DNA from: a virus
Taxonomy: Duplodnaviria; Caudoviricetes
IMG/VR virus record: IMGVR_UViG_3300024279_000010
Coordinates: 1 to 50,908 of that record
Reading direction: 5' to 3' (one strand)
DNA: 50,908 nt
The notes under the pieces were generated by a model. It did no database searches, was not told where the DNA came from, and saw only the letters and a program-made list of their open reading frames with translations. The stretch's first letter is position 1; the number at the start of each line of letters is the position of its first letter. This document shows positions 1 to 50,908 of this stretch, piece by piece. Both the position numbers and the translations under genes were made by a program.

Positions 1-152
1 AGCTGTCTGAGCGCCGGCAATTGCGCCGGTAACGGCCGCAACGAGAGCGTTCAAGCTGGAAAGAGCTTTGCTGATGGCATTCTTCGCGCCGTCGCTCTTG
101 ATGCCCGCAACGGTTTCCAAGCTCGCTATATCACTCTGAACCGTGGATAATA
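1..152. repeat. Terminal direct repeat, left copy (circular overlap)
   Basis: Identical to 50757-50908 except T127 vs C50883. Confidence 0.97.
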
Positions 153-426
153 CGCCGGCCGCGGTTGGAGTTGCGCCGAAATCGTAAACTAATCCCGCGG
201 CGGTATCCAAGCCCGCATGGATCTTATCGATGATCGGACCAGCGAGCGCCGCAACCGCGGGACTCTCAAAATCAATCGCAATCTGAACGGCGGATTTCAC
301 GTAAGGGTAAACCCTATCGGAAACCTGAATGAGTGTGGGCTCAACGTTGCGGAAAGCCTGATATTCCTTCGCAACCCAAGCCGTAAAATTGTGTTCATCT
401 TGTTTCAAAATATCGAGCAATTTCAT
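1..426 (-). CDS. 145-aa Ala-rich hypothetical protein of the putative lysis region; continues across the junction to a TGA at 50745
   Basis: Translated by hand: ATG at 426, MKLLDILKQDEHNFTAW...AIAGAQTA then PAA-stop at 50756-50745; GAAGG upstream; ATGA overlap with the next gene. Confidence 0.85.
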   Translation of the reverse strand, partial: MKLLDILKQDEHNFTAWVAKEYQAFRNVEPTLIQVSDRVYPYVKSAVQIAIDFESPAVAALAGPIIDKIHAGLDTAAGLVYDFGATPTAAGVLSTVQSDIASLETVAGIKSDGAKNAISKALSSLNALVAAVTGAIAGAQTA

Positions 427-428
427 TG

Positions 429-674
429 TTATTTGCCTTCCTTCGCCGGATTCGAATCCGGCATAATAGGGTTTGCTGGAATATTACTCCCGTTCGGGCC
501 ATGCTGTGAAGCGATTTCCTGATTCGAGCCGCGAACCCATCCCCACCAGTCATCCAAGCTTCGCGGGAACTTCAGCGGCGCATGCTTCCAGATTGCCGCG
601 TAAATCATCCAAAGCGTTCCTCCGGTTAATCCCGAAGCCGCTAGTTCCGCGAGCAACTTCACGTTCGCTTGCAT
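429..674 (-). CDS. Small membrane protein, possible holin
   Basis: 81 aa, N-terminal hydrophobic stretch, located downstream of the tail fibre. Confidence 0.5.
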   Translation of the reverse strand: MQANVKLLAELAASGLTGGTLWMIYAAIWKHAPLKFPRSLDDWWGWVRGSNQEIASQHGPNGSNIPANPIMPDSNPAKEGK

Positions 675-686
675 TGTTGCCGTCTC

Positions 687-959
687 TTACTTTGAATTTT
701 TGTAAAGTTCTACTCCAATCATGATCAGTCCACCAATTGACGAAAGAAGCGTTCCAATGATCATGACCGTAAATCGCTCTTGCCCTTTTTTAATTTCCGT
801 AATGTTCTTGTGAACTGTATCCATTTGTTCCTCTTGCAAGGCAATGCGAACAGTTAAAGCCGGCTTACCGTTGCCGAAATAAAGATCCTTTGCCATCTTC
901 TGAACAAGCTGTTCGTGTGGCAAAAAGGATATTTCTTCATTGTTACTTTCTGAGCCCAT
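687..959 (-). CDS. Small membrane protein (coiled coil plus C-terminal TM), holin-like
   Basis: 90 aa ending FTVMIIGTLLSSIGGLIMIGVELYK; follows the fibre gene. Confidence 0.55.
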   Translation of the reverse strand: MGSESNNEEISFLPHEQLVQKMAKDLYFGNGKPALTVRIALQEEQMDTVHKNITEIKKGQERFTVMIIGTLLSSIGGLIMIGVELYKNSK

Positions 960-1777
960 TAGCTCCCCAAGAATTCAAATTGGCCGAACACATAAACTTG
1001 ATTGCTTCCAGATTGACCGGCTAAAACGGAAGATGATGAAGCGACCAAATCAACCTGAGCTGAATCTGCCAAACCCATCGAAATGATAGCATCGAACGGA
1101 AAACTCAGGGGAACATTACTCACTTGGGGAGCTTGGAAGTATTGCTTATATAACACCGCGTTCCGCATGATTTGAGTAGCGAGATTTTGACCAGCCGCGG
1201 AAGGCAAATAAATTGAACCACTCAGACGATACTTTCCGGGCCACGGGGCTTTGAAGCGCTTGTTTGCCGCGTCCCACATCCCATAATCGTCATATTCAAC
1301 GGTATCCCACAAAACTTTGGCTCCGCCGGATAGAAGCGTTTGCTGAGCGCTCGCGTAGACGCTTGCTACGGCTCTCCATGTGGCTGTCCAGCCCACGCCG
1401 GAGGTATCGGGGTTGTTTGTGTTGTTGTCAATCAGGGAGAGCCAATAACCGTTACCGGCCGCGTTCAGAACGCGAGCCCCTTTGGGATATCCGCCGATTG
1501 CGGTTGAGAACCCGGAGTTGAACTGGAAGCCCGCGCCGGCGCTCGTCCACAAATCGATATTCGAGAGCATGAACAGAAGTCCGTTCATATCCGATTTGAA
1601 CGGAGGGATTCCGCCGGATGAAACCGGAGTTGCGTTCAGAGGGGGGAACCCGTCCGTAAAGGAAGCCCGTCCCGGCGTAATCGGGATCTGAGTTGGAACC
1701 GGGATCGGATTAGTTTTGGTCCCGTCTCCGTCACCAAACGGAAGTTGAATTTGAACCGGCGCGCTAGCTAATAGCAT
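959..1777 (-). CDS. Tail fibre with baseplate-attachment N-terminus and C1q-like C-terminal domain
   Basis: N-terminal GFPPLN...GGIPP...GGYPKGA...WLSLIDNN as in myophage fibres; C-terminal WDTVEYD...RFKAPWPGKY C1q-type motif. Confidence 0.8.
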   Translation of the reverse strand: MLLASAPVQIQLPFGDGDGTKTNPIPVPTQIPITPGRASFTDGFPPLNATPVSSGGIPPFKSDMNGLLFMLSNIDLWTSAGAGFQFNSGFSTAIGGYPKGARVLNAAGNGYWLSLIDNNTNNPDTSGVGWTATWRAVASVYASAQQTLLSGGAKVLWDTVEYDDYGMWDAANKRFKAPWPGKYRLSGSIYLPSAAGQNLATQIMRNAVLYKQYFQAPQVSNVPLSFPFDAIISMGLADSAQVDLVASSSSVLAGQSGSNQVYVFGQFEFLGS

Positions 1778-1779
1778 TT

Positions 1780-2343
1780 CTATCCTTCCTGAATGAACGA
1801 AGCTTGTTCAAACGGCCATGCCCACGCCGTTCCCATTTCTTCGAAACCAAAAACAGGGTATTCCGTTGCAATGATGTTAGACAGAACGCCGGCCGGCCGC
1901 AAGAAAATCCCGGATTGTTCCAGAATCAGAAGTTGCTGGGAAGTTAACCCAAATTCAAAACGGTACACCATCGACATACTTCCTAGATCGTTGACGTAAG
2001 CGCGGACATTCGTTCCCCCAATCCAGTTTTGGAGGAGCTGATTGATTGCCGGCGCTGAAGCGCGCGAGATGTTGCTTAGAGCTTTGAGCATGATCAGCGA
2101 GCGGAAAATATTCGCATCGCTGAGATAAGTTCCAAGAGCAACAATCAACGATTGAGGAATGCCAACGATCCGGCTCCAGATGGCGAGCCCAAAGAGATTC
2201 GCAGTGGAAACGTTGAAAATCGTATTGAAGAAATTGTCAATGTCCGCGGCGGGATCGATGTTCACGTTCATCCCTTGGATAAGCGCGCCGATTGTGGAGC
2301 TGTTCCCGTATTGACTGATGATCGTTTCTTCTACGTTGATCAT
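1780..2343 (-). CDS. Baseplate wedge protein (DUF2612-like)
   Basis: TIISQYGNS...WSRIVG motif; directly after baseplate J. Confidence 0.8.
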   Translation of the reverse strand: MINVEETIISQYGNSSTIGALIQGMNVNIDPAADIDNFFNTIFNVSTANLFGLAIWSRIVGIPQSLIVALGTYLSDANIFRSLIMLKALSNISRASAPAINQLLQNWIGGTNVRAYVNDLGSMSMVYRFEFGLTSQQLLILEQSGIFLRPAGVLSNIIATEYPVFGFEEMGTAWAWPFEQASFIQEG

Positions 2344-3617
2344 ACGAGAGTCACCGCGATATTCCCGGCGCTGATAGTCGGAGTCTGATCGATCCCGACA
2401 ATTACTTCATCTCCCGTGGGGAGCGCGGAAGTTCCCACAGCGATTTGTAAGAGCACCACGAAAGATCCAACATTTGAAACAACCGCGTAATACTGAGCCG
2501 CTAGAACCGCGGAGCCAATGCGAGCGCGAGCGTTGCCGTTCGCTCCATTGAACTGAGCAATAATCGCGTTCTGAATGAGCGTTACGATATTGCTTGGGAG
2601 ATTCGGAGTGTTCGCGATTTGAACCGCGAAGAAAATCGGAAGAGATCCCGGCCGGAGGAAACTCACTTGATAGCTTGGCTGGGGGAAGTTATAACCCGCG
2701 GTATCAAGAACGGTGTTATCCGAAACCGTTCCGTTTCCGGGAACCGGGCTCGCGCCGGCTGGATGCGGAGCGTAATCACATCCAACATCTTTCTTTCCCC
2801 AAATCGCGTTTGCAATATCCTGATCATTCCCGCCAACCACAGCCACGAAGAGCGAATGCGCCGCGAGGGGATAATGGGTTGAGTTGCGCGTTCCTCCGGG
2901 GAGCGGATCTCCAGACTGAACAACACCACTTGGGTTATCCAGAACGAAAACATCAAGAACGTTCGCCACTTCAAAAACGCTCGCGTAAATTGCTCCAACT
3001 GTACCTTCCCCATTTATAGCAACGGAATTTTGCCGGCGAAATTCGAAATCAGCGCGGCTCTCTACATCCGTTCCCAAGCTACCTTGAGAGGGGTTCGTAA
3101 TCGTGTCCCAACCGTTGATTGCTTGCCCAACGCGCGTGAGTGTGTTCGGGGGACATGGGATTGGTCCCGATACAACATTCTGCCATGAGCTAGACACTGT
3201 GGAGCCGGAGCCGATTGTCACCGTTCCCAAAAGAACGTATTGATTCCCGCTTGTGTCATAAGCGAAGGTTCCGGCCGGAATCACCGTTGTTGGAATTCCC
3301 CCCAACGTGCAAGTTACCGCTGTGGATGTTGCCGGCTTGCGCGTGAGGAAATAAATTCGAGCAAGCGCATCCTGAAAACGTCCCTCCGCATAAGCCGGAT
3401 CGAACTGGTTTACCAGATACGCAATCTGCGAATCTTTGTCAGCCACAATCGCCGCTTGGGAGCTTGCAAGTTGTCCCTGTGGAGTGGAGAGCGCCGGGTT
3501 GAGTCCACCACCAAAAGCCGCGTTGAAATCCGCTTGAGTACCAGCGAGAATTGCGGCTTCCGTGGGAATGATCAAGCCGGCGTCCGTGAAGGCGATTTGT
3601 GGGACCGCTGTGCTCAT
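2340..3617 (-). CDS. Baseplate J-like protein
   Basis: TPQGQLASS, FDPAYAEGRFQDAL, ESRADFEFRR motifs; 425 aa. Confidence 0.88.
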   Translation of the reverse strand: MSTAVPQIAFTDAGLIIPTEAAILAGTQADFNAAFGGGLNPALSTPQGQLASSQAAIVADKDSQIAYLVNQFDPAYAEGRFQDALARIYFLTRKPATSTAVTCTLGGIPTTVIPAGTFAYDTSGNQYVLLGTVTIGSGSTVSSSWQNVVSGPIPCPPNTLTRVGQAINGWDTITNPSQGSLGTDVESRADFEFRRQNSVAINGEGTVGAIYASVFEVANVLDVFVLDNPSGVVQSGDPLPGGTRNSTHYPLAAHSLFVAVVGGNDQDIANAIWGKKDVGCDYAPHPAGASPVPGNGTVSDNTVLDTAGYNFPQPSYQVSFLRPGSLPIFFAVQIANTPNLPSNIVTLIQNAIIAQFNGANGNARARIGSAVLAAQYYAVVSNVGSFVVLLQIAVGTSALPTGDEVIVGIDQTPTISAGNIAVTLV

Positions 3618-3985
3618 TAGAAATTCACCGTATGAGTTTGGTTATTAATGTCGACAAATTGTATATTGCCTGTTACAGCACGATCCTTGAATGAAGTAAT
3701 GACAGTCTGAACTGTCACAACTCCCGGAACCTTCAACGCCGTTTGATTGATCAGCTCTATCAAGAGTGCGGCCGGCGGAAGCTTTCCGAGCGTCTTCCCG
3801 TTTACGCTGGTGCTCCAGATTCCTTGAGTGGTATCGTAATAAACTTCTCCCAAGAAAGTTCGAACCGCGCTCGCTACGTCTTGAGCAATCGCATATGGGG
3901 GATCGGCGCGAGCGATGTTACCGTTCGCGTCAAGAACTAAATCCCATGCGGTTTGATCCAAAAGCAAAGTGCTGAAAGTGCTCAT
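3617..3985 (-). CDS. Baseplate wedge/sheath initiator (gp25/gpW-like)
   Basis: WDLVLDANGNIA...AQDVASAVRTFLGEVYYDT motif; position in operon. Confidence 0.78.
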   Translation of the reverse strand: MSTFSTLLLDQTAWDLVLDANGNIARADPPYAIAQDVASAVRTFLGEVYYDTTQGIWSTSVNGKTLGKLPPAALLIELINQTALKVPGVVTVQTVITSFKDRAVTGNIQFVDINNQTHTVNF

Positions 3986-4663
3986 TTATTCCGCTTCCAG
4001 AACTGAAGTAACACTATCAATCGGAGGAATGGGACCAGTGTAGCCCAATCCCTGAAGGAAGGGGAGAATTTCAGCTTTCCAGTAATCAAGGAAGTTCTTA
4101 TTCATGAGCGGCGTAAGAGTTCCGCCGTTCCCAAGCTGGATTGACGGAGCGTTGCCGCTCAGCTCAGATGGAGAAACAAGCTTGATCCCTTCAGAATCAA
4201 ATTGAATGTATTGTGTGGGGGTTCCACCGTTCAGCATCAGCCCCACGTAAAGAGCATCGGAGAAATCGTATTGACGCGCGCTCGCCGGGTTCGCCGCGGC
4301 TTGATTGTTCTTCACAGAACTGATATCCCGGCTCGCGAAATTACACAACCCAATGTCTCCGGGAGAAGGATCTAGGATGATTGCATTACCGTTCGAAGAT
4401 CCCAGCCGGAAATAAGGAACGTTCCAAATCGTTGTGTGAGGATAAGGGTTGCCGGCGCTGTCAACTTGATTTACGCAAGGCTTCACATCCACAGTTCCCA
4501 CGGGAGACAATCCGCCGTCATTGGTGCAAGAGATCACTTCAACCAATGTTGCAGTTTGCATCTTCGAAAGAAACTGTTGAACAACGAACGCGATGTTGTT
4601 GAACTTCCCCCATGTACTCCACGGTGTAAGCTGTCCAACTGCGATTTGGCTTTGCGTACTCAT
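3986..4663 (-). CDS. Baseplate central spike (gp138/gpV-like)
   Basis: VDVKP...VPYFRL...DPSPGDIGLCNFASRDIS...RQYDFSDA OB-fold spike motif. Confidence 0.85.
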   Translation of the reverse strand: MSTQSQIAVGQLTPWSTWGKFNNIAFVVQQFLSKMQTATLVEVISCTNDGGLSPVGTVDVKPCVNQVDSAGNPYPHTTIWNVPYFRLGSSNGNAIILDPSPGDIGLCNFASRDISSVKNNQAAANPASARQYDFSDALYVGLMLNGGTPTQYIQFDSEGIKLVSPSELSGNAPSIQLGNGGTLTPLMNKNFLDYWKAEILPFLQGLGYTGPIPPIDSVTSVLEAE

Positions 4664-5541
4664 TGACTCACCACCGCGAGCCCGGTTTTAGTTCCACGAA
4701 TCATCGCGAACCACGATCCATCCGGCTTCTCACTTTCGAGCTTATATGCAATTGTGGTTGCAATCCAAACGCCGGCCGCTTGCGGAATGCTGGTTTTGAG
4801 TTCGAACGATCCTCCGAAAACTAACGAAGGATTAAAGAGAGCTGTGAAATTCACTCCAACCCCGTCGAAAGTTGGATATCCATCCAACCCTGTTTCAGCG
4901 GAGATCAACGGAATGGGTTTCTTTCGTGGCTGATTTTGCGGAGTGATTGCGAGAATATCTCCGTCAACGTAAAGCCAAATTCCCGCCGCTTGCGCGAGCG
5001 TCTTTGCTTGTTCAAGATACGTGTTAGGAAGATATTGATTTTGGAGAATAACTCCGCTTACACCGTTGTTTTCGAATGTGAGTCCCATGTTGCCGGCGAG
5101 CTGGGACATTGCAGCCACAACGTCAATTGGACCTTTGAAGCTCGTTGGGGCAACAGCTTGGAGCTGATTGAAATACGCGGCTTGAGCTTGGATCATCAGG
5201 AAGACATTCGGCATCGTTCGATAGTTGCCCCAAGCGTTGACAATGTTCCCGGAGAATACAAGCGTTTCCTGATTCCCATCGATTGCGAAAACTTGAACTG
5301 TGTTCGGAATGAAGGCTTTCGGTTTCCACTGGAGAGTGGTGATTGCATTCATGTCGCTTTGGGACACTCCGAAAATTTGCGCGCGGAGTGTTCCCATCAT
5401 CATCCCGCCGGCTTTGTCGATATCGACAACCGCGCGAAACCCCTGAAGGGTAATTTGATTGTTGTTCGAAGAGCCGAACTTTCCGGTTCCCAGAGTAATC
5501 AGGAACCGGAGTTCTTTTTTGTTGGCGAAGGATGTTGGCAT
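4660..5541 (-). CDS. Baseplate hub protein
   Basis: 293 aa before the spike; ISAETGLDGYPTF motif. Confidence 0.78.
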   Translation of the reverse strand: MPTSFANKKELRFLITLGTGKFGSSNNNQITLQGFRAVVDIDKAGGMMMGTLRAQIFGVSQSDMNAITTLQWKPKAFIPNTVQVFAIDGNQETLVFSGNIVNAWGNYRTMPNVFLMIQAQAAYFNQLQAVAPTSFKGPIDVVAAMSQLAGNMGLTFENNGVSGVILQNQYLPNTYLEQAKTLAQAAGIWLYVDGDILAITPQNQPRKKPIPLISAETGLDGYPTFDGVGVNFTALFNPSLVFGGSFELKTSIPQAAGVWIATTIAYKLESEKPDGSWFAMIRGTKTGLAVVSQ

Positions 5542-5546
5542 TTGAT

Positions 5547-8500
5547 TTAGTTACTCGCAAGCAATTGAAACTGACTTCCAATGGCGCAATTAACTCCGCA
5601 AGTGAAAGTGATTGATGTAATAGCGGCTTGAGATGTGGGGTTCCATATTCCTCGCGTGAAATACTCGCTGTTATTCGTCTGACTAGATGAAGACGCGAAG
5701 TAGGTTCCGGTTACGTGAATCGCCTTAGGAAACGTGGTATTCGTGTAGTTCGGAATCTCCATCGTTCCTTCAGCGCTTAGCGATCCAAAGATAAAAGCGT
5801 TCGTAATTGCCGCGGCGCTCGCCGCACCTCCGCATGATGTTACCTGACTGCTGCCGTTTCCCTTCATCTCCTCGCAGTTCCACTCGTAATGGGTTCCGGT
5901 ATCTGCGTTGAAGATGGCGTTGATAACTCCGTTACTTGCCATTGCTCCGAAAACTTTCGGATATAAATTCAGGAACGTTGAGGGAATGCCGGTAACAGTT
6001 AATGTCGACCCCGCCGTTGTCACCGTAAAGACTCCGCCTGAGAACGATCCCGCCATCCCGCCGCTTGGAGTCCAAGTCACCAAACTTCCAATATTAAAAG
6101 CATTCCCGCTTCCTGATCCCGCGATGATGTGACCGCTGCTATCTGAAGCAAGAGACGTTTGCGAAACTGGAATTGTCGCACCATTCACCTGATTCGCGTT
6201 CACCACACCGGTTCCAGTTGGCCCAAGAACGGTTCCGTTCCCCATGTTAAAGTTTCCAGCGTTTGCGTTCGTCGCAGGTGTCACCGCGGACCATGCGGTT
6301 GACGTTGTGGCGGACAACCCAACCTGAGCGGCCATTACCACGGTAGGAGTTCCAATGATCGTCCCTGTCGTCACTGCCTTGATATCGAGGAGATCAAGTG
6401 ACGCCGTGGTGAAGTTATGCGAGGTATCGGAGCAAGATGTCGCAGATGCGCCGCTGATCGTGCATGTTAGCGCCGTATCGCTGGCATTCTTTCGCCACGT
6501 ATAAACCGCCGAGTTCCCCACGCCGGGAGCCGCGCTCATTTGCACGGTCATGTTCTGGATGGTGACGGCCGCGGGAGAATCAATGTCAACGTTGGTTTCA
6601 GTGGTACTCGCCGTAGCCCCACCGCCGATGGGGAAGAATTGAGTTCCGCTGAAGGTGAGCGATGGGCCGGAGTAAGTAACGATTCCCGCGCCGGTTCCAG
6701 CCGCTGCGATAGCCGCTTGCACGAACGCTGTGGTAGCAAATTGCCCTGTGCTAGTTCCGCCGGAAGCTGTCGGGCCGGATGGAGTTCCGATAAAGGTAGG
6801 CGAAGCTAACGGCGCGAATCCTGCGATGCTTGCGCCGCTTGGGATCGTGACGGTACCGGTAAAGGTTGGAGAATTGAGTGGAGCCGCGCCAATCGTGTTG
6901 TAGCTGATCTTCCTCGCTACGCTCCCGTTGAAGGTTGAGCCGGAAGCATCGCCGATTCCACTGTTGTCCATCGTTAGAGAGTTTGTAGTGCTTCCGCTAA
7001 CCGTGAGCGAGTTGGTTCCCGTGGTATCAACGAACGTCATACCGTTGTAGCTATTCGTGATATTCGCATACTGATTGTTGTTGCTCGATGCGTCGAAGTT
7101 CACGGCCGGGCCGGTCGCAGCGATGAACAAGTTTCCTTGGAACACGGCATTGCTGGTATTGATGAACTGATTCATCGGCGTTGACCATACCTGCCCATTG
7201 CCGATGAACCTGTTGTGGCTGATATCTCCAATCGAAGCGTTGTATACAAAACCTTGTCCAATACCACTACCGGAGTGTCCCTGACTGAGTTGGAAGGTTG
7301 AATTATGCACATTAACGAGAGAGCCGCTATGTACAAAGAGTGATGGAACGTTTTGACCATTCCAATAGATAGCGTCCGAAATCGAGACGCTGCCTGATCC
7401 CGTGATTTCAGTCCCATTTGTTTCAGAAGAGCGACCCAACGCACACCAAAGATTATTTATATAAACCGTGTTAACTTGCGCCGCTCCTCCACTCAGACTA
7501 AAAAATTCACACTCCGTATAGGGAGAATCGTCCGTTTGATTATTGATACGAACGTCACCCCCAAGCGTCCCGTTTCCGCTGATCCCCGTTCCAACCGAAT
7601 CTGTGAAGTTGTGATCCATATTCAAATCTTGAATTTGACCAGAAAGTTTGTACCCAAGCGAAGCCGATTGACTTGAGCCACATCGATTAGAGACGTTGTT
7701 ATTTTCAACCCTTTGTGAAAAATAACCCGTCGAACCGCCTTGCAAATCAAATCCAACGTAGGCAAATCCAGCGCTTCCAACGCCGGTATAGCACCACGAA
7801 ACTAGATTGTTTGTGAAGGTTCCCTGAGCCCCCGATGGATTAAACAAGCTTTGAATTCCTATGGCAGAATCAGCGAAATTATTTCTCTCGACAACCGCCG
7901 AACTGGTGTAATTCATTCTGAGCGAGATCGATCCGGAAGATGGAGTATTCGTCCGCGCCAACATACAGTTCTTTAGAATAAATCCGTTAATCGGAGTGGA
8001 TATGGAACCCCCGTTGGCAAATAACTGTGTAACGCTCGCGCTATTCGTGAAAATGACTGTTGGAAAGCCCCCTTGTGAACCAGACCATCCATAGGTTCCG
8101 CATTCAACACCTGTATTCTGAGTGGTAATTGTCGGACCAGTTTCGGAGCGATAAACACCGGGAGCGAAATAACAAACGCCTAAAGTGATTGAAGATTGAC
8201 AAGCTGTCCATGCCGCTGAGTTGTCAGTTCCCGTCCCTCCGCCTACTATAAATACTCCATCAGCCACAGCGCCGAACCAGCCAACGGACTTCCAGTAATT
8301 CTGACTGTTTACAACTAGCGTTCCTCCGCCGTTTATGAAGACTTGCTGATTATCCGGCGCGAGAATCGGACCGTTAATCGTGATCGTTTGGCCGGCATTG
8401 TAAGTAATCGAACCACCATCCGAAAACTGGAGCGCGCAATTCTTAGGAGTGCTGATTGTTGTAGGAGAAAGAGGGATTGTAATCTGAATCGTTGTGGGAC

Positions 8501-9224
8501 CACTTCCACAAGCTGTCACCAGCGCCGCTAACGTTGTGGCTGAATTTACCGTTGGGTTCGTGGTTCCAGTTCCGCCGAATGGAGCGCCGCTTCCTCCACC
8601 AGTTGTACACGTGCCATCTTTTTGAAGAATTGAATCGGTTGCGCAACTCGAATCGAACCAGTAAGCGGCAATCAATTGCGAGAGAGTTCCAACTGCCGTC
8701 ACGTTCAAACTGGTTCGATAGACGAAACCGTTTCCGCCGGGATCAGCGAGCCCGCTTCCAATCGGAGGAACGTTGAATGGAGTTCGAACATCAGAGATGG
8801 AAGTAATCGTTGAACTCCCCGCAACAACAACAGCGAGCGGAATGTCAGTCCCAACGAAAGCTGTTGTCTTCACGCTTACAGCGCATGACGAAGTTGTATC
8901 GAGATAGATCCGGTTCGTTGCGCTCGCTGTGAGAGCTTTAGTCCCGCCAACATACGAAACGATTGTTCCCGAACCACAATTCACTGTTCCGGGACCAACA
9001 TTAATATTCAAACCCGTTGCGGCCGCAATCGTCCCGCCGCTTCCATTTGCAATTGAGAGCTGAGTAGGCCAATAGCCCGGAGCAACGCCATTATCATACT
9101 TTGCGTTTACAGCATAGATCGGCGCGGTTTGAGTCTGAGGGTTTTGAGCATGCACAAGGCATACCGCGAGAAACATCCACAATCCAATGAACCACAAAGC
9201 GAGCTTGATCATAAGTTCCCTCAT
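5547..9224 (-). CDS. Large tailspike/fibre (beta-helix, pectate-lyase-like) with N-terminal signal peptide
   Basis: SVGWFGAVADG...TDNSAAW...YFAPGVY beta-helix start; APLASPTFIGTP...FATTAFVQAAI fibre repeat; hydrophobic N-terminus ending VHA-QN. Confidence 0.82.
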   Translation of the reverse strand: MRELMIKLALWFIGLWMFLAVCLVHAQNPQTQTAPIYAVNAKYDNGVAPGYWPTQLSIANGSGGTIAAATGLNINVGPGTVNCGSGTIVSYVGGTKALTASATNRIYLDTTSSCAVSVKTTAFVGTDIPLAVVVAGSSTITSISDVRTPFNVPPIGSGLADPGGNGFVYRTSLNVTAVGTLSQLIAAYWFDSSCATDSILQKDGTCTTGGGSGAPFGGTGTTNPTVNSATTLAALVTACGSGPTTIQITIPLSPTTISTPKNCALQFSDGGSITYNAGQTITINGPILAPDNQQVFINGGGTLVVNSQNYWKSVGWFGAVADGVFIVGGGTGTDNSAAWTACQSSITLGVCYFAPGVYRSETGPTITTQNTGVECGTYGWSGSQGGFPTVIFTNSASVTQLFANGGSISTPINGFILKNCMLARTNTPSSGSISLRMNYTSSAVVERNNFADSAIGIQSLFNPSGAQGTFTNNLVSWCYTGVGSAGFAYVGFDLQGGSTGYFSQRVENNNVSNRCGSSQSASLGYKLSGQIQDLNMDHNFTDSVGTGISGNGTLGGDVRINNQTDDSPYTECEFFSLSGGAAQVNTVYINNLWCALGRSSETNGTEITGSGSVSISDAIYWNGQNVPSLFVHSGSLVNVHNSTFQLSQGHSGSGIGQGFVYNASIGDISHNRFIGNGQVWSTPMNQFINTSNAVFQGNLFIAATGPAVNFDASSNNNQYANITNSYNGMTFVDTTGTNSLTVSGSTTNSLTMDNSGIGDASGSTFNGSVARKISYNTIGAAPLNSPTFTGTVTIPSGASIAGFAPLASPTFIGTPSGPTASGGTSTGQFATTAFVQAAIAAAGTGAGIVTYSGPSLTFSGTQFFPIGGGATASTTETNVDIDSPAAVTIQNMTVQMSAAPGVGNSAVYTWRKNASDTALTCTISGASATSCSDTSHNFTTASLDLLDIKAVTTGTIIGTPTVVMAAQVGLSATTSTAWSAVTPATNANAGNFNMGNGTVLGPTGTGVVNANQVNGATIPVSQTSLASDSSGHIIAGSGSGNAFNIGSLVTWTPSGGMAGSFSGGVFTVTTAGSTLTVTGIPSTFLNLYPKVFGAMASNGVINAIFNADTGTHYEWNCEEMKGNGSSQVTSCGGAASAAAITNAFIFGSLSAEGTMEIPNYTNTTFPKAIHVTGTYFASSSSQTNNSEYFTRGIWNPTSQAAITSITFTCGVNCAIGSQFQLLASN

Positions 9225-10252
9225 GCGTACACCAAAATTTTCGCGATCTTTCCAACGTCCGATGCTTCAAGATAAACGTTCGCTCCGTCAAACGCTGGAG
9301 TCTGAGCCCGAATGCTTCCATCCGAAATCATCAGAATCTCAATCCGGGATGGAGCTGAAGTAAGGAAATGCGGAACGCTGAAGGCTCCGGGAGCCGGCGA
9401 AGTGACTCCAAGGGTAGTTGCGGGAGCATTGATGTTGAACGCTCCCGTAGCGGGCCTATAGACACTCACGGTTGCGGTTTGGCCGGCTTCTGTAGCTATC
9501 AGATAAACGTTCGTAGAATCGAATAGCGGAGTTTGTCCCAGAATCGCGCCATCTGAAGTTGGAAGGATCTCCACCAGCGCCGGCACTATCCCCAGCCCGT
9601 GAGGAACGCTGAAGTTTCCAGAGCCGGGAGAATTGACTAGTAGAGTTGCGGCCGGCGTTTGAACCGCGAGCCCGGAAGCTGCAACAGTGTAAACGTAGAT
9701 CTTCGCAGTAACCCCGGTATCTGAAGCAACGAGATTGATGTTCGTAGCGTCCGCAAAACCGGCTTGCCCCCAAATCGATCCGATTGGTCCGGAGCCTACC
9801 TGAGTTGGAACGATCTCAATCAGGAACGGGACCGTTGCGAGTCCGTGGGCTTCGCTGAAGTTGCCCGGAGCTGGAGCAGTTACATCAAGAATTGCAGAGA
9901 GCGTGAGAATCGAACTTTGCGTGAGCGCCGCGGCTGAAGGAATGAATTTCGGAAGCTCGTTCGGGAACAGGTAAACCAAAAACCAGCGAGTATTAAAGCC
10001 GGTATATTGAGGATCGTCCGTCCCCTGAGTATCGATGAAATAGAGATTCCCAAGGAAGCCGTCCCAAGAGTTACACGAATCGAGCGCAACTGCATTGTGA
10101 GCAAGACAAGCTAAGCAACGGTTCACACCATCAGAATTCAAATCAACGAAGATCTTCCCGTTGCGAAGGTAAATCGAGATTTGGCAGTTTTGACCGTCAA
10201 GAACACACAACACTTGCTGAGAAGGAACGGGCTGAATGGGGATCACTAACAT
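9221..10252 (-). CDS. Baseplate protein with three C-terminal ~80-aa repeats
   Basis: N-terminal IPIQPVPSQ...LDGQNCQI...FIDTQG baseplate motif; three GxFSxxHxLxxxP...EI repeats. Confidence 0.72.
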   Translation of the reverse strand: MLVIPIQPVPSQQVLCVLDGQNCQISIYLRNGKIFVDLNSDGVNRCLACLAHNAVALDSCNSWDGFLGNLYFIDTQGTDDPQYTGFNTRWFLVYLFPNELPKFIPSAAALTQSSILTLSAILDVTAPAPGNFSEAHGLATVPFLIEIVPTQVGSGPIGSIWGQAGFADATNINLVASDTGVTAKIYVYTVAASGLAVQTPAATLLVNSPGSGNFSVPHGLGIVPALVEILPTSDGAILGQTPLFDSTNVYLIATEAGQTATVSVYRPATGAFNINAPATTLGVTSPAPGAFSVPHFLTSAPSRIEILMISDGSIRAQTPAFDGANVYLEASDVGKIAKILVYA

Positions 10253-11010
10253 CAGTTCACCCCCAAAGCATTGAACATGGATTTCAAAACGCTTTGCGGA
10301 GGAGCTTGGGGTTGTACCAATCCGCTATTGCTTTGAGGAGTTGCGGCCGGGTTCTGTGGCTGATTGATCGGAGTTTGAACAGTAGAAAAAGCCGCGGAAA
10401 CTTCGCGGATCTCTTTCAAGACAATTTCAACAGCAAGCAATGTTGCGCCGCGGTCCGCGCGCCGAATCAAGTTATAGCGTTCGATAGTGGATGGACCATA
10501 AACGCTTTCGGGAGTGATTATGAAATATTGAGTGAGCGATTCAATCGCTTGATCGATTTGATTCAGAAAAGCTGTGCGATCCCCGGAGTTCCCTCCAAGA
10601 ACCAGAACCACAGAATTTCCCGTTGGGAGCTGAACTTTGTTGTAACTCGCAAATGATCCCGCTTCAACGGGGAAATCACTTACGCGCGTTTCGCGATTCA
10701 CTTCAACCGAATTTGTTGAAAGAACAGTTGCGCTCCCTGATCCGCCGGCCTGCCCTAGAGCGTTTAAAAGTGAACTTCTTTCAGAATTAATAATTGCTTG
10801 AAAAAGACTATTTGAATTTCCTCCAACTGCTCCAAGCTGATTCCCGTCGAGATCATAAATCCCCCACTGAGAAGAGTTCTCCATTGCGCTCGCGAGAATC
10901 GTTGAGATCTCTCCCAGCGCCAATTGAATTTGGGGAGGAATGTTCGCGGAACGCACCAGCGCCGGGACTCCGGGGTAACTCGGTACATCGGGATATGGTA
11001 TCAACGGCAT
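10252..11010 (-). CDS. Tail tube initiator/Dit-like baseplate protein
   Basis: VSDFPVEAGSFASYNKV motif; follows tape measure. Confidence 0.75.
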   Translation of the reverse strand: MPLIPYPDVPSYPGVPALVRSANIPPQIQLALGEISTILASAMENSSQWGIYDLDGNQLGAVGGNSNSLFQAIINSERSSLLNALGQAGGSGSATVLSTNSVEVNRETRVSDFPVEAGSFASYNKVQLPTGNSVVLVLGGNSGDRTAFLNQIDQAIESLTQYFIITPESVYGPSTIERYNLIRRADRGATLLAVEIVLKEIREVSAAFSTVQTPINQPQNPAATPQSNSGLVQPQAPPQSVLKSMFNALGVN

Positions 11011-12857
11011 TAGTACAACCCCGAATTCGCTTGTGAGGTAAACAGATACTCCATCGAATGTTCCATGTCTCGCGCGATTCCATCAGCATCCGTTGCTTGC
11101 GTATGAATCGGCATTGTTCCAATCGTTACTGAAACGCTCTTATCAACGCTTACTGGAGCGCTTCCGGGGGCTCCTCCCGGCGCGTTTGAGACTATCGATG
11201 AAACTCCGGGTATCCCAGCCACAGAAGAAGCATAAGAGGAGCCCATATGGTTCCGGATACCTTGCGCGTAGTTCGCTTCTGAATCGGAGTAATACTGTCT
11301 TCCGCCAACTCCATTCTTCAGCGCGTGAGCTAACGCATCCGGGCTCTGAGCCCCAAGCGCGCCGGGATAAAGGCTCTTCATCAAGCTCGCGTAATAATCC
11401 GCAAATTCCTGATCAGAACCAAACGAACGGTAATCTTCCCCTTTTCCTCCGGGAACATTGATTCCGGCGAAATTGTTCAACGATTGAGCGCCGCGATTTG
11501 AGAAGTTCCCCGTTTCATGCGCGAACGTCGCGAAAAGAACATCTTCAGAAATTCCCGTCTGAGCTGCGATTTGTTTTGCAATCGCATGGGCTCTATCGGA
11601 AAGAGACGGAGCCCTACCACCACGTAAGCCGGCAACGAATCGATCCGCGCGGGAACCAGTGGAGCGGGGATGTAATTCATCTTGTGCCGGCCGGAAACCT
11701 AAAGCAGCCGCGCCTTTCTGAACTAAGCGCGCCGCGGAATCCGGAATCAAATCGTGAAGAAATTGAGCACCCTTGATGAACGCTTTAATCTCTTCATTGA
11801 GTTGATGGAGTCCCCAAGTTGCCGCATCGATTCCGGGTTTCCATTTGCTCCAATCGATAAGGGAATCTCCGCCCTTTTTCCAAACCTGATAATCTTCCCA
11901 CAACAACGCGATACCGCCGGCGAGCGCAACAATCGCCGCAACCGTGAGATTGATCGGAGCTGTTGCGAGCGCGATTGCTCCCAAGCCCACAGCGATAACC
12001 GTAAGAAAATCTTTTACAAATTCCTCATGCCCACTAACCCAATTCAACCCGCGCTGGAGGAGATCAAAGAACTTCTCCAGATACGGAGCCGCTTCCATAA
12101 AGAGGGATCGTCCCAGCGCTTGAAATTGTTGCTTGATTCCGGCAACCTGAGTTTGGAACTTCTGAGCTTGCGCCGCTTGTTCCTTCGTTACCGCGGTTTG
12201 CTCTTTCTGTCTCTGAATCTCAAGCTCCAGTTCCTTCCGCCCCTGAAGCAAAAGATTCATTGTCCCTTGATCGAGCCCCATCATTCGCCCAAGGTTGTTC
12301 GCCGTGGTGCGATCCAATCGGCTGAAGCGATCCGATAGCTCTAGCAAAATGTCATCAACCGGCCGCGCTTTACCGTTCACATCAGCAAGCGAAATTCCCA
12401 ACGCGGACATATAAGGGAGAAGACTCGATTCCCCCGTCAGCATCAGTTGAGTTTGACTCTTGCTCAACATGTCCAACGTACCCTGAAGAGCTTGAGCGCT
12501 TCCCCCAAGCTTCTCCGTAGCGTTGCTCCATGCTGAAATCGTTGGAACGCTCAGCCCTAGATTTTTCGAGAGCCTATCGAGCTGAGCGTTTCCTTCGATG
12601 AAATCGGAAATCCAATTTTTAAGCGCAACAGTTCCGCCGATGATAGCGAGAAAGCTTCCTACGGTCCGGGAAAGATTATCGATTCCCTGAGCCGCTTCCT
12701 TACTTGCCTTCCCAACTTTCTTCGTTGATTTTTCTGTTTTGTCGCCGGCTTTTTCGAGATCTCCAAGTTGACGAACGGCCGTCTTCTGCGAAGTTGAGAA
12801 CTTCGAAGTGTCTAAGCCAAGCTCTACGATAAGAGCATCAATGATCGTGGCTGACAT
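11010..12857 (-). CDS. Tape measure protein with C-terminal glucosaminidase (GH73-like) domain
   Basis: IIDALIVELGLD start, helical Ala-rich body, AHETG...NNFAGI...YRSF...YYSD muralytic motif. Confidence 0.88.
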   Translation of the reverse strand: MSATIIDALIVELGLDTSKFSTSQKTAVRQLGDLEKAGDKTEKSTKKVGKASKEAAQGIDNLSRTVGSFLAIIGGTVALKNWISDFIEGNAQLDRLSKNLGLSVPTISAWSNATEKLGGSAQALQGTLDMLSKSQTQLMLTGESSLLPYMSALGISLADVNGKARPVDDILLELSDRFSRLDRTTANNLGRMMGLDQGTMNLLLQGRKELELEIQRQKEQTAVTKEQAAQAQKFQTQVAGIKQQFQALGRSLFMEAAPYLEKFFDLLQRGLNWVSGHEEFVKDFLTVIAVGLGAIALATAPINLTVAAIVALAGGIALLWEDYQVWKKGGDSLIDWSKWKPGIDAATWGLHQLNEEIKAFIKGAQFLHDLIPDSAARLVQKGAAALGFRPAQDELHPRSTGSRADRFVAGLRGGRAPSLSDRAHAIAKQIAAQTGISEDVLFATFAHETGNFSNRGAQSLNNFAGINVPGGKGEDYRSFGSDQEFADYYASLMKSLYPGALGAQSPDALAHALKNGVGGRQYYSDSEANYAQGIRNHMGSSYASSVAGIPGVSSIVSNAPGGAPGSAPVSVDKSVSVTIGTMPIHTQATDADGIARDMEHSMEYLFTSQANSGLY

Positions 12858-13071
12858 TCATCCCCCGGTTGTAATCGTCAACACAGATTATTTCGAAAAG
12901 ATCGTATGCGTCCCGAACTCCGTAAACTGTACTCAGTTCATGCAACGTTGCGAACCGGCGAGCGATCAGAGTTCCAATTACTTTCGTGATCCCGTTCCGG
13001 TATTGGATTGTCTCCCGGCCGCTTCCTTTGCCTTGCCGAAAAGGGATCGGATTGCGGCCGAAGAAAAATCC
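12838..13071 (-). CDS. -1 frameshift extension of the tail assembly chaperone (G-T type)
   Basis: -1 frame open from the GGATTTT slippery site (13071-13065) to 12838; IGTLI...ATLHELSTVYG...DAYDLFEII. Confidence 0.72.
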   Translation of the reverse strand, partial: GFFFGRNPIPFRQGKGSGRETIQYRNGITKVIGTLIARRFATLHELSTVYGVRDAYDLFEIICVDDYNRGMNVSHDH

Positions 13072-13472
13072 ACATGTAATTGAAAAATCTCTTTCCGGAG
13101 CGTGATTCGCGTCCAAATTTCCTCAATGTCATAATCGCCGCTTTCGGCCGGCTCCAATTTGCGAACGAAGCTGGGATCTTTCGGGTTCGGGCAAACTTGA
13201 ACACATTCGAACATTTCCTTCAAAAGCGGTTCAGCCACAAACCACGGGAGCCCGGTTAAGCCGCGAATCATCCCCTTAACTCCAAGCTCAGCGATACCGG
13301 CGAATCCGGTTTCAGCTCCGGGAACTTGAACGTTGTTATTGGTGAGCGCGAGTAAAACGCGGAAAGCCCACGATTCCCCCTGAGATGCCGGCATTTCCGT
13401 AATGAAGAACTTTTTCCCTTTGTCGCGTCCCTCATCTGTGATTGTTACCAGTTTCGTTCGTCTTTCCCCCAT
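12978..13472 (-). CDS. Tail assembly chaperone
   Basis: EGRDKGKKFFITEMPASQGESWA motif; upstream of tape measure. Confidence 0.8.
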   Translation of the reverse strand: MGERRTKLVTITDEGRDKGKKFFITEMPASQGESWAFRVLLALTNNNVQVPGAETGFAGIAELGVKGMIRGLTGLPWFVAEPLLKEMFECVQVCPNPKDPSFVRKLEPAESGDYDIEEIWTRITLRKEIFQLHVDFSSAAIRSLFGKAKEAAGRQSNTGTGSRK

Positions 13473-13487
13473 TTGCCTTCCCTCCGA

Positions 13488-14003
13488 TTATTTTCCGGCG
13501 CGAGCTAACCAGTTCGCGAGGTATTTCGCGTCCGCCGGGTTCTTCAAAACTATATCCCGGTAATGCTGTGAACGCACAGATCTAAATGCAGCCGCAAGCA
13601 TATCAGGGTTGCAGCTATTAGCCCCGTGGAGCGTCGCTGGTCCCCATACGCCATCAATCCCAAGGGAAACCCCTGAGACGTTCTCCACGGCCGTCTGTAG
13701 GAGCTTTACGCCGGTTCCTTCGCCCATGTTGAACTCAGCATCAAACGCGCGCTTCGCCACTTCATCAGATAGAACTTGATTGAACCACGGGGACCAGAAG
13801 CGGAGCTGATAGAAACTCTTCACAGCGGCCGGCCGCTCCGCGGGATCAAGAGCGGCGATTCTTTCAAAATCTTGAGGGAATGAGGCGCTGTTTATTCCGC
13901 TGAGAGCGTGAGCGCCGGGAGGAGCATCCGGAACGATTGCGTATTGCCGCTCCGGATCTTCAAAATTCATTGTCCAATTGAACGCTACGTCAAACGAAGC
14001 CAC
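13488..14003 (-). CDS. Endolysin, GH108-like with C-terminal peptidoglycan-binding region
   Basis: FDAEFNMG, LLQ, IDGVWGPAT, KYLANWLAR motifs; GGGAGG RBS. Confidence 0.8.
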   Translation of the reverse strand: MASFDVAFNWTMNFEDPERQYAIVPDAPPGAHALSGINSASFPQDFERIAALDPAERPAAVKSFYQLRFWSPWFNQVLSDEVAKRAFDAEFNMGEGTGVKLLQTAVENVSGVSLGIDGVWGPATLHGANSCNPDMLAAAFRSVRSQHYRDIVLKNPADAKYLANWLARAGK

Positions 14004-14026
14004 TGTTCTACCCTCCCAAACGCGCG

Positions 14027-14074
14027 CCGCGCGGGAGTTACGGGGAAGGCTTCCGCAACTTTATCCCCGCGCGG
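14027..14074 (-). promoter_or_regulatory. GC-rich stem-loop just upstream of the endolysin RBS
   Basis: CCGCGCGGG/CCCGCGCGG plus AGTTGCGG/CCGTAACT (one G-U pair on the minus strand). Confidence 0.6.
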
Positions 14075-14080
14075 ATTTGA

Positions 14081-14518
14081 TTACAGCAAACTAGGCTGGA
14101 TATCTTGCCACTCGATATTAAAATCGATGGGCTGGAGAACCTTCGCGCCGTCCGGGATCGGCTTGTAATCCTTCAGCGTCCCATTCAGGCAAGAGAAGCT
14201 TTCTCCAGTAGACGGAAGAACAATGGTCCCACTGAAGACAATCGCGTCCCTGTTCGCCTTCTGAGCGCGAGCGATTGCATTGAAGACTGAACGGCTGGGG
14301 CTGTTCGCCTGAAGCGAAACCCCTTGCTTGATCATCGCGGGAACCCATCCGGAAGCCTTCAATCCGTCAACACCAATCATGCTCTCAGTGGTTTCCTGAT
14401 TGTCCGTGCTCCAAGCCTTCTCCGCGGAGAATCCCTGAATCTGGATCGGCGCGGGAAAGATCCCCGGAACCGTCAGAGTGAAAACCGCATTTGCGCTAGT
14501 AATCGTTCTATCAGCCAT
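14081..14518 (-). CDS. Tail tube protein
   Basis: RTITSANA...GVDG...LQANSPS motif; 145 aa after the sheath. Confidence 0.85.
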   Translation of the reverse strand: MADRTITSANAVFTLTVPGIFPAPIQIQGFSAEKAWSTDNQETTESMIGVDGLKASGWVPAMIKQGVSLQANSPSRSVFNAIARAQKANRDAIVFSGTIVLPSTGESFSCLNGTLKDYKPIPDGAKVLQPIDFNIEWQDIQPSLL

Positions 14519-14532
14519 CAGGTTCCCCCGTT

Positions 14533-15093
14533 TTATTTCAGGTTCAAAATGTGTTTCTTCAAATTGTGATTACTGCACAGCGTTTGAAACCCTTTCGGAA
14601 ATCCTTCGCGAATGAGATTATCGTAAAGCGCCGCTCCTCCGCCCCGTCCGCTTTTGGTATATTGCCGTCGATGTTCAGCGCCGTTGTTCTCAAGATGATC
14701 CAAAGTCAACATATCGAGATCCGTCACTTCACATCTGTCCCAACAACACTGAAGTTTCTCTTCAAATCCGTAATGCGTGAGAACTTCAGTTTTAATCCTT
14801 AGATGACGTTTTCGATTTATATCGTTCAATCGGTTCGTACAATTTTCACATCGAAGAATGCCATCTCTTGACTTATCACCACAATTGATACAAATTCCCA
14901 ATTTCAGACATTTAGCGCGAAGTTCCTTCCCATACTTCTCCGCCGCGTTCATACACTTTTGACAATCAGTGAAACCTTTTACAGCCGGGTTATCACACTT
15001 AGTGCATAAACCTAATTCAGCCCTTTTCTTTCGTCTTTCTTTGCGATATTTAACCGCATCGAAAGTGCTTACATGATTTGCGCTATATCTCAC
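14533..15093 (-). CDS. HNH-type homing endonuclease with N-terminal CxxC repeats
   Basis: LTLDHLENNG...FQTLCSNHN; AT-rich; sits between sheath and tube. Confidence 0.75.
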   Translation of the reverse strand: MRYSANHVSTFDAVKYRKERRKKRAELGLCTKCDNPAVKGFTDCQKCMNAAEKYGKELRAKCLKLGICINCGDKSRDGILRCENCTNRLNDINRKRHLRIKTEVLTHYGFEEKLQCCWDRCEVTDLDMLTLDHLENNGAEHRRQYTKSGRGGGAALYDNLIREGFPKGFQTLCSNHNLKKHILNLK

Positions 15094-15113
15094 TTAGTGA
15101 GAATAACACAAGT

Positions 15114-16661
15114 CTAAAGAATATCGTCAGCAGTGAGCGTTAGCTTTTGAATGCTGCCACCATCAGTGAACCATAGACTGATATCCGGGGAGCCGCGCTC
15201 TTGCCGCACGGTTGCGCCGGGATCAAGAATCTGAAGGTAATAACCTTGCGTCGAAATGATCTGGTCAACCTGTTGTCCCGCTTGCTGATTCACCTGATCA
15301 ATCTGTGTGGATGAGAGCGTTACTCCAACTCTGATTGCTCCGAAGTTCAGCGCCGCGGCAATGGGCCCAGACACAAGCGCCGCGCGGATCAATCCATATC
15401 CGGGAGCGTTGTAAGCCACACTTCCAACTGAAGTGAGCAATTGCATCAAGGTAACTTGGAACTGATCTCCCATCCAAATTGATCCAACGAGAGCATCAAT
15501 CCACGGGAATTCTCCGGGCATGTTGGAATCGTAGAAGAATACGAAACCTTGATTGCGCGTGGAGAAAGCTCCGTAGAAGCTATACCCGTTGTCCAAAAGA
15601 TTTTGGCTGGTCTGATCATTCGCGCAACTTGGAAACAGCCCGTTTTGCTGAAGGAACGCGAGAGTAACGCGGCCGTTGGTTTGCTGGAAGTTGATCGAAG
15701 CAATCGCGCCGGCAACGAAAATCGCGATGTTCTCTACCAGTTCCGCGAGCGTTGTTCCGGCCGGGATATTCACGCTTGGATCAGTCAATACCGCGGGATC
15801 TCCGCCGATACATGTAACCCCGTTGTACTGAGCCGCAAGCGCCACAACTCCGAAGGGTTCCGTTGCCCCTTGAACGCTTGCTTGCATGTCGCTGTCCCAA
15901 GCGAGCCATAGATAAGAATTGTCTTGAGCGTTGAACCAAACCGCGAATGCTTCCTTCGTCGCAAGATCCGGTTCAAAGAGCGTGACCATCGAAGCCCAAT
16001 TTTGAGAGCGGGCAACAGCGTTCGCCATTGCCGTCGCTGGAGTATCCGCAACAACCCCTTGCGAGAGGAGCGCGCCGGTCGCTTGAGTGAGGAGCAAGGC
16101 CGCGGCAATTCCGCCGGTTGCGAAACTCAGAGTTGAACTCGCGCCGGTTACTGTGTTCGTAAACACGAACTTGTTGATGGAAGCATTCCACGCAACGGTG
16201 AAACCGGGGGTAGTGAAAGCCGCGAGAATGAGCGCCGCGGCGTTGCTGAAGCTGGTAGCTCCAGAAAGATCGATGGAACTGGAAGTAATCGGGGTTCCAT
16301 CAACGCTGATTGTGAGTGTTCCCGGCGCAATTGCTTTGAGCTGAGTGAGCGTGACTCCAACGAAGCTCCCGGAGTTCAAGAACGCGGCGCGATTCGCGGC
16401 GCTGTAGGACGCGAACAGCATCGAAGAAGGATTGAGGGAAGCTCCCTTATACCCCAAGAAATAGATAGCGGCCGCGGCCGCTTCCGGAGAGCTGATCCCA
16501 AAGAAATTCTGAACAGCCGTAACGCTCGCGAAACTCAAAACGTTTCCCGTGGGCATCAACAAGCTTTCAGTGAGGAACAAGCAATTGAAAACCAATCCGG
16601 CTCCGCCGGCGTTCACAACACCGGGGTTAATCCTTACGATACGACTCGCGGGAATTGTCAT
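15114..16661 (-). CDS. Tail sheath protein (DUF3383-like)
   Basis: IPASRIVRINPGV start, WFTDGGSIQKL end; 515 aa. Confidence 0.9.
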   Translation of the reverse strand: MTIPASRIVRINPGVVNAGGAGLVFNCLFLTESLLMPTGNVLSFASVTAVQNFFGISSPEAAAAAIYFLGYKGASLNPSSMLFASYSAANRAAFLNSGSFVGVTLTQLKAIAPGTLTISVDGTPITSSSIDLSGATSFSNAAALILAAFTTPGFTVAWNASINKFVFTNTVTGASSTLSFATGGIAAALLLTQATGALLSQGVVADTPATAMANAVARSQNWASMVTLFEPDLATKEAFAVWFNAQDNSYLWLAWDSDMQASVQGATEPFGVVALAAQYNGVTCIGGDPAVLTDPSVNIPAGTTLAELVENIAIFVAGAIASINFQQTNGRVTLAFLQQNGLFPSCANDQTSQNLLDNGYSFYGAFSTRNQGFVFFYDSNMPGEFPWIDALVGSIWMGDQFQVTLMQLLTSVGSVAYNAPGYGLIRAALVSGPIAAALNFGAIRVGVTLSSTQIDQVNQQAGQQVDQIISTQGYYLQILDPGATVRQERGSPDISLWFTDGGSIQKLTLTADDIL

Positions 16662-17227
16662 TGTAGATCCTCAAAGAAGCTTCCGTTTGTTTTTACTTCA
16701 AGCTCAATCGCTGATTGTTGCGGAACATTTACAGTCGGATTGTACTCTAAAGTTGCAGTTAAAGCCCATCGATATTCGTATTGTTCCTCCCCTGTAACTA
16801 AAGGGAGCTGATGGGCATCCGAACAGTAAAGGGGCTTGATGCCGTCCGGATACTGATCCGGAGCGTAAGGGGATCTCCAAACACTCTCCACAGCCGCGGA
16901 CCATTCGCCAGCCGCTGGTCCGTAAAAATCAATTTGAACGTCAAGCTGTTTTGAGTTTCCAATAGACGCTTGCTGAACCGTAGAATCCGAACTCTGAAGT
17001 TGTGTGGGAACATCCAAATTCTTCCGGTTAATTTCGATCACTTTTACAAACGGTCCCGCGGGATTATTCCCCGGAATGGAAACCCGATTTACTTCCCCGC
17101 GAATGATCGGAGTGGGATTGTTCGGAACAATATTTGTCCCATCGAAATTCCCAACGAACGGCTGTAAGAATGCGATCACAGAAGTAATCACATCATCAGT
17201 CGAAATGCTGGGAGCGTATAGCGTCAT
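16658..17227 (-). CDS. Tail completion/terminator protein
   Basis: VQIDFYG...PLYCSD...EQYEYRW...YNP motif. Confidence 0.75.
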   Translation of the reverse strand: MTLYAPSISTDDVITSVIAFLQPFVGNFDGTNIVPNNPTPIIRGEVNRVSIPGNNPAGPFVKVIEINRKNLDVPTQLQSSDSTVQQASIGNSKQLDVQIDFYGPAAGEWSAAVESVWRSPYAPDQYPDGIKPLYCSDAHQLPLVTGEEQYEYRWALTATLEYNPTVNVPQQSAIELEVKTNGSFFEDLQ

Positions 17228-17619
17228 GGGGTTTGCTTCACAATCACCACTTTAGTCCATAACGGCCATGATTCAAGAACTTTCGCAGTAAGCCACAATC
17301 CAACGAACAGCGCCGGCACTCCGGGAGCCGCGGGAACAGTGATCAAATCTCCGCCTTTTGAATCCGGCCGGATCACGCCGGCGAGATTACCTTTCATGTA
17401 AATTGCACGAACGGAGCCGGAGATATTCATCCCTTCAATCTTCTTCAAATCAACGTTATCGAGAGCTTGGATCTGAGCGGGACCAGTAATCGCCGGGTTA
17501 TATTGTGGCTGTTGCCGGCCGGCCGCTCCAAGCGTTGAACCCGCGGAAGTTTGAAGCCTCACGATGATGTTGGGATTCACGCAATTACTTACAGCGTTCG
17601 CGATTGTTCTCAAGTCCAC
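17224..17619 (-). CDS. Head-tail joining (stopper-like) protein
   Basis: AQIQAL...GGDL...VLESWPLW motif; position in neck module. Confidence 0.7.
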   Translation of the reverse strand: MDLRTIANAVSNCVNPNIIVRLQTSAGSTLGAAGRQQPQYNPAITGPAQIQALDNVDLKKIEGMNISGSVRAIYMKGNLAGVIRPDSKGGDLITVPAAPGVPALFVGLWLTAKVLESWPLWTKVVIVKQTP

Positions 17620-18158
17620 TATCGCTTTACCTCATATCCCACAGACGCGAGTTCGTGTCCCGTCCAAACCAGCGGTTTCGCTTGCGTCCCTGATGCCCCA
17701 GCTTCGCCGTTTGCGGCCGCATGCTGAGCGCTTACCACATCAGACGCGGTAATATCTCCCGGATTCGTCCAAAAGCGCTTGCGGAGGATCAGGGTTGTCG
17801 CAGATAGCGGAGGATCGTTGGTTTCAATAATCGATTGCTTGAGCGCGCCGGCGATATCTTCGCCCATCAGCTTCAAGACTAGTTTCCCGTCGAAGTTCGT
17901 AGCTTTCGCGAGATTTGCCATCTTCGCGGGCCATCCCGGAGATTCCTTCGAAATCATGGTTCTGAACGCCGGCCGCGGAGGGGAAGGGAATTGCCCCTCA
18001 TGCCCGAACTCATTCATAGCAGCCACAAAAGCAACCGGAGTTCCATCGGGATAAGTTGCACCTTCAAGGAAGCCCACGCGAACAGTTCCCCCGCCCATTT
18101 TACGAGCGATATCGGTTAGAACCTTATTCACGTTCTGAGCAACGCTCAAACGGCGCAT
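17619..18158 (-). CDS. Neck/morphogenesis protein
   Basis: VGFLEGATYPDG...NEFG...PPRPAFR...KPLVWTG. Confidence 0.75.
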   Translation of the reverse strand: MRRLSVAQNVNKVLTDIARKMGGGTVRVGFLEGATYPDGTPVAFVAAMNEFGHEGQFPSPPRPAFRTMISKESPGWPAKMANLAKATNFDGKLVLKLMGEDIAGALKQSIIETNDPPLSATTLILRKRFWTNPGDITASDVVSAQHAAANGEAGASGTQAKPLVWTGHELASVGYEVKR

Positions 18159-18608
18159 CTAAAAAACTCCAAATCTCCGAAGAGTTCGATTCACGAACGT
18201 TGGGCGCGGGGAATAACGGAAACCGCGGAGTGAGCTGGTCGCTTGCCAAAACTCAGCGCCATAAGCTGATTGATTGAACCATTGTCCGTTGTTCTGAGTT
18301 GCCGGCGCATAATCGAAGCTCGCGCTTACGCTTCCTTCGCCCGCGTCCGATACCCTGCCAACCGGCCGTGCTTGCCCATCAGCGCTGAGATCCCCAGCAA
18401 GATAGGCAATGTGAGCAACAAGCATGTTGAGGAGCCCCAGCCGCTTCTGAACGTCACAGACGGGGCTATCAGGTTCATTGCTCAAGAACCGCGGCGCGCG
18501 GTAAGTGAAGAGAGCCGCATAGCGCGCTGGGTTCGCGTTATATGCAACAGTGAACTCCGGGAACATTGCGAGAAATATTCCCGGATTCCAAACAGCTATA
18601 CCGTTCAT
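18159..18608 (-). CDS. Head-tail adaptor (DUF4054-like)
   Basis: FPEF...LVAHIAYL...GRVSDAGEGSVS...YGAEFWQ. Confidence 0.8.
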   Translation of the reverse strand: MNGIAVWNPGIFLAMFPEFTVAYNANPARYAALFTYRAPRFLSNEPDSPVCDVQKRLGLLNMLVAHIAYLAGDLSADGQARPVGRVSDAGEGSVSASFDYAPATQNNGQWFNQSAYGAEFWQATSSLRGFRYSPRPTFVNRTLRRFGVF

Positions 18609-18610
18609 GA

Positions 18611-18979
18611 CTAATCCTTGTCAGATGCGGTTTTGACTCCGAACTCAGTTGAGCGCGCCGGCTCCAAGCCTGTTCGTTCTGTTTCACGCTCGCGATAGAC
18701 CTTCTCTACAGCATCCTCCGTTTTCGCTTCGAAGATTGCCCCAGACGCGAAAGGCTGAAACGGCCGTTCGGGATGGTTATTCCCAAGCTTCCACTTCGCC
18801 CAAAACTCAGCATCAACCGGCGTGGTGATATAGGGAACTTGGATCGGTTGCCCGTTCGTTCCCCGCTGAGCTGAGTTCAATCCGCGAATCGTCACGGTTT
18901 TTGCCGCGTTGAGAGGATCTTTCAAAACGATACTTATTGGGAGTCTGGAGCCAATGATTACTGTTTTGCCTTCCGCCAT
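18611..18979 (-). CDS. Conserved head-associated hypothetical protein
   Basis: 122 aa after the capsid gene; TPVDAEFWAKW...GAIF...TGLEP. Confidence 0.7.
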   Translation of the reverse strand: MAEGKTVIIGSRLPISIVLKDPLNAAKTVTIRGLNSAQRGTNGQPIQVPYITTPVDAEFWAKWKLGNNHPERPFQPFASGAIFEAKTEDAVEKVYRERETERTGLEPARSTEFGVKTASDKD

Positions 18980-19002
18980 TATTTTCGCCTTCCTTCTCCA
19001 TG

Positions 19003-19028
19003 AAATAAGGGGAGCCCGAAAGCTCCCC
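19003..19028 (-). terminator. Intrinsic terminator after the major capsid gene
   Basis: GGGGAGC-TTTCGG-GCTCCCC followed by TTATTT. Confidence 0.8.
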
Positions 19029-19056
19029 GATTCCGTTCGCCTTCTGAACTACTGTA

Positions 19057-20103
19057 CTACACACCAATCATGGACGTAATGAAGATCGGCCGGAAGATCA
19101 CCGTTCCCCATGTCCCCTGAGATTTCTTCTGTTTGAAGCTTGAAAGATCGATCTTCATTGGATGTGCGCGAAGCTTCTCAGTGAATGCGGTTGTTGCTGT
19201 CCGCTGTCCCTCAACTTCATCAGCGATCAACTGAACCAGTTCGCCCGCGGCCGTCGAATATTCCGGAGCTGTCTTCACAGTCAGATTCGGATAATTCTTC
19301 TTCAGAAGATCGGCAACGTTCACTTTGAATTCATTGGTGAACGTCATTGCAACTTCGCTGAGCGGGCTCATCGCAAGCGTGAACTTCTGATCAAGGGTAA
19401 TCAAACCCTTTGCCTGTTTCTGAGCGTTGTAATACATCGCTTGGATATCAGCGAGCACTTCAAGAGCGGTTGCGTTGGGAACCCCTTGAGAAGTGATCCA
19501 AGCCGTTCCGCCCGCGGCTTTTATTGCCGGCGTGAGCGCTGGGAGAAGATTCGGATCGTTGAGCAACCCGTAATTCTGAAGACCAGCCACACCAAAGAAA
19601 TAGCTCGCGTTCTGGAACTTGTTGAGCGTGAGGATGCTCGCCTTGTTCACCTGTGAAGCCCAATCGACCTTGCCCAAGCCGGCCATTTCAAGCTCAAGTT
19701 CGCCCCATTGGGTGATCACTTGATAATGGTAGCTTTGCCGCTCCGGATAGTTGGTATTCACACCGGCGCGGCCGTTCTCGTTGTAATCGCCGTAAGAGCT
19801 GGTTTCGCCCGTCGCTTCAACGGTGATAAACGTGGTGGTTTTCGTTGTCCAATCGCCCTTTTTGGTTTCCTGTCCAACGATCTCCGCGGCTTTCATCGGC
19901 GCAACGAGGATTTCAATAATCGCGGGATCAAGGAAGTTCGCCAACCATTGAGGAATGCCGGCGTTGCTCACCGTCACCAGAGCGGGTTGAGCATCCATCG
20001 CGAGAAGGGCTCCGCGTTCGTCAGTCTTCAAGAAATCCATGTTGGGTTGCCCCATGAAATGAACTCCAAGAAGTTTTTGCGCTGCTACTAGATCAGGATG
20101 CAT
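19057..20103 (-). CDS. Major capsid protein (DUF2184-like)
   Basis: 348 aa; AMDAQPALVT, KKGDWT, YGLLNDPNL, GTWGTVIFRP. Confidence 0.9.
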   Translation of the reverse strand: MHPDLVAAQKLLGVHFMGQPNMDFLKTDERGALLAMDAQPALVTVSNAGIPQWLANFLDPAIIEILVAPMKAAEIVGQETKKGDWTTKTTTFITVEATGETSSYGDYNENGRAGVNTNYPERQSYHYQVITQWGELELEMAGLGKVDWASQVNKASILTLNKFQNASYFFGVAGLQNYGLLNDPNLLPALTPAIKAAGGTAWITSQGVPNATALEVLADIQAMYYNAQKQAKGLITLDQKFTLAMSPLSEVAMTFTNEFKVNVADLLKKNYPNLTVKTAPEYSTAAGELVQLIADEVEGQRTATTAFTEKLRAHPMKIDLSSFKQKKSQGTWGTVIFRPIFITSMIGV

Positions 20104-20162
20104 GCTCGATTCCCCGTCTCTTGAATTTTTGAAATTGCGCCGGCCGCGGCCGGGAAAAAACC

Positions 20163-21308
20163 TTACTGCTTATAAGTGGAGATCTTCACCAGTGAACCAA
20201 CCGCCCCATCTCCCTGATTCGTGGGAGCGGCTTTCCAGCCGGAATCGATCCCGCCCAAAGTGGTGAACGCTTCGCTCGCGACGTAAGCCGCGGCCGGAGA
20301 GAACAATGTGTAGATCCCGATTCCGCCGGGGTTGCCGCTCACCTGAGAGGCAATCGTAAGCCCCACAAGCCCGGTTCCCGTGTTGATCGGCATACCCGGG
20401 ACCAGAGTCCCTGAAGCGAGCGCCGTTACGTCGAGAACGCTCCCGAATGTGGTAACTCCGGCCGCGCTTGCGGTGTATGCGGTTCCCGGAGCGCTGATGC
20501 TGTAAACACCAGCTCCGCCGGCTGTTCCGCTGAGCTGTGCCGTGATCGTTGCCCCAACCGGGAAACCAGCTCCGCCGGAGATTGTATCTCCCACGCTGAT
20601 CAGTCCCGTTGTGGCTGTGATCTTGACCACTGTTCCAAAGCTGGTCACGGTTGCCGCGGCTGTGGTGTTCGCCTGATTGAGCTGATAGGTTCCAGCTCCG
20701 CCGGGAGTTCCGCTGAGCTGAGCGGTAATCTGAGTTCCGGCGCTGATGCCTGTTCCGTTGAGGAAATCCCCAACGCTGATCAGACCAGTTACGGCCGTGA
20801 TCACGATTTGCGTGTTGTCCGGGCTCCCAGCGGTTGCTGTGAATGTTGCTCCCAAGCTTCCGGTATTCGTGGAACCATTCGAGCCGGTTGCACTCGCGCC
20901 GGTTGGAGCTGCGCTGTAAATCCCACCATCAGCGAACCCGGCGTAGACCGTGGCATTCTTCGCGAGCGCGCCGGGTCCAAGGTTCTTCGCCCAAAAATCG
21001 CCGGTATTGTGGAGAGTGATCGGGAAACCTTCGGGAACCAGAAGCGTTGCAGCCGCGAGAAACACTGTGATCAGCGCTTGCTGTTCGCGATGAACGAAAC
21101 CATCCGGCGCAACGTTGGCCGTTGCAAAACTATCAACCGTGCGGAAATCCGGGCCAATCCAAGCGAACCTTCCGACCACCACACCAGAGGGACCAGACAC
21201 CAGCCCGCCGGGACCAGTAAGAACGGTTGAGCGCGGGTTTGCGCTTGCAAAATCACCTTCAACCGCCGGCGCTGGAGTTAGATTTACGCGAGTCTGAAAG
21301 TCACTCAT
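20163..21308 (-). CDS. Head decoration/cement protein with an inserted triple repeat
   Basis: FQTRVN...PAVEGDFASANPR...GRFAW...GFVHREQQA...GDFWA; three GxxGxGxY repeats. Confidence 0.78.
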   Translation of the reverse strand: MSDFQTRVNLTPAPAVEGDFASANPRSTVLTGPGGLVSGPSGVVVGRFAWIGPDFRTVDSFATANVAPDGFVHREQQALITVFLAAATLLVPEGFPITLHNTGDFWAKNLGPGALAKNATVYAGFADGGIYSAAPTGASATGSNGSTNTGSLGATFTATAGSPDNTQIVITAVTGLISVGDFLNGTGISAGTQITAQLSGTPGGAGTYQLNQANTTAAATVTSFGTVVKITATTGLISVGDTISGGAGFPVGATITAQLSGTAGGAGVYSISAPGTAYTASAAGVTTFGSVLDVTALASGTLVPGMPINTGTGLVGLTIASQVSGNPGGIGIYTLFSPAAAYVASEAFTTLGGIDSGWKAAPTNQGDGAVGSLVKISTYKQ

Positions 21309-21366
21309 TTTTGATTCACTCTCCGCTTGAATTTGTCACTACACATGCGCGTAAAACCCGCGCGGG

Positions 21367-23265
21367 TTAAGCTTGCCGAACGCGGCCCATGTTCGGGAAC
21401 CGCTTGAATGTGCTCCCTGAATCCATTGCAACGGCCGGAACCGTTCCAACTGAGCGATCTTTTGCGAGATTGAACAGCGCACGGAGCGCGGCCGTTCCCT
21501 GAACGCCGGCGTGATCAACCTTCATCTGATCAAGCGCGAATTCGTAAATCTTCTCCGCGGAGTCCATCGCAACCACATCGCCAACAATCGGCCGAACGTC
21601 GCGTTTCGCCTGATCAGCATCGCGGTACTCAGCCCGGAGAGCATCAAGCTTCGCATCCATTGCCTTCCCAGCTTTCAGCTCTTCTTCGTCCTTCGCTTTC
21701 TTATCCGCGGCTTTCTTCTCTTCTTCTTCTTTCGCGGCCGCATCCTTGCCCATCTTGCAATCGTCCGCGTGTTTGCCGTTCGGCATAGAACACTCGTCGC
21801 ATTCGGGCTTTGCATCCTTGCCCTTTTTCTTGTCCTTCGCCGGCTCCGGCTCAGTGTTATTCTTTTCCTTTGGCTCCGGATCGTCAACATCGGAAAGTGC
21901 GTCCATCACAGCGAAAACTTGCTTTTCGTCAATGCTGGAATCCATCGCGAGGATGAGCTTACTCGCGGATTGACGCTGAGCAGTTCCGAACGTCTTCCGG
22001 GTTGCCGGCGCGAGAGCTTTTTCAAGTTCCGAATCGGCCGCAATCTGAACTTTCGGGAACGCTGTGGTAACAGCGACAATCAGCGCATTTCCAAGCTTCG
22101 AACGAATCATTGGTTTCTTCTCCAGTAATTTTGAATCGGCCGCTCTTACTTCTGAACCAGCTCTTCCATCAGAAACCAAAGCCAAATGGTTCCCATGAAT
22201 CTGAGTCATAATACCATCATAATTTTCGCCCGCGTAATTTCCTGTTGTCATTATTGGTTCGTAAGAATAACCACAGGAAAATTCACATTGCTGTTCAGTT
22301 TCGATCCCGGCGATTGCATCAGCGTCCCAAATGCACACATCAGCATCAAGGAAGGGTTCCAGAAATTCAACATCGGAACCGATAGTTCCAACGATATATT
22401 TCTTCTTTTCCTTTTCGTCCAAAGTGTTGAACGTCGCGATTGGCGTATGTTTTGCGAGAATCGGAAGCCGCGCGAACGTGGGAGCCGCTTTCGCTAATTC
22501 ATCAGGATGCCGGAGCATCATGTAAATCCTGTTTTGATCTAATCCCAGCGCTTTAGAGCGGGGAATTTCGTGGCCGTAATAGGGATTTACGGAAGCTTTG
22601 CTGATGTGGCTTCGCGCGATATGAAGCCGGCCGTCTTTATCAAACGTCCGCATTGTCGCGTCTATTGCGATAGTCGCACGATCCAAAGCGGTCTCCGGCG
22701 GAGTGGGATCGGAATCATGAAGTTCATCAAGCTTCCGTTCTTCAGTCTCCTCCGGAAAATCCACTTTCATACCGGGATATTTATTTAACGCACAACATCC
22801 GTTATTAGCAACGTGACAATTAGCTTGACGGCAAACGTCATCACGGCCAACCGAATCCGGCTCAGCATCAATGCGATATTGGCAACGATGACAACCAAAT
22901 CCGCCTAATTCTGTTTCTCCATAATCCGCAAATTCTTTGGAGAGCTTGTCAGCCCATTTTAGTTCGGGATCGCTCGCGTCTTTGTTCTCCCAATGTCGAC
23001 ATGATCCCTTATTTGCAGAGATTTTTCCGTACACCAGAAGACAACCCCCGCCCTCGATAAACTTGTTGCAATCACGGCAAAGATAATTTCCAGCCGGATC
23101 GAAAGTTCGGGGATCTCCACAATGGATATCAGCATATTGGAAGGTTTTCACCAATCCCATACGCAAATGTTCTTCTTGTAGAGGAGTGACCGGAGAACCT
23201 GTAAATAAACCGTCTTTCCCTTTCGGGAAACTAACAACCGGCCTAATTTGAACAAGTTCAGCCAT
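21367..23265 (-). CDS. DUF2213-type prohead protease/scaffold with Cys-rich N-terminal extension
   Basis: DGRLHI...ISKASVNPYYGHEIP...SCGY...GNHLALVSDGRAG; charged coiled C-terminus. Confidence 0.85.
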   Translation of the reverse strand: MAELVQIRPVVSFPKGKDGLFTGSPVTPLQEEHLRMGLVKTFQYADIHCGDPRTFDPAGNYLCRDCNKFIEGGGCLLVYGKISANKGSCRHWENKDASDPELKWADKLSKEFADYGETELGGFGCHRCQYRIDAEPDSVGRDDVCRQANCHVANNGCCALNKYPGMKVDFPEETEERKLDELHDSDPTPPETALDRATIAIDATMRTFDKDGRLHIARSHISKASVNPYYGHEIPRSKALGLDQNRIYMMLRHPDELAKAAPTFARLPILAKHTPIATFNTLDEKEKKKYIVGTIGSDVEFLEPFLDADVCIWDADAIAGIETEQQCEFSCGYSYEPIMTTGNYAGENYDGIMTQIHGNHLALVSDGRAGSEVRAADSKLLEKKPMIRSKLGNALIVAVTTAFPKVQIAADSELEKALAPATRKTFGTAQRQSASKLILAMDSSIDEKQVFAVMDALSDVDDPEPKEKNNTEPEPAKDKKKGKDAKPECDECSMPNGKHADDCKMGKDAAAKEEEEKKAADKKAKDEEELKAGKAMDAKLDALRAEYRDADQAKRDVRPIVGDVVAMDSAEKIYEFALDQMKVDHAGVQGTAALRALFNLAKDRSVGTVPAVAMDSGSTFKRFPNMGRVRQA

Positions 23266-23298
23266 AAAATCTAAGATTATTAAGATGCTTAAGTTACG

Positions 23299-24102
23299 TC
23301 AAGCGCTTCTTACACCGGGAAGCACACTCCGGGACACACAGCGACAACGGATCTTTTGCCCCGGCTGGATATATTCAAGCTGTCCCGTTCGCTCATCTTT
23401 GATCAGGCAACCCTCGCGGATGTTGTAAACGCGGCCGCTCGCCTTCTGATGTTCCTTACGTGGATGTTTTCCACCACCAGAGTGCATCCAGATTGCCTTT
23501 TGAATTCCCAACTCCAGCCGGCGCGCGTTCTCAACTGTAGAGTTCAATTTATTACTTTGATCTTGTGCGATAAGCTCAGCGGAACCGGCCGCTTTGGGAT
23601 ATAACTTCCGGATCTCTTTTACCATTGTTTCGAGATCCCGGCCGGAAGCATACGCGCGCGTGACGATCCCTTCAGTCTGAGCAAGATAACGTTGAGGAAT
23701 CGATTTGATCAGCGCAACGTTCTCAGCCACAGATGCATTTAGAGCGTCTTTCATCGCACGATCAAGCTTGAACTTGATGCTGATTCCAGCATCCCGGAGA
23801 GCCGATTTCATCGCTGAACTGGTTGCGTAATAGTTCCCCTTGACATAAGCATCAGCGATCCGCGGAGCCGCTTCATCGAATTTCCGTTGCCATTTCTTCG
23901 CGAGCGCGCGGAACTTCGCAAGCATGCGCTGTGATGGAGTGGCATCCATTGCGAGCGCCGGCGGAGACGCGCGGTATTCCGCTCCAATCCAGTACAAAAC
24001 GGAAGCGTCCATTTCATCAATGAGAGCCATCAACGAGCGTCGATACTTCAGCCGTAGACCAACGTTCGGCCGAATCGCGCGAAGCTTTTTTACTGAATCC
24101 AT
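23299..24102 (-). CDS. Head morphogenesis protein (SPP1 gp7/Mu F-like)
   Basis: ENVALIKSIP, IAQDQSNK, WMHS...PRKEH, PGQKIRCRC. Confidence 0.88.
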   Translation of the reverse strand: MDSVKKLRAIRPNVGLRLKYRRSLMALIDEMDASVLYWIGAEYRASPPALAMDATPSQRMLAKFRALAKKWQRKFDEAAPRIADAYVKGNYYATSSAMKSALRDAGISIKFKLDRAMKDALNASVAENVALIKSIPQRYLAQTEGIVTRAYASGRDLETMVKEIRKLYPKAAGSAELIAQDQSNKLNSTVENARRLELGIQKAIWMHSGGGKHPRKEHQKASGRVYNIREGCLIKDERTGQLEYIQPGQKIRCRCVSRSVLPGVRSA

Positions 24103-24923
24103 TGAACGATTACAACCCCCGGCGCGCCATTTCCGCCCGCGGTTGAACTGTTGGAAGAACCACCACCACCACCGGAGCCGAACGCTAATCCGTTCGAACC
24201 GTTGCCCACAGTACCGCCGTAAAAGCCGCGTCCACCACCACCAAAGATACTCGCTCCCCCACTTACGCCGGCTGATGTGGAATTCGAAGTTCCCGTTGAA
24301 CCATCTCCGCCGCTTACGGAATCCGCATCTCCGCCACTTGGAGTACCCCCAGCGCCACCATAATTCGCATTGGGTGAGTTACCCCCAACTCCGCCGGCAC
24401 CAGCCCCACCAGTGACCGTTGAGATCGTCTGAGTACCGCTTGCAATCGATGAATTCGTTCCGTTGCTTCCGCCGGTTCCAGCCGCGCCGGTTCCCCCAGC
24501 GCCAACGGTTACGATGATCGTATTTCCCGCGGTGTATCCGCTTGAAGCGACCTTTGCAGCCGCACCAGCTCCACCACCAGAACCAGACACGCCGGAAGCC
24601 CCTCCGCCCCCAGCTCCGCCGGCTCCCACAATCGTCCATTGGAATACTGTGCTTGAAGTGATCCCAGCCGGAATTGTGAATGTTCCTGTGGTTGTGAAGA
24701 TTTGCTTATGAAGCTGTTGAACCACCAGCGGGCAAGCCGTATCGTAAAACGTCCCATCCGAGCACAGCGCGTTACCGGACGGGCCAACGGTCCCGTTGAC
24801 TGTGTATCCACTCGTTGAATCGACAGAGGAGAAGATACCGGGAACAGCCGCAATTGTGGTTACAACAGCAACGATCATCGCGAGTGTTGCGAGTCCGATT
24901 TTACTTCCGCGATTGAGCTTCAT
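24090..24923 (-). CDS. Glycine-rich fibre/adhesin-like protein with signal peptide (277 aa)
   Basis: Start set at ATG 24923 (GGGGAG RBS, ATGA overlap); MKLNRGSK then hydrophobic stretch; FTTTGTFTIP...GAGGAGGG...GVVIVQW Gly-rich domain. Confidence 0.78.
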   Translation of the reverse strand: MKLNRGSKIGLATLAMIVAVVTTIAAVPGIFSSVDSTSGYTVNGTVGPSGNALCSDGTFYDTACPLVVQQLHKQIFTTTGTFTIPAGITSSTVFQWTIVGAGGAGGGGASGVSGSGGGAGAAAKVASSGYTAGNTIIVTVGAGGTGAAGTGGSNGTNSSIASGTQTISTVTGGAGAGGVGGNSPNANYGGAGGTPSGGDADSVSGGDGSTGTSNSTSAGVSGGASIFGGGGRGFYGGTVGNGSNGLAFGSGGGGGSSNSSTAGGNGAPGVVIVQWIQ

Positions 24924-25075
24924 CGATCTCCCCCAAATAGTGTTTGTCCAAGAGCATTCCCAACAGCGCTCAAAGCTCGCGAGTACCACGGGACACGGAC
25001 CGCGGCGCATGGTCCCTCATGTCCCGCTTCGCGCGTACATCTCCAACCGGCCGGCGGTTTCGTACAAATCATCAT
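24920..25075 (-). CDS. 51-aa Cys/His protein (not in the ORF track)
   Basis: MMICTKPPAGWRCTREAGHEGPCAA...; ATGA overlaps at both ends. Confidence 0.7.
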   Translation of the reverse strand: MMICTKPPAGWRCTREAGHEGPCAAVRVPWYSRALSAVGNALGQTLFGGDR

Positions 25076-26589
25076 GGTAGATCCTCATTTTCGAGTTGTT
25101 GCCCGGACTCATCCGGGTTACCTTCACCTTCATCCGGCGCTTCGGGAAGATCCTCGACGTCAATTCCCTGATAACCACTCTCAGGATTACGCGCGAGCTT
25201 TTCTCTCACTTCCTCTTGGCTCAAAACTTGACGATCAATGTAAGCCGCGTCAACTTCCGCGTCCGCTTTACGGATCTCGCTGAGTTCCTTCGGAGTCATC
25301 TGATAAAGCGGCTGGAATGCAACGATGATATCCGGATCGATCTTCCCGTAACGAAGAAGCTGAACGATATTCAAAACCGTTTCAATTGGCTTCCGGTAAT
25401 AGGCTTCCTGTTCGGCTGAAACTCTATCGTTGCGGGCTCTCATCTCGCCTTCAGCCACGTTGCCGAATCCAGTTGGGGACACTCCCAACAGCTCAACGGC
25501 CGGGATGTGACTTACGGAACACATCTGTTCCTGCGACTGAGCTTGGAGCGCATCCAGACCACTCAACGGAACCGCGAGTTGATTCAGTTCCTCACGTTCT
25601 TTATCGCGAAGGAACAACCCGCGATTACTCCGCGTCTGTGTGAACAGCTCCGCGCGCTTGAAGAGATTTTCGCCGTTATCGCTTCCCTGAAGAACCTGAT
25701 CCATCGCGGTCCCAAGCTCAATGATGGAGAAGTTATTAATGAGATCGGAAACGCTTTGCCGGGTTCGGAGCCAATTGTCAACGTATGGTTCCGCGAGCTG
25801 TGACATGCTAATCCCGCCGAAATTGAAAGCGGGCTTCAGCATGTCCGATACTTCGCGCGTGATGATCGTTAGAAGCCGGCTTGCATGAACTTCAATTCCC
25901 AGCATCCACCATGCTGTAGGCTTATAAAAATCATCAGCCGCGGGATTAATTGCGTTATAGGCTTTGGGAGTTGTCCAAAGCGGCTCAACTGTCTTCACCT
26001 TCAGGTAATTGGTGATTGATTTATGTTCGTTCAGTTCCACTTTCCGAATCGTCTTATTGCTGAGAATCAAGGGAAGAGATAGATCTTGACCAGTGAGATC
26101 GATCAGTATTTGCGCGCGGCCGTAATAGGAATCGTGCTCAGCTCCCTTTGCAATTACTCCCTTCAAATCAAGGTCCGTGAGATCTTGCATCAGCACTTTA
26201 CATTTCTCGCGCGTTTCGTCGCCGGCCGTTTCTGTGGAGTTCAGAACCAACCATTCGCGCGTAAGAGAAATCGCGTTCGCTTGTGCAAAGTTGCGGTATT
26301 CAGCGCGCGTTGAGAGCGCGGCGAGATAGGGATAACCGGGGAATCCAACCCAATCCCCTCCGAAAGCAAACATAGACGAAGCGAATTGAAACGCGGCTTC
26401 CGTGGGACCATCCATCGCAAGAACGGGAGCTTTCGCGCGCGGAGGAACAACTCCCGGCATTAACTCCGGCCGCTTGATCGGATATTTGTATCGCTGATCC
26501 TCCGCCGGCTTCTCTTTTGCTCTTTCAATCGCCGCGGTTCGGATCTGTTTAGGCTCGCTCTTTGCTCTTGTTGTTTGCTTCGTTTTCAT
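25072..26589 (-). CDS. Portal protein (DUF1073-like)
   Basis: 505 aa after terL; FPGYPYLAAL, VHASRLL, FNFGGISMSQL, LLGVSPTGF. Confidence 0.9.
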   Translation of the reverse strand: MKTKQTTRAKSEPKQIRTAAIERAKEKPAEDQRYKYPIKRPELMPGVVPPRAKAPVLAMDGPTEAAFQFASSMFAFGGDWVGFPGYPYLAALSTRAEYRNFAQANAISLTREWLVLNSTETAGDETREKCKVLMQDLTDLDLKGVIAKGAEHDSYYGRAQILIDLTGQDLSLPLILSNKTIRKVELNEHKSITNYLKVKTVEPLWTTPKAYNAINPAADDFYKPTAWWMLGIEVHASRLLTIITREVSDMLKPAFNFGGISMSQLAEPYVDNWLRTRQSVSDLINNFSIIELGTAMDQVLQGSDNGENLFKRAELFTQTRSNRGLFLRDKEREELNQLAVPLSGLDALQAQSQEQMCSVSHIPAVELLGVSPTGFGNVAEGEMRARNDRVSAEQEAYYRKPIETVLNIVQLLRYGKIDPDIIVAFQPLYQMTPKELSEIRKADAEVDAAYIDRQVLSQEEVREKLARNPESGYQGIDVEDLPEAPDEGEGNPDESGQQLENEDLP

Positions 26590-26746
26590 AGAGTGTCCCG
26601 CAATCTTTACAGAACGTTTCGATGGTGTAAAGGATTCCCCAAGTGGTTCGAATTCCCCATTGTGCTCTCAAGATCTCATCTGCCGGCCAAATGTCAGAAC
26701 CGCATTCTTTACAAACATCAACGGTTTGAGCCCTAGTCCATTTCAT
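26549..26746 (-). CDS. Small zinc-ribbon protein
   Basis: CKEC...CKDC; overlaps neighbouring genes. Confidence 0.55.
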   Translation of the reverse strand: MKWTRAQTVDVCKECGSDIWPADEILRAQWGIRTTWGILYTIETFCKDCGTLYENEANNKSKERA

Positions 26747-27032
26747 AGCGCCGGATCGGACCTTGAAACCTATCGAAGCGAGCCCGGATCAATTCCAGCA
26801 TCGCATCAAACGTGACAATCTCCTCAGTAAAATAAGCGTCTCCGTTCCATACAAATAACGCTGTCCATCCGTTTTTGTATTCGAGCAACGCTGTTCCGGA
26901 AGGTGGAGTTGCCCATATCGCGGAGCGCTGGTAAGGGAAGGATGAGGGATGATTATCTCCGGGCCATCCAAGAAAACACAACGGACGTTGTTGGCTGAAC
27001 TCTCCGGTTTCCCACTTGCGAACGTGTCTCAT
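26733..27032 (-). CDS. Hypothetical protein
   Basis: 99 aa, coupled to its neighbours. Confidence 0.6.
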   Translation of the reverse strand: MRHVRKWETGEFSQQRPLCFLGWPGDNHPSSFPYQRSAIWATPPSGTALLEYKNGWTALFVWNGDAYFTEEIVTFDAMLELIRARFDRFQGPIRRYEMD

Positions 27033-27139
27033 GCCTTTGGAACCTGTGGAGTCTGAGCAAATCCAATTTTCTTTGGTTCGATGATTTGCGGTTTGGGATC
27101 AGGTTTCTTTTCCGAACCCCTACGATTCATGATCTCCAT
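27029..27139 (-). CDS. 36-aa hypothetical peptide
   Basis: MEIMNRRGSEKKPDPKPQIIEPKKIGFAQTPQVPKA; ATGA overlap with 27032. Confidence 0.4.
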   Translation of the reverse strand: MEIMNRRGSEKKPDPKPQIIEPKKIGFAQTPQVPKA

Positions 27140-27179
27140 AAAATAACAAGGCTCCCCGCCGGAATAATAGCAGAGAGCC
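27140..27179 (-). terminator. Putative intrinsic terminator after terL
   Basis: GGCTCTCTGC/GCGGGGAGCC stem with G-U pairs, then TTGTTATTTT. Confidence 0.65.
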
Positions 27180-27258
27180 CGTTACGCTCTGACGATTGGC
27201 TCCGCGATCCCTTTCGTCTCCAGAATTGAACGCCGGCTGAAGTGTATCAAGAATGATA

Positions 27259-28746
27259 TTAACGCCGGCGTTGCGCCGCTAACTTTAGTACCGCATCGGA
27301 AATAGCGAGTTGACCAAAGAACGGATAGAGCCGGCGGAGCGCTTGCGTTGTCATATCAACCCAATCGTCATTCTTCGCCGCGGGGAAACCAGTCATCTCC
27401 GCGAGATACGATCCGCTTATGAAATGATCCGTTCGTTGGCTCCCCGTCACCCACACGGCCGTTTGTGGATGAGGGATGAACACGTTTCGAGCTTCCCAAA
27501 CGCTCGTTGTGGCATGCGCGCGAGCGAGCTTCGATCCATCGGGCTCGATAGGGATCAACCGCGGAACTCGCTTCTTCAGGAAATCAATTACCGCTGGTCC
27601 GTTAGCTTTGTCTTCAATGAGAACTTCTGACGGCCGCGGCGGTTGGGCTTGCAAATCCTCCACACTAACAGCGGTATCCACAAAGCCCATACGCTTATGA
27701 ACAACGCGCAATAGATATGCGTTCGCACCTTTCTTACCCCACTTTCCACCACAAACGAAATCGGTTCCGTCCGTGTCTTTGAACGTGCAATCCCACGAAT
27801 CAATAACCAAATCGAAAGAGCTGGGGAGATCTTTCGGAAAGTAAAACTGAATACCAACAGCCTTGAAGACATTTCCGCCGGCCGGCTTCGGGTTTTGCTG
27901 ATAGAGCGCGCTCCACCAGTAATCCGACATGAGCCCTTTTTGTTCGCGGAGCTTTTCGAGCGAATGCAGCTCCGGGACTAGAGCCCCTTCAGGAAGCTCC
28001 GGATCGTAACCAGTTTCGTCCGGGAAGTTGATAGCAGGGAAGCGAAGAATCTTTAAGCGCGGATCTCCGACATATTGAGCCGCAATCCGACCAGCAAGAT
28101 CATCTTCAGCCCATGACGTTGCCATGATGATTTGGCCGGAGTTCTGAGAAAGACGAGTTGTAAAAACCGTCTGATACCAGCTCCAATGAGATTCTTTAAT
28201 CGTCTCGCTCAGCGCTTCCGCTTGATCTTTAATCGGATCGTCAATAATCCCGATATCAACCGGGTTTCCCGTTAAGCCTTGTCCCACGCCAACTGCGATG
28301 TAAGAGCCCGTTCCGTTCGGAGAACTGAACTCATCCATCTTGTTCACATCGAATTTTCCCCTGATCTTCGTAACAGGGAACAATCGCGAGTGTTCAGTGG
28401 AAGCGAGATTTCTTCGAACAGCGCGCGCCATCTTTCGCGCGAGATCAGCGTTATACGATGCGGTTCCAATTCGGAAATTTGGAAATCGCGCCATGATATA
28501 CGCCGGCAACTTGCGCGAAACCATTTCAGATTTTCCATGCTGGGGAGGAGCTTGAAGAATCAGAATCGGACGCAATCCAGCCACAACATCAGAAATGAAC
28601 TGATCAAGCGCGCGGCATACAGCACGGCTGAAGCCTGAAGCTAGATAGTGGCCGGCGCTGGTGTACTGGATATAATCATGAAGCCCAACGCGAGCGCGCC
28701 GGCGCTGGAGTAGTTCGGCCGCGGCTTCAGCGATGGTTACACTCAC
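27259..28746 (-). CDS. terL: Terminase large subunit
   Basis: APPQHGKS Walker A, IIDDP Walker B, SWDCTFK, IEDKANG, NDDWVD nuclease motifs. Confidence 0.95.
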   Translation of the reverse strand: MSVTIAEAAAELLQRRRARVGLHDYIQYTSAGHYLASGFSRAVCRALDQFISDVVAGLRPILILQAPPQHGKSEMVSRKLPAYIMARFPNFRIGTASYNADLARKMARAVRRNLASTEHSRLFPVTKIRGKFDVNKMDEFSSPNGTGSYIAVGVGQGLTGNPVDIGIIDDPIKDQAEALSETIKESHWSWYQTVFTTRLSQNSGQIIMATSWAEDDLAGRIAAQYVGDPRLKILRFPAINFPDETGYDPELPEGALVPELHSLEKLREQKGLMSDYWWSALYQQNPKPAGGNVFKAVGIQFYFPKDLPSSFDLVIDSWDCTFKDTDGTDFVCGGKWGKKGANAYLLRVVHKRMGFVDTAVSVEDLQAQPPRPSEVLIEDKANGPAVIDFLKKRVPRLIPIEPDGSKLARAHATTSVWEARNVFIPHPQTAVWVTGSQRTDHFISGSYLAEMTGFPAAKNDDWVDMTTQALRRLYPFFGQLAISDAVLKLAAQRRR

Positions 28747-28949
28747 TTGTTCAACTCCCTGAGAATTTGATTTCGCATGATCGTTTTGACTTCAGCGCGC
28801 GTTGAGTGATCTGCGTGATGGATGCAAGAGCAATCCGGCTGAACACATTGTTTGCAAGCTCCAAACAGGCATTCGCGCGAGATCTTATGTTTTCGATCTC
28901 TTAATTTCGGATTGGCTGATGGTTGCATAGGCATGGTTTCCCCGCACAC
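28743..28949 (-). CDS. Small Cys/His-rich protein
   Basis: CLFGACKQCVQPDCSCIHH; overlaps the terL start. Confidence 0.5.
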   Translation of the reverse strand: MCGETMPMQPSANPKLRDRKHKISRECLFGACKQCVQPDCSCIHHADHSTRAEVKTIMRNQILRELNK

Positions 28950-28987
28950 TTCTCATGCTTATTGAAAATACACTGCCAACAAACCGC

Positions 28988-29124
28988 GCCGGCGAACTTA
29001 TCTTTGTTCAGTTGTTTTGACATTGTTGATAATAATACAACGGCCGCTCAGCTTATATGGGGGTAAGCGAGCGGCCGGAACAGCCCCGTCTAGTCTCGAA
29101 TTAAACGGAGCCATTTTCGCCGGC
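28988..29124 (-). ncRNA. Putative structured RNA or DNA element between terS and terL
   Basis: Closing stem GCCGGCGAA/TTCGCCGGC enclosing two long hairpins (29080-29114, 29041-29077). Confidence 0.4.
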
Positions 29125-29198
29125 AACCGTGGAGGCAAACGCGGCCGGCAACTACCTAAGCGAAGAATCCACCAACGCGAGCGCCGGAGAGCCGCTTC

Positions 29199-29954
29199 CT
29201 ATTCCTCTTGCTTAATAATTTGCGCGAGCTGATCATCGGAAAGATCAGCGGCCGTAAATCCTACCATCGCGAGCGGTCCCCCGTTAGGTCCGGAAAGCTC
29301 GCGTTTATCGATCAGCATCCCAAGGTACTTCGCAATGTTGTCTCGCGCTGTATCCTGATCCCTCATCTTCACTTCAATTCCATGCTGGGTTTCTTTCACT
29401 CCAGCGTAAAGCCGGCGCGCCGCTCCCTTGAGCCGGCGAACGTCCGCGATCCCAATTCGCCCTTCACCGTTCCCGTGGCAATAGGGACAATCAGCGGCCG
29501 GCGTTCGCTTCGGATCAAAACCAAATCCCCCAAGCGGTATCGGAGGAATGCGTTTCGAGCAAAGTTCTTCGCATTTGGAGTTACAGCGATGTTCTTGAGC
29601 ACTCTGAACCGCTTTCTTATATTCGAACTCGCTCCACTGAAATTCATGGTTCAAGCCGTAGCAATGCCGGCAACTTTGAACTTCGTAATAGATCAGCTCA
29701 GCCGGATCAGCTTCAGCGATCTCGCGCCATTGGCGAAGAACCCATTCGACAGACAAACCAGCCGCGGCCGCTAGATCAGCTTTTCGATCCTCAATTGCTT
29801 GATAGATCTCCGCATTGCTGAGCCAACGATAAGCCTGAGTTGAAGCGTTTGACTCAGAAATACCCGCACGTATAGCGGCTTGAGTTCCGTTCCAATCCTT
29901 CGGAAACTCAAGAATAAATGCGTGTTGTTGAGCCGTCAGCGCCATGTCATCCAC
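29199..29954 (-). CDS. terS: Terminase small subunit with Cys-rich insertion
   Basis: LTAQQHAFILEF...NGTQAAIRAG HTH; CRHC...CPYCHG; ELSGPNGGP end. Confidence 0.9.
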   Translation of the reverse strand: MDDMALTAQQHAFILEFPKDWNGTQAAIRAGISESNASTQAYRWLSNAEIYQAIEDRKADLAAAAGLSVEWVLRQWREIAEADPAELIYYEVQSCRHCYGLNHEFQWSEFEYKKAVQSAQEHRCNSKCEELCSKRIPPIPLGGFGFDPKRTPAADCPYCHGNGEGRIGIADVRRLKGAARRLYAGVKETQHGIEVKMRDQDTARDNIAKYLGMLIDKRELSGPNGGPLAMVGFTAADLSDDQLAQIIKQEE

Positions 29955-30237
29955 AATCAGAGCATAATTCGGGCTCCGGAATCAATAATTAACCCGGAGT
30001 TTCTACAGTGTATAGGGAGGGGTAAATTATCGGGGTATTCTTAACTTATTTAAATAGAGATATATAAAGAGAATATACCCCGCTAACCCGCCTATTAGGG
30101 GCGCCGGCGGGTAATAACATCATCATACAGAAGGATAGTGTATGAACATACCAATAATAAACAAGTAATACTGTAGGATGGAGAGATTTAGGGGGAGGGA
30201 GGTAAAATGCGTGTCGGGGTGGGTTTTCGGGTAGAAT

Positions 30238-30265
30238 TTGACAAACAAATGGCGAAGCGTAGTAT
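30238..30265 (+). promoter_or_regulatory. Sigma70-like promoter for the early block
   Basis: TTGACA-16nt-TAGTAT upstream of ATG 30274. Confidence 0.55.
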
Positions 30266-30273
30266 ATGTAATC

Positions 30274-30762
30274 ATGGAAATTATCACTAGAGAGCAAGCG
30301 CGCCGGCAAGGATTGACTCAGTATTTTACTGGAATTCCTTGCAAGAATAATCACATCACCCATCGTTATACCCAAAGTGGAACTTGCGCCGGCTGTATCC
30401 GGATGTATAACGCTCCAATGAACGTTGTTGAAGAGCACCAAAAACGCCGGGATAATTTAGCGCGGCTGGTTTCCTTTCGAACTCGCGTTGCTGATTGTGA
30501 TGTGGGATTCATTTCGGAGATGATCCTAGCGAGTGTGAAAGCCCGCGAACCCGGCGCGCGAATGGCTGATGTGTTCAAAACGAGTCCGGGAGTGAAGCGA
30601 GTTGAGTTCTCCGGAGTCCACCAGTTCAATTGTTTTGCGGAGGATCTCACGGGGCTCCGGGATGCCACAGTAAAGATCTTCGATTCTCGTTGCGTTCAAG
30701 TGAAGGATATCCCCACTTTTGTTCCCCCTCCGATTGATTGGCCCGAAGGTGATCCGCGATGA
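30274..30762 (+). CDS. Hypothetical protein with Cys/His N-terminal domain
   Basis: ITREQARRQGLTQYFTGIPCKNNH...RY...CAGC motif; the TTG at 30238 is the -35 box, so ATG 30274 chosen. Confidence 0.7.
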   Translation: MEIITREQARRQGLTQYFTGIPCKNNHITHRYTQSGTCAGCIRMYNAPMNVVEEHQKRRDNLARLVSFRTRVADCDVGFISEMILASVKAREPGARMADVFKTSPGVKRVEFSGVHQFNCFAEDLTGLRDATVKIFDSRCVQVKDIPTFVPPPIDWPEGDPR

Positions 30763-30962
30763 TTTTGATGATCGATCTCCCCAAACTGTTTGATGGATGC
30801 TTTCTGGTAAGTGAACGAAGGATTTCCGTTCCCGGCCGCGGCATTCTAGATCGATCTCGTTTCAACGTGATCTTCGGAGGGAATGTGTTCGAGCTTCCCG
30901 ACAATCGCACCACAACAAGCCCTTATGTAGCGTTCCGGGCAATGCTGAGAGTAGCCCGATGA
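30759..30962 (+). CDS. Hypothetical protein
   Basis: 67 aa; ATGA coupling; RFNVIFGG..F resembles the central primase segment. Confidence 0.6.
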   Translation: MILMIDLPKLFDGCFLVSERRISVPGRGILDRSRFNVIFGGNVFELPDNRTTTSPYVAFRAMLRVAR

Positions 30963-31033
30963 ACCGGCCGGCGCTCCGCCGCTCCCTAGAGATGATCATT
31001 TACATCTTTTGGGTGATCATCGCATTTTTATGC

Positions 31034-31062
31034 TTGACACATAACTAGTAATGTGCGAAACT
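31034..31062 (+). promoter_or_regulatory. Class-2 promoter/operator, copy 1
   Basis: TTGACAC-ATAA-CTAGTAATGTGCGAA; near-identical to 32201. Confidence 0.65.
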
Positions 31063-31085
31063 GTTTTCAGTGGAGGGGAAACATA

Positions 31086-31286
31086 ATGTTCACAGGATAT
31101 GAGATTTGGGCAGCTTATCAAGGGTTGACGGGTTTTCTCGCGTTGAAAGCTTTTATCCCGGCTGAAGTTGACGGCTCACACAAAATCAAAGCTGATCTCG
31201 AAGTTGAGAGATTGACGGCCGCAAATACGAATTCCAAAATCTACTATCGAATTTCCCTCCATTTCGGGAAAGCGGCCGGTAAATGA
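31086..31286 (+). CDS. Hypothetical protein
   Basis: GGAGG RBS; MFTGYEIWAAY. Confidence 0.65.
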   Translation: MFTGYEIWAAYQGLTGFLALKAFIPAEVDGSHKIKADLEVERLTAANTNSKIYYRISLHFGKAAGK

Positions 31287-31423
31287 ACCGCTTCGTATCG
31301 TTTCTCTACAAATACGGGTTGCTCCCGGATCGGCGCGCGGTTCGCCGGCTGGAGCGCGAAGCCGCTTGGATTGAAGGATACCGCGCGGCAATGAGGGAAC
31401 AACAGCGGGGGATGACTCAGTGA
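31283..31423 (+). CDS. 46-aa hypothetical protein
   Basis: ATGA and GTGA coupling at both ends. Confidence 0.5.
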   Translation: MNRFVSFLYKYGLLPDRRAVRRLEREAAWIEGYRAAMREQQRGMTQ

Positions 31424-31644
31424 CGCTCGCGGAATCGTTCCACGCTTCGCCGGCTGAGCTGTTCCTCTGTCCCGATTGTGGGGAGATCGGGAACCAGCCG
31501 GCGAACTGTCCCGCATGCGCGAACCCTCATAACCTGATGAACCTTTCAACCATCCTGAATCGTCCGGAGGTACAACTATGTCAAGACCGCTTACCAAACT
31601 TGAAACGTTACGCGAGCAACTTAAAGTTGCAGCAACGGAAATGA
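31420..31644 (+). CDS. Small zinc-ribbon protein
   Basis: CPDC...CPAC. Confidence 0.6.
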   Translation: MTLAESFHASPAELFLCPDCGEIGNQPANCPACANPHNLMNLSTILNRPEVQLCQDRLPNLKRYASNLKLQQRK

Positions 31645-31727
31645 GAAATCAAGCGATGTTCTATACCGCGGAAGCGGATCGGCTGGAGGAATGCATTCGG
31701 CTCCTCACGCCGCGGAGGGTATCGTAA
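31578..31727 (+). CDS. 49-aa coiled-coil peptide
   Basis: GGAGG RBS, MSRPLTKLETLREQL; TAATG coupling to the next gene. Confidence 0.55.
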   Translation: MSRPLTKLETLREQLKVAATEMRNQAMFYTAEADRLEECIRLLTPRRVS

Positions 31728-32041
31728 TGAAAGTTGGTGATATCGTCAAGGTCTACAGCTCAATCAGCGACTATGACGGTCAAACCGGCCGGATCATCCT
31801 GATTGCTTCAGCTCCCGGCGCGCCGGCTCCCTACGTTGTACAGTTCGGAGATGCGCTTACGGAACCATTCAGCGAACGGGAACTAGTCCCTATGAGCACG
31901 ATAGAGCCGGAATGGATCTCAGCTCCCCTCCCGACCTTCCACGCTCCCCACGGGGCTTCCCAGCTCGCGCGGCGTTGGGTTGGAGGGATCATTGCCCGGA
32001 AGTTCATGGCAAGCGAGCGCCGGCGTTTGGTGACCCGATGA
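31727..32041 (+). CDS. KOW/SH3-like small protein
   Basis: MKVGDIVKV...GQTGRI...YVVQF...FSEREL. Confidence 0.65.
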   Translation: MKVGDIVKVYSSISDYDGQTGRIILIASAPGAPAPYVVQFGDALTEPFSERELVPMSTIEPEWISAPLPTFHAPHGASQLARRWVGGIIARKFMASERRRLVTR

Positions 32042-32154
32042 AGAAGATCTTCCTTTACGCGCTGATGTTCCTTGGAGTCTTCCTGATCATTACCGCCGCT
32101 CTCTACTCTATAGAGCAATTGGACTATCCAACTTACAGTGTGGAGGATCAATGA
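32038..32154 (+). CDS. Small membrane peptide
   Basis: MKKIFLYALMFLGVFLIITAALY. Confidence 0.5.
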   Translation: MKKIFLYALMFLGVFLIITAALYSIEQLDYPTYSVEDQ

Positions 32155-32200
32155 TGATGAACCTTTGGTGGAAATTTTGCAGTTGGCTGATAAATAGCTA

Positions 32201-32229
32201 TTGACACGTTGCTAGTAATGTGCGAAGAT
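32201..32229 (+). promoter_or_regulatory. Class-2 promoter/operator, copy 2
   Basis: TTGACAC-GTTG-CTAGTAATGTGCGAA. Confidence 0.65.
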
Positions 32230-32235
32230 AACAAC

Positions 32236-32397
32236 ATGATCAACGAACCGGAGAAATCGAATCCGCCGCTAGCGAGCTTCAAGTTCATCGCATGGATGAT
32301 GATCACGATTTCTGTGGGCTGGTTCCTTGTTCATTACGTTGCACATTTACAGATGGAATTCAAATCTCTGGGAGAAAGGCTGGTAAGTTTCCTATGA
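32236..32397 (+). CDS. Small membrane protein
   Basis: One hydrophobic segment; ATGA coupling. Confidence 0.5.
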   Translation: MINEPEKSNPPLASFKFIAWMMITISVGWFLVHYVAHLQMEFKSLGERLVSFL

Positions 32398-32645
32398 ACG
32401 ATCCGATTATCAAACTACTTGTTATTCTCATTGTGGTCGCAGCTTTCGCGCTTTGGGTTGCGGTTCAACATGAGATCACCAAACACCATCGCACCATGCG
32501 CGAAGCTCAGAAGCGCGAAGCTGAAGCTGAGTATCATAAGCGGCTCGCCGGCAAGTATGCAGCCACAATGACGGAAGAGGATCGTAAGTGGTATGCGAGC
32601 CTTCCCGATTGGGACCGTCTTCCGATTTTCAGAACGAAGTCATGA
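32394..32645 (+). CDS. Small membrane-anchored protein
   Basis: MNDPIIKLLVILIVVAAFALWVAV then a charged helix. Confidence 0.6.
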   Translation: MNDPIIKLLVILIVVAAFALWVAVQHEITKHHRTMREAQKREAEAEYHKRLAGKYAATMTEEDRKWYASLPDWDRLPIFRTKS

Positions 32646-32704
32646 GTAAGGCTGATGCGCGAGCGATTGCGTTGCGGCAAGTGATTTGAGACAGGAGACG
32701 GAAG

Positions 32705-33310
32705 GTGCTTTACACAACACTCGAACTACTTAAGAAACAATCCGCGTGCCTGGAAGGCATGAAAACTTTAATTGATTCTTTGGCTCCGAATTATCCCAAA
32801 GACAAACAAATTTCTCTTGCTCACATTTTTAAATCAAATGGTTTTGATCACGCGATGTGGGCTCTCCGTGCAACAACGGTGGATGCTCGAAAATTTACCG
32901 CTCATATGGCAATTGATTTTGCTTTTAGGGTTATCGATAACTTCGAAAAGCAATTTCCAGACGATAAGCGGCCGCGAACAGCGTTGGAACAAACCGAAGC
33001 ATTTTTGGACGGGAAGATAACCTTAAAAGAATTGGAGAGCGCAGAGAGGAGCGCAGCGAGCGCAGCGAGGAGCGCAGCGTGGAGCGCAGCGTGGAGCGCA
33101 GCGAGGAGCGCAGAGAGCGCAGCGAGGAGCGCAGCGTGGAGCGCAGCGTGGAGCGCAGAGAGCGCAGCGAGGAGCGCAGAGAGCGCAGCGAGGAGCGCAG
33201 AGAGCGCAGCGAGGAGCGCAGCGTGGAGCGCAGCGTGGAGCGCAGCGAGGAGCGCAGCGGAGTCTGAAAACGAAAAAATCTTTAAGAAATGGATATCCAA
33301 AAAACTATGA
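32705..33310 (+). CDS. Imm5-like phage protein with SAAx tandem repeats
   Basis: FEKQFPDDKRPRTALE motif; 20 SAAW/SAAR/SAE-type units. Confidence 0.72.
   Translation: MLYTTLELLKKQSACLEGMKTLIDSLAPNYPKDKQISLAHIFKSNGFDHAMWALRATTVDARKFTAHMAIDFAFRVIDNFEKQFPDDKRPRTALEQTEAFLDGKITLKELESAERSAASAARSAAWSAAWSAARSAESAARSAAWSAAWSAESAARSAESAARSAESAARSAAWSAAWSAARSAAESENEKIFKKWISKKL
33038..33262 (+). repeat. Coding minisatellite: 20 units of 9 or 12 bp, each starting AGCGCAG
   Basis: Read directly from the sequence. Confidence 0.95.
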
Positions 33311-33528
33311 AGTATTCAACCGCTTGGGATCTCAGTTCGATCCCTGAAGATCAATGGGCATCAGAACACGGCCGGCGCAATCGCGCTAAAGCGCCGCGGA
33401 GCCCGCGGGCTCCAAAGCTAAAGCCGTGTAAGGGATGTAAAACTCCCCTCACAGCGCGTCAACGGGAGTATGGTCAATTTTGCCCACAATGCGGGCTCCC
33501 CCAGAAACGAGAGAAGGTGAAGCTGTGA
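33307..33528 (+). CDS. Small zinc-finger protein
   Basis: CKGC...CPQC; basic. Confidence 0.6.
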   Translation: MKYSTAWDLSSIPEDQWASEHGRRNRAKAPRSPRAPKLKPCKGCKTPLTARQREYGQFCPQCGLPQKREKVKL

Positions 33529-33956
33529 TCAGTCCCCTTACACCAATCATCAGTCTTCATCGCCCGTGGGCCGATTGGGTTGCGTTGGGCTGGAAGAAGA
33601 TCGAAACGCGAACTCACTCACGTTTTAAAAAGCTCGCTGGGGGAGTAATTGCAATTCACGCTTCGAAGACTTGGGATCTCAATTGGGAAAGAGCTGCAAA
33701 CAACTATTTGACTCCAAACCAACGAGAATTTACCAAAGAAGTTTTGCCGAAATGGGATTGGAGCGGGAAAATCATTTGTTACGTTTTCGTTGAACGATTC
33801 GGCCGCTGTCTTCCTTCCGATTCGCGAGATGCGATGATTGAATGCTTTCCGACCATTCGCGAAGGGTTATGGTTGAGTGGCGTTACTCAACTGAGCGAGC
33901 CAATAGAAATCAGAGGAATGCAAGGGATCTTCTACCGGAGGGAACGCCGCAGATGA
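33525..33956 (+). CDS. ASCH (PUA-like) domain protein
   Basis: ISLHRPWA...GWKKIETR...IAIHASK...GKII...PIEIRGMQGIF. Confidence 0.85.
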   Translation: MISPLTPIISLHRPWADWVALGWKKIETRTHSRFKKLAGGVIAIHASKTWDLNWERAANNYLTPNQREFTKEVLPKWDWSGKIICYVFVERFGRCLPSDSRDAMIECFPTIREGLWLSGVTQLSEPIEIRGMQGIFYRRERRR

Positions 33957-34048
33957 AACACTTCTTCGAACTATGGGGAATCGTCGCGTTCATCTGGATT
34001 GCAGGCTTACTGATTGGAAAATGGATCGGCCGCAAACTGTGGAAATGA
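33953..34048 (+). CDS. 31-aa membrane peptide
   Basis: Hydrophobic; ATGA coupling on both sides. Confidence 0.45.
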   Translation: MKHFFELWGIVAFIWIAGLLIGKWIGRKLWK

Positions 34049-34191
34049 ATTCGGAACGGAAATCACCGGCAATTTTCCTTTATCATTGCAATCCTTGTGA
34101 TTGGCTGTTTGTCATTTTGTTTGGCGAGCCCGCAATTTGCCCGAAATGCAAACGCGAATACAAACTTCCGGGAGAGAGGCAAGTTAATTAA
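34045..34191 (+). CDS. Small zinc-ribbon peptide
   Basis: CNPC...CPKC. Confidence 0.5.
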   Translation: MNSERKSPAIFLYHCNPCDWLFVILFGEPAICPKCKREYKLPGERQVN

Positions 34192-34209
34192 ACTGTGGAA
34201 ATCGCCCCA

Positions 34210-34238
34210 TTGACAAGACTGTCAATAAGCATTAGCTT
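34210..34238 (+). promoter_or_regulatory. Sigma70 promoter with overlapping class-1 operator
   Basis: TTGACA-17nt-TAGCTT; TTGACA-AGAC-TGTCAA. Confidence 0.75.
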
Positions 34239-34290
34239 CCTTTCATTCCCCCGATTCTGAGGAAAATTTAATCCCGAAGGGAACACCATC

Positions 34291-34500
34291 ATGACAACTG
34301 CGATTCAGAAGAACCCGGAACTCAAATCGAGCTTGGATCGTGTTCGCAATCGCGTCAACCAACTCGAAAAAATCGCCGGCAAAATGAAAGACTCAACGGA
34401 CTCGAATATCCGTGATCAGCATGCAACTCTTGTAAGCGCTGTTGTGGATCTTAGAACCGAAATCGGAGCTTGGGAGAGCCACCTAAACGAACAGGAATAA
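34291..34500 (+). CDS. 69-aa coiled-coil protein with its own promoter
   Basis: GAAGGGA RBS; heptad pattern. Confidence 0.7.
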   Translation: MTTAIQKNPELKSSLDRVRNRVNQLEKIAGKMKDSTDSNIRDQHATLVSAVVDLRTEIGAWESHLNEQE

Positions 34501-34533
34501 CCCCAAGAGCGGCGCTGTGGTACGCCGGGACGC

Positions 34534-36933
34534 TCACAGCGCCGTTTTCCTATGGTGGAGTTCAAACGGCAAGTTCAAGTGTGGTTGATTCTTGTTCGCG
34601 CTCTCATAGAACTTCTGAACTTCCGCGGCGCTTGTGAGCTGTTTTGCAAGGCAAGTATCGTGAATATAAAGCCGCGGCTTTCCCCCGTCTGGTAACACAG
34701 CGTTGTTAACGCGGCCGTCGATCAGCGCCGGGTGGTGGTGATACCCCAGCCCTTCCAAAATCTCACGCCGGCGAAGATGGTTGATCTTCCGCATGAGTCC
34801 CATTCGATCTAACAACCTATCAAGATATATCGATGAGATGAATCCCCCGTTGAATCCCGGAAGCCCCTGAGCTACGCTCTCCAAGATTTCTTGTTCGATT
34901 GTTCCCTGAGATACCGATAGAGCTTCCCCGGTAGTGGAGCTGATTGGGGCTCGTTGACATTCACCGGCCGGGTTAAGCTCCACGGGGATAACATACGAAT
35001 GAAGGAACTCAGATACAATCGCGTAACCATCAGCACGAAGCCAGTTATAGAGATTGGGGAAATAGTCTCCTCCTATTCCGTCTCGCTGGAGATGGCTCGA
35101 TTCTTGTTGAGCGGAAAACAACACGCAAAATCTACGATCATTTCCAGTCTTTTTAATTGCGTCTTTGTGGTTGCTGTTGAACATGAAATTTCCACAGATA
35201 TCAGCGGACGTTTGATCAACTCCCTTTGCTTCGATCTCAAGCCCATCCCCTCCCGTGATCATCGGTTTCAGTTCTTCGATCACTTCCCGGCGCGCGTCTG
35301 GAACATAGATATCTTCAACCGCATAGAAGATCTTTCCGACCATCCAAGCATTGAATTCCTTCGCGAGCTTTGAAGCTTTCGGCCAATGAACGTATCTTCT
35401 CCCCACAGCTTCAGCCACACAGCGGGTGAACAGCGTTTTCCCGTTTCCCTCAACCCCTTGGAGCAACGGAGCCCATTGGAACTTGACTCCCTTGTGCTGA
35501 ACCACAGCCGCCATATATGACAGTAAAATTACCTGATCCGTGGGGTCGGGGAGGATGCGCGCGAGATGAGCAAGGAACGGAGAAACGTCCCCTTCTTTCC
35601 GGGGAACATCAACCGGGACGTAAGTATTCACAAAGCTTTGACCGTTGCGCATCACGATCTCGCCGGCTGGGAGATCCGGCCGGAAGCAAATCCCATTGAC
35701 CATCGGGGGACGGAGCATCTGTGATTGTGTGAAAGCTTCCCACGAATCACGGGTTGTTCGCTCGTTCCCAAAATCCATCTGAAAGGTATAACCCCCGAAG
35801 TGAACCTTGAATTGTTCGGGCTTCAGGATGTGTCCCCCCGGAATCAATACGCGATGGGTATCTGTGATATAGATCATCCCTTTGAACAGCTCTTGCTGTG
35901 GCTGGAGCCCAATCATCCTCATGCCGCTTATCACTTCGCCTGATACGCTGGGGGCGCTCAGAGACGGGCCCGCGGCCGCTGGGAGGGTAGAAGCTTGGAA
36001 TATGTCAATCTGTCTCGCCACACAGCCCAGAATCGTTCGGCGGAGGTATGTCCCATATTGACCATCCGGACGTTCCCACTTTTCCCGAACCAGTTTGGAC
36101 TGATTCATAATCCGTTCTATGCGTTCGCAGTTCTTACCAGTCCAAAACGCGAGATGTTGCGCAAGCGCTCCATCGGCCATGCTGTTATCAAACGGCCGGC
36201 CGGGATCGGGATAGCATCTTCCTAGAGCTTTCTCATCAGCTAGGAAGAGATCCGCGAACGATGCTTTGTTTCCGAATGCTGAAGCCACTGTTCGCGATTG
36301 CATCGCGCGCCGGATAAGCTCCCCATCGTCTTCGATCCCACGCCACTCCGGAACCGGCGCGCAAGTCCAATCCGTTTCGGAGATCTCCGAACCGTCCGGA
36401 GGAAAATACGTCGCAATGAGAGAGGATAGAACCGGCGTGAAATCGCATGTGAGATCTCCGGAAGCGTTGATTCCCGTAAGCGCCGCGAACCGTCCCTTGT
36501 GATAAAACTCCGCATCCAACGCTTTGTTTTTGCATGCATGCGCCGGCGGAATCCCACTCCCGAATAAATGAAGCCCTTTGCCGGATTGCGAAACTTCAAT
36601 TGCACAGCCGGCGAGTAATTGACACATTTGGAGCGCATGAGGAGCCCAACCCCCGACCAACAAACAATTATCGATATCCAAGAACCAGAAGGGGTCATTT
36701 TCCGTGAAAACAAATCCGAGCCCGAAAGGTTCACCCCACGTCTCAACCAATTGCGAAGCCCGTTCAAACGTGATCCAAATTGAGGAGTTGTGAGCATCAG
36801 CGACCCTCCCGGTTGCATAGTCCAAGGGCAATTTATCTGTTTTTCCCGGCCGCGTTTGGCTGGGAACAGCTTTGTAAACGATCCATTGTTTAAACGCGCC
36901 AAATGGCGCAAGCGCCGCCGGAAGTTCTTTCAT
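34534..36933 (-). CDS. Primase-polymerase (NrS-1-like) fused to an SF3 helicase (DUF5906-like)
   Basis: FLDIDNC, EVSQSGKGLH; GVEGNGKT Walker A; DRRF; ATGA overlap at 36933. Confidence 0.88.
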   Translation of the reverse strand: MKELPAALAPFGAFKQWIVYKAVPSQTRPGKTDKLPLDYATGRVADAHNSSIWITFERASQLVETWGEPFGLGFVFTENDPFWFLDIDNCLLVGGWAPHALQMCQLLAGCAIEVSQSGKGLHLFGSGIPPAHACKNKALDAEFYHKGRFAALTGINASGDLTCDFTPVLSSLIATYFPPDGSEISETDWTCAPVPEWRGIEDDGELIRRAMQSRTVASAFGNKASFADLFLADEKALGRCYPDPGRPFDNSMADGALAQHLAFWTGKNCERIERIMNQSKLVREKWERPDGQYGTYLRRTILGCVARQIDIFQASTLPAAAGPSLSAPSVSGEVISGMRMIGLQPQQELFKGMIYITDTHRVLIPGGHILKPEQFKVHFGGYTFQMDFGNERTTRDSWEAFTQSQMLRPPMVNGICFRPDLPAGEIVMRNGQSFVNTYVPVDVPRKEGDVSPFLAHLARILPDPTDQVILLSYMAAVVQHKGVKFQWAPLLQGVEGNGKTLFTRCVAEAVGRRYVHWPKASKLAKEFNAWMVGKIFYAVEDIYVPDARREVIEELKPMITGGDGLEIEAKGVDQTSADICGNFMFNSNHKDAIKKTGNDRRFCVLFSAQQESSHLQRDGIGGDYFPNLYNWLRADGYAIVSEFLHSYVIPVELNPAGECQRAPISSTTGEALSVSQGTIEQEILESVAQGLPGFNGGFISSIYLDRLLDRMGLMRKINHLRRREILEGLGYHHHPALIDGRVNNAVLPDGGKPRLYIHDTCLAKQLTSAAEVQKFYESANKNQPHLNLPFELHHRKTAL

Positions 36934-37685
36934 CGCGGTAGTTCCTGATATTCGCAGAGAACCCCACATTCAACGGAAGGTTCAACGTCTTCAGCCACAT
37001 CGATAAGGGAAGGGAGTTCGCTGAGAAAGAATCGTTTCTTCTTTCCGTCGCGAGCTTGCTCCAGCATCTTCACTCCTAGCGCGCTTGATTGTCGAACACG
37101 TTTCCAAAAAACTTCAGGGAAAAGGTTCAAAACCCTCCGCCAATATTTAGGCGAAGTAACCTTCACGCATCCAATACAATTGTTGTTTTTGAATCCAAGA
37201 TCGTACATGATTGGCCGTTTAATTCCAGCGTTATTCAGGATCACAAAACAATCATCTTTTGTGGTTTTGTTCTCGCTCAAGATCCATTCCGTATCGATAT
37301 CGTTTTGGCTATCGAAGCGGACAATGCGGCTTTGTTCATCGTGAGTCAGCCCGAAGATATGAAGATCTCCGGGGAGCTGGAAATTTTGACGGGGAATTTT
37401 TTTCATTTCAACGGTACACAGAGCCCCTTTAGGTCCGCTCATATACCGGCGCTGTTCGATCACATCATCGACCGTCGCGTAACGCTCAGATTTAATTGTG
37501 AGTATCTTCTTTCCAATCCAATTGCTCACGTCACGCATGAAGCGCGCGTTGTCGGGATGCTCCGTTGCGAGCGTATCGTTATAAATCACAAGGGCATTTG
37601 GATATTTCTCAACAGTCTTTTTTGCCGCAACTGCTGAAGCGGCTCCGCATGAGAACCAACAAAGAACTCTTCCATCCGTAAGCAA
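36930..37685 (-). CDS. PAPS-reductase-like adenine nucleotide alpha-hydrolase
   Basis: WFSCGAASAVA PP-loop variant; EHPDN; CTVEMK; NNNCIGCVK; CGVLCE. Confidence 0.8.
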   Translation of the reverse strand: MLTDGRVLCWFSCGAASAVAAKKTVEKYPNALVIYNDTLATEHPDNARFMRDVSNWIGKKILTIKSERYATVDDVIEQRRYMSGPKGALCTVEMKKIPRQNFQLPGDLHIFGLTHDEQSRIVRFDSQNDIDTEWILSENKTTKDDCFVILNNAGIKRPIMYDLGFKNNNCIGCVKVTSPKYWRRVLNLFPEVFWKRVRQSSALGVKMLEQARDGKKKRFFLSELPSLIDVAEDVEPSVECGVLCEYQELPR

Positions 37686-37689
37686 GGGA

Positions 37690-38013
37690 TTACGCTCCTG
37701 ATTGTTTTAACGTATGAGCGAAAGCTTTTTGACGTAACAACGGCTTCATGCGATTGGCTTCCGGATCTCCCGCAACGAGAGCTTGAGTGAGAACATCGAA
37801 GTTCTCTTGCTTGATTGCAGTTCGAATCAGCTTGCGCCGGAGCGCTCCAATCGATCCGAAGTGGTGGAGAACCAGACCATGAGTACAGTGAGCTTTCGTT
37901 GCGATTTTTACCAGCGTGAGATTATTCCAACCGCCGGGTTCACTCGCAATCTGTAGAGCGGCCGTAAGTATCAGCTCGCAACGAACGCGCGGAGTTAGTT
38001 TCTGTCTAGGCAC
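37690..38013 (-). CDS. TetR-like HTH protein
   Basis: ILTAALQI...LTLVKIATKAHCTHGLVLHHFGS; GTG start at 38013. Confidence 0.78.
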   Translation of the reverse strand: MPRQKLTPRVRCELILTAALQIASEPGGWNNLTLVKIATKAHCTHGLVLHHFGSIGALRRKLIRTAIKQENFDVLTQALVAGDPEANRMKPLLRQKAFAHTLKQSGA

Positions 38014-38464
38014 GTAAGAGCCTTTCGATGTGCTGTTGTGTTTGATTGAGTTTATCAATTGACCAGCGCCGCGCGGCCGGGTGATCAATCATATAAAACT
38101 TGAAAACTCCAACTCCGGAAAGATAAGCCGTCCCGTCAGTGGCTCCGGTTGGCATGGATGCGATTTGCCCGAAGGTATATTGAGCAACCTTCCCACAAAC
38201 CAAAAGCAAATCCATTCCTTCATGTTTCAGGTAACTCAGATTTTCTTTTACCCATTCGGGATCAGGTTTTCCGTGGTGTTCCGCTGATCTTTGGACAACG
38301 CGGCAACAATTGGTGACAAGTAGAGAGCGAGTCCCCACAAGGCGATACAGCCTACGGCCGCTATGGTTATCAGGATTGATTCTGAAATAACGCGGAGCAT
38401 CTTCCCCAACTTCATTGAACCCCCTCCATGCCCACATTGAATCGAGTAAAGCAACGATGTTCAT
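38006..38464 (-). CDS. Uracil-DNA glycosylase superfamily-like protein
   Basis: SGRRLYRL, VTNC, LLLVCGKVA, DHPAAR pattern. Confidence 0.6.
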   Translation of the reverse strand: MNIVALLDSMWAWRGFNEVGEDAPRYFRINPDNHSGRRLYRLVGTRSLLVTNCCRVVQRSAEHHGKPDPEWVKENLSYLKHEGMDLLLVCGKVAQYTFGQIASMPTGATDGTAYLSGVGVFKFYMIDHPAARRWSIDKLNQTQQHIERLLRA

Positions 38465-38946
38465 AGGCTACCTTCACCAGTTACAAAGCAAGCATTCCCA
38501 CCATCAGCGTTCACCACTTCAGCCCATCGAAGCTGAGCCCGCTCGCGCTCCGTCCCTGAATAGTTCCAATTCGGCCGCTTGCATTCGCGCGAGATGAACT
38601 GAGCAATTCGAGTTCCCACGTGAGCCGGCGTGATTGTGACTGATCTCCAGCCGATAAGATCCCCGCTTTTAATCGATTTGTTGAGAGCTGGAGAATCGTT
38701 CGCGAGTCCGAACCTTACAGGTTGCCCCATTTCGTTAGGCATCACTCCAACGTTATTCCGCCAAAGCTTTATCCCTTTACGGCCGGCTTCCAATCGAACG
38801 AGCGATTGAACGTAAGCTTCAGAATGCGGATCTTCAATGCTCGCGAACGGTGAAGACGGTTGGAGCCCAAAAATCCCGTCAAGCTCAGAGAGCGCTTGAA
38901 TCGGAATCCCCCAACGAATTGCCCACTCTGAAATTGAAGAATTCAA
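38461..38946 (-). CDS. VRR-NUC endonuclease
   Basis: SEAYVQ, LWRNNVG, SGDLIG, ECKR, Q..W; TTG start with GGAG RBS. Confidence 0.85.
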   Translation of the reverse strand: MNSSISEWAIRWGIPIQALSELDGIFGLQPSSPFASIEDPHSEAYVQSLVRLEAGRKGIKLWRNNVGVMPNEMGQPVRFGLANDSPALNKSIKSGDLIGWRSVTITPAHVGTRIAQFISRECKRPNWNYSGTERERAQLRWAEVVNADGGNACFVTGEGSL

Positions 38947-39057
38947 GCTCAGCTCCAGCCACAAAACACGCAAACCAAAACGTTCGAACTCTGATAATTG
39001 CATTCCCCGGAAAATAGATTTTCCAGCGATCCGAACCACAGCGAGTAATGAACGGTT

Positions 39058-39558
39058 TCAGTTGCGTTCCTCAAGTGTGGCATCTTCCGCCGGCGCGTGA
39101 TCAGCTTCGAACGCTGAAGATCCCAGCGGCTCTCCCTGTGGCTCCGGCATCTGAAGAACGTTTGAAGTTCCCTCCGGAATCTGAGTGGCTTCAGATGGCA
39201 TCGGTTCCGCTAGAGCGTTCTTAACCGGCGCTGGGGGTTCATCGCGCATTTCGAAAACTGGTTTCTTGCCGGCTTCGCACAATTGAAAGTTCATCGGCGC
39301 GAGCTGTTTTCCAAACGTGAGCTGAGTCACAACGAGATCCAAGCTCGCGGCAACTTGCGCGCGTTCTTCATCGCTCAGACGGAACCGAACAGCAATCGCC
39401 CAATTCGGAACGATCTTTTTCACGTCCGGATTCTTCGGATCAATCACATGGAGCGTAACCGGGAGCCCGATTACTCCAACATACTGATTTTGATCTTTCG
39501 CAATTTCGGTTTCAAATACAACTTCCTCTTGAGTGAACACAGGAGAAACGCTTTTCAT
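39058..39558 (-). CDS. Hypothetical protein with Pro/Glu-rich tail
   Basis: GGAGG RBS; IAKDQNQY...LP...RLSDEER. Confidence 0.7.
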   Translation of the reverse strand: MKSVSPVFTQEEVVFETEIAKDQNQYVGVIGLPVTLHVIDPKNPDVKKIVPNWAIAVRFRLSDEERAQVAASLDLVVTQLTFGKQLAPMNFQLCEAGKKPVFEMRDEPPAPVKNALAEPMPSEATQIPEGTSNVLQMPEPQGEPLGSSAFEADHAPAEDATLEERN

Positions 39559-39600
39559 GGTCCGTAATCCTCCGGAAAAATTATTTTGGTTAGCGAGCAA

Positions 39601-39629
39601 AGTATATTTCTAGCTGACAACCGTGTCAA
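39601..39629 (-). promoter_or_regulatory. Near-consensus sigma70 promoter with class-1 operator
   Basis: Minus strand TTGACA-17nt-TATACT; CTGACA-ACCG-TGTCAA. Confidence 0.8.
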
Positions 39630-40160
39630 TCAGTTTCGATAGTCCGTACAATGATGACGATTTTTGATAGCGTTGCATTTTGAACAAAGGGGTTGAATAT
39701 TAGAAATAAAATTCGTTCCACCTTTCGAAAGTGGGATTACATGATCGGGAACCAATCGTTCTCGCAATCCACATCTCAAGCAATGGTGATCGTATTTTGA
39801 ACACAATTCCTCAAATTCTTCTTTCGTGAATTTGCCCGGAGCTGCATTCAAAAGAGCCCTTCGATTGTGTTCGTAAACTCGATATCGAGCGCGATTCGAT
39901 CTTTTGTTGACTCGATTTTTCTCTAGGAGTCTTTTCGAATGAGCTTTCCGATATCGAGCATTTCTGATTGATTCAGTTTCTCGATTCGAATGAAAATAGA
40001 GTCTCGATTCTTCGCGTTGTTTTTCGATATTGCGTTTTTGAAATCTAGATACAGCATCGCGAGCCCTTTGGTTTCTACATTCTAGACAAAATCCGGGAAT
40101 TGGTCCGGTTTTCCCATACCGTTTGAATTTTGACTTACACATTCTGCATTTCAAATTCAT
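39630..40160 (-). CDS. HNH endonuclease
   Basis: CLRC...DHVIPLSKGGTNFISNIQPLCSKCNAIK; AT-rich. Confidence 0.9.
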   Translation of the reverse strand: MNLKCRMCKSKFKRYGKTGPIPGFCLECRNQRARDAVSRFQKRNIEKQREESRLYFHSNRETESIRNARYRKAHSKRLLEKNRVNKRSNRARYRVYEHNRRALLNAAPGKFTKEEFEELCSKYDHHCLRCGLRERLVPDHVIPLSKGGTNFISNIQPLCSKCNAIKNRHHCTDYRN

Positions 40161-41896
40161 GCAAAATAATCCTCCGCTGAAACAGCCCCATCGATTCCGA
40201 ATTTCGCTAGATAAGTGAAGATTTTTCCGGCGAGTTCTTCACTATCTTTCGATCCAAGCAATTGAGCGTTCGCAACATCAATTCCGAATCGGAAAAAGAA
40301 GCGCCGATAACTCTCAGTTTCTTTAAAACCTTGAGCACATTCGAGCCCAGCGAACCAGCTTATCGCATTGCGAAGCGCGCGTTGCGATTCCTGTCTTCCT
40401 GTCCAATTGGCTCGCGCCGCAATCTGAGCCGCTATAGGCAATCCGGCCGGCGAATAAAAATCCCCATCCTTGCGTGCGATTTCTCCGCGGAGCGCGTTCA
40501 ACGTATCCGCGTCAAGCTCCGTTAGATCCCCATCAACGAATTCCGGAGCTGATCGGGATTGGGGTTCCTGTCTGAACCCGCAATATGGGCAGATAACGCG
40601 CGAACGTTCGTATGGCTGGAGACACTGAACACAAATTCGAATGGGAATTTTATCCGGATCTTTCGAGCGCCGGCGCTCGCGCCGCTCTAGGCTCCAAACT
40701 TGCCGCTTATCCGGGGGACCATTGTGACGGAGCACGTTTCCCACGTGATCGAGAACAATCGCTTTCGGCTTCGCGCTTCCCGCTATAATCTGAATCCGCT
40801 CTTGAGAACTGAAGGAATCCCAGCGCCGATTGAGATCTTCAGAAAGCATGAGCCGGAGCGCGCGGCCGAATTGCTGAGAGTAGAGAGCGAACGATTCTGT
40901 TGGACGCGCGAAACTCACAACTTCAATCGCCGGCAAATCGAAGCCTTCTCCGAATAAATCAACGTTCACCAATTGAAGAATCTCGCGCCGCTCGAATCGA
41001 TCAAGGATATGCGCGCGTAAAGCTTCCGGGGTTTTCGCGTGAACAACTTCCGCTGAGACTCCGCGGGATCGATAAGCGGCCGCGGTTCCGGTTGCCGATT
41101 CAACGTCAACTTCAAACGTTACTCCGAGCTTCCCCGGAGCATATTTCAAATAGTGATCAACCACATCTCCCGTTAGAGTGGCTGAACTGTGGCGAGCTTT
41201 CCGGAGCTGATCTTGATTAAGCTCGCCGGTTGAATCGCTTACAGCCACAGAATCAAGCGCGAAATCTTTGGGGATTGGGGGACATACTAAACGGTAATCC
41301 GTTAAGTAACCCATGTTGATAATCTCGCGCATGGTTGGAGCAAGTACCATCGCGTCTGTAAGCCCATCAGCCCAGCGTCCCAAGCCCCTTCCATCAGCGC
41401 GCCGCGGGGTTGCCGTAGGGAACAGCCCGCGAGCGTTGGGAAACTTCTTAGCGGCTCTTCCCCACTTGTTTTCCTTCAATACGTGATGCCCCTCATCCTG
41501 AACGGCCAAACGAACTTGAGTGAACCACGGTTCATTGTCCATTTTTATAATGGTGTCCACTCCTCCCACTCCAGTTTTCGATGTGGGATCAGTGAAGGGA
41601 TAACCGAACTTCGAAATCTGAAGAGCGTTGATGATCCGGAGGAGAGCTTTACGTTGTCCAACGATCCTGTGACGAACTCCATTACGCGCGAGCGCTATGG
41701 ATATCTGCGAAACCAGCTCTTGACGATGAGCGATTGCGATGGATGCGCCGGATTCGTCATACATGATTTTTGAAATAATGACGGTTTTCCCGCTCCCCGT
41801 CGCTGAAACCGGCATAACATTTACAGCGCCGGCGTTCCATGCTGAATAGATATCGCGCTCAAGAACGGTTTGAAAACTTCGCAACGGAACCGGCAT
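40157..41896 (-). CDS. SF2 DExH helicase with zinc finger
   Basis: ATGSGKT, DEGHH, TATP, GEGFD, QQFGRALR, CVQC..CPYC. Confidence 0.92.
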   Translation of the reverse strand: MPVPLRSFQTVLERDIYSAWNAGAVNVMPVSATGSGKTVIISKIMYDESGASIAIAHRQELVSQISIALARNGVRHRIVGQRKALLRIINALQISKFGYPFTDPTSKTGVGGVDTIIKMDNEPWFTQVRLAVQDEGHHVLKENKWGRAAKKFPNARGLFPTATPRRADGRGLGRWADGLTDAMVLAPTMREIINMGYLTDYRLVCPPIPKDFALDSVAVSDSTGELNQDQLRKARHSSATLTGDVVDHYLKYAPGKLGVTFEVDVESATGTAAAYRSRGVSAEVVHAKTPEALRAHILDRFERREILQLVNVDLFGEGFDLPAIEVVSFARPTESFALYSQQFGRALRLMLSEDLNRRWDSFSSQERIQIIAGSAKPKAIVLDHVGNVLRHNGPPDKRQVWSLERRERRRSKDPDKIPIRICVQCLQPYERSRVICPYCGFRQEPQSRSAPEFVDGDLTELDADTLNALRGEIARKDGDFYSPAGLPIAAQIAARANWTGRQESQRALRNAISWFAGLECAQGFKETESYRRFFFRFGIDVANAQLLGSKDSEELAGKIFTYLAKFGIDGAVSAEDYFA

Positions 41897-41931
41897 TTAA
41901 ATAAATCTCCGAACTGTGCAAAACGGAACAG

Positions 41932-41959
41932 AAAATATTGACAACCTTGTCAATATTTT
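41932..41959. promoter_or_regulatory. Class-1 operator with extended palindrome
   Basis: AAAATATTGACA-ACCT-TGTCAATATTTT. Confidence 0.75.
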
Positions 41960-42058
41960 AGTCATATCATTACGAAAGGATCTGAAGTAACTTCCTTGTT
42001 TTGCACAGCTTATGCACACTGAAAAATTCCCTTTACTTTTGAAATTAAAAGAGTTATA

Positions 42059-42074
42059 TTGACAACCATGTCAA
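42059..42074. promoter_or_regulatory. Class-1 operator
   Basis: TTGACA-ACCA-TGTCAA. Confidence 0.75.
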
Positions 42075-42126
42075 TTTGCACAACTGACATGGGACCGTTA
42101 GACCAACCCCAATCCCGATAGGAGAC

Positions 42127-42498
42127 ATGAACAACATGAGTGATCGTTGCTTGATCAGTTCAACTGTCCAACGGGAGCTTAAAGCGCGAAACCTTACGGC
42201 CGATGAACTTTTGCGCGAAGCTCTCAAGATTAAAACAGAAGGATTCACAACAAGTGACAACCGATATTTCCCCGAAGGAACAGTTTTCATCGCATGGTAC
42301 AAAAACAAAGCTCTTTCTGCTGTGGTAAAGAACGGCGCTGTTGAGTGTGAAGGCAAGAGTTACACCAGTCTTTCAGGAGCCGCGGCGCATTATACCGGAC
42401 GGCCAACCACGAACGGATGGGATTTTTGGAGCGTTCGCGTTCCGGGCAAAGCTGAGTTTATCCCAGCTTACAAAGCGGCCGAAACTAGAGCCGCGTAA
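42127..42498 (+). CDS. RAMA-domain protein with RHH-like N-terminus
   Basis: EGKSYTSLSGAA...TNGWDFW RAMA signature; GGAG RBS. Confidence 0.75.
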   Translation: MNNMSDRCLISSTVQRELKARNLTADELLREALKIKTEGFTTSDNRYFPEGTVFIAWYKNKALSAVVKNGAVECEGKSYTSLSGAAAHYTGRPTTNGWDFWSVRVPGKAEFIPAYKAAETRAA

Positions 42499-42517
42499 AA
42501 CCTTTCCCCTTTTTCAT

Positions 42518-42554
42518 ACCCTTCGGATCTCACCGTCCGGAGGGGTTCTTTTTT
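42518..42554 (+). terminator. Intrinsic terminator after the RAMA gene
   Basis: CCCTTCGGA/TCCGGAGGG stem plus TTCTTTTTT. Confidence 0.8.
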
Positions 42555-42591
42555 GGTTTTCGAAAGATCAGATACAACGGGATCACAGCAC

Positions 42592-42616
42592 AAAACAGCA
42601 AAAACAGCAAAAACAG
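42592..42616. repeat. Short tandem repeat (AAAACAGCA)x2.8
   Basis: Read directly from the sequence. Confidence 0.7.
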
Positions 42617-42677
42617 AACTGAGATTACATCTAAGATCGTCTCAACCATTGACGTAATATCCTTCCGAAATTATTAT

Positions 42678-42706
42678 TTGACAATGTTGTCAATGTATTT
42701 TAATCT
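42678..42706 (+). promoter_or_regulatory. Sigma70 promoter of the rightward replication operon with class-1 operator
   Basis: TTGACA-17nt-TAATCT; TTGACA-ATGT-TGTCAA. Confidence 0.8.
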
Positions 42707-42747
42707 TCTCAGCGAGTCAATCTGAAAAATCTGAAAGGGGTTCGATA

Positions 42748-43476
42748 GTGGCGCATTTGCTAACTGTTGATTTGGATACCATCACGCCGGCGCAAGCTGA
42801 ATTGCTCGCCGGTTTTATTATGACGTTTGCCGATGGGAGAGCGAGCGGATTCACGGAGCCCGAAAGCGTTCCTCCAGCTCCGCCGGCGATTGATCCCGCG
42901 GCCGCGTTCGGCGCGATCCCAATCGGAAAGATTTCCGATGTTGCTCCATCTGTGGAGATCCCTTCTCCAAACCCTCCGAATGCCGGTATTGTGAACTCCA
43001 CTCACGCGCCGGCGATCCCTTCTGTCTCTACTGTGGGAGTGACGCTCGATAAAGAAGGGCTCCCGTGGGATGCTCGCATTCATGCAAGCTCCAAAGCTCA
43101 GAACGCCGATGGGACGTGGAGACTAAAGCGCGGGCTCGCGAAAGATCATTTGGACAAAGTAACCGCGGAATTACGTCAAGTAATGGCGATTCCCGCTCCC
43201 CCAGCTCCAGGCCCGCAACTGGTTTCCCCTCCCCCGGCGCAACCGCAAGCTCCTCCCCCTCCGCCGGCGAATGAAGCGGAAATTCGAGAGAGTTACATTA
43301 AGCTCTTTACCCGTGTAAGTTCAGCAATGAGCGAAGGGAAACTTTCGCAAGCCCAGCTTGACAAGTGTTTGCAAGGGATCGGGGTTCCCAGCTTGCCACT
43401 CTTGGGAGCGCGGTTGGATCTTGTTCCGCAAGCATGCGCGCTGATCGATGGAGTAATCGCCGGCGCGAGCGCTTAA
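42748..43476 (+). CDS. Pro-rich replication-module protein
   Basis: DKEGLPWDARIHASSK...GTWRLKRG motif between Pro-rich linkers. Confidence 0.75.
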   Translation: MAHLLTVDLDTITPAQAELLAGFIMTFADGRASGFTEPESVPPAPPAIDPAAAFGAIPIGKISDVAPSVEIPSPNPPNAGIVNSTHAPAIPSVSTVGVTLDKEGLPWDARIHASSKAQNADGTWRLKRGLAKDHLDKVTAELRQVMAIPAPPAPGPQLVSPPPAQPQAPPPPPANEAEIRESYIKLFTRVSSAMSEGKLSQAQLDKCLQGIGVPSLPLLGARLDLVPQACALIDGVIAGASA

Positions 43477-43480
43477 CGCG

Positions 43481-44905
43481 ATGGACTCAGAATTAATTGA
43501 AGTCGCTCGCGGAGTGATCCGGGACACTGGTAAGTGTTCGGCCAGAACATTTCAAAAGCGACTTAGAATCCCATACGCAACCGCTGTTGAACTTCAGGAT
43601 GAACTTGAGGGACCGTATGAGCTGGAAAGACAAAGCAGTAATCCGGATTCTGTTATTCATCGCTTCGATGCTGATCAGCGAAGATCACAAAACGGAATTC
43701 CGGAACCTATCGAATCATCTCAAAATCATCTCAACAAACGGGGAGCGGTAATGGAACCGAATAACGATCATGCTTTTCTTCCCCCATCTGGGGCTTCATC
43801 TTGGCTCAAATGCGGAATGTGGGCCACGATGAACAAGCGGTTCCCTCAAGACGAAAGCGCGGAAGGCATTGAGGGAACCGCGGCGCATTGGGTTGCATGG
43901 GAGATCTTAGCAGGCCGGCCGATTTCAACGGGGATCAAAACTCCCAACGGTCAAATCGTAACTGAAGAGATGCTTGAAGGCGGAGAGCTAATCACGGATG
44001 TAATCCGGGAGAGAATGCCGCAAGGGGGATTACCTCCGTTCGGATTGCAAATCGAACAGAAACTTCCCATCTTCTCAATCAGCCCGCATTGCTTCGGAAC
44101 TCCCGATTTGTGGGCTCTCCCTTCAACTGTCCACATTGAGATTTTTGATTACAAATTTGGTCACAGATTTGTGGATGAATTCTGGAACCCTCAAGGGCTT
44201 TGCTATCTCTCCGGGATCGTTGATTTCCTTACAACGATGAAAGCTGTTCGGCCGGATATTGAGGGTTACATGGATGTGAGTTTTACCGTGATTCAGCCGC
44301 GTTGCTTCTACAAAGGGGAGCCGGTTCGAACTCATACGTTCAAGCTCACAGATGCACGCTCTTACTGGAACCAGCTTGCGAACGCGGCTGAATCGTCTAT
44401 GCTTCCGGAGCCTACAGCCACAACAAACGAGAATTGCGGAGATTGTGCCGGCCGTCATGCTTGCCAATCGTTGCAGATCGCCGCTTATGCTGATGCGGAG
44501 TATTCGAATAAGCGAACTCCGCTCATGCTGTCTCCAGTTGCCGCGGCGCTAGAGCTTCGAATTCTAATGCGCGCGTTAGATCGGATTCAAGCTCGCGTTG
44601 ATGGTTTGAAGGAACAGACCATTTCGAATATTCGCGCTGGAAAGCAAGTGAACTATTTCCGCGCGGAGCCCGGTTTCGGCCGGCAACAATGGACTATTCC
44701 GGAAGCGCAAGTTATCAGCATCGGAAAATTATTCGGCGCTGAGCTTGCGAAACCGGGAGTTCTCACACCAAAGCAAGCGGAGAAAGCCGGCGTTGATGCC
44801 GGGATTGTAAAAGCGAACAGTTTCGTTCCATCAACCGGCTTCCGTTTGGTTGCCGAAAATCCGAATGATGCTCCGCGAACCTTTGCGACGTTGGAGGAAA
44901 AATGA
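43481..44905 (+). CDS. Cas4-like PD-(D/E)xK exonuclease (DUF2800-like) with N-terminal FtsK-gamma-like wHTH
   Basis: HAFLPPSGASSWLKC, EGTAAH, FGTPD, DYKFG, CGDC...C; internal start at 43751. Confidence 0.85.
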   Translation: MDSELIEVARGVIRDTGKCSARTFQKRLRIPYATAVELQDELEGPYELERQSSNPDSVIHRFDADQRRSQNGIPEPIESSQNHLNKRGAVMEPNNDHAFLPPSGASSWLKCGMWATMNKRFPQDESAEGIEGTAAHWVAWEILAGRPISTGIKTPNGQIVTEEMLEGGELITDVIRERMPQGGLPPFGLQIEQKLPIFSISPHCFGTPDLWALPSTVHIEIFDYKFGHRFVDEFWNPQGLCYLSGIVDFLTTMKAVRPDIEGYMDVSFTVIQPRCFYKGEPVRTHTFKLTDARSYWNQLANAAESSMLPEPTATTNENCGDCAGRHACQSLQIAAYADAEYSNKRTPLMLSPVAAALELRILMRALDRIQARVDGLKEQTISNIRAGKQVNYFRAEPGFGRQQWTIPEAQVISIGKLFGAELAKPGVLTPKQAEKAGVDAGIVKANSFVPSTGFRLVAENPNDAPRTFATLEEK

Positions 44906-45219
44906 TCGTTACAGTTAACAAAGAAACGAAGAAGTATTTGAAGGATCGGCTTCAACGGCTCGCTTCCGAAAAAAGCGTTTGGGGCTGGAGAAATGATGAA
45001 GTGAAACTTACCAGACCAGCCGCGGTTATTGAAGCTGAGAAGCGAATTAAGCGAGACTCGCGTATCGTGAATCGCTTCCAAGACAAAGAAAAGAAGTTCA
45101 ATGAACGGCGCAAAAACCGTAAACAGACGATGTGGGAAGCATGTCAAAAAGCGATCCACTTCGCCACACCAAAACAAGCGCTCGCCTTGCTCGATAAATT
45201 CGAGCGCACAAAGTTCTAA
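44902..45219 (+). CDS. Basic hypothetical protein
   Basis: GGAGG RBS, ATGA coupling. Confidence 0.65.
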   Translation: MIVTVNKETKKYLKDRLQRLASEKSVWGWRNDEVKLTRPAAVIEAEKRIKRDSRIVNRFQDKEKKFNERRKNRKQTMWEACQKAIHFATPKQALALLDKFERTKF

Positions 45220-45258
45220 GTTCCGCCCAACCCATCCGATTTGAGGAGAATTCACCAA

Positions 45259-46224
45259 ATGGCTGAAAGACAAGCAATCACTTCACCCGTTGGTCGTATC
45301 GTTGCCGGCTCGCTGTATAAGCCGAACACTACGGACTTTGACGGAAAACTGCTGGTTTACAAAACCGGCTCCGATGCAGGGAAAGCTCGCGTTCAATACT
45401 TCTTCGCGGTTGCGATCCCGAAGAACCCCGGCGAAACACATTGGGCTTATACCGAATGGGGTAAGCAAATTTGGAGCGTTGGAAACGTCGCATTCCCTCA
45501 AGCCGCTAAGCGTCCGGATTTCGCTTGGAAGATTGAAGACGGGGATTCAATGATTCCCAACAAGCGCAACCGCAAGCCGGCCGAACAGGAAGGTTGGCGT
45601 GGTTGCTGGGTTATCAAGTTTACTTCCAGCTTCGCTCCCACGATCTACCGGGAAGACAAAAGCTCTTCAAGCGGCTGGGGACAACTGACAGAGCCCGAAG
45701 CTGTGAAGCCCGGTTATTACGTTCAAGTTGCCTTCACAGTGGATGGGAACGGACAACAAGGGAACCCCGGCGTTTATCTCAACCCAAGCATGGTTTGTTT
45801 TCGCGCCTATGGTGCGGAGATTAGCTTTGGGCCAAACGTTGAGGATGCCGGGTTCGGCGCGGCTCCGTTGCCCGCTGGGGCTTCGTTGACTCCGCCCCCA
45901 GCCTCAACCCTTCCCGCGGCTCCTCCGCCCGCTGGGGCTTCGTTGACTCCTCCACCAGCGTCAACCCTTCCCGCGGCTCCTCCGGTTCCTGTGTATCCGA
46001 ACCCCGGATTCACTCAGGTTCCACCGCCAAACCCTTCCTATGCCGGGAATGCGGGAAGCCCATTGCCCCCCGCTGGTATACCGGCTCCCCTACCTTCTGT
46101 GATTCCTGTATCCCCTTCTAGCAAACGGATGACGGCCGCGGCCGCTGGTGTGAGTTACGAAGCTTACATTGCGGCCGGCTGGAATGATGCTCAACTAATC
46201 CAAAACGGATTGATGACCGTATGA
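45259..46224 (+). CDS. Single-stranded DNA-binding protein (DUF2815-like) with Pro-rich tail
   Basis: FAWKIEDGDS, GCWVIKF, PGYYVQV, GVYLN; GAGGAG RBS. Confidence 0.8.
   Translation: MAERQAITSPVGRIVAGSLYKPNTTDFDGKLLVYKTGSDAGKARVQYFFAVAIPKNPGETHWAYTEWGKQIWSVGNVAFPQAAKRPDFAWKIEDGDSMIPNKRNRKPAEQEGWRGCWVIKFTSSFAPTIYREDKSSSSGWGQLTEPEAVKPGYYVQVAFTVDGNGQQGNPGVYLNPSMVCFRAYGAEISFGPNVEDAGFGAAPLPAGASLTPPPASTLPAAPPPAGASLTPPPASTLPAAPPVPVYPNPGFTQVPPPNPSYAGNAGSPLPPAGIPAPLPSVIPVSPSSKRMTAAAAGVSYEAYIAAGWNDAQLIQNGLMTV
45870..45983 (+). repeat. 57-bp tandem duplication encoding (PAGASLTPPPASTLPAAPP)x2
   Basis: 45870-45926 and 45927-45983, differing only at a few synonymous positions. Confidence 0.9.
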
Positions 46225-46367
46225 TTGATATCCCCACTTTGCGCGCTCGCATCGCTGAATATGAACGATCAGGCAACGGCTCCAAATATGCTCCGGATAG
46301 CGTTCGCGCGAAGTGGGAGTTCGATCTAGCAGCTCTCAAACTATTGCTGTCTTTACTTGAGAAATAG
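46221..46367 (+). CDS. 48-aa hypothetical protein
   Basis: MIDIPTLRARIAEYERS...; ATGA coupling. Confidence 0.5.
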   Translation: MIDIPTLRARIAEYERSGNGSKYAPDSVRAKWEFDLAALKLLLSLLEK

Positions 46368-46377
46368 GGGGGAAGAA

Positions 46378-47208
46378 ATGCCGGCAAAACTGAACGTGGA
46401 AATGAAGCGGGACACAATTTACAAGTGCTATCCCGAAGAAATCGAGATCCGGCCGGAGCTGAACGGCCGTCACGAAAAACCGGATGTTGAATGGTTAATC
46501 GCGGACATTCTGAAACAAGGTCAATTGGAGCCCGTTGAGATCTGGAGCGATGGGGGAACTCCGGTACTCAGTTACGGATTCTCACGCTGGAGAGCTATCA
46601 GCGAGATTAACAAACGCAAGCTCACTCCGAAAAAGATGTATATCGAATGCCGTTTCAAAGCTCGTTGCAATGAGCAAATGGCATTCATCCGGAACATTTC
46701 TGAAAACCGGATGCGGAACCCTACCAGCCCGATTGATGATGCTTACAATATTCAGCGGCTCTTCGATTACACAATGGAAGAAGGGGACGTTGCGAAGATC
46801 TACTTTCCATTAGCAGCCACAGAAGAAGAGCTGAAGAAAGCGCTGAAATGGGTTCGCGAAACGGTGAACCTGATCAAGCTCACTCCGGAAGCTCAGCGAG
46901 CCATGCAAGACGGCCGATTGGGTGAAACCGCGGCGCAAGCAATCGCGAAGCTTTCCAGCGCTCAGCAAAAGGAAGCGTTGAGGGGCAAGGAAGGCAAGAT
47001 CACCGCGGCCGATATCAAAGCGAACGCACCCAAGAGCAACCGCGGCCGTAAGCTCGCGGAGAAGCCCATTGATAGCGAACTCCGCCGGCGGATCACAGCC
47101 GTTATCGAATCCGCTGATTGGGAAGAATACGATGAAAAGATTTCAAGCTTCATCGAAGTTGACGCGGCGCTCCTAGCAAAGCTGAAGAACTACATCGAAG
47201 AAAAATGA
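46378..47208 (+). CDS. ParB/Srx N-terminal domain protein
   Basis: ILKQGQLEPV...GFSRWRA...ISENRMR. Confidence 0.8.
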   Translation: MPAKLNVEMKRDTIYKCYPEEIEIRPELNGRHEKPDVEWLIADILKQGQLEPVEIWSDGGTPVLSYGFSRWRAISEINKRKLTPKKMYIECRFKARCNEQMAFIRNISENRMRNPTSPIDDAYNIQRLFDYTMEEGDVAKIYFPLAATEEELKKALKWVRETVNLIKLTPEAQRAMQDGRLGETAAQAIAKLSSAQQKEALRGKEGKITAADIKANAPKSNRGRKLAEKPIDSELRRRITAVIESADWEEYDEKISSFIEVDAALLAKLKNYIEEK

Positions 47209-47363
47209 TCGTCACAACTTTTTGGCGCTCAAAATTAATTCTGATGGAGCGTGAAATACTTCGCGCGTATGGAGTCCCTGAAGATAAGGTCATGAGCGCC
47301 GATGGATCTTACATGACGTGGGCATTTCTCAAAGGTTGGTTCTCTTGTCTTCGCCGCGGATAG
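47205..47363 (+). CDS. 52-aa hypothetical protein
   Basis: ATGA coupling with the ParB stop; overlaps the polymerase start region. Confidence 0.4.
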   Translation: MIVTTFWRSKLILMEREILRAYGVPEDKVMSADGSYMTWAFLKGWFSCLRRG

Positions 47364-49459
47364 CTGCTCCCCCTCAAGGGAAACCCGTAGCTTTCTACGA
47401 TACGGAATCCTATCCGAACGTATGGATGCTGAAGATTCGTCCCCAAAACGGATCGGTCTTCAGCTTCATAATTCGTTCTGGAGAATCCCTCTCCGCGGAG
47501 CAAATCCAGCGGATCGAATATCTGTTTTCCATCTTCCAAGTGATCAGCTTCAACGGGATTTACTATGACGTTCCCGTGATCTCCGCGGCGCTCGCCGGCT
47601 TCACTTGTGATCAGCTTAAATGGATCACTGATCAAATCATTGTGGCTGAAGTCAAACCTTGGGAATTAGGCATTCAGAATAACTGGAAGCCGTTCGATCA
47701 CATCGATATCATGGAAGTTCTTCCGGGCTCAGGAAGCCTAAAACAGTATGGCGCGCGCTTGCATGCAAAGCGGCTTCAGGATCTACCTTACGATCCGAAC
47801 CAATGGCTGAGCGAAGATCAGATTGCGAAGCTGGGAGAGTATTGCGAAAACGATCTTGATACGCTAGAGCACAATTATAAAGAAGCAATTCCACTTATCC
47901 AGATGCGCGAGCATTTAAGCGAACGCTATGGGATGGATCTTCGAAGCAAATCAGACGCTCAGCTCGCGGAAGCTGTTATTAAAAAGCGCTGTGAAGATGC
48001 GCTGAAAACTCGAATCTATAAGCCTGAGATCGATTGGAACCTTCAGTTCCGTTACGAACCGCCGCATTGGTTGAGCTTTCAGGATGAGGGGCTTCGCAAT
48101 GCTTTCGAGATCATCAAACAATCAATTTTCTTTCTGAATGGAGCCGGCCGCGTCGATATGCCGGCGCAACTGGAGAGTCTTGAGATTCCATTAGGGAAAA
48201 CCGTTTATAAGCTGGGGATTGGCGGATTGCATTCGAAAGATGAACGCGCCGTTTTTCTCTCTGATGAAATCCACACCATCCGGGACAATGACGTAGCGAG
48301 TTACTATCCCAGCTTAATTCTCATGTCTGGTAAGTATCCGCCGGCGCTGGGACCAGTGTTCCGCGAAGTTCTCCAGCTCATGAAGGATGAACGGTTGAGC
48401 GCGAAGAATCTGGAGAAATCCCTAAAGAAAGCCGGCGATACAGAGAGCTTAGAATTCACCATTGCTCACGTTGAAAATGAAGGCGGAAAAGTAATGATCA
48501 ACGGAACCTTTGGGAAAACTGGTTCGCCGTTCTCAATTCTGTTCGCTCCGGAGATGATGATTCAAACAACGATCACGGGACAACTCGCACTACTTATGTT
48601 AATCGAATGGCACGAAATACAACATATCCGCGTTGTGAGCGCCAACACAGACGGCTTTGTGATCTATTGCCGGCGGGATCAAATTCCCACGTCCGAAAGC
48701 ATCATCAAGTATTGGCAGAAAACAACTGGGCTCGAAATGGATAGCACGGAATATAAAGCTCTCTACATGAGAGACGTAAACAACTATTTCGCAATCAAAG
48801 ACGGAGAAGTAAAACGGAAGGGTGAATATGCAACCGCCGGGTTGATCGAAAAGAAAAATCCCGATGTTGAAATCTGTTCCGATGCCGTGGCTGAGTTCTT
48901 GGAAAAACGAACGCCAATTCTCTATTCACTCGCCGCATGTCGCGACATTCGAAAATTCGTCAGAGTTCAAAAAGTAACCGGAGGAGCTGTGAAGCTGTGG
49001 GGAGTGGGACCGCGGAAGGAAATGAAGGTTCGCGGGATGGATTCCATTCTTAAAGAGAACGGCTGGGAGAAAGATGGCCGGCGCTGGAAGCGGAATGGGG
49101 TTGAAGCGCTCGCGCGAGATGCTTATAAAACCTGTTTTCAGCCACAAAAGCCTGAGTTCTTGGGAAAAGTTGTCCGCTGGTATTATGGGACCAATTCCCC
49201 CGGATCGATCATTTACAACTCGAATGCAAATACTGTCAGTCTTTCCTATGGTGCTCAACCATGCATGACGTTGCCGGAGGAGTTTCCAAACGATATCGAT
49301 TACACATGGTATGTGGAAAACTGTGAGAGCATTTTAACTGACGTGGGCTTTTACGAAGCTCACTGTGAACGCTGTTATTCCGTGAAGCGCGATGGGATCT
49401 GTCAAAACTACGGATGCGAAGGAAGCTATGGTTCTCAGTTACGAAGAAATGTTTCGTAA
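47318..49459 (+). CDS. Family B DNA polymerase (start uncertain)
   Basis: YDTE exo I, FNGIYYD exo II, YCEND exo III; DVASYYPS, K..INGTFGK, SANTDG. Confidence 0.9.
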   Translation: MGISQRLVLLSSPRIAAPPQGKPVAFYDTESYPNVWMLKIRPQNGSVFSFIIRSGESLSAEQIQRIEYLFSIFQVISFNGIYYDVPVISAALAGFTCDQLKWITDQIIVAEVKPWELGIQNNWKPFDHIDIMEVLPGSGSLKQYGARLHAKRLQDLPYDPNQWLSEDQIAKLGEYCENDLDTLEHNYKEAIPLIQMREHLSERYGMDLRSKSDAQLAEAVIKKRCEDALKTRIYKPEIDWNLQFRYEPPHWLSFQDEGLRNAFEIIKQSIFFLNGAGRVDMPAQLESLEIPLGKTVYKLGIGGLHSKDERAVFLSDEIHTIRDNDVASYYPSLILMSGKYPPALGPVFREVLQLMKDERLSAKNLEKSLKKAGDTESLEFTIAHVENEGGKVMINGTFGKTGSPFSILFAPEMMIQTTITGQLALLMLIEWHEIQHIRVVSANTDGFVIYCRRDQIPTSESIIKYWQKTTGLEMDSTEYKALYMRDVNNYFAIKDGEVKRKGEYATAGLIEKKNPDVEICSDAVAEFLEKRTPILYSLAACRDIRKFVRVQKVTGGAVKLWGVGPRKEMKVRGMDSILKENGWEKDGRRWKRNGVEALARDAYKTCFQPQKPEFLGKVVRWYYGTNSPGSIIYNSNANTVSLSYGAQPCMTLPEEFPNDIDYTWYVENCESILTDVGFYEAHCERCYSVKRDGICQNYGCEGSYGSQLRRNVS

Positions 49460-49658
49460 GCAGTATCCAGATTGCCGGGTTGAAGAAGAGTTCGTTTCGC
49501 CAAATCTGACCCGGCATCACGTTATCGTTGGCGGATTCCACTGTAGCGAATCCGGCGTTCGGGAGATGGCTTTCAAATATGCTTTCGATGATATCCGGGA
49601 TGGAAAATTGAAGATCCCTCCAATGATCGAACAGCTTCACATGTGGCCTAAGTTATGA
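49428..49658 (+). CDS. Hypothetical protein
   Basis: GAAGGA RBS; ATGA coupling. Confidence 0.55.
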   Translation: MVLSYEEMFRKQYPDCRVEEEFVSPNLTRHHVIVGGFHCSESGVREMAFKYAFDDIRDGKLKIPPMIEQLHMWPKL

Positions 49659-50032
49659 GAATGCACGGAACGGATTCTTGTTACCGCGGGGGTTGCAAGT
49701 GCTTCGCATGCCGGCATGCTCATGCGGCCGCGGAAAATGATCGTTACCACAGACGGAAGAACGGTCCCATCAAACGTAAACAACCCACCATTACCGCTGT
49801 GAGGGATGAATATGAAGCAAGCTTTTTGTTCAGCTCACCAGACGGGGGACCAGATGTTTTGTACCCCTTGCGGGCTCGTTTGGGATCTCAACGATCCAGA
49901 ACCGCCGAAATGCCAAAGGAAAGAAGCGCCGCGGCCGGCTCCAGCGGAAACCAGACCAGCTCGCGCCGCAAAGAAGTACAAAGCGTACCGGCGCAAGATG
50001 CCGTCTCATATCCACGCTCAAGACTAGCTTAG
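49655..50032 (+). CDS. Hypothetical protein with N-terminal Cys/His motif
   Basis: HGTDSCYRGGCKCFACR; 3' half overlaps 49806-50027. Confidence 0.5.
   Translation: MRMHGTDSCYRGGCKCFACRHAHAAAENDRYHRRKNGPIKRKQPTITAVRDEYEASFLFSSPDGGPDVLYPLRARLGSQRSRTAEMPKERSAAAGSSGNQTSSRRKEVQSVPAQDAVSYPRSRLA
49806..50027 (+). CDS. Small Cys-containing hypothetical protein
   Basis: CSAHQTGDQMFC..CGLVWDLNDPEPPKC; GAGG RBS. Confidence 0.6.
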   Translation: MNMKQAFCSAHQTGDQMFCTPCGLVWDLNDPEPPKCQRKEAPRPAPAETRPARAAKKYKAYRRKMPSHIHAQD

Positions 50033-50748
50033 GGAGTGTGACGCGCGATTGCGGCCGTGATATCGATCAATTGCCCGCCTTTGGCGAGCGGAGCCTTCCA
50101 CCACGGAACAGGCTTCAGCCAATCGGCCGTTTCTTTATCGGCAACCTTGCGAGCATCGATCATAATCCCGTCAGCACTCGCTGTAACCCCTTGAACATGC
50201 CCTAACGCCGCGGAGAGATCTGGAGATTGAACCAGCGCGTCAAAGTGTTGAACCGCGAGCGTAGAAGCCTCTACAAGCGGCCGGCTCGCCGCGATGGTGC
50301 CGTTGAGCGTCTCAAGGTCCGTGCGAGCCTGCCTAGTGGCATCTGTGGCTGCGTCTATGGCTGTATTCGCATGGGTCGAAGTGTCGGAGATGGCTCGCGC
50401 GGCTCCCTCAATCAACGGCTGAGTCTGATTTACCTGAGTTTTCATCGCATCAACCGCTCCCCCAGCGCTTACAGCCACAGAGCGAACGGAGGGGATAAGC
50501 CCGCAAGTTTCCGGCTTGCCGGGCTTGCACGGCTTGAGCATCGCTATGGTTATGTCGCGAGCTTCGTTGAAGACGGTAGGAACCCCAGCGCCGGTTGGAC
50601 TAAGCGCCGCTTGCGCGCCGGCTGTAGCGGCTTGGATCGCCGGCCGATTCTCCCGGATGGCTGAGCCCATCTCAAATCCAGCCCAACCCAAAGTGAGAAG
50701 GGCTCCCATTGCTGAGAGCCCTAGAGCGTTTGAAATCCAGCGATTCAT
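50029..50748 (-). CDS. Membrane-anchored helical protein, possible spanin-like; last late gene
   Basis: N-terminal TM, long Ala-rich helical region, one Cys pair (PCKPGKPETCG). Confidence 0.6.
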   Translation of the reverse strand: MNRWISNALGLSAMGALLTLGWAGFEMGSAIRENRPAIQAATAGAQAALSPTGAGVPTVFNEARDITIAMLKPCKPGKPETCGLIPSVRSVAVSAGGAVDAMKTQVNQTQPLIEGAARAISDTSTHANTAIDAATDATRQARTDLETLNGTIAASRPLVEASTLAVQHFDALVQSPDLSAALGHVQGVTASADGIMIDARKVADKETADWLKPVPWWKAPLAKGGQLIDITAAIARHTP

Positions 50749-50756
50749 GCTGCCGG

Positions 50757-50908
50757 AGCTGTCTGAGCGCCGGCAATTGCGCCGGTAACGGCCGCAACGA
50801 GAGCGTTCAAGCTGGAAAGAGCTTTGCTGATGGCATTCTTCGCGCCGTCGCTCTTGATGCCCGCAACGGTTTCCAAGCTCGCCATATCACTCTGAACCGT
50901 GGATAATA
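50757..50908. repeat. Terminal direct repeat, right copy
   Basis: Matches 1-152 with one mismatch. Confidence 0.97.

Follow-up and report, generated by a model that had tools for sequence, protein, structure and literature searches.

Can a tailed phage fold its receptor-binding protein in a compartment other than the one in which its particles are built? The leaderless tailspikes and fibres of podophages and myophages, which lack a signal peptide, complete their folding in the cytoplasm. The question is raised by a tailspike gene at positions 5547–9224 of the window, the whole 50,908-nucleotide stretch of DNA analysed here. Its product reads, from the N-terminus, as a Sec-type leader, a shoulder anchor domain, a tailspike-like β-helix and fibre repeats.

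Genomic context

The following features define the setting of the spike gene.

5547..9224 (−), complete gene, including the stop codon, for the leader-bearing tailspike/fibre protein P0001; open frame of 1225 aa
4660..5541 (−), baseplate hub gene directly downstream of the spike gene; Pfam PF22759 (E217_GP41), 61 bits; phrog_196
9953..10252 (−), plug domain, residues 1–100 of the upstream protein P0029; Pfam PF22479 (Pam3_gp18), scoring 46 bits (cut-off 24)

The phage is a roughly 51-kb contractile-tailed soil phage. The earlier placement of the gene inside a baseplate operon is borne out by its neighbours in Pfam and PHROG, a Pam3-gp18-type plug gene and an E217-gp41-type hub gene. The operon holds the simple myophage baseplate set of the Pam3/E217 type in the order plug, hub, gp25-like, J-like and DUF2612 wedge genes; PF22479, PF22759, PF04865 and PF11041 exceed their cut-offs and phrog_120 matches. 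In all five loci with the same backbone the order plug, spike, hub is kept. The spike ATG overlaps the TGA of the plug gene (ATGA). Database entry P0002 is the same frame started at codon 5, a second ATG, which gives 1221 aa and keeps the leader too.

The host is probably a member of the Acidobacteriota (Terriglobia), judging from the genome records of relatives: 18 of 23 genome loci are labelled Acidobacteriota, Terriglobia or Acidobacteriaceae, some on contigs of 110–442 kb. Acidobacteriota are a diderm phylum. The DSBA family PF01323, which also includes non-periplasmic members, scores over its cut-off in 2/2 Acidobacteriota genomes harbouring a related prophage.

Leader sequence

9147..9224 (−), leader, residues 1–26, with predicted cleavage before Gln27; sequence features and 25-member alignment

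The N-terminus reads MRELMIK / LALWFIGLWMFLAVCLV / VHA|QN, with Kyte–Doolittle 19-residue means of up to 2.3. It divides into an n-region MRELMIK (net charge +1), an uninterrupted hydrophobic h-region of 17 residues (10–23 across the family) and a c-region VHA. A leader 10–36 residues long is present in all 25 aligned family members, the spike and 24 database homologues, and the n-region has a net charge of at least +1 in 23 of them. Residue −1 is Ala in 17, Gly in four and Pro in four, the last four having an alternative VPA/IPA site two residues before; the combination of basic n-region and small −1 residue is retained in 21/25. Among unique related loci, 40/41 have a hydrophobic core right before the conserved Gln, compared with 0/22 leaderless relatives. 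The leader varies in sequence while its properties stay constant, and family conservation begins exactly at Gln27. On this comparison the presence of a leader is beyond chance. The Sec-type n/h/c signal peptide with a VHA/QN site that had been proposed thus fits both the sequence features and the family, in which the homologues retain it.

Cleaved signals usually have an h-region shorter than 17 residues, and the segment might instead persist as an uncleaved anchor. A Tat signal was rejected because the twin arginine is absent. A lipoprotein signal was also rejected: LAVC in the leader is not a canonical lipobox since Val occupies position −1, and most homologues have no leader cysteine. Such a cysteine is found in five of the 24 database homologues (P0003, P0007, P0009, P0020 and P0025) and in none of the other 19; several leaders of related loci also contain one. 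A true start downstream of the leader was discarded because conservation starts at Gln27 and no ATG is available, none occurring in frame from codon 17 until around residue 421.

The window contains a second leader-bearing gene at 24090–25010. A homologue is present in just one of five related phage records, so this gene does not belong to a conserved system.

Gln27 after the predicted cleavage site is invariant in the spike family, and 42 of the 70 leaders seen in body homologues are likewise followed by Gln as their first polar residue. This resembles the Q-rule of Bacteroidetes, in which Gln directly follows the signal peptidase I site (PMC5837995). The available text of PMC5837995 describes the rule for Bacteroidetes only and does not mention Acidobacteria; in 320 kb of the Acidobacteriota genomes 12 of 33 signal-like N-termini have Gln as the next polar residue (15% expected), which, for a small sample picked with a crude filter of our own, only hints at the same habit.

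Cysteine pairs

The spike has 21 cysteines, of which the leader contains one. Taken consecutively, the 20 post-leader cysteines form the pairs 83/114, 194/206, 239/263, 342/351, 375/420, 478/515, 572/594, 921/931, 1117/1131 and 1209/1213. The within-pair gaps total 208 residues and the between-pair gaps 922, and a ratio that low arises in 0.026% of 200,000 random cysteine placements. The ten neighbouring pairs of the original prediction therefore stand, as does its observation that the fibre at 959–1777 contains no cysteine (count 0).

Of 41 leader-bearing N-domains, 38 have both Cys83 and Cys114 and the other three lack one or both; none of 22 leaderless N-domains has the pair. Of 58 non-redundant family members, 48 have an even cysteine count (binomial p = 2e-7) and ten an odd one. 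Among the best 149 body homologues, those with a leader have an even count in 65/70 and an odd one in 5/70, none having zero cysteines, while the 59 leaderless ones divide into 24 even, 26 odd and nine with none. As controls, other genes of the window with at least one cysteine have an even count in 9/27 cases, and a further control gave 4/11.

Individual pairs differ in how strictly they are kept. Across 15 homologues 342/351 and 478/515 are never split, both cysteines or neither being present. Pair 239/263 is split in two homologues and 572/594, which is loosely kept, in six; 375/420 is conserved in none. The alignments thus suggest that pairs are gained and lost together, with exceptions.

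Anchor domain, leaderless relatives and candidate adaptor

8769..9146 (−), mature N-terminal anchor domain, residues 27–152; alignments A1 and A2, AlphaFold2, Foldseek
9224..9910 (−), three tandem repeats of ∼70 aa, residues 115–343 at the C-terminal end of the plug protein P0029; candidate leaderless spike adaptor

The anchor domain consists of a highly conserved segment, residues 27–65 (QNPQTQTAPIYAVNAKY.NG.APGY), and a β-rich shoulder domain that carries Cys83 and Cys114. AlphaFold2 models it with ten-residue block pLDDT means of 81–97 over residues 67–146 and low values for residues 27–66. The anchor domain matches nothing by sequence in the PDB or Pfam. Foldseek matched the model to the cyanophage A-1(L) tail fibre 8kec (E = 5e-5) and, more weakly, to the lactococcal p2 receptor-binding protein, the N-terminal part of which we take to be the 'shoulder', and BPP-1 Mtd; SPP1 gp22 was also matched. 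The predicted fold thus resembles the anchor domains of phage fibres and receptor-binding proteins. The N-terminal 125 residues keep 44–76% identity between phages whose backbones are unrelated, and the remainder is swapped freely; this is the pattern of a part obliged to fit a partner.

Leaderless relatives of the N-domain, 30–41% identical to it in alignment A2, are carried by Burkholderia/Paraburkholderia prophages and by further viral contigs (L020–L024, L062–L104). Unlike the spike they begin directly with the domain (MS.STT.LD...), and they have no Cys83/Cys114 pair, their cysteine content is 0.5% without a bias to even counts, and the adaptor repeat is missing upstream of them. One of them, L072, is preceded by a tail host-specificity gene of the RcGTA g15 type. 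The name 'DUF2793' for these relatives was dropped, as Pfam gave no such match in the four tested (4/4).

The repeats on the plug protein have the consensus APGNF..H.LG..P...TS.G.IW.Q...D.TN.YL.ASD.G and contain no cysteine. Of the 41 unique leader-bearing loci, 27 have the candidate adaptor domain ending no more than 300 nt upstream of the spike gene and seven have it farther upstream; in the other seven it was not found. It is present in 0/22 leaderless loci and so co-occurs with leader-bearing spikes only. Within the N-domain family the leader, the cysteine pair and the adaptor thus go together, and all three are absent from the leaderless relatives.

Body of the spike

8583..8768 (−), linker module, residues 153–214 (GLADPGGNGFVYRT...), with Cys194/Cys206; recurrence in homologues
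6990..8582 (−), right-handed parallel β-helix, residues 215–745, of the polysaccharide lyase/epimerase/tailspike type; AlphaFold2, Foldseek
6702..6965 (−), phage fibre repeats, residues 754–841 (APL.SPTFTGTP ... ATTAFV); PHROG matches
5550..6701 (−), distal part, residues 842–1225; representatives matching at 44–68% identity

The linker module recurs with both cysteines within P0003, P0008 and P0027. A β-helix had been anticipated from a start motif and is borne out by the AlphaFold2 model of residues 215–800 (alignment A4; pLDDT 77, pTM 0.77) and by Foldseek matches with E-values of 9e-6 to 5e-4; this region contains ten of the cysteines. The matches comprise enzymes (AlgE4/AlgE6 epimerases, GH87 glucanase, K1 capsule lyase and K5A lyase) and the tailspikes of HK620, Sf6 and CBA120, and those to HK620, Sf6, CBA120 and K5A have a Foldseek probability of 1.00. 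Identity to the solved enzymes is 9–14%, and the modelled helix appears as close to polysaccharide lyases/epimerases as to tailspikes. The phage fibre repeat reported earlier corresponds to PHROG tail-fibre families: residues 754–841 match phrog_2631 and phrog_7032, both 'tail fiber protein', with E-values of 6e-7 and 3e-6. The distal part comprises a widely shared domain (GIVTYSGPSLTFSGTQFFPIGGG..., Cys921/931), followed by a C-terminal domain (Cys1117/1131 and Cys1209/1213); many representatives match it at 44–68% identity.

No Pfam family was matched by the whole protein, and PDB sequence searches with the protein and profile A1 returned nothing. A tblastn search of 50,697 phage records likewise came back empty at 1e-5. 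With residues 215–760, a word-based homologue search recovered only the spike itself, while a HMMER search over every protein found relatives.

Proposed assembly route and alternatives

The conserved leader, the leader-linked Cys83/Cys114, the bias to even cysteine counts found only with a leader and the joint gain and loss of cysteine pairs support the original prediction that the spike is exported and oxidatively folded. We consider it highly probable, on these sequence patterns, that the spike passes through Sec and acquires its disulfides in the periplasm. A secretion signal and paired cysteines on one protein make folding most likely periplasmic, apart from the cytoplasmic assembly of the particle. 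The chances seem about even that the exported spike then docks at lysis on the cytoplasm-built baseplate through the leaderless repeat adaptor fused to the plug protein.

We infer the following route. The spike would be synthesized with a host-type Sec signal peptide and cross the inner membrane, where signal peptidase I would cut before Gln27. By the Bacteroidetes precedent, Gln27 would cyclize to pyroglutamate. In the periplasm the protein would fold, probably into a trimer, and form as many as ten disulfide bonds. Once holin and endolysin open the envelope, finished spikes would meet the cytoplasm-built particles, and the conserved N-terminal segment and shoulder domain would dock onto the leaderless repeats that extend the plug protein. 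On the virion the β-helix would bind or cut a host surface polysaccharide. In its broadest form, with the pyroglutamate cap, a wait in the periplasm and attachment to baseplates only at lysis, the proposal is tentative (probability roughly 0.45): a broad class of soil-phage receptor-binding proteins would be built by a two-compartment Sec/Dsb route, and the APGNF-repeat adaptor would have evolved to receive the spike.

The evidence for export is identical if the spike never reaches the particle and is a free periplasmic or released depolymerase or polysaccharide-modifying enzyme. Such an enzyme could loosen host exopolysaccharide for release, destroy receptors on debris that would otherwise catch the progeny, or block superinfection, and the anchor-type N-domain would be a relic or a folding aid. 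The β-helix, which matches lyases and epimerases as closely as tailspikes, agrees with this, and the phage has a separate, ordinary Cys-free fibre (959–1777), so the spike need not sit on the particle. There is also a precedent: the available text of PMC7949094 describes WceF of Pantoea stewartii as a Tat-exported, trimeric tailspike look-alike with a P22-type head-binding domain that acts on exopolysaccharide without any virion. WceF shares with the spike a tailspike-like β-helix, export (predicted for the spike) and a virion-binding-type N-domain; in the same text it is a bacterial gene of an exopolysaccharide cluster with a Tat signal, whereas the spike is a phage baseplate-operon gene with a Sec-type leader and an adaptor (PMC7949094). 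We nevertheless regard a free enzyme, the strongest of the alternatives, as rather unlikely. The 44–76% identity of the N-terminal 125 residues across unrelated backbones, with the rest swapped, speaks against it, as do the baseplate-operon position fixed in 5/5 same-backbone loci and the leaderless repeat domain that accompanies the spike, here fused to a baseplate protein. Together, the shoulder-fold anchor, this fixed position and the co-occurring adaptor would favour loading onto the virion.

It is improbable that the hydrophobic N-terminus has no function in export at all, with the spike folded and assembled in the cytoplasm, its cysteines oxidized only after release and the hydrophobic segment buried in the baseplate or tethering the spike to the membrane. 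Textbook tailed-phage assembly is indeed cytoplasmic, and the h-region is long. However, the leader is the least conserved part, whereas a structural segment should keep its sequence, and the basic n-region and small −1 residue are kept in 21/25. By the positive-inside rule, a basic n-region with an uncharged flank would place the C-terminal 1200 residues outside. Oxidation after release also leaves the leader-restricted pair and the even counts unexplained. Least probable is a division of the product, with part leaving the cytoplasm to act as a free enzyme or surface protein and part made without leader from an internal start and placed on the particle. A GTG codon at residue 24, immediately before the cleavage site, would suit such a start, but no ribosome-binding motif precedes it, homologues differ at this residue and there is no in-frame ATG from codon 17 to about residue 421. 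A leaderless share would, moreover, exert no selection for paired cysteines.

Relation to known systems

The proposed periplasmic folding followed by docking on the virion has partial parallels. A conserved N-terminal anchor with an exchangeable distal part, as in the spike, is seen in the HK620, Sf6 and CBA120 TSP3 tailspikes, the A-1(L) fibre 8kec and the p2 receptor-binding protein. Leaderless tailspikes and fibres also share with the spike a gene in the baseplate operon and, as far as the models indicate, the folds of β-helix body and shoulder-type N-domain; the spike differs from them in its family-wide leader, leader-linked cysteine pair and even cysteine counts. The pIII protein of filamentous phages is a receptor-binding virion protein with a signal peptide and periplasmic disulfides, features that the spike would share. 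Filamentous phages, however, assemble at the membrane and are extruded, whereas tailed-phage particles such as that of the spike phage are built in the cytoplasm. The late phage proteins compared here that go through host Sec, as proposed for the spike, are lysis proteins and not virion parts. T4 antiholin RI is said to be one of them. Others are the signal-peptide endolysin Lys44 of phage fOg44 and the SAR endolysins, according to the available text of PMC6116005. The main text of PMC11924767, on the Acidobacteria phages Tunturi 1 and 2, contains no mention of signal peptides, tail fibres, tailspikes, mass spectrometry or structural proteins. Our literature search turned up no account of tailed phages whose receptor-binding proteins are exported through Sec.

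The textbook tailed phage is built wholly in the cytoplasm, and periplasmic maturation of a spike would bring in a further assembly step, one coupled to lysis. The N-domain family, with leader, cysteine pair and adaptor in some members and none of the three in others, provides an internal control that makes the idea testable; if the three were gained jointly from a cytoplasmic ancestor, they would mark a datable switch of assembly route. If the proposal is true, cytoplasmic expression of such spikes for enzymes, diagnostics or host-range work may yield misfolded protein, and in annotation a signal peptide would no longer count against a structural role. It would also explain how phages of acid soils obtain disulfide-stabilized equipment for host recognition.

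Genome context of the spike gene

The virus record is complete (50,908 bases, CheckV 100%). The left half carries a late operon of myophage type on the minus strand, in the gene order terminase, portal, protease, major head protein, sheath, tape-measure protein with a glucosaminidase domain, Dit-like protein, Pam3-gp18-type plug, 1225-aa spike, E217-gp41-type hub, spike-like protein, gp25-like protein, Baseplate_J, DUF2612 and a 272-aa fibre. In the right half are genes for the phage's own DNA polymerase, primase, helicase, exonuclease and single-strand-binding protein; no integrase was seen among the scanned ORFs of the window. The spike and other ORFs discussed here are located as follows.

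5547–9224, minus strand: spike, 1225 open codons
13488–14003, minus strand: endolysin (GH108-like plus PG_binding_3), within the tail module
687–959, 38248–38454 and 32292–32645: small ORFs with a single membrane segment, candidate holins
14533–15093, minus strand: 186-aa ORF with 13 Cys, flanked by the sheath gene and the structural gene that follows (14081–14518)
24090–25010, minus strand: protein whose N-terminal segment (MKLNRGSKIGLATLAMIVAVV...), of membrane or signal type, precedes a glycine-rich domain (Pfam Gly_rich_2, E 2.6e-12)
32705–33310, plus strand: Imm5-like immunity protein (Pfam PF21805, E 2.9e-9), in the early region
36930–37685, minus strand: PAPS-reductase-like protein (phrog_424, E 1.5e-34), adjoining the primase

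The endolysin has no membrane segment, so that its release points to holin dependence. The 186-aa ORF matched no Pfam or PHROG family. The C-terminal end of the 24090–25010 protein matches PHROG 'tail fiber' families; its gene lies between the portal and a MuF-like head protein and has a homologue in only one of five related phage records.

The start codon of the spike gene overlaps the stop codon of the plug gene (ATGA). An alternative ATG, preceded by an AGGGA motif, is found at codon 5, and the leader is retained from either start.

The N-terminal leader

The spike begins with MRELMIK, followed by a 17-residue hydrophobic stretch without charge and VHA/QN, in agreement with the signal peptide-like N-terminus described in the original prediction. 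A word-based search with spike residues 1–500 returned 24 relatives of 683–1150 aa, many of them on contigs of ∼50 kb. Only the first ∼150 residues are common to these proteins and the spike, the distal parts being dissimilar. All 25 aligned sequences possess a leader of 10–36 residues, with an h-region of 10–23 residues, an n-region net charge of at least +1 (23 of 25) and Ala (17), Gly (4) or Pro (4) at position −1. The leaders are mutually unrelated in sequence, while Gln27 is invariant and the next 125 residues are 44–76% identical. In a wider census, for which genome and viral contig collections were scanned and 103 loci obtained, a hydrophobic core is present within the 30 residues before the conserved mature start in 40 of 41 unique loci. 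Homologues thus keep a leader, a check proposed in the original prediction. Since its properties are kept but its sequence is not, and since conservation sets in at a sharp boundary behind a small −1 residue, the leader has the appearance of a cleaved signal peptide.

Modular architecture of the spike

Pfam gives no match to the spike, and PHROGs matches only tail-fibre repeats at residues 754–841, where the predicted phage fibre repeat is therefore recovered. The AlphaFold2 model of the N-domain (residues 27–160, 63 sequences) has a mean pLDDT of 73 and is confident for residues ∼67–146 and low for 27–66. Its top Foldseek match in the PDB is the tail fibre of cyanophage A-1(L) (PDB entry 8kec, E 5e-5, 28% identity), with weaker matches to the receptor-binding protein of lactococcal phage p2, Bordetella phage Mtd, SPP1 gp22 and an archaeal virus fibre. 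As modelled, the N-domain corresponds to the anchor ('shoulder') part of the receptor-binding proteins of virions.

The body (residues 215–800, 16 sequences; pLDDT 77, pTM 0.77) is modelled as a right-handed β-helix up to residue ∼740, in line with the β-helix originally proposed. Its Foldseek matches (E 9e-6 to 5e-4) are to mannuronan epimerases, a GH87 glucanase and a K1 capsule lyase as well as to the HK620, Sf6, CBA120 and K5A tailspikes, and the helix is the predicted polysaccharide-binding or polysaccharide-cutting part. From these fold matches and the fibre repeats, the spike is a modular tailspike, in the order leader, anchor domain, short Cys-bearing linker, helix, fibre repeats and two distal domains. 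The linker module with its Cys also occurs in the database homologues P0003, P0008 and P0027.

Cysteine pairing and parity

Of the 21 Cys of the spike, 20 follow the leader and one lies within it. When these 20 are paired consecutively, the gaps total 208 residues within pairs versus 922 between pairs, a ratio reached by 0.026% of random placements (200,000 trials). The ten neighbouring pairs were thus correctly counted in the original prediction, and the ordinary fibre at 959–1777 indeed contains no Cys. Every point of that description of the sequence holds.

Even Cys counts are reportedly typical of exported disulfide-bonded proteins, and parity is said to be an established test, after Dutton and colleagues in 2008. 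Body homologues were collected using HMMER with residues 152–1225 as the query against 1.8 billion representatives; the counts use the best 149 of 4768 matches (131 Met-starting; 20 partial or unclear).

Cysteine parity in the spike family, its relatives and the window.
58 non-redundant family members, mature parts: even 48, odd 10, no Cys 0; binomial p 2e-7
Spike and 24 database homologues (subset of the 58): even 23, odd 2, no Cys 0
11 leaderless N-domain relatives: even 3, odd 7, no Cys 1; Cys content 0.5%
70 leader-bearing body homologues: even 65, odd 5, no Cys 0; binomial p 1e-14
59 leaderless body homologues: even 24, odd 26, no Cys 9
40 other window genes: even 9, odd 18, no Cys 13

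Among 15 body homologues aligned to the β-helix, the pairs 342/351 (both Cys in ten, neither in five) and 478/515 (both in five, neither in ten) are never split. Pair 239/263 is split in two and pair 572/594 in six of the 15, and pair 375/420 is conserved in none. The leader and Cys counts in the spike family and its wider relatives suggest that export and paired Cys go together.

Relatives without a leader

The leaderless relatives, known from prophages of Burkholderia/Paraburkholderia and from many viral contigs, begin directly at the domain (MS.STT.LD...KE.TAN..FDAASPA), and a hydrophobic segment at the start is found in none of the 22 unique sequences. In L072, the one leaderless locus scanned, the gene is preceded by a tail host-specificity gene of the RcGTA g15 type. 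When 63 N-domains are aligned together, 38 of the 41 leader-bearing sequences have both Cys83 and Cys114, whereas all 22 leaderless ones lack both. Outside the automatic sorting, both residues are again found in leader-bearing sequences (loci L016, L017, L019, L049, L053 and L065) and the pair is absent from leaderless ones (L062, L067, L090 and L103).

In two loci (L044:6888–8666 and L065:7662–10919) the N-domain is internal, behind other modules, and retains the Cys pair. The L065 protein carries a leader of its own at the extreme N-terminus; in L044 at least 371 residues of open frame precede the N-domain.

An adaptor candidate upstream of the spike

The 343-aa protein encoded upstream of the spike consists of a plug domain (residues 1–100) followed by three tandem, Cys-free repeats of ∼70 aa. 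In 27 of 41 unique leader-bearing loci, many of which have unrelated tail backbones, the repeat ends at most 300 nt before the spike gene; seven others have it farther upstream, and in the remaining seven it was not found. None of the 22 leaderless loci was found to have the repeat. In the siphophage-type prophages L003, L004 and L005 it forms the C-terminal end of a small leaderless protein. This distribution suggests that the repeat is the adaptor that receives the spike, and the highly conserved segment 27–65, of low confidence in the model, would be the docking element.

In two related loci (L004:11731–12621 and L055:13437–14633) the gene directly after the spike encodes a second protein with a leader and a similar start (...AQ..T.KWY.VN), possibly an exported partner or assembly factor. 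No such gene follows the spike in the window.

Host and the residue after the leader

Of 23 genome loci, 18 come from records that bear the label Acidobacteriota, Terriglobia or Acidobacteriaceae, and several are prophages because they lie on contigs of 110–442 kb. A host for the window phage would be assigned through these labels of its relatives. Terriglobia are diderm, and DSBA-family proteins score above the Pfam cut-off in two Acidobacteriota genomes bearing related loci.

In a small sample of 33 signal-like N-termini, selected by our own crude filter from 320 kb of two Acidobacteriota genomes (L110–L125), 12 are followed by Gln as the first polar residue (15% expected, p 0.002). Host examples ending in A/Q are ...LLAQS, ...AWAQD and ...SFAQE. 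This tendency resembles the habit of the phage leaders, which are followed by the invariant Gln27 in the spike family and by Gln in 42 of 70 leader-bearing body homologues. Both recall the Q-rule, which is described for Bacteroidetes in PMC5837995 without mention of Acidobacteria. Judging from the Acidobacteriota N-termini, the rule may hold outside Bacteroidetes.

Proposed route and alternatives

The spike would leave the cytoplasm via Sec, its leader would be cleaved before Gln27 and the protein would fold oxidatively in the periplasm; we give these steps jointly a probability of about 0.8. Folding and assembly purely in the cytoplasm fits poorly. The finished spike would then join the baseplate at lysis, the fate that we prefer, at roughly even odds overall. 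Late joining of spikes to particles is possible, as P22 tailspikes do so in vitro, and holin holes connect cytoplasm and periplasm before the outer membrane is lost.

The chief alternative is that the spike is a free exported enzyme. A precedent is WceF of Pantoea, described in PMC7949094 as a Tat-exported tailspike look-alike that retains a P22-type head-binding domain; by this case, an anchor-type domain alone is no proof of a place in the virion. Docking on the baseplate is nevertheless preferred because the anchor domain is conserved while the rest is swapped, because the gene is located between plug and hub in all five same-backbone loci and because the adaptor candidate travels with the spike.

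Full-text searches of the main text of openly available papers found no description of Sec-exported receptor-binding proteins of tailed phages, and the accessible part of a 2018 review of phage envelope-breaching enzymes treats signal peptides for endolysins only. New with the window are a case from a myophage, a defined candidate for the adaptor and the contrast of relatives that have leader and Cys pair with relatives that have neither.
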